From Candidatus Oleincola secundus (GTDB lineage: Bacteria; Atribacterota; Phoenicimicrobiia; Phoenicimicrobiales; Stramentimicrobiaceae), in assembly GCA_018400815.1 (NCBI GenBank), contig JAGYLS010000018.1, forward strand, positions 1 through 27,265: a stretch of 27,265 nt of DNA. The letters run 5' to 3'. The first letter of the stretch is position 1. Every line of letters begins with the position of its first letter. A model generated the notes under the pieces. It was not told the origin of the DNA. It saw only the letters and a program-made list of their open reading frames with translations, and ran no database searches. Of this stretch, positions 1 to 27,265 are shown one piece after another. The translations under genes were made by a program, and so were the position numbers.

Positions 1-2
1 GT

Positions 3-242
3 AATATAGAAAAAGCCATACTGGAATCGACGCGTGTTTCAAAAGAATATGCGATTTTCTTTGGAAGTGTTCCGATACCGGAAAGAAAATCTAATGATGC
101 TATAATAAGAGGTAAATTATTTTCGAAAGAAGAACTAAAAAATATTTTTGAAAAATTTGGCTGGGAGTTTGATTCTTTGCCAGAGATAAATGGAGCATTG
201 CTCTATTTTAAGGCAGAGAAAAGAAAACAGCAATCCAGCTAA
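3..242 (+). CDS. 3' end of a gene entering from the left; possibly a class I SAM-dependent methyltransferase C-terminus
   Basis: Open frame from position 3 to TAA 240-242: NIEKAILESTRVSKEYAIFFGSVPIPE...RGKLFSKEELKNIFEKFGWEF. This resembles the 'al.E..Rv.k.g..f...P / fs.eeL..lf...Gf' tail of methyltransferases; the SAM-binding motif would lie outside the window. Confidence 0.4.
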   Translation, partial: NIEKAILESTRVSKEYAIFFGSVPIPERKSNDAIIRGKLFSKEELKNIFEKFGWEFDSLPEINGALLYFKAEKRKQQSS

Positions 243-312
243 ACACCATATATGGATTTAACTGCAGAAGTAATAAATCAAAATATAATACAAAATGATT
301 AAGGAGTATAGC

Positions 313-765
313 ATGCTGATGGAAGAAAAAGTAAAAATAGGTATTATAATCTGTCATCGTTATCATCGTTGTGCCGGTGGTAAGTGTTTAAGGGCTATGC
401 GCAATAGGGAAGGCGCTTTTTCAATTTACCAAGACAAAGAAATAGAACTGGTCGGCTACACTACCTGTGACGGTTGTCCTGGAGGGAATATAGAATATTC
501 ACCTGAAGAGATGAAAAAAAATGGAGCCCAGATCATTCATCTTGCTACCGGGTTGATAGTCGGGTATCCTCCTTGCCCAAGAATAAAGCATTTCAAGAAA
601 TTTATAGAGCAGAAGTTTGGCTTAAAAGTAGTTATCGGAACACATCCTATCCCTCAGAATTATTATCTGGTCCATTCTAAATTGCATACCTGGGATTCTG
701 CGGGTTGGCAGAAAATTATTCAGCCTACCCTGGCTACCGAAGCTATTAGACTGGCTTATGATTGA
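313..765 (+). CDS. CGGC domain-containing protein (putative metal/Fe-S binding)
   Basis: Motifs C-x5-C-x4-C (CHRYHRCAGGKC), GAF, 'ELVGYTTCDGCPG', IHLA, PCP and terminal GTH. AAGGAG at 301-306 favours ATG 313 over ATG 295. Confidence 0.85.
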   Translation: MLMEEKVKIGIIICHRYHRCAGGKCLRAMRNREGAFSIYQDKEIELVGYTTCDGCPGGNIEYSPEEMKKNGAQIIHLATGLIVGYPPCPRIKHFKKFIEQKFGLKVVIGTHPIPQNYYLVHSKLHTWDSAGWQKIIQPTLATEAIRLAYD

Positions 766-819
766 CAGATAGGGTTTTTGCTGGATTAATAATAAATACA
801 AACTCTACTTGGATTGTGT

Positions 820-848
820 TTGACAGTGAAAATAAATAAGAGTAAAAT
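820..848 (+). promoter_or_regulatory. sigma70/sigmaA promoter for the T-box leader
   Basis: TTGACA (820-825), 17-nt spacer, TAAAAT (843-848), about 25 nt upstream of T-box stem I. Confidence 0.8.
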
Positions 849-871
849 TAAAAAAATTTGTTTCTAAATAG

Positions 872-1124
872 ATGCAAAAGAAGACAGTAAGCATGTTCTT
901 TAATATCAGAGAGCCAAGAAAAGGTGAAAATTGGCAAAAGGGATAGGCTGAAAATCACTTCTTTTATTTTTGAAGAATATAATATAAAAAAGAAAACTTA
1001 TATTTACCTAGAATGAGAGTAAGGGAAATAACCGTAATAATTATTCTCTTGCTAAATTAGGGTGGTACCACGACAACCTTCGTCCCTATTGTTAATTACT
1101 ATAGGAATGGAGGTTTTTATTTTA
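872..1124 (+). promoter_or_regulatory. T-box riboswitch (transcription antitermination), Ile specifier AUC
   Basis: Stem I base AAAAGAAG 876-883 / CTTCTTTT 958-965; AGTA 886-889; AG-bulge CAGAGA 907-912; apical stem GCCAA/TTGGC around GGTGAAA; specifier loop GAAAATCA 950-957 (ATC 954-956). Stem III at about 1018-1053. T-box AATTAGGGTGGTACCACG 1055-1072 pairs with TCGTCCCTA 1080-1088, with an overlapping terminator. Confidence 0.95.
1075..1123 (+). terminator. Intrinsic terminator of the T-box leader (mutually exclusive with the antiterminator)
   Basis: AACCTTCGTCCCTAT 1075-1089 pairs with ATAGGAATGGAGGTT 1101-1115 (one mismatch, two G-U), followed by TTTATTTT. Confidence 0.9.
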
Positions 1125-1228
1125 TCAATAAAAATTGACTGAATATCAAGGAAAGGGAGGTGAAATAACAAAAAATTTATTGAGATTCTTAAACCATTAT
1201 TAAAAACAAAAAGAAAGGTAAAGAGAAA

Positions 1229-2224
1229 ATGAGGAGATTTTTAAGTGTAATATTTGTAATTACTTTCCTGGCAGTTATTTCTTTGTCAGGATTAGCTGCT
1301 GAGGCAGCAAGAGTAGTAAAATTAACCCATGTGGTTAATGAACAGGATGCTTTTCATATATCAGCATTAAAATTTAAGGAAGTTGTGGAACAAAAGACAG
1401 ATGGTAATATTGTTGTTGAGATTCATCCCAATGCTGAATTAGGAGATGAAAGAACTTTATTGGAGGGGATGCAATTAGGAACTATTGATATGGGAGTTAT
1501 TACCAATGGTCCAATTGCTAATTTTCTACCGGAGATGGCCGTTTTCGAAATGCCATTTTTATTTGGGACTCCCGAAGAAGCTTACCATATTCTTGATGGT
1601 GAAATCGGTCAGGAAGTATTAAGCAGACTAAGTGATATTCGCATGCATGGCCTTGCATACTCAGAGCGTGGTTTCAGAAATTTAACCAATAGTGTAAGAC
1701 CTGTTAAAAAAGCAAGTGATATTGATGGGTTGAAAATTCGCTTAATGGAAAGCCCTCTATATGTTGATACTTTTAAGGCCTTAGGTGCAAATGCTGTTCC
1801 CATGGCCTGGACAGAATGTCTTACCGGACTTTCCCAGGGTACTATTGATGGTCAGGAAAATCCGATTGTCGTTGTGTATTCTTTTAAATTATTTGAATCC
1901 CAGGATTATATGACACTAGATCGACACACTTATGCTCCTGCCACTATTATGCTTAGTGATAAATTATGGCAGTCACTGACACCTGAAGAACAGTCTGTTT
2001 TTAAGGAAGCAGCTAAACTAGGTGGACAGGCAGCCAGGGATTATAATAATGATAACGAAGCTGAACAGTTACAATTTATCAAGGATCAGGGTATGGTTGT
2101 AGAAGAAAATCCGGAGCTTGATACTTTCAGGGATGCTGTAAAGCCTGTTTACGAGAAATACGGGCCCCAATTTGGTGGTCTTTTAGAGGATATTCAAGAA
2201 GCCTTGGCAGAATTTCGTAGTTAA
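1229..2224 (+). CDS. dctP: TRAP transporter substrate-binding protein, DctP family
   Basis: Signal peptide; LGDERTLLEGMQLGTID, GFRN, GLKIR (carboxylate-binding Arg), LGANAVPMAW and IDGQENP motifs; followed by small and large permease genes. Confidence 0.95.
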   Translation: MRRFLSVIFVITFLAVISLSGLAAEAARVVKLTHVVNEQDAFHISALKFKEVVEQKTDGNIVVEIHPNAELGDERTLLEGMQLGTIDMGVITNGPIANFLPEMAVFEMPFLFGTPEEAYHILDGEIGQEVLSRLSDIRMHGLAYSERGFRNLTNSVRPVKKASDIDGLKIRLMESPLYVDTFKALGANAVPMAWTECLTGLSQGTIDGQENPIVVVYSFKLFESQDYMTLDRHTYAPATIMLSDKLWQSLTPEEQSVFKEAAKLGGQAARDYNNDNEAEQLQFIKDQGMVVEENPELDTFRDAVKPVYEKYGPQFGGLLEDIQEALAEFRS

Positions 2225-2247
2225 TTTATGTTTTTTATTGTTAAAGT

Positions 2248-2290
2248 GATAGTCTTGCAGTCTTAACTGAATTCATGCTGCAAGACTATC
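2248..2290 (+). other. Intercistronic hairpin after dctP (likely mRNA stabiliser or partial attenuator)
   Basis: Perfect 13-bp inverted repeat GATAGTCTTGCAG 2248-2260 / CTGCAAGACTATC 2278-2290, 17-nt loop, no adjacent U-tract on the + strand. Confidence 0.7.
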
Positions 2291-2313
2291 GAATGTTTAT
2301 ATAAGGATTTAAA

Positions 2314-2814
2314 ATGGGAAAAGTTTATTTTCAATTTAAAAGAATAAGTGAAGGTTTAAATGACTTTATTAAAGCCTTAACTGGCATTATGTTAATAATT
2401 ATGACTATTGTAGTTACTATTCAAATTATTTTCAGAATTTTTTTTAGTGCTCTCTCTTATACTGAAGAAATGTCTAGATATTTATTAGTGTGGAGTAGTT
2501 TATTCGCTGCTAGTGTGGCATACAAACAAGGGTCACATATTGCAGTTACTTTTTTGGTTGAGCAATTTAAGGGAAAATTAAGGACAATAATGGCGATTAT
2601 CATAAACTTACTATCTATAATATTTTTTATTATTGCAATACATTATGGATCACAGCTGATTAGTATGCAAGTATTCCAAACCTCTCCGGCTCTCTTGATC
2701 CCAATGCGCTATGTTTATTTGTGCATACCCATAAGCTTTTCAGTCATGCTTTTCCATGGCCTGGTAATGCTTTGGGGAGAGTCAATTCAGTTATTAAAGG
2801 GAGTAAAATTATGA
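2314..2814 (+). CDS. dctQ: TRAP transporter small permease DctQ
   Basis: 166 aa, four hydrophobic segments, QIIFR...TEEMSRYLLVW, HIAV and SPAL.IPM motifs. Confidence 0.93.
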   Translation: MGKVYFQFKRISEGLNDFIKALTGIMLIIMTIVVTIQIIFRIFFSALSYTEEMSRYLLVWSSLFAASVAYKQGSHIAVTFLVEQFKGKLRTIMAIIINLLSIIFFIIAIHYGSQLISMQVFQTSPALLIPMRYVYLCIPISFSVMLFHGLVMLWGESIQLLKGVKL

Positions 2815-4073
2815 TTGCAATTTTATTATTTTTTTCATTTATTTTTCTTATATTAATGGGTATACCTGTAGCTATTTCGGTTGGACTATCCTCAATTATA
2901 GTTTTGGCGATTGGGGATGTATCTTTAGTACTTTTTCCTCAAAGGCTTTTCGCAGGAATTGACTCATTTCCTTTAATTGCAGTACCCTTTTTCATCTTAG
3001 CAGGTGATTTAATGGCTGAGGGCAAAATGTCAAAATTAATTGTCAATTTTGCGGAAACTATTTTTGGATTTATGCGTGGTGGCTTATGGATTATCAGTGT
3101 TATGGCTTCTGCTTTTTTTGCAGCTATCTCCGGTTCCGGTGGTGCTACAACTGCAGCTATTGGTACACCCTTGATCCCTGAATTAAAAAGTCGCAATTAT
3201 GACCCTGAATTTTCAGCAGCGCTTATTGCCTGTTCCGGTGGCATTGGAGTAGTCATTCCGCCTTCAGTCCCCATGGTGCTTTATGCATTAATCGCCAATG
3301 AATCAATTGCGAGATTATTTCTAAATGGTTTTATTCCCGGGATGATGATGGCTGCAGCTCTTATTTTTATGGCTTTACGTAAAGCTAATAAAGAAAATTA
3401 CCCTAGAGGGAACAAGGTTGCTATGAATCAAATAATCTCTAGTTTTAAATCTTCAATTTGGGGACTGATGACACCCATTATTATTTTGGGGGGCATATTT
3501 TCCGGGTACTTTACACCATCCGAGGCAGCTGTTATCGCAGTAGATTGGGCATTGTTTGTTTCTCTCTTTATTTATCGTGATAAAAATTTAAAGGATATTT
3601 TTAGAATATTTACAAAGTCAGTTACTACCTCTTCTTTAATTATGTTATTAATTGGTACAGCCCAGGTTTTTAGCTGGGTTTTAGCCAATTGGAATATTCC
3701 TGTTATGATTACAACTGCGATATTGTCTATATCTGATAATAGATATATCATATTGTTATTTGTAAATATTATTCTTTTGATTGCCGGAGTATTTATGGAA
3801 ACAGCATCAATTGTTATTATATTAACACCTATATTTTTAGGATTGATGACTCAAATTGGAGTTGACCCTATTCATTTTGGCATTATTATGACCATTGCCT
3901 TAGCCATTGGTATGTCAACACCACCGGTTGCCATTAATTTATATATAGCGAGCAGTATTTCCGGCTATTCGATTGAAAAAATTAGCCGGCAAGCTTTACC
4001 ACTAATATTGATACTGATTATGGTTTTATTGCTTGTTACCTATTTGCCATTATTTATTCCGTTAATATTTTAG
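2811..4073 (+). CDS. dctM: TRAP transporter large permease DctM
   Basis: DSFPLIAVPFFILAG, FFAAISGS, GVVIPPSVPM, GYFTPSEAA, GVDPIHFG and TPPV motifs. The likely start ATG 2811 overlaps the dctQ TGA (ATGA), with SD AGGGAG upstream; the ORF-track start at 2721 is an artefact. Confidence 0.95.
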   Translation: MIAILLFFSFIFLILMGIPVAISVGLSSIIVLAIGDVSLVLFPQRLFAGIDSFPLIAVPFFILAGDLMAEGKMSKLIVNFAETIFGFMRGGLWIISVMASAFFAAISGSGGATTAAIGTPLIPELKSRNYDPEFSAALIACSGGIGVVIPPSVPMVLYALIANESIARLFLNGFIPGMMMAAALIFMALRKANKENYPRGNKVAMNQIISSFKSSIWGLMTPIIILGGIFSGYFTPSEAAVIAVDWALFVSLFIYRDKNLKDIFRIFTKSVTTSSLIMLLIGTAQVFSWVLANWNIPVMITTAILSISDNRYIILLFVNIILLIAGVFMETASIVIILTPIFLGLMTQIGVDPIHFGIIMTIALAIGMSTPPVAINLYIASSISGYSIEKISRQALPLILILIMVLLLVTYLPLFIPLIF

Positions 4074-4185
4074 AAAAATTTAAATGATGATAGTAGATGA
4101 TTAAAAGATTAATAAGGGTAAAATAGTTTATAAAAAGCTGAACTGATTAGATTAATATAAAATATAATAAAGGAAGGATAAAAAT

Positions 4186-5859
4186 ATGGAAAAGAACAGT
4201 AATATTGTAATGAAAGGAGCAAATCGTGCTCCTCATCGTTCTTTGTTTTATGCTATGGGATATACAAAGGAAGATTTAGAAAAACCCAATATTGGTGTGG
4301 TTAATGCTTTTAATGAGATTATTCCCGGGCATATTCAACTTAATGATATTGCGCAGGCAGTAAAAATTGGCGTTTCTGCAGCCGGGGGGATACCTATGGA
4401 ATTTCCTGCTATCGGTATTTGTGATGGCATTGCTATGAACCACCAGGGAATGAAATATCCATTGGCTAGCAGAGAACTTATTGCTGACTCTATTGAGGCA
4501 GTTGCAATGGCCCATCGTTTTGATGGTTTGGTGCTGGTAGCAAATTGTGACAAAATTGTTCCGGGAATGTTAATGGCTGCCGGTCGTTTGAATATTCCGG
4601 CAATTTATGTTAGTGGCGGACCTATGCTTGCAGGACAACATGCCGGGCAGGATGTTGATTTGTCTACTATGTTTGAAGCTGTAGGAAAATATAATCAGAA
4701 AAAGATGAGTGAAGAGGAATTGACTGAATTAGAAAACTGTGCCTGCCCTACAGCCGGTAGCTGTTCCGGTTTGTTTACAGCAAATTCCATGAACTGTCTA
4801 TCTGAGGCCTTAGGTATGGCCTTGCCCGGTAATGGTACAATCCCCATAGGATATGGTGCCAGGAAACAATTAGCCAACCAGGCAGGGAAAGCGATTATGA
4901 ATCTTGTCAAAAAACAGATTAAACCCAGAGATATTATGACCGCTAATGCTTTTGAAAATGCTATTGCTCTTGACTTGGCTATGGCCGGCTCAACAAATAC
5001 AGTATTACATTTATTGGCCATTGCTCATGAAGCAGGAATTAACCTGGAATTAAAAACATTTGACAAGTTAAGTCGTATTGTTCCGATTTTAACGAAAATA
5101 TCACCTTCCAGTTCTTTACATGTTACTGATTTATATTTTGCAGGAGGTATTCAGGCAATCTTAAAGGAATTAGCAGAGGCAAAACTTATTCATACTGATG
5201 AAATGACTGTTAGTGGTCGAAACATGGGTCAGAATATTGCATCAGCTAAAATAAAAAATAGTGAAGTTATCAAGAAAAATAATGATCCATACAGCAAGGA
5301 AAGTGGTATTGCAGTATTATATGGTAACCTGGCTCCGGAAGGTGGAGTTGTTAAGGTATCTGCGGTCAGTAAAAAAATGTATGCCTTTGAAGGACCGGCA
5401 AGAGTATTTAACTCTGAAGAAGAAGCATACCAGGCAATAATGGATGGAGAAATTAAAAAAGGTGATGTTGTAGTAATCAGGTATGAAGGACCAAAGGGTG
5501 GTCCGGGAATGCGTGAAATGCTGGCACCTACTTCAGCCCTCTGTGGTATGGAATTGGATAATGATGTTGCTCTTCTTACTGATGGACGTTTTTCAGGGGC
5601 AACAAGGGGTGCAGCAATTGGACATGTTTCACCAGAGGCAGCGGAAAAGGGACCTATTGGGATGATTGAAGATGGGGATATGATTAAGATTGATATTTCC
5701 AATAGGGAATTGTCAGTAAAACTCACCGAAGAAGAATTAAAAAAACGTGAATCACAATGGTCTTTACCGGAAAGAAATATTCCTTCAAATTATTACTTAA
5801 GACGATATGCTTATCTAGTCACTTCTGCTAGTACCGGTGCTGTTTTTAGAGAAGTATAA
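4186..5859 (+). CDS. ilvD: Dihydroxy-acid dehydratase
   Basis: [85 protein letters not shown] and TDGRFSG...IGHVSPEAA are IlvD-clade signatures. Confidence 0.95.
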
Positions 5860-5867
5860 TTATAAGA

Positions 5868-5907
5868 TTAGTATATTCAAGGGGAATTTTCTCCTTGAAT
5901 ATACTAA
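5868..5907 (+). terminator. Long hairpin immediately after ilvD (probable 3' end of the operon)
   Basis: TTAGTATATTCAAGGGGA 5868-5885 / TCTCCTTGAATATACTAA 5890-5907 (18 bp, one G-U); no classical U-tract. Confidence 0.6.
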
Positions 5908-6025
5908 GAACAGTTAATACCAGGATTGTTACTCTTTGGGATAGAAAAAAAGATAAAAGGATAGTAAAGTAATTAGCTAATATAATATCATAAATTGAAA
6001 ATTTATTTCAGTATTAAAGGGGATC

Positions 6026-6051
6026 TCAAGGGGAATTTTCCCCTTGAATAT
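6026..6051. repeat. Second copy of the palindromic element TCAAGGGGAATTTTCYCCTTGAATAT
   Basis: 25/26 identical to 5877-5902; lies just past the stop codon of the convergent minus-strand gene. Confidence 0.8.
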
Positions 6052-6054
6052 CTC

Positions 6055-6879
6055 TCAAATATAAATTTCCGGTTCTTTTCTTTTTTTACCCAGTTGTTTC
6101 AGTGCAGTTTTGACAAGGACCGGTTTTTTATATATTATTTTTCGAGCATTGTTAGGACAAAGTTTTACACAGGCGAAACAACGAATACAAAGTTTGTCGC
6201 GACTTTTAAGAGTCTCCGGGTCAATGGCATTAACCGGGCAAAGTTCAAGACATTTTTTACACTTTTTACAGAGATTCGGATCGATAATCGGAGAATGAGC
6301 AAATGCCAATTCACTATGTCGGGGTAGCAATTTGCCCATGGCACGTAATTCACCTTTAATATTAAGTTCCGGGAGGTTTTCTATTTTTTCTATATTTTTA
6401 ATTTTTCGAGAGATTTGTATACCTAGAAGTTCGGCTTTTTCCATATCCTTACTATCTGGCCTTCCAGAGGCTATTTTAATTTCTTCATGAGAAAAAGAAT
6501 GTTCGCCAATAAAAGAAGCTGCGGCAATTATTTTAAATCCTTGATTTCTCATCATCTTATTTAATTGTTTCAGAGCAATTCCGGCACTGACATTTCCATA
6601 AGTAACCACTAGAATCATTGGATGTCCGCCACCTCTGACCTTAGTAAGAACCGGGTATAATAAGTCTGGTATTCTTTCTTCATAGACTGGTATTCCCAGA
6701 ATTATAGCTTCATCGGGTTGAATATTGAATTTAAAATTATGACGTTCAGTTAGAGTGCTAATATTTATAGTTCTTTGTTCGGGTACTCCCCAACTTTTTG
6801 CGATAGTATAGACGATTTTTTCAGTGGAATGTGTCGGAGAAAAGTACATATTTACCAATCTATCAATAATCAATTGCAT
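6055..6879 (-). CDS. EFR1-family flavodoxin-ferredoxin fusion (N-terminal flavodoxin-like, C-terminal 2x[4Fe-4S])
   Basis: YFSPTHST, GIPVY, VVTYGN, AAASFIGEHSF and GRPD motifs; two CxxCxxCxxxCP motifs (CKKCKKCLELCP, CIRCFACVKLCP). Confidence 0.88.
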   Translation of the reverse strand: MQLIIDRLVNMYFSPTHSTEKIVYTIAKSWGVPEQRTINISTLTERHNFKFNIQPDEAIILGIPVYEERIPDLLYPVLTKVRGGGHPMILVVTYGNVSAGIALKQLNKMMRNQGFKIIAAASFIGEHSFSHEEIKIASGRPDSKDMEKAELLGIQISRKIKNIEKIENLPELNIKGELRAMGKLLPRHSELAFAHSPIIDPNLCKKCKKCLELCPVNAIDPETLKSRDKLCIRCFACVKLCPNNARKIIYKKPVLVKTALKQLGKKRKEPEIYI

Positions 6880-7184
6880 GCTCCTTTTAAATTTATAATA
6901 AGCCTAATATAATAAAAAAGAATAGGCACCCTGAAACCTCACTTTTTATATTTTAATGCAGCCCACAATTTTAGACAAGAGAAATATTAAAATATTATAA
7001 AAACATTTTCTTAATTCAACCATTCGGAAAAATAATTGGAAAATTTCTTCAAAATTATTGTTATAGCTTAACAGCATAATTTTTGTTACAATTAATTCAG
7101 GGGAAAAAATATAAATGCAAGCCAGCAAGAAGAAAAAAATATCTTAAATATTTAATAGGGAAAAATAGATAAAAGGAGTTAGCC

Positions 7185-7733
7185 ATGTTATCTTTAATTA
7201 AACAAAGAAGAAGTATTAGAATTTTTCAAGATAGAAAAGTAGAAAAGACAAAGATTGATCAAATTGTCCAGGCTGCCTTGTTATCCCCATCTTCGAAGAA
7301 TAATAATCCCTGGAAATTTATACTTGTAGATGACAAGGAAGTATTAGTGGAATTATCTGATGCCAAGGAGGGTGGTTCCCAGTTTTTAGCTAAGGCTCCT
7401 CTCTCTGTTGTTGTGCTAGCAGACCCCGAGCAATCCGATGTCTGGATTGAAGATGCTTCGATTGCGACTACCATGCTTATATTGGCTGCACAGAATCTGG
7501 AACTGGGCAGCTGCTGGATTCAGATTAGAGAAAGAAAACATTCTGAGAGAGTTAGTTCTGAAGAATTTATAAAAAAATTACTTGGAATCCCAAAGAATTT
7601 AAGAGTTTTATGCATGGTAGTAATTGGTTATCCTGATGAGGAAAAATCTGAAAAACAAATAGAAGAAAGAAAATTGGATGATATTTACCAGAATCACTTT
7701 GGTAATAAAATGAGAATTAGCAATATTTATTAA
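7185..7733 (+). CDS. Nitroreductase family protein
   Basis: RRSIR, SPSSKNNNPWKF, LGSCWIQ and IGYPDE motifs; SD AAGGAG. Confidence 0.93.
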   Translation: MLSLIKQRRSIRIFQDRKVEKTKIDQIVQAALLSPSSKNNNPWKFILVDDKEVLVELSDAKEGGSQFLAKAPLSVVVLADPEQSDVWIEDASIATTMLILAAQNLELGSCWIQIRERKHSERVSSEEFIKKLLGIPKNLRVLCMVVIGYPDEEKSEKQIEERKLDDIYQNHFGNKMRISNIY

Positions 7734-7749
7734 TAGGCAGGTAATTGGC

Positions 7750-9003
7750 ATGAAAGAAAAAATTGCCCTTGTTTTGGAAAGTGGCGGAGCAAAAGGTTCT
7801 TATGAAATTGGTGCCTGCAAAGCTTTGGAAGAAATGGGTGTAAAGATAACTGCGGTAACCGGGACCTCGGTTGGTGCTTTGAATGGTGTAATGGTGGCAC
7901 AACAGGAAATTGATAAAGCATATCAGATGTGGTATGATATACGCCCTTCAAAAGTTATGAAAATTGATGAAAAAAGATTACAACAACTTTCTCGATTAGA
8001 AATCAAGCCTGGTGATATGCGATATTATATCAAAATGATCGGAGAAATTATTACTGAAGGCGGAATTGATGTTAGCCCTCTAAAAAAATTGATTAAAGAA
8101 TATGTGGATGAAGATAAGTTAAGAAAGTCAGATATTGATTTTGGTATGGTTACTGTTTCCTTTACCGACCGGAAGGCTCTGGAATTATTTGTTGAGGATA
8201 TTCCTGAAGGTCAGGTTGCTGATTACCTTTTTGCCAGTGCCAATTTTCCTCTGTTTCGCTCGGCCAAAATTGGTGATAAAATTTATATGGATGGTGGTAT
8301 CTATGATAGTTTGCCTATACGGATGCTCCTGGAAAAGGGTTATAAATCGTTTATTACTGTCCGTGTTGGGGGTATGGGGAGAAAAAGAAAGGTTAATTTA
8401 GAGGGATGCAAGGTAATTAATATTGAAGCAAAAGAGGCTTTAGCTGGCCCATTGGATTTTAGCTCTGAAAAAGCAAGGGAAAGTTTGAAGTTAGGCTATT
8501 TTGATGCTTATCGAGTATTGAAAAGTCTATCAGGTCAATATTATTATATTGATCTTGAACATCAGGAGGATTATTTTGTAGATTATTTTAGTCATCTAGA
8601 TTCTGATATTATTTTAAAAGTAGCCCAGACTCTCAATCTTAAAGATAATATTCCTCATCGTCGCTTACTGTTTGAGAGGGTATTGCCTAAATTAGCAGAG
8701 GTATTGAAATTATCTGATGACTGCAGTTATCAGGATATTGCTATTGCTCTGGCAGAAAAGATTGCTATAGAAGTAGGGGTGGAGCGGTTTCGATTTTATT
8801 CCTTTGCAGAGCTGATTGATAGTATTATTAAGAAGTATGGTAAACATAAAAAGAAAACCTCCACAGAAGAAAAAAGTTTAATTTCTCATTTTGGATTTTT
8901 GTCTTTATTTATCGGAGATCATGTTTTAAAAAAATTAGTTCAGGATTTGTTGGATGAAAAATTAATTAAATCACTGAAAGATGAACAAGAATCGACAAGA
9001 TAA
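7750..9003 (+). CDS. Patatin-like phospholipase/esterase with C-terminal extension
   Basis: LVLESGGAKG Gly-rich loop, GTSVG nucleophile elbow, ASANFP and DGG catalytic Asp. Confidence 0.9.
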   Translation: MKEKIALVLESGGAKGSYEIGACKALEEMGVKITAVTGTSVGALNGVMVAQQEIDKAYQMWYDIRPSKVMKIDEKRLQQLSRLEIKPGDMRYYIKMIGEIITEGGIDVSPLKKLIKEYVDEDKLRKSDIDFGMVTVSFTDRKALELFVEDIPEGQVADYLFASANFPLFRSAKIGDKIYMDGGIYDSLPIRMLLEKGYKSFITVRVGGMGRKRKVNLEGCKVINIEAKEALAGPLDFSSEKARESLKLGYFDAYRVLKSLSGQYYYIDLEHQEDYFVDYFSHLDSDIILKVAQTLNLKDNIPHRRLLFERVLPKLAEVLKLSDDCSYQDIAIALAEKIAIEVGVERFRFYSFAELIDSIIKKYGKHKKKTSTEEKSLISHFGFLSLFIGDHVLKKLVQDLLDEKLIKSLKDEQESTR

Positions 9004-9022
9004 AAAAAGGAGGTAATATTAT

Positions 9023-10909
9023 ATGGTTCAAAATAAAGATTTCTACCAGAAAGTTTTGTTGGTTGATGTTAACTCAAAATTTTACCGTGTTGATCGCTTT
9101 AAAGTGGGTGATTATTTTGGTCCACCTGATTTGGGATTATATCTGGCCGGTAAATATAATAGTCTGAATATTGGCACCGGATTGTTGGCTGGTTCTATTT
9201 TCCCCGGGTCTAATCGTCTATTCTTTAGCGGGTTTTCTCCCTGTTGGGGAGGGTTTTACATTTCCTCTATGGGCGGAGCTGGACTAGTTTTTGATAATCT
9301 GGGAATTAACACCCTGTCGATTGTGGGCTGGGCGAGGTTCCCTTCTATTTTATATTTAAATCGAATTCACGGAGAAGAGATCAAAGTAGATATTTTCCCT
9401 ATTGATTTGCATCCAGTGTGGCAAGAGGACCAAAAGGGAGTTTATGCCTTAATAGAACATGTTTATAAAGCTTATGGCAAATATTATGAAAATGACCCCC
9501 GCATCCTTGCTACCGGACCTGCTTCTGAGGCAACGGATTTTGGAGCAATTTGTTCTGTTCCCATCCAAAATGGAAAAATAAGTTCTGTTGATACCTGGGC
9601 AGGTAGAGGAGGTTTTGGTACCAAAATGCTCAAGCAACACAATATTGCAGCAGTAATCTATGGAGGAACTTATGTTGATGAGGATTTTAGAGATAGAAAA
9701 GTAGCCGATCAATGGTTTGAGGACAAATATAAAGAAAAGATGGCAGCAAAGGATATTGAAGCAACAACAAAATATCGTTTTGAAGAAAATTTTGGAACGG
9801 GAGGTACTTTCGGGGTCAATTATACCACCATGGATGGTAGTATAATGGCATTTAATTACCGCAGTATTTACCTGAAAGAAGAGAAACGTATTGAACTCCA
9901 TCAAAAATACATCCTGGAACATTACCTTAAACAATTTAATCAGGAAATTATTCAGAAAAAATCCCAGAAAACCTGCGGAGAACCATGTGCGGCTGTTTGC
10001 AAGAAGATGTACGGAATTTACAAGAAGGATTATGAACCCTATCAGGCATTGGGTCCTTTATGCGGTATATTTGATCAAAGAGCTGCAGAAAAACTGGTAC
10101 ATCATGCTGACTGCTATGGTTTTGACGCAATTGCCATTGGAGGAGTATTAGCCTGGTTAATGGATTGCCTGGATCGGGATCTACTATCTCCTGCGGATTT
10201 AGGAGTAAGCCATAAGCCAGTGTTTGAAATGGATAATTTTCGCATAGAAACAGATTCTATGCATAACGCAGACCTGGGTGTAGCTATTTTAGATGGAATT
10301 ATCAATCAAGAAGAAAATCTGGATTTAAGTCAAGGTGCCCGCGAGCTGGCAAAGAAATTGAGCAGGGAGAAAAATGAAAAAGTCATTCATCATTTTGTTT
10401 ATAATGGTTTTGCCAGAAGAGGATGGATGGTTCCAAATCAATATTGGACTCCTGGTGTACTTTCACCGATGGCAATTATGGGAAAGTATTATATGTTTTA
10501 TGGAGATTCCTTTGTTCCGCCGCGTGAACTAGGAAGACTAAATGCAAGGCGTTTTGAACAGGAACTTATACTGGATACATTTGGCATGTGTCGTTTTCAT
10601 CGAAAATGGGCAGAAGAAATGATACCGGAAATTATCGGCTCATTATTCGACATGAAAGATTTATTTTTAAAAAAAGTCCATCAAACAGCTTGTCATATTA
10701 ATACTCGTAATGCTTCTGTCTTCTGGGAATCAGAGAGAAATATTGATTTTGTTTATCATTTCTTAAAGAGAAAACAGACTGTTGGAAAAGAAAAAAGCCA
10801 GGAATTGACTCAATGGATAGATTATTTTGAAAGAGACAAAAAAGAGGCAGCCATGAATTTTTGGTATGAGATACATAAAGGGATGACCGAATCATTACAT
10901 AATATGTGA
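9023..10909 (+). CDS. Aldehyde:ferredoxin oxidoreductase family W/Mo enzyme, resembling archaeal glyceraldehyde-3-phosphate:ferredoxin oxidoreductase (GAPOR)
   Basis: SSMGG, GPA, WAGRGGFG, TTKYRF...TGGTFG.NY, CGEPCAAVCKK, YEPY.A.GPL.G, GFDAI..GG..AW, QYW, GMCRFHR.W and VFWES.R.ID. These match my recollection of GAPOR-clade sequences; no alignment was run. Confidence 0.8.
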   Translation: MVQNKDFYQKVLLVDVNSKFYRVDRFKVGDYFGPPDLGLYLAGKYNSLNIGTGLLAGSIFPGSNRLFFSGFSPCWGGFYISSMGGAGLVFDNLGINTLSIVGWARFPSILYLNRIHGEEIKVDIFPIDLHPVWQEDQKGVYALIEHVYKAYGKYYENDPRILATGPASEATDFGAICSVPIQNGKISSVDTWAGRGGFGTKMLKQHNIAAVIYGGTYVDEDFRDRKVADQWFEDKYKEKMAAKDIEATTKYRFEENFGTGGTFGVNYTTMDGSIMAFNYRSIYLKEEKRIELHQKYILEHYLKQFNQEIIQKKSQKTCGEPCAAVCKKMYGIYKKDYEPYQALGPLCGIFDQRAAEKLVHHADCYGFDAIAIGGVLAWLMDCLDRDLLSPADLGVSHKPVFEMDNFRIETDSMHNADLGVAILDGIINQEENLDLSQGARELAKKLSREKNEKVIHHFVYNGFARRGWMVPNQYWTPGVLSPMAIMGKYYMFYGDSFVPPRELGRLNARRFEQELILDTFGMCRFHRKWAEEMIPEIIGSLFDMKDLFLKKVHQTACHINTRNASVFWESERNIDFVYHFLKRKQTVGKEKSQELTQWIDYFERDKKEAAMNFWYEIHKGMTESLHNM

Positions 10910-10983
10910 TAACTTTAGACAGAATAATAACCAAGAACATAGTACTGCTTAATAATTATGGTAGCTAAATTTTGGAGATAATT

Positions 10984-11730
10984 ATGGATTTACCAAAAAT
11001 ATTCATCGGGACATCCGGCTGGCACTATGTACATTGGCTAGGTCCCTTTTACCCAAAAAATTTAGAAAAAAAAGAAATGTTAAATTACTATCTTCAATTC
11101 TTTTCTACTACAGAGATTAACAATTCTTTTTATAAATTGCCTGCTCAAAACACTTTTCAAAATTGGGCAGAAACGGTTCCGGAAGAATTTACTTTTTCAG
11201 TTAAAGCTAACCGATATATTACCCATATGAAAAAATTAAAAAATGCAGATGATGCATTGCATAATTTTTTAGATGGTATTAAGCCATTAAAAAATAAGCT
11301 GGGAGCAATATTATTTCAGTTGCCACCCAATTGGAAGTGCAATATTGAGAGATTAAAAGCTTTTTTAGAGCTACTTCCTTCGGGAAAACAGTATGCCTTT
11401 GAATTTCGAAATTCAAGCTGGTGGAATGAATCTGTTTATGATTTGCTAAAGGATCACGGGGCAGCTTTTTGTATCTTTGAATTGGCTGGTGTATTGTCTC
11501 CCATTATTTCAACAACTGATTTTATATATATTCGATTACATGGCCCCAATGATGCTTATCAGGGTTTATATTCCGAAGAAGCTCTACAAGAATGGGCTGA
11601 TAAAATTGCAAAATGGATTCAACAGCAAAAAACTGTTTACTGTTATTTTGACAATGACCAGGAAGGTTTTGCAATAGAAAATGCATTAAGGTTAAAACAA
11701 ATATTGAAAGATTATCTTAAAAATAAATAA
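10984..11730 (+). CDS. DUF72 (YecE-like) TIM-barrel protein
   Basis: IGTSGWHY.HW, EINNSFY..P, FSVKA...ITH, LFQLPP, EFR..SW, YIRLHG and YFDND motifs. GGAG upstream favours ATG 10984 over TTG 10972. Confidence 0.92.
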   Translation: MDLPKIFIGTSGWHYVHWLGPFYPKNLEKKEMLNYYLQFFSTTEINNSFYKLPAQNTFQNWAETVPEEFTFSVKANRYITHMKKLKNADDALHNFLDGIKPLKNKLGAILFQLPPNWKCNIERLKAFLELLPSGKQYAFEFRNSSWWNESVYDLLKDHGAAFCIFELAGVLSPIISTTDFIYIRLHGPNDAYQGLYSEEALQEWADKIAKWIQQQKTVYCYFDNDQEGFAIENALRLKQILKDYLKNK

Positions 11731-12025
11731 ATTTATAGTTGGGGATATCTCAAAATATTTGTTTAAATAGGAGGTAAACACTGAATTTTGATAACAAGTA
11801 AAAATAAATAGATAAAATAGCAAAAATATTCAAATTTAGTCCTCAAAGAGGGCGCTGAAACTGATCTTGACATTAAACTTATAAATTCAGGAGCACAACC
11901 TGAAGATATCTGGCTGGGTTAACACCATTGCCGTGATGTTAGTTAGTATTATTGTGATTATATTTGGTCTGGAGTTGATAGTATTTGGGATTGTACCCAC
12001 TATAACGGAATTAGCTCGAATTGTT

Positions 12026-12661
12026 TTATTCTTTGTTATTTCTGGAAAAGATGCACCCACAATAACTTTGCCGATATAAGTGGTATTGATTTGATAAAAC
12101 AATAGAACGCTTAAAACCGTCTCTTTTTTTAAAATCACTGAATAAAAAATTAAGATGATATTTGTTTGCAATTTCATTGCCAATCTGGTTTATTGCTTTA
12201 GCATTTTTATGAGGGCTAATAGTAAGCGTGGTAGTAAAATAAGTAAAATTTAATTCATTAGCTTTTTGGGCTGTTTTTTCCAGACGTAGATAAAAACATT
12301 TTAAGCAACGACTCCCTCCTTCTTTTTCCTGCTCCAAACCCTTGACTTCTTGAAAGAAAAGATTCGGTTCATATTTGCCTTCTATAAAGTTGACTTTATT
12401 TTTTACCGGGAATTGTTCAATAAATCTTTTCTGTTCATTTAATCTTTTCTTATATTCTTGCTCAGGATGGATATTCGGGTTGTAGAAAAAGACAGTAATA
12501 GAGAAGCATTGAGAAAGGTATTCCAATACATAACTGCTGCAGGGAGCGCAACAACTATGCAGTAAAAGTTTTGGGACAAGATTGTCTTGTTTAATTTCAT
12601 TAATTTTTTTATCCAACAATTGTTGAAAATTGACCATTGGCCATTCTTTGTTATTTTTCAT
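12026..12661 (-). CDS. queH: Epoxyqueuosine reductase QueH (DUF208)
   Basis: LLLHSCCAPCS, FYNPNIHP..EY..R, RC..C...RL, FTTTL.ISPHK and YRQSYCGCIFS motifs. Confidence 0.93.
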   Translation of the reverse strand: MKNNKEWPMVNFQQLLDKKINEIKQDNLVPKLLLHSCCAPCSSYVLEYLSQCFSITVFFYNPNIHPEQEYKKRLNEQKRFIEQFPVKNKVNFIEGKYEPNLFFQEVKGLEQEKEGGSRCLKCFYLRLEKTAQKANELNFTYFTTTLTISPHKNAKAINQIGNEIANKYHLNFLFSDFKKRDGFKRSIVLSNQYHLYRQSYCGCIFSRNNKE

Positions 12662-13544
12662 TTACCTAACCAAATCAAATATATTGCGTAAACTGCACTG
12701 ATGATAGCCCCGGGTATTGAAGAAGAGGCATCATTAAAAAGACTGATAGCCAATGCCGCTGCAAAGCCTGAATTTTTGATGGTTCCCAACAGCATCTAGT
12801 AATGGCATCACTTCTTTTAATGTTTAAACTTCTAAATATTCTTTTTAACAAATAAAACAGAGGGAAGGTAGTAAGGAAGGCAATCAATGCAATTCTTAAT
12901 AAATTATCAAAGTCTGTAAAGAAACTTGCCTGATTTATTCCGATAACGGTAAAGATAACTACAAATAATCCCCAGTTTGTTATGGTGCCTCTCCCAGATT
13001 CCAGAAAGTAAGATATTTTTTCTAAACGCATGAATCGCGAAAAGACAATGGGCAAAATAATTAAATATAGTAAATTAAGAGCCAATCCTGAGAAGGGGAA
13101 TGTTTCGGCGCCGGCAAGGGAAATAGTTATTGCCGGGGCAATAATCAGTGCTGCTAGATAGGCTCCAAAGGTAGCGAATAATGAAAAAATCATATTGCCT
13201 GAAAGTATAGCTGAAAAAGGCATAATCGATACACCTGGCGGTGAGGCAGCTACCAGAATCATACCTATTCGTAATGATTTTTCCTGGATTAATATAAAAG
13301 TTAGCAACAAAATGAGTGAGCCCAGTAGTGCATAATTTAATAATATACCCAGTATGAGAGGTTTGGATAATTGTTTCCATTCCAGCATATTGCTAGTAGA
13401 AATACTGGAAAGAGAAATAGTCATGACCAGTGCCAGAGCAGGAATAGTTAAAGATTTAGTATATTGAGCAAGGCCAGGGAAAGAAAGACCTAAAATAAAG
13501 GCAAAAGGCAATATAAAATTACGGTTTTTTAAAATCTTGAACAT
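12658..13544 (-). pseudogene. Bile acid:sodium symporter (BASS) family transporter with a 1-nt frameshift near 12796-12797 (pseudogene or sequencing error)
   Basis: Hydrophobic protein with LNY, ASPPG and LNLLYLIILP motifs. After ...SDAIT, the shifted frame reads MLLGTIKNSGFAAALAISLFNDASSSIPGAIISAVYAIYLIWLGK*, a BASS-like last hairpin whose TGA (12658-12660) overlaps the queH ATG. Confidence 0.8.
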
Positions 13545-13703
13545 TTTTATTTACTTTCACATTTTCTAATAATATAGTATAGTAGTAAGTCCATAATTTA
13601 TTTATTACTTTACCATATTTAGGTGATTTATTTTATCTTATTTTTCTTGTATAGGAAACCCCCTAAATAAGAAAAATTTATTAAGAATATAATAGGGGAT
13701 AAA

Positions 13704-14765
13704 TTGAGAAAAAATCTTTTTAGCAGAAAAAAAATAATTAAGGGTTTAATTATTTCTCTGACTATCGGGGTGGTAATATTTCTTTTGGTTTTTTTATTAA
13801 CCCTTGACAAAAATACCATGAAAAGTTTTCAGTATATGGATATAGAATATATTTTTTTGGCTGTAGGTATTATTTTCCTCGCATTTTTAGTGGAGGGTTT
13901 GAGAATACAGGTGGTTGCTAGTGCAATTGATGAAAAGATAGGGTTCTGGGAATCAGTAAAAATATTTTACATTAGTTTTTTTCTGGGAGGGATTACACCT
14001 TATTTTTCGGGAGCCGTTCCAGGACAGATAGCCTTATTTACCAAAAACGGTATATCTATCGGAAAAGCTACCATGATTGCCACTGTTAGACCCATTATTA
14101 AATCCATTGTTTTTCTAATTATAACTCCTATCTTGTTTCTTTATTTTAGAGAATCATTGGAGGAATATGAGTTGCTGTCCTGGTTTTTGTTAATAGCAGC
14201 AATTCTTTTCTCTCTTTTTTTTATTGTTCTCTTTATTCTGGTAGTTAAAAATCCTCAGATGATTCAGACAATCTTTAAATGGCTGAAAGAGATTTCTTTT
14301 TTAAAAAAATATTTAAACAAACCTGGTGTAGAACAAAAAGTGGAATGGATTATGTTTCAAACAATGCAGTTTCAGGGAAGTTTCCATCTCCTTTTAGGGC
14401 ATCCAACAGAGATGTTTTTAATTTTTCTTTATACTGCCATCTACTGGTTTTTATATTTTCTTATTGCTCCGTTACTTTTATTGGCAATGGGAATTCAATT
14501 AGATTATGCTCTGATAATGATTATACAGGTCTTGATTTTTTTTGTTTTGCCTTTTTTACCTACACCGGGTGGAAGTGGTGTTGCTGAACTGGGTTTTGCA
14601 TCTTTATTTTCCTTTTTTGTTCCTGAAAATTTATTAGGGATTTATGTTGGAGGATGGAGATTGTTTACTTTTTATATCAATATTATTATTGGAGCATTGC
14701 TTAGTTTGGTTGAATTAAGAAAATGGGCTGCTCAGGAAAAAATATTAAAATCCAGTGGTAATTAA
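13704..14765 (+). CDS. Lysylphosphatidylglycerol synthase TM / UPF0104 flippase-like membrane protein
   Basis: GLR, F.GGITP...G, PTPGGSGVAE..F and WRLFTFY motifs; multiple TM segments; TTG start after AGGGG. Confidence 0.85.
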   Translation: MRKNLFSRKKIIKGLIISLTIGVVIFLLVFLLTLDKNTMKSFQYMDIEYIFLAVGIIFLAFLVEGLRIQVVASAIDEKIGFWESVKIFYISFFLGGITPYFSGAVPGQIALFTKNGISIGKATMIATVRPIIKSIVFLIITPILFLYFRESLEEYELLSWFLLIAAILFSLFFIVLFILVVKNPQMIQTIFKWLKEISFLKKYLNKPGVEQKVEWIMFQTMQFQGSFHLLLGHPTEMFLIFLYTAIYWFLYFLIAPLLLLAMGIQLDYALIMIIQVLIFFVLPFLPTPGGSGVAELGFASLFSFFVPENLLGIYVGGWRLFTFYINIIIGALLSLVELRKWAAQEKILKSSGN

Positions 14766-14801
14766 AAAAAGGCCAGAATATTTTAAAAGAAATTCTGGCC
14801 T
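14764..14801 (-). terminator. Intrinsic terminator of the minus-strand TPR gene (possibly bidirectional)
   Basis: AGGCCAGAAT 14770-14779 / ATTCTGGCCT 14792-14801, with an A-run at 14764-14770 that reads as a U-tract on the minus strand. Confidence 0.7.
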
Positions 14802-14836
14802 ATATCAATGTTTTGCACAACTAGAACGTTATTATT

Positions 14837-15565
14837 CTACAATTTCTCCAACAATTCTTTTGCTCTTTTGCTGAAATAGGGGTGGTCACTTTGTGCTGCT
14901 TTCTCTAACAGTTCCTTTGCCTTATCATCTTTATTCCGGGTAATTAATAATTCAGAATAATAAACTAATCCCTGGGGATTGTCCGGAAAATGCTGATAAT
15001 ATTCTTCATAATAATTTTCAGATTTTTTTGTACTTCTAAAAAGTTTGGGGAGCTGATGCCACATCCTGCCCAATGCAAGTATCGGTCCTGCATCATCATA
15101 CATCTTGTCAATTTCATAGGCTTTTTCAAATGCATTTTCTGTCTTTTTTCGCAATCCTTTTCGGATAGCCTTTAAAATACTGATACCGTCAGAATAGGTA
15201 CCCGCACACAGTCCGTAAAAATAATGTCCTTCCACTTTGTCTGGCTCCATATCTTTGGCAATTTCGGCATATTCCAGTCCCTCTTTGCCGTAATCCTCAC
15301 AGATATCTTTCCAGTCTTCGACCTCTGCCTGCATGGACAGATCGGCATATTCTCTTAACGCTCTCGCCATTTTCCAGTTAGTTTCATAACTATCCGGGTT
15401 CTCTTCTACGGCCTTACGGTAGAGAGGAAGTGATTTTACAACACTTTCCAGATTGTCCTTTTCGTAAATAGCATCTGCCCGGGCAAGATAATCCGAAGCC
15501 AAAACGGTTATTGTAAAACAGATTAAGATCAACAAACTTATGAGAATAGTAATAGTTTTTTTCAT
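14837..15565 (-). CDS. Exported all-helical TPR-like protein
   Basis: Signal peptide (VLA-S); TPR-like helices (YRKAVEENPDSYE, AKDMEPDKVEGHYFYG, FEKAYEIDKMYDDAGPILALG); SD AGGAGG. Confidence 0.75.
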   Translation of the reverse strand: MKKTITILISLLILICFTITVLASDYLARADAIYEKDNLESVVKSLPLYRKAVEENPDSYETNWKMARALREYADLSMQAEVEDWKDICEDYGKEGLEYAEIAKDMEPDKVEGHYFYGLCAGTYSDGISILKAIRKGLRKKTENAFEKAYEIDKMYDDAGPILALGRMWHQLPKLFRSTKKSENYYEEYYQHFPDNPQGLVYYSELLITRNKDDKAKELLEKAAQSDHPYFSKRAKELLEKL

Positions 15566-15923
15566 AGAACCTCCTGATAAAATATTAAAATTATTAGTAG
15601 CTATTAATACTTAGTATTATATCAAAATTTATTGGACAGTCAAGATATAGGTTAAGTGGTCAAAAAATTTTTTAAGGTTTAATAAAAAACTATTATGAAG
15701 TTAATTTACTATTTTTTGTCTTATTGTTAAAATTTCTTTCTATTATTTGTATTATTTTTGAATAGACTATAAAATATGATAGACTAAAATAGTCAAAACA
15801 ATTGAACTTCAATAGTACTGGTGCCAAAATAGCTAGTTTTTATTGCCCCTAACCAGACATATAACATTAATGAAATGTAATTAAGGTGTTAAGCAACCAG
15901 GAGAGACATTAAAGGAGGAAATT

Positions 15924-16319
15924 ATGTTAAAGATATTCTCAGTCCCTACCCACAATAGAACAGAAATGGTGGATATCACTTCAGATGTTCAGAAAGTAGT
16001 CCAGGAAAGCAAACAACAGGAAGGATTGTGCTGTGTTTTTATTCCTCATACTACTGCCGGTATTACTATTAATGAAAATGCTGATCCCAGTGTACAGGAA
16101 GATATTTTACAGGAACTTAATAAAGTAATTCCTTTTCAGGATGATTATAGTCATTTAGAAGGAAATTCAGCAGGTCATATTAAATCCAGTTTGATAGGTT
16201 CATCGGTTAACATAATTATTGAAAATGGTAAATTAAAATTGGGGACCTGGCAGGGCATTTATTTTTGTGAGTTTGACGGACCAAGAAACCGCAAGGCGTG
16301 GGTTAAAATAATATCCTGA
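15924..16319 (+). CDS. yjbQ: YjbQ/UPF0047 family (secondary thiamine-phosphate synthase-like)
   Basis: PHTTAGITINENADPSV..D, HLEGNS..HIKSSL and LGTWQGIYFCEFDGPR motifs. Confidence 0.93.
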   Translation: MLKIFSVPTHNRTEMVDITSDVQKVVQESKQQEGLCCVFIPHTTAGITINENADPSVQEDILQELNKVIPFQDDYSHLEGNSAGHIKSSLIGSSVNIIIENGKLKLGTWQGIYFCEFDGPRNRKAWVKIIS

Positions 16320-16399
16320 ATGTTTCCGGATTAATGAAATAATAAAAATAGAATAATAATATACGATTATCTTAAAATATCTTAAAAGCTGAGGTATTA

Positions 16400-18562
16400 A
16401 TGGAAGAGTCAGTTCATATCAAAGGAACAATCAAAAGATTAGTCTACCATAATGAAGAAAATGGTTTTGTTATTGCCCGTGTAGATTTACAGGAACCGGA
16501 GAAAAAAGAGACAACAGTAGTAGGGAAAATGGCTGCCATAAGTATTGGAGAGACTTATCAATTTAAAGGCAAGTGGAATCTTGATTCCCGTTATGGATGG
16601 CAGTTTAATTTCGATGATTATCAGATTATCTTGCCAACAACGTTGGAAGGTGTACGGCGCTATCTTGGATCTGGATTAATTAAGGGAGTAGGTCCTGCAA
16701 CAGCGAATAGGATTGTCGAACAGTTTGGAGAAAAAACACTGGAAGTCATTGAGGATTATCCGGAAAAATTGAATGAGGTAGAGGGTATTGCCCAAAAAAG
16801 AATAGGACTTATTAAGAAATCCTGGCAGGAACAAAAGGAAATCAAACGAGTTATGCTGTTTTTGCAATCTTATAAGATTACTACCGGTTATGCAGTAAAG
16901 ATTTTTAAACAGTATGGCTCCAAAGCTATTGAGAAATTAAAAGAAAATCCCTATTGTCTAGTTGACGATATCTTTGGTATTGGCTTCAAGATTGCCGATA
17001 GAATCGCTCAAAATTTAGGAATAGAAAATGATTCACCATCCCGGATTAGGGCTGGAATTAAATATTGTTTAAATGAAAATGCCGGACAAGGCCATTGCTT
17101 TGTCTATTATGATGCAATAATTAAAATGACTGCAGAACTATTAGGAATAGCAGAGGATCAGGTAGAGCGGGAATGTGTTTTTTTGGATAACAGCAAGGAA
17201 ATTATTATTGAAGATAATCAGGTTTGGTTACCTCAATATTTTTATGCAGAAAAAGAGGTAAGTCAAAAAATTGCCGGTTTAATACGTTTTCCTCAGCAGT
17301 TAACCCAGATTAATGTTGATTTGAAAATAGAACAACTGGAAGAGAAATATAAGATTAAATTTGCTACTGAACAAAAGAAGGCAATTAAAGAGGTTCTTCT
17401 TCATCGTGTTTTGATTCTAACCGGTGGACCCGGTACTGGTAAAACAACTACCACTATCGGTTTGATTGAATTATTTGAGGATTTGGGTCTTAAAATAGTA
17501 CTGGCTGCGCCGACAGGTAGGGCTGCTAAAAAGTTAGCTGAAGCAACCCGGCGAACTGCCAAGACCATTCACCGGCTACTGGCCTATAATCCCAGGGAAA
17601 GAGGATTTACCAAAGATGAAAAAAATCCAATCAGAGCAGATGCAATTATCTTAGATGAGGTTTCCATGATTGATATCCTTTTAATGAACCATCTGTTGAA
17701 GGCAGTTACGGAGAATACTTTTTTAATCCTGATTGGAGATATTGACCAATTACCATCAGTAGGTCCAGGCAATTTATTAAAAGATATGATTGATTCAGAA
17801 GTTATTCCCGTAATTCGCTTAACACATATTTTCAGACAAAGGGAAAAAAGTTTAATAGTTGTGAATGCTCATCTGGTTAATCAAGGGAAATATCCGATTC
17901 TTAAAGGTAAGCAGGAAAGAGATTTTTATTTTCTTAAAGAAGAAGACCCGGAGAAAGCAGCTGAAAAAATTATTCATTTGTGTACTTCCCGTTTACCTCG
18001 TAGTTATCATATTAATCCGCTTCGTGATATACAGATACTGACACCTATGTATAAAGGTGCTGTTGGAGCGGATCAGCTTAATCAATTAATGAGAAATGCC
18101 TTAAATCCTGATGGGAAAAGTTTGAAATACGGTCATCAGCAGTATAAAATAAATGATAAGGTAATGCAGATTCGGAATAACTATGATAAAGAGGTATTTA
18201 ACGGTGACATTGGGAATATCAAAGAAATTAACCTTGAAGAGCAGGTAATCAAAGTTCTTTTTTATAGCCGTATAATTGAATATGATTTTTCTGAGCTGAA
18301 TGAGCTGGTATTGGCTTATGCAATTACCGTCCACAAAAGTCAGGGCAGTGAATACCCGGTAGTGGTTATTCCCATGTTGACCCAACATTTTCTTTTGCTT
18401 CAGCGCAATTTATTGTATACTGCTATTACCAGGGCCAGAAAAATGGTTATAATAGTGGGAACGAATAAAGCCTTGTGGATTGCTATTAAAAATAATAAAA
18501 CAGTTAAAAGAAATACCTTTTTAAGGGAAAGGTTGAAGAAAATGGTACCCTTGGTAACATAG
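16400..18562 (+). CDS. recD2: ATP-dependent RecD2-like SF1B DNA helicase
   Basis: N-terminal OB/HhH region (IKGVGPATA, IFGIGFKIAD), GGPGTGKT, DEVSM, GDIDQLPSVGPG, TVHKSQGSEY and LLYTAITRAR motifs. Confidence 0.95.
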   Translation: MEESVHIKGTIKRLVYHNEENGFVIARVDLQEPEKKETTVVGKMAAISIGETYQFKGKWNLDSRYGWQFNFDDYQIILPTTLEGVRRYLGSGLIKGVGPATANRIVEQFGEKTLEVIEDYPEKLNEVEGIAQKRIGLIKKSWQEQKEIKRVMLFLQSYKITTGYAVKIFKQYGSKAIEKLKENPYCLVDDIFGIGFKIADRIAQNLGIENDSPSRIRAGIKYCLNENAGQGHCFVYYDAIIKMTAELLGIAEDQVERECVFLDNSKEIIIEDNQVWLPQYFYAEKEVSQKIAGLIRFPQQLTQINVDLKIEQLEEKYKIKFATEQKKAIKEVLLHRVLILTGGPGTGKTTTTIGLIELFEDLGLKIVLAAPTGRAAKKLAEATRRTAKTIHRLLAYNPRERGFTKDEKNPIRADAIILDEVSMIDILLMNHLLKAVTENTFLILIGDIDQLPSVGPGNLLKDMIDSEVIPVIRLTHIFRQREKSLIVVNAHLVNQGKYPILKGKQERDFYFLKEEDPEKAAEKIIHLCTSRLPRSYHINPLRDIQILTPMYKGAVGADQLNQLMRNALNPDGKSLKYGHQQYKINDKVMQIRNNYDKEVFNGDIGNIKEINLEEQVIKVLFYSRIIEYDFSELNELVLAYAITVHKSQGSEYPVVVIPMLTQHFLLLQRNLLYTAITRARKMVIIVGTNKALWIAIKNNKTVKRNTFLRERLKKMVPLVT

Positions 18563-18577
18563 AAAGGAGAGAGAGGA

Positions 18578-19786
18578 ATGAATATACAAGATATTATTAA
18601 AGAATTGTCTATTTCAACGGAATCAAAGATTGTACTACTGGTGGCAGATGGAGTTGGGGACCTCCCTTCCAAAGAAGGTAAAACAACTTTGGAATATGCC
18701 AATACTCCTAATTTGGATGAGTTGGCTGCCCGTTCAGTCTGTGGCTTAACGGATCCTATTTCCCGCGGTATTACACCTGGAAGCGGACCAGCCCATGTTT
18801 CTTTATTCGGATATGACCCTATTAAATGTCAGATTGGCCGGGGGGTTTTAGAGGCATTAGGCATTGATATAGAATTAACCAAAGATGACCTGGCTTGCCG
18901 AGGAAATTTTGCTACCATTGATAATAATGGTTTAATTACTGATCGCAGGGCAGGCAGAATATCTACCGAAACAAACCAGAAAATGTGCAGTTTATTACAG
19001 GAAAGCATTAATGAAATAGATGGTGTAAAAGTAATTATAAAACCGGGCAAAGAACACCGTTTCGTGGTGGTTTTTCGTGGCAAAGAATTAGAAGACGGAA
19101 TCTCAGATGCCGATCCCCAGCTTACCGGTAAAAAAATAAAATATGCCGAAGCACTGAGACCGGAGAGTAAAGAGAGTGTCCGGATTGTGAATCAATTTAT
19201 TGATAAAGCTTTGGAAGCACTTAAAGAACAACATCCTGCCAATGCTGTTCTCTTGAGAGGGATTGCCAAACATCCCGGGTTGCCTTCCATGAATGAGCTG
19301 TTTAAATTAAAACCCGCTGCCATTGCTACTTATCCCATGTATCGTGGATTAGCTAAATTAGTGGGGATGGATGTTGTTGATACCGGAGAAACTATAGCTG
19401 ATGAATTTGTTGCCCTGAAGGATAACTATCAGCAATATGATTTCTTTTATGTTCATATCAAAAAGACAGACAGTTATGGTGAGGATGGCAATTATGATGC
19501 AAAAGTTAAGATTATTGAGGAACTGGATGGTTGCATTCCTCAATTATTAGAGCTGAATCCTGATGTAATAGCAATAACCGGAGACCATTCAACTCCTGCA
19601 GCCCTGTCAGCACATAGCTGGCATCCTAATCCTTTTTTACTTTATTCACGCTATATTCGTGTCGATGAGGTCAAACATTTTAGTGAAAATGAATTTGTAA
19701 GAGGTGGACTGGGAAGGTTTCCTGCCATGGAAGCCATACCTTTGATGCTGGCCAATGCTCTGAAATTAAATAAATACGGTGCATAG
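18578..19786 (+). CDS. apgM: 2,3-bisphosphoglycerate-independent phosphoglycerate mutase, archaeal-type ApgM family
   Basis: DGVGD, TLE.A.TPNLD, PGSGPAH, GRG..EALG, RGNFAT, DRRAGRI, HIK.TD..GED and TGDHSTP motifs. Confidence 0.9.
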   Translation: MNIQDIIKELSISTESKIVLLVADGVGDLPSKEGKTTLEYANTPNLDELAARSVCGLTDPISRGITPGSGPAHVSLFGYDPIKCQIGRGVLEALGIDIELTKDDLACRGNFATIDNNGLITDRRAGRISTETNQKMCSLLQESINEIDGVKVIIKPGKEHRFVVVFRGKELEDGISDADPQLTGKKIKYAEALRPESKESVRIVNQFIDKALEALKEQHPANAVLLRGIAKHPGLPSMNELFKLKPAAIATYPMYRGLAKLVGMDVVDTGETIADEFVALKDNYQQYDFFYVHIKKTDSYGEDGNYDAKVKIIEELDGCIPQLLELNPDVIAITGDHSTPAALSAHSWHPNPFLLYSRYIRVDEVKHFSENEFVRGGLGRFPAMEAIPLMLANALKLNKYGA

Positions 19787-19835
19787 GTACATATAGGCAC
19801 ATTAAGAAATCAACTAATAATGAAGGAATATTTAT

Positions 19836-20564
19836 TTGACTGGATTGGATGTTGTATTATTACCGGAAGAATTGAAGAGTAAAGACATTTCAGATTGTCT
19901 GGTTGTGGTCATTGATGTATTGCGTGCCAGTAGTAGTATCACGACTGCGCTTGCATCAGGTGCGAGTGAGGTTATTCCTGTTTATTTGCCTGGAGAAGCG
20001 CGCAAGAAGTCTAAAAAATTTCGTCCTGATGAAGTATTTCTTTGCGGTGAAAGGAATGGGGAAAAACTTGCAAATTTTGATTTGGGGAATTCTCCGTTGG
20101 AATATAATAATAGCAGGGTTAAAGAGAAAATAATTCTGTTGACTACTACCAATGGTATCAGAACAATTGAACTAGTTCAAAAGGCAAAAGAAGTTATTAT
20201 TGGCTGTTTTTTAAATATTCAAACTATTGTGCAATATTGTAACTCCTATGTCGGAAAAGTATTGTTAGTATGTGCTGGTGACAGGGGAAATGTTTCACTG
20301 GAAGATACTGTCTGTGCCGGTATGATGATGTCTTTATTTGAGAACCGGTCACAGAAATATTATTTTCAATACGATGATTCCCTGATTGCATCTTACATGT
20401 ACCGGGAATTTAACAATGATTTAATTGCTATGATGCAAAAAAGCGTTTGGGGCAAGCATCTTATTAAAATGGGATTAAAGCAAGACCTGGTCTTTTGTGC
20501 CCAGGAAAATGTTTATAATCTTATTCCAATCATCAAAGGTGATTCAATTGTTGTTCATGATTAA
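19836..20564 (+). CDS. comB: 2-phosphosulfolactate phosphatase (ComB) family
   Basis: VIDVLRASSSI, CGERNG...FDLGNSP, TTTNG and CAG...SLED..CAG motifs. Confidence 0.9.
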   Translation: MTGLDVVLLPEELKSKDISDCLVVVIDVLRASSSITTALASGASEVIPVYLPGEARKKSKKFRPDEVFLCGERNGEKLANFDLGNSPLEYNNSRVKEKIILLTTTNGIRTIELVQKAKEVIIGCFLNIQTIVQYCNSYVGKVLLVCAGDRGNVSLEDTVCAGMMMSLFENRSQKYYFQYDDSLIASYMYREFNNDLIAMMQKSVWGKHLIKMGLKQDLVFCAQENVYNLIPIIKGDSIVVHD

Positions 20565-20606
20565 TTGATTAATGATTAATAAGGATTACCAGTGAGGTAA
20601 TAGCTG

Positions 20607-21104
20607 ATGAAAAAACATCTTTTTATACCTTCTAAGTTTGATTATGTAAGAGGTAATCGACCACAGGTCGACTGTATTTTGTGCGCCATAGTAGCACATG
20701 ATAAAAGGGTAGTTAATTCAGGTATTATTAGTACATCTTTAATGACTGTGGCTCTTAATCTATATCCTTATAATCCAGGTCATTTAATGATTTTCCCCAA
20801 TAGGCATATTGAAAATCTCCAAGAGCTGAACGGGGATGAAGTGTCGGAAATGCATCGATTGACGATTTTATCAATGAAATTATTAAGAAGGCTTTATTGC
20901 TGCCAGGGGTTTAACATAGGTTATAACTTGGGGGATGTCTCCGGGGCAAGCGTTAAACATTTACATCGGCATATTGTTCCCCGTTATAAGAATGAATTGG
21001 GTTTTGTGGATATTCTCAGTGGTTCTAAAATTTTTGTAGAAAACCCCAAACATGCCTTGCAAAAGCTGAAACAAGCTTTTCAGCAGGAAGAAAAGGCAGG
21101 ATAG
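20607..21104 (+). CDS. HIT family nucleotide hydrolase/phosphorylase (Ap4A-type)
   Basis: CILC, LNLYPYNPGHLM, GFNIG.N.G...GAS..HLHRHIVPR (histidine triad). Confidence 0.9.
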   Translation: MKKHLFIPSKFDYVRGNRPQVDCILCAIVAHDKRVVNSGIISTSLMTVALNLYPYNPGHLMIFPNRHIENLQELNGDEVSEMHRLTILSMKLLRRLYCCQGFNIGYNLGDVSGASVKHLHRHIVPRYKNELGFVDILSGSKIFVENPKHALQKLKQAFQQEEKAG

Positions 21105-21199
21105 AGAAGAAACTGGCGCTTTAAAAAAGTATAAATAAAAATTATTATGCATATAGAGCAATTTGTATATATTTCGTAAGATAAGAAAGGAAAATAAGA

Positions 21200-22249
21200 A
21201 TGGAATTGTTGAAAAAACTCTGTGAAACCCCGGGTATCTCGGGTTATGAAAGTCTTGTGAGAACTGTTGTTAAAGAAGAATTAGAAGGTTTGTGTGATAA
21301 AGTTGAAACAGATTGTCTTGGGAGTGTGATAGCTTTTAAAAAAGCCGTGACAAATGACCAGGAAACTAAAAAAAAGAAGATAATGCTGGCTGCACATATG
21401 GACCAGATAGGCTTTTTAGTCAAGTCTATTGATAGTAAAGGGTATATAAGGTTTGCCAGGGTGGGGGGATTTGACCCCAAAACTTTGGTTGCACAACGTG
21501 TGATTGTTCATGGTAAAAAAGATTTAGTAGGGGTTATAGGTTCCAAACCAATCCATGTTTTAGAGGAAGCGGAAAAAAAGAAGGCACCTGACTTTAAAGA
21601 CTTCTACATTGATGTAGGTTTGGCTAAAAAAGAGGTAGAAGATTTAATCCAGCCTGGTGATTTTATCACTTTTGACCGGGATTTTATCCGCATGAATGAT
21701 AAGATGGTAACTTCTCTGGCATTAGATAACCGGGTAGGGGTTTATGTTATCATAGAAGCCTTAAGAAGAGTAAAAAATAATCAGGTAGATATTTATGCAG
21801 TAGCAACTTCTCAGGAAGAAGTAGGTTTAAGAGGGGCAACTACATCATCTTATGCTATTGAGCCGGATATAGGTATTGCCCTGGATGTTACTATAGCCAT
21901 GGATACCCCTGGTATTAAGGAAGAAGAAAAAGGTTGTGAGCTAGGGAAGGGCACCGCAATTGCAGTAATGAATTCCTCTATGATTGCGCATAGAGGCTTA
22001 TGTAATTTCCTAAAAGAACTGGCTGAGAAGAATAAAATCAATTATCAGATGGATATTATGGAAAGAGGCGGTACAGATGCCGGTTCCATACAAAAAGCCC
22101 GTTGTGGGGTGATTACCGGTGGCATTTCAATTCCATCTCGTTATATTCATTCTGTAGTGGAGATGTGCCATATTGATGACATTGAGGCAACTATTCAGCT
22201 GTTGGTATGCTTTTTAGAGAATATCCATAGAGCTGATTTCTTGAAATAA
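21200..22249 (+). CDS. M42 family metallopeptidase (FrvX/TET-like aminopeptidase)
   Basis: AAHMD.IG, YIDVG, ALDNRVG, QEEVGLRGA, GGTDAG and RYIHS motifs. Confidence 0.93.
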   Translation: MELLKKLCETPGISGYESLVRTVVKEELEGLCDKVETDCLGSVIAFKKAVTNDQETKKKKIMLAAHMDQIGFLVKSIDSKGYIRFARVGGFDPKTLVAQRVIVHGKKDLVGVIGSKPIHVLEEAEKKKAPDFKDFYIDVGLAKKEVEDLIQPGDFITFDRDFIRMNDKMVTSLALDNRVGVYVIIEALRRVKNNQVDIYAVATSQEEVGLRGATTSSYAIEPDIGIALDVTIAMDTPGIKEEEKGCELGKGTAIAVMNSSMIAHRGLCNFLKELAEKNKINYQMDIMERGGTDAGSIQKARCGVITGGISIPSRYIHSVVEMCHIDDIEATIQLLVCFLENIHRADFLK

Positions 22250-22266
22250 GTAAAACGGCAAGTAAT

Positions 22267-22932
22267 TTGCAAATGAAAAATTGGGATAATGATTCAAAAC
22301 TTTTATTAATGCATCAATGTCTATCAGACTTTTTTGGTCCATTAAACTGGTGGCCGGGTGATTCAGCACTAGAGATTATGATAGGTGCTATATTAACCCA
22401 GAATACTAATTGGCAGAATGTCAGTAAGTCAATTAAAAAGATAAAAGAAAAAGAATTACTTAATGTAAAAGCTCTTTTTCAAATTGATGAGCAACAATTG
22501 AGTCAGTTGATTAAGTCCTGTGGATACTATAATATCAAAGCAAAACGACTCAAGAACTTTATCAGGTTTTTTTATCAAAAATATGATGGCTTGACAGAAA
22601 AGATGTTTAAAGAAGATTGGCAATATTTGAGAGGAGAGCTATTAAGTGTAAACGGCATTGGTCAGGAAACAGCTGATAGTATTTTGTTATATGCCGGAGG
22701 GAAACCTGTCTTTGTAGTGGATGCCTATACTAGAAGAATTTTTCAGCGACATGAACTTGTTTCTTCTGAAGATAGCTATGAACAGATTCAACAGTATTTT
22801 ATGAAAAATTTACCTGAGGATTATTGCCTATACAACGAGTTTCATGCTCAGATTGTGATGGTGGGCAAAAAATACTGTAAGCGCAATAATCCAAATTGTC
22901 CGGATTGTCCACTATCAATATTCCTTGAATAA
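22267..22932 (+). CDS. Endonuclease III-related HhH-GPD DNA glycosylase
   Basis: WWP...EIMIGAILTQNTNW, GYYN.KAKRL, GIGQETADSILLY, FVVDAYTRR and EFHA motifs; C-terminal CX6CX2C. Start could be TTG 22267 or ATG 22273. Confidence 0.9.
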   Translation: MQMKNWDNDSKLLLMHQCLSDFFGPLNWWPGDSALEIMIGAILTQNTNWQNVSKSIKKIKEKELLNVKALFQIDEQQLSQLIKSCGYYNIKAKRLKNFIRFFYQKYDGLTEKMFKEDWQYLRGELLSVNGIGQETADSILLYAGGKPVFVVDAYTRRIFQRHELVSSEDSYEQIQQYFMKNLPEDYCLYNEFHAQIVMVGKKYCKRNNPNCPDCPLSIFLE

Positions 22933-23002
22933 GGCTCTTTTTTTCTCAAGTTGCGTATTTATTATTATTTAGATAGAATGTTTATTAGCAATAGCTTTTA
23001 AA

Positions 23003-24193
23003 TTGAATGATAATTCCAATCTAAGCAAAAGAGTATACTGGTATTTATCAATGAATGAAAAAGAATTTCAGAAAGAAATACTTGATACAGAAGACCGAAG
23101 TTTATCCCCGTTCGGTACAAAAAATTCTACTGCCCGGAGAAAAGTCCCTATTTATCATCCCTTAAGAGGACCTTTTTCCAGGGATAGGGATCATATATTG
23201 TATTCAGGTTCTTTTCGTCGCTATATTGGGAAAACTCAGGTAATTTACAATGCGGCTAGTTTTGATGAACAGTTGGCAAATCGCAGTATTCATACATTAC
23301 AGGTTTCTCAAATTGCCCGTTCGATTGGAAAAGTCTTAAAACTCAACCAGGATTTAATTGAAGCCATTGCCCTGGGGCATGATTTAGGGCATGCTCCCTT
23401 CGGACATGATGGTGAAAGAATTTTACAGGATATATGCAGACAATATAATCTGGGTCTTTTTTTTCATAACATACATAGCCTAAGAGTAGTTGACCAGCTT
23501 TCCGATGCCAATAGGGGAATGGATTTAACCTTTCAGGTCAGGGATGGCATTGTTTCGCATGACGGTGAAGTAAATGAAATAGCAGTACGACCGGATTTAA
23601 GCAAGACAGAAGATGATATTCAGAATTATGTGGAAAGCAAGAAAAAAGGAGAAAAAGTGATTATTTTTCCTTCAACTTTAGAAGGTTGTTTAGTTCGAAT
23701 TACTGACTCGATTTCCTATATTGGCCAAGACTATGAAGATGCTATACGCATTGGTTTGATTAAAAAGAATGATTTGCCGGAAAAAATCAGGGAAGTATTA
23801 GGGGAAACTAATAGTGAAATAATCAATACCCTGGTCCACAATGTTATAGAGCAATCTTATGGAAAAAATGAAATAAGGTATTCAAAGAGTATTGCTGATT
23901 GTGTTTTTCAATTAAAGACATTTAACCTCCAGCATATTTACGAAAATCAAGCATTAAAGACAGAAAGAGAAAAAATTAGAAAAGCATTTTTTTGTTTGTT
24001 TGATTATTTTACAGATGATATTAAAGAAGGAAAAACTGAATCAATTGTTTTTACAGAATGGATATTTAACCGGGGAGAGAATAAAGGTAAAAAATACTTA
24101 AATGACTATTCCCCGGAAGAAGTAGTGGTAGATTATTTGGCTTCAATGACTGATCGTTATTTCTTGAATGCCTATCAATCTCTAATTAAATAA
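23003..24193 (+). CDS. dgt: Deoxyguanosinetriphosphate triphosphohydrolase-like HD-domain protein
   Basis: F.RDRD.I.YS..FRR...KTQV, R..H...V.QIARSI, HDLGHAPFGH.GE, D.ISY..QD.ED and DYLASMTD motifs. Start uncertain (TTG 23003 or ATG 23051). Confidence 0.88.
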   Translation: MNDNSNLSKRVYWYLSMNEKEFQKEILDTEDRSLSPFGTKNSTARRKVPIYHPLRGPFSRDRDHILYSGSFRRYIGKTQVIYNAASFDEQLANRSIHTLQVSQIARSIGKVLKLNQDLIEAIALGHDLGHAPFGHDGERILQDICRQYNLGLFFHNIHSLRVVDQLSDANRGMDLTFQVRDGIVSHDGEVNEIAVRPDLSKTEDDIQNYVESKKKGEKVIIFPSTLEGCLVRITDSISYIGQDYEDAIRIGLIKKNDLPEKIREVLGETNSEIINTLVHNVIEQSYGKNEIRYSKSIADCVFQLKTFNLQHIYENQALKTEREKIRKAFFCLFDYFTDDIKEGKTESIVFTEWIFNRGENKGKKYLNDYSPEEVVVDYLASMTDRYFLNAYQSLIK

Positions 24194-24321
24194 CTATAAG
24201 ATGATTTTTTTGGAACATATACCAAGAGACAGTTAAAAAATTTTTTAGATAAAATTATAGTTAGTTCGTATAATAATATTTAAAACTTTTTTATAAAATT
24301 GTCTAGTTTGTCCAGGTATTG

Positions 24322-24330
24322 TGCTATAAT
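24322..24330 (+). promoter_or_regulatory. Extended -10 promoter element upstream of the M23 gene leader
   Basis: TGcTATAAT at 24322-24330; no well-spaced -35 box seen. Confidence 0.45.
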
Positions 24331-24936
24331 TGTTGAATGATAATTTTAAATTAATTAATATAATAACAGGACAGAAAAATTTATTTAACCATTTCTACAT
24401 TCTAAGAAGATGGTAATGGTTAAATAAATGCTTTAACCATAAAAAGGTTAAGAGTAGCTAGATGACAATTTTTCACCTGAAGTACAAAGTTGGAAGTACT
24501 ATTGCTTAGAAATATTATAGCTAAAGGTTAAATAAAAAATTGAAAGAAAAAGAGCTAAAAAGTAGCAAATAACTAAACCTCTTTGAAGGTTCTTAAATCC
24601 ACCCGCTATGCGGGTGCGATATTTATTGAGGAGTCAGTCTATTGTCCATAAAAAGATACAGCACTTTTCATAGTCATCGTAATTATAAAAAGAAGAATAC
24701 CCTGGAATCAAAAAAGAACTATTCTTCAGTTAAGATTAAAAAGATACTATTTGGGTTTTGGCTATGCTGCTTGTATTGGTAGGAATTAATCTATTTTTAA
24801 ACATACCTTTTATGTCATTAGGTTTGGAAGAGAAGAAAGAAAAGTTCAATCCCAGGTTATAGAAATAGAACCAAAGAAAAGCACAGAAACTTTAACAGGA
24901 GTATCAGCCTTTGCGGAAAATAAGGATGAGAGCCAG

Positions 24937-26193
24937 GTGCAATTGTTCTCTCAAAAACAATCTGATACTGATTATCCTGAGAAGAATTCTATACAGGGAT
25001 TACAGGATATTAAAGACGAACTTGACCAAATTGCCCTGCGCAATGAACGACTCAGTGAAGAAGAATTAAGTCTCAGGTACCAGCAAACCCAGCTGGAGAA
25101 AAAAGAGGATATAAATAGAGTCTCCGGAGATTTAAATGCCGGAGAAACCCTTTATCAGCATCTGGTGAAATATGGTATTTCTCCCACTGAGATTTTGCGA
25201 TTACAGGAAAAAGTGCATTCTGTAGTCGATATTAGTTGCCTGAATGCCGGTACCAAATTTGCAGTTCATTATAAAGATGAAGGGAACATTGTTCAGTTCG
25301 ATTACCAGCCAAACCAGCTGGATGTATACCATATAAAGATTCCTCAAACTGAAATAGATAATATTGAAGTCAGCAAGGATAAAATTTTCAGGGAAATTGT
25401 CTGTTTTGAGGGAAAAATTGACACTTCTTTGTATGAATCCATGGTTGAACATAGCAACTCAGGCCAGCTGGCGGTTAAACTAGCTGAAATATTTGCTTGG
25501 GATATTGATTTTCTAACTGAATGTCAACCCGGAGATACTTTTAAAATTTTAGTGGAAAAGATGTACCGGGGAGATTTTTATCGTTGGGGAGATATTCTGG
25601 CTGCCGTATATGAAGGGGAAATGCTTAGCACCCATACGGCAATAATGTTTGAAGATCTCAACGGAAATAATAATTATTATGATTCAGAAGGTAGATGTCT
25701 TAAAAAAGCTTTTTTAAGAGCACCGCTGGATTATAAATATATCAGTTCCCACTATACTCAAAGCAGGTTTCATCCTATTTTGAGAATTTGGCGTCCGCAT
25801 TTGGCTATTGATTATGCCGCCCCAACCGGGACGGCAGTTGTATCAATAGGGTCGGGAACAGTTAAATCCAGATATTACGATCAGGGCGGTTACGGTAATT
25901 ATGTGGAAATAAGACATCCCAATGGCTATGTTACCGGTTACGGTCATCTTTCAAAATTTGCCCAGGGACTGCATGTAGGGCAGAGAGTTGAACAGGGAGA
26001 AATTATCGGATATGTTGGTGCTACAGGCTTGGCCACAGGTCCCCATTTGGATTTTGCTATCAGCAAGAATGGACAAAGGTTTAACTTTCTGGATTTGGAA
26101 TTGCCGCCAGCCAGTTCAGTAAGCTCGGATTACCGTGATGATTTTGACATGGTAAAGAAAAATTATCTATCAATTTTGAATGAAAACAGTTAA
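24937..26193 (+). CDS. M23 peptidoglycan DD-endopeptidase, MepM/Csd3-like; true 5' end probably at 24642 (see findings)
   Basis: IFAWDIDF...QPGD.F, FLRAPL, R.HPIL...RPHLAIDYAAP.GT (HxxxD), GYGN.V.I.H and GPHLDF (HxH varied to HLD) motifs. Confidence 0.9.
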   Translation: MQLFSQKQSDTDYPEKNSIQGLQDIKDELDQIALRNERLSEEELSLRYQQTQLEKKEDINRVSGDLNAGETLYQHLVKYGISPTEILRLQEKVHSVVDISCLNAGTKFAVHYKDEGNIVQFDYQPNQLDVYHIKIPQTEIDNIEVSKDKIFREIVCFEGKIDTSLYESMVEHSNSGQLAVKLAEIFAWDIDFLTECQPGDTFKILVEKMYRGDFYRWGDILAAVYEGEMLSTHTAIMFEDLNGNNNYYDSEGRCLKKAFLRAPLDYKYISSHYTQSRFHPILRIWRPHLAIDYAAPTGTAVVSIGSGTVKSRYYDQGGYGNYVEIRHPNGYVTGYGHLSKFAQGLHVGQRVEQGEIIGYVGATGLATGPHLDFAISKNGQRFNFLDLELPPASSVSSDYRDDFDMVKKNYLSILNENS

Positions 26194-26210
26194 AATATTA
26201 ATAGTCCAAA

Positions 26211-26252
26211 GGGGACGGTTCTCTGTTTGGGGCTAAACAGAGAACCGTCCCC
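26211..26252. repeat. GC-rich perfect 18-bp inverted repeat (REP-like palindrome)
   Basis: GGGGACGGTTCTCTGTTT 26211-26228 / AAACAGAGAACCGTCCCC 26235-26252; no U-tract on the + strand. Confidence 0.8.
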
Positions 26253-26298
26253 ATCAAATCCATTAAATTAATTAATCCCTAAATTAAAAGGAGGGAAG

Positions 26299-27225
26299 AT
26301 GGTTATGAAATTTAATAAGGTGATATATTATACATTGATTTTAGTATTTTTATTGATTGTTTCCCAGGCTTTTATTCTTAGCGGTGTTGCCCAGGAAGTG
26401 GAAATTTTCAGTCAAACAGAACCCGAAGCTATAGAATTGCTGGAGAAGGCAGTAGATAAGATGGAAGAAGCACTGGATACTTATCAGGGTGCCCATTATC
26501 CTGGTAGAGCACTATGGGCAGAGGCAATTGATTATGCACAACAGGCATTGGAAATTGATCCTGATTTTATTGAAGGTAATTATTATTTGGCATTGATGTA
26601 CCAGTATACTAACTGGTATTACCGGGAAGCGGAACAATGGAAGAAATATCTGGAACTAATAGAAAGAACAGATTTAACTTCTCCCCAGGTCAAACAGAAT
26701 TTAGCCCATGCCTACTATAGATTGGGCTATAATTACTACGAGAATGATGACTATGAACAAGGTCTCATCTATTTTCTGAACTCGATTAAAGAATATCCTG
26801 ATATGATTGATTCTAACTATTGGGCTGCCCGGGTGTTCTATGAAACCGGTGACCTGGAAAATTCATTATTCTATTGGGAAAGGGTTCTTAAGTTAGATCC
26901 TGACTATCCCAGGGCACAGTATTTCTATGATAAAGTACAGGCCTCTATCCGGTATGGTAAGGAAGCATACAATTGGTATGAGCAAGGCTATAATTACTAT
27001 GAAGGCAGGAGTTTTGATCATGCAATTGATGCTTACCGGGAGGCAATTCGTTTGAATCCAAGCTTTGTCGATGCTTATTACTGGTTGGGGAGAGTCTATT
27101 TTGAAACTAGAGATTATAAACAGGCAATTCAGAATTATCGAAAGGTCCTGGAACTAGATCCGGATAATAGCAAGGCTGATTACTGGTTAAAAGAATCACA
27201 AAGACAGCTGGAAGCTAATCAATAA
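26299..27225 (+). CDS. Exported tetratricopeptide repeat protein
   Basis: Signal peptide and several canonical TPRs (QQALEIDPDF..GNYYLA, ERVLKLDPDY, REAIRLNPSF..AYYWLG, RKVLELDPDN); SD AGGAGG. Confidence 0.9.
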   Translation: MVMKFNKVIYYTLILVFLLIVSQAFILSGVAQEVEIFSQTEPEAIELLEKAVDKMEEALDTYQGAHYPGRALWAEAIDYAQQALEIDPDFIEGNYYLALMYQYTNWYYREAEQWKKYLELIERTDLTSPQVKQNLAHAYYRLGYNYYENDDYEQGLIYFLNSIKEYPDMIDSNYWAARVFYETGDLENSLFYWERVLKLDPDYPRAQYFYDKVQASIRYGKEAYNWYEQGYNYYEGRSFDHAIDAYREAIRLNPSFVDAYYWLGRVYFETRDYKQAIQNYRKVLELDPDNSKADYWLKESQRQLEANQ

Positions 27226-27265
27226 AATTTTTTTGGAGATATTGCTTTTTTAAATATTTATGTTA

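Follow-up and report, generated by a model that had tools for sequence, protein, structure and literature searches.

A transporter unit under a predicted isoleucine T-box in Candidatus Oleincola secundus: a candidate importer of branched-chain dihydroxy acids

In Candidatus Oleincola secundus, an anaerobic member of the Atribacterota, a T-box leader with an isoleucine specifier precedes the three genes of a TRAP transporter and ilvD. Judging from sequence and gene neighbourhoods, the transporter probably imports 2,3-dihydroxy-3-methylvalerate and 2,3-dihydroxyisovalerate, the products of IlvC and substrates of IlvD. A first-pass annotation had proposed import of the dihydroxy acids (or of related branched 2-oxo/hydroxy acids), and the dihydroxy-acid proposal is strengthened by the recurrence of ilvD or ilvC beside members of this DctP subfamily and by the confirmation of the neighbouring genes as IlvD equivalogs. 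Since relatives of the importer recur next to this pathway step across many unrelated bacteria, uptake of a half-made branched-chain precursor is the most likely role. The window, i.e. the whole stretch of DNA analysed, comprises 27,265 nucleotides of the host genome (G000; assembly 86% complete). The unit reads, entirely on the plus strand, as follows.

820..848, +: predicted sigma70-type promoter (-35/-10, 17-nt spacer; 11/12 hexamer matches)
872..1090, +: T-box leader, transcriptional, class I (RF00230, 86.1 bits, E 2.1e-19, full model 1-219)
954..956, +: specifier codon AUC (Ile), from the covariance-model alignment
1059..1088, +: antiterminator, UGGU at 1063-1066; pairs kept in 8/8 rows
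1076..1125, +: T-box terminator hairpin and U tract (hairpin 1076-1114, -15.6 kcal/mol; 90.6% of cells paired, 8 rows)
1229..2224, +: dctP, TRAP solute-binding protein, 331 aa, with E74, R150, R171, W194 and N211 (TIGR00787, 234.7 > 175)
2247..2291, +: intercistronic hairpin after dctP, 15 bp (kept in 6/6 homologues folded, z -3.8 to -9.2)
2314..2814, +: dctQ, small membrane subunit (PF04290)
2811..4073, +: dctM, large membrane subunit, overlapping the dctQ stop with its ATG at 2811 (TIGR00786, 410 > 268)
4186..5859, +: ilvD, dihydroxy-acid dehydratase (TIGR00110, 801.5 > 618.15)
5868..5907, +: closing hairpin, 18 bp, between ilvD and a convergent EFR1 ferredoxin gene (z -8.0)

This anatomy, which the first-pass annotation had read from the letters, is borne out by RF00230, TIGR00787, PF04290, TIGR00786 and TIGR00110. 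DctP, DctQ and DctM all score above cut-off and form one TRAP unit, and none of ilvB, ilvN, ilvC or ilvE is among its genes, as had been stated. The rest of the layout also stands, but the claim that there is no clear internal terminator requires a caveat because of the conserved hairpin between dctP and dctQ, which is likely to be an mRNA stabiliser or a partial terminator. Co-transcription of dctPQM and ilvD is predicted from this arrangement. The promoter is the joint best of region 1-7000 and relatives carry similar hexamers in the corresponding position; promoter-like sites overall occur at chance number (28 found, 28.2 expected). A separate ilvD promoter in 4074-4185 would speak against a single unit. 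The promoter scan shows no plus-strand site starting there; the spacer is poorly conserved and of varying length (7 rows aligned), and a weak AT-rich promoter may lie inside it. In the metatranscriptomes, nine runs contained only 0.06-0.11 of the words; contigs from four runs cover the leader, dctP and ilvD in part, and none among the pieces listed spans dctM-ilvD. As contigs cannot prove a transcript, they were left out of the evidence.

The leader has a complete T-box architecture, with a Stem I carrying the specifier loop, an antiterminator with a UGGN bulge and an overlapping, competing terminator. At the Rfam gathering score nothing is reported in the window, the full-length match of 86.1 bits lying below the threshold of 93; the same holds for 13 of the 16 RF00230 matches in the host genome, the ileS T-box included. 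The covariation signal is modest: two measures give 14 and 16 of 500 shuffles, and the remaining measures give no signal. The AUC specifier recurs in the ileS T-box of the same genome, while the leuS T-box carries CUC, and AUC agrees with the ilvD gene downstream, so that the proposed isoleucine specificity is supported. UGGU would fit an A discriminator, as in tRNA-Ile. ARAGORN found no tRNA-Ile gene in the 86% complete host assembly, and a short-pattern search in five relatives stayed at control level. A covariance-model scan found no ykkC-type RNA in the unit; the ilvB operons of this lineage carry a tandem of T-box and ykkC-type RNA. The host genome also contains a second T-box-controlled TRAP system, a TAXI-TRAP behind a Trp T-box.

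Within the family, a T-box lies directly 5' of dctP in all seven copies (specifier AUC in six, CUC in G007), and ilvD follows dctM in six; in the seventh (G003) the contig stops inside dctP. In the TRAP-less members G008, G009 and G014, ilvD is the last gene of a leu operon under a Leu T-box. A covariance scan of about 1.4 kb upstream found a T-box ahead of ilvD in none of six TRAP-less loci. Within the family the T-box thus travels with the transporter. In the sister family the order is the other way round: G043 reads T-box-ilvD-dctPQM (joined across a contig overlap of 55 nt), and L136 reads ilvD-dctPQM-T-box, as does G030 (assembled from contig ends). A Bacillota locus (L189) reads AUC T-box-ilvD-dctPQM. 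Close DctP copies with neither ilvD nor a T-box just upstream occur in G025, L132 and L134.

The wider DctP subfamily comprises 104 loci, which collapse into 33 clusters at 90% identity, 28 of them informative. A true ilvD or ilvC abuts the transporter in 18 of these 28, with differing gene orders and in more than one phylum (Thermovirga, Bacillota); for three of the linked loci the score was assigned manually, from the ends of genes cut at a contig edge. Of the neighbouring ilvD genes, 14 were scored with TIGR00110 and every one exceeds its cut-off, including one that belongs to another IlvD clade; 3/3 neighbouring ilvC genes likewise pass with TIGR00465. In a quick tree, ilv linkage is present on most branches of a supported clade. 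In the other ten informative clusters (Halomonas/Rhodobacteraceae-type, spirochaete, L149) the genes alongside differ from case to case and none is an ilv gene; a Spirochaetota sample gave one match among 401 genomes. Among 139 other listed DctPs, taken as a control, two have an ilvD/ilvC match within 6 kb and none abuts one, short contigs biasing this figure low. Linkage of such dctPQM loci to ilv genes occurs in several phyla, and to T-boxes in the Atribacterota and a Bacillota, contrary to the possibility that they are never linked to either. The dihydroxy acid is the compound that IlvC and IlvD have in common.

In DctP, R150, R171 and N211 form the Arg/Arg/Asn carboxylate site (mapped from 4P47 numbering) and, together with E74 and W194, are invariant in 55/55 rows. 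The six best structural matches (4XEQ, 4PDD, 4NQ8, 4PDH, 4PAK and 4P9K; Z 41.4-43.3, rmsd 1.2-1.5) are proteins that we take to bind pantoate or erythronate, depending on the entry. They are about 34-39% identical to the window DctP, and the N-terminal pocket loop differs. The five residues correspond to those that PMC11668362 (section 5) names as binding carboxylate and hydroxyl; the same paper reports pantoate or erythronate, mostly co-purified, in closed structures of this nearest DctP group. Both are small 2-hydroxy acids equal in size to the proposed dihydroxy acids. The pantoate/D-erythronate proteins are thus the nearest relatives in sequence and fold and share the conserved binding residues, whereas the window DctP belongs to a separate subfamily, with another N-terminal loop, ilvD/ilvC linkage and a host lineage without panC (found in 1 of 61 genomes).

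Given these matches, DctP might instead bind pantoate, erythronate or a different small sugar acid, with IlvD serving as a broad dehydratase; TRAP genes paired with an IlvD/Edd sugar-acid dehydratase do occur, e.g. in G015:C2. We nevertheless consider this very unlikely. The neighbours are true IlvD equivalogs, an Ile/Leu T-box does not fit, and the solved ligands are those mostly co-purified ones (PMC11668362, excerpt). With panC in just that one genome, pantoate would be without anabolic use here, and the search for panB in G000 found none. The window IlvD scores far below cut-off with the sugar-acid dehydratase models (arabinonate, xylonate, edd), and its gene is the sole IlvD/Edd (PF00920) gene found in the host genome. 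Atribacterota genomes encode many TRAP systems, and in G015, G018 and G019 an unrelated TRAP (DctP 22-23%) lies two genes 5' of ilvD, which indicates that TRAP genes enter this operon for other reasons too. An unrelated TRAP inserted by chance between T-box and ilvD, hitch-hiking on ilvD regulation, is still highly improbable, as members of this one subfamily lie directly next to ilvD or ilvC, on either side, in several phyla and no T-box precedes ilvD where the TRAP is missing.

Branched 2-oxo and 2-hydroxy acids are common fermentation products. Their uptake from amino-acid fermenters, with ilvD co-placed merely through a shared response to isoleucine starvation, would suit the Ile T-box, which fits any isoleucine precursor, and the ilvE gene in the genome. 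It leaves unexplained, however, why ilvD and not ilvE is the neighbour, including in GntR-dctPQM-ilvD-type units without a T-box (L159, L174, L162), and the nearest structures fall within the hydroxy-acid group and outside the TakP type, which is that of keto acids; we regard it as unlikely. Similarly doubtful is a ligand one step earlier, 2-acetolactate or 2-aceto-2-hydroxybutyrate, the substrates of IlvC, bound for IlvC/IlvD or for acetoin-dehydrogenase-like cleavage. Here 4OAN, presumably the acetolactate-binding TRAP structure, is just 22% identical to the window DctP and ranks 24th structurally. In favour of it, dctPQM is paired with ilvC and E1-type genes in L137 and L142 (sigma54 activator, E1alpha, E1beta, E2, ilvC, dctPQM) and in L162 (ilvC, GntR, dctPQM, ilvD, E1alpha-like genes), and 2-acetolactate is already known as a TRAP ligand (PMC5812351, excerpt). 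Yet ilvD alone is far commoner as a neighbour, and reverse action of IlvC on the dihydroxy acid accounts for the ilvC contexts equally well.

The host encodes ilvB, ilvN, leuA, a CimA-like gene, leuCD and ilvE; ilvC was not found in its assembly. The ilvC segment and its unrelated neighbours are absent together, at a contig end, and ilvC is above cut-off in 48 of 61 genomes, among them 7 of 10 carriers of the window-type DctP, with contig-edge fragments in two more carriers. The missing ilvC thus looks like an assembly gap; leuB, also not found in G000, flanks this region in G006. Auxotrophy, with import because ilvC is lacking, was rejected in view of the ilvC genes of relatives and the contig-end pattern, ilvBN and ilvE being present. 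The suggestion that the host might lack ilvBN and ilvC and so depend on import finds no support, and neither does obligate cross-feeding, for which the upstream steps would have to be lacking in the host. Since the host is not an auxotroph, the importer would be a supplement or a recapture route. A prototroph needs import less, which speaks against the import reading.

Stabilisation of the antiterminator by tRNA is the established T-box mechanism. On isoleucine shortage, uncharged tRNA-Ile would pair with AUC and UGGU and stabilise the antiterminator, and transcription would continue into dctPQM-ilvD. The TRAP transporter would then take up 2,3-dihydroxy-3-methylvalerate (isoleucine route) and 2,3-dihydroxyisovalerate (valine/leucine route), the co-regulated housekeeping IlvD would dehydrate them to the 2-oxo acids, and IlvE, encoded elsewhere in the genome, would aminate these. 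The host probably makes the dihydroxy acids itself, and import would be an energy-saving supplement or would recapture intermediates leaked by the cell or its neighbours. In other bacteria, with the GntR units or with ilvC and acetoin-dehydrogenase-like genes, the subfamily appears to be wired for catabolism of the same dihydroxy acids. Excretion of 2,3-dihydroxyisovalerate is documented in engineered yeast (PMC5678825); a natural source in anoxic habitats is presumed.

Our literature search for a T-box with a TRAP transporter and ilvD found no description of a T-box-controlled TRAP or a comparable system, in line with the first-pass annotation, which knew of none. T-box-regulated amino-acid transporters (Wels et al. 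2008, PMC2494555) likewise have a tRNA-sensing leader with an amino-acid specifier before transport genes. In that survey the specifier served to deduce the substrate, and single transporters in single lineages acquire T-boxes. It covers seven families (MFS, APC, NSS, DAACS, LIVCS, NhaC and ABC), TRAP not being among them. In contrast, the window unit encodes a carboxylate carrier whose putative cargo is a pathway intermediate and not an amino acid. T-box-controlled ilv/leu operons, some of which combine the T-box with a ppGpp riboswitch in tandem (PMC6003355), share the Ile/Leu T-box control of ilvD; the window unit differs in having no ykkC-type RNA, no ilvB/N/C and a three-gene importer ahead of ilvD. 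A precedent for TRAP binding of amino-acid pathway intermediates exists in the 2-acetolactate- and indole-acid-binding proteins (PMC5812351, excerpt), which fall into different clusters from the window DctP; the review text has no mention of a dihydroxy-isovalerate ligand or a T-box.

More tentatively, this DctP subfamily could be an importer dedicated to branched 2,3-dihydroxy acids, both widespread and undescribed, and these acids a pool traded in anoxic communities. Some carriers (Atribacterota, a Bacillota) would salvage them for isoleucine, valine and leucine, controlled by T-box or ppGpp-type RNAs; others (Thermovirga, Caldisericum-like, Peptococcaceae) would burn them via IlvD or via reversed IlvC and an acetoin-dehydrogenase-like complex. 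Taken together with the Trp-T-box TAXI-TRAP, Atribacterota might use T-box-controlled TRAPs generally for precursor scavenging, and the pantoate that co-purified with the solved relatives might be taking the place of a similar ligand.

The proposal provides a testable substrate for an unannotated TRAP subfamily of several phyla, with Thermovirga lienii as a cultured, fully sequenced carrier. A 2,3-dihydroxyisovalerate importer could also help isobutanol or valine strains that lose this intermediate to the medium (PMC5678825). If true, TRAP would join the transporter families under T-box control, a T-box specifier may indicate a pathway intermediate instead of the amino acid itself, and branched-chain intermediates would be exchanged among energy-limited anaerobes such as the Atribacterota.

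The unit in the window runs from a promoter through a T-box leader into dctP, dctQ, dctM and ilvD, in that order, and closes with a hairpin:

820-848, + strand: near-consensus promoter (sequence match), 5′ of the T-box
872-1090, + strand: T-box leader (RF00230, full-length, 86.1 bits, E 2.1e-19, below gathering score)
954-956, + strand: specifier AUC, within the leader
1063-1066, + strand: UGGU bulge, within the leader
1076-1114, + strand: T-box terminator, overlapping the antiterminator
5868-5907, + strand: closing hairpin of 18 bp (folding), 3′ of ilvD

Covariance and profile matches together with folding confirmed this layout, which the first-pass annotation had read from the bare sequence. 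A scan at gathering score missed the leader, because its full-length RF00230 match lies under that threshold. The specifier reading can be checked internally in the source genome (2.0 Mb, 86% complete), where the ileS T-box carries AUC and the leuS T-box CUC; a tRNA-Ile gene was not found in this assembly. The window IlvD scores 801.5 against an ilvD equivalog cut-off of 618 in a profile search and is the only PF00920 match of the genome, and is therefore the housekeeping enzyme. The first-pass statement that the unit has no clear internal terminator needs qualifying, as it overlooked a hairpin just after dctP (2247-2291) that is kept in 6/6 homologues folded. Its probable role is to stabilise the message of dctP or to attenuate read-through. 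Between ilvD and the EFR1 ferredoxin gene, which is convergent with it, lie two related palindromes (5868-5907 and about 6027-6051) that face each other.

Close relatives of the source genome carry the label Atribacterota. A synteny search for T-box, dctPQM and ilvD recovered the arrangement in other members of the family. The T-box lies directly 5′ of dctP in all seven family-level copies (specifier AUC in six, CUC in genome G007), and ilvD follows the TRAP genes in six; the remaining contig (G003) stops inside dctP. The G007 T-box (L067:3221-3421) has a Leu specifier and a stem I like that of the leu-operon T-box, and its sequence suggests that the leader was replaced as a whole and not altered at a single point. 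Where family members lack this TRAP (G008, G009, G014), ilvD is the final gene of a Leu-T-box leu operon, and no T-box was found at any of six scanned ilvD loci of such members. In G006 the cassette sits inserted in the tail of the leu operon. The sister family has a flipped order, T-box-ilvD-dctPQM in G043 and ilvD-dctPQM-T-box at locus L136; the G030 locus, put together from contig ends, has the same order as L136 and runs on into ilvBNC, and a second G030 copy is placed after an ilvC end. Close DctP copies in G025, L132 and L134 have neither T-box nor ilvD just upstream. A near-identical AT-rich region, without T-box or ilvD, lies 5′ of dctP in L068, L132 and L134.

Beyond the phylum, the top 80 among 426 metagenome matches, 10 genome loci, 11 relatives and 3 plasmid loci gave 104 loci which, with one short row left out, formed 33 clusters at 90% identity; 28 were informative, having enough flank or a link. 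In this sample, ilvD or ilvC adjoins the subfamily DctP locus in 18 of the 28 informative clusters, with three linked loci scored manually on gene ends that lie at the edge of a contig. All neighbours tested exceed their equivalog cut-offs (14/14 ilvD, 3/3 ilvC), one IlvD belonging to the other (PRK12448) clade. Thermovirga lienii (DctP AER65777.1) carries GntR, dctPQM and ilvD, a Bacillota locus has an AUC T-box ahead of ilvD-dctPQM, and the labels further include a Caldisericum cluster and a Peptococcaceae. In L137 and L142, genes for a sigma54 activator, E1alpha, E1beta, E2 and ilvC precede dctPQM. The same genes form a single run in L137:515-9583, L142:712-9735 and L162, possibly a catabolic route in which IlvC works backwards and acetolactate is then cleaved.

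In a quick tree the subfamily forms a clade (SH-aLRT 95) with the ilvD/ilvC link on most branches. The link is missing from a derived Halomonas/Rhodobacteraceae-type group (SH-aLRT 98), L093 and L149, where neighbours vary. Among 139 other listed Atribacterota DctPs, which served as the control, an ilvD/ilvC match lies within 6 kb of two and adjoins none, figures that short contigs bias low. A distant TRAP (22-23%) stands two genes ahead of ilvD in three genomes, inside a separate PrpR/lyase block.

The AlphaFold model of the window DctP (pLDDT 94) best matches 4XEQ, 4PDD, 4NQ8, 4PDH, 4PAK and 4P9K (Z 41.4-43.3), also the top matches by sequence, each of which we take to hold pantoate or erythronate. 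Both ligands are small 2-hydroxy acids whose shape resembles that of 2,3-dihydroxyisovalerate. Closed structures of this DctP group contain pantoate or erythronate, mostly co-purified, and five binding residues are named for it (PMC11668362). By alignment, these correspond to E74, R150, R171, W194 and N211, invariant in 55/55 rows.

Pantoate or sugar acids as ligands would fit these structures; panC was found in 1/61 genomes and in no carrier of this DctP, leaving pantoate without evident use, and we regard such ligands as very unlikely. Among the ligands given in the consulted part of a TRAP review (PMC5812351) are acetolactate, indole acids and pantoate/erythronate, but not dihydroxyisovalerate. 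Acetolactate-type compounds, and equally 2-oxo or 2-hydroxy acids, keep a small share of the probability as cargo; branched 2,3-dihydroxy acids are the sole compound class that contexts with ilvC share with those with ilvD. That the TRAP merely hitch-hikes beside ilvD seems highly improbable given a link spread over most of the clade.

The first-pass annotation had asked whether the host lacks ilvBN or ilvC; this did not hold. A Leu (CUC) T-box operon of the source genome contains ilvB, ilvN, leuA, a CimA-like gene (652 bits, under its model's cut-off), leuC and leuD, and ilvE is present. No ilvC was found in the 86% complete assembly; ilvC exceeds its cut-off in 48 of the 61 genomes searched. 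This DctP occurs in 10 genomes (11 loci at ≥74% identity, next matches ≤45%), of which seven have a full ilvC and two a contig-edge fragment. In G001, of the same genus, a fragment of ilvC lies on one contig together with genes unrelated to it. The far end of this block is present at the end of source contig C164 and the orthologues in between are missing too, so the missing ilvC fits an assembly gap. The host is not an auxotroph.

Several further leaders and operons were observed. The source genome, a non-Bacillota member, has 16 RF00230 matches (3/16 at gathering score), before synthetases and several biosynthetic/transport operons. Its second T-box-controlled TRAP (contig C24, about 25100-28790; L020, L224) has a T-box whose specifier is UGG (Trp), and a second antiterminator; the genes behind them encode a TAXI solute-binding protein, a permease of the fused type and a molybdopterin oxidoreductase. 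The double leader precedes the TAXI gene in 7/7 genomes with a match (7/8 loci). The system is a candidate for the import of a tryptophan precursor, and a TrpB-like gene on C132 also has a leader of similar build ahead of it. Matches to ykkC-type RNAs (RF00442, below gathering score; L019:2633-2754, L072:2719-2834, L136:6810-6927) stand in tandem behind T-boxes, before ilvB, an arrangement described for ppGpp riboswitches (PMC6003355). A ykkC look-alike ahead of ilvD-dctPQM in L136 and G030 is absent from the covariance-scan output for L136. The leu operons of G015 (L212:1979-10990), G018, G019 and source contig C130 contain leuCD along with genes for a PrpR-like activator and a member of the methylisocitrate-lyase family. 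In the first three, a leuB-like gene comes after leuCD, and an unrelated TRAP then stands just before ilvD. The set may encode a branched dicarboxylate pathway.

A literature search on T-box, TRAP transporter and ilvD returned no description of this system; TBDB and RegPrecise lay beyond its scope and may hold an entry. Within the parts consulted, Wels 2008 (PMC2494555) names seven T-box transporter families without TRAP, and Sun 2013 has no TRAP transporter entry. The table consulted from a 2025 riboswitch survey gives 24 against 9413 COG1638 genes, the 24 apparently being those with a riboswitch of some type. The parts are each familiar; what appears to be new is their combination and the proposed cargo.

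TRAP uptake of carboxylates and the IlvD reaction are established at the family level. So is T-box antitermination (PMC7778990). The dihydroxy acid builds up outside cells of engineered yeast (PMC5678825). From the observed parts, their conservation and their gene neighbourhoods, we propose that isoleucine starvation would induce an importer together with IlvD, the enzyme that uses its cargo, and that this cargo would be 2,3-dihydroxy-3-methylvalerate and 2,3-dihydroxyisovalerate. We consider this reading reasonably probable as a whole; the cell would then be spared the citramalate, IlvBN and IlvC steps, or would recapture leaked intermediates.
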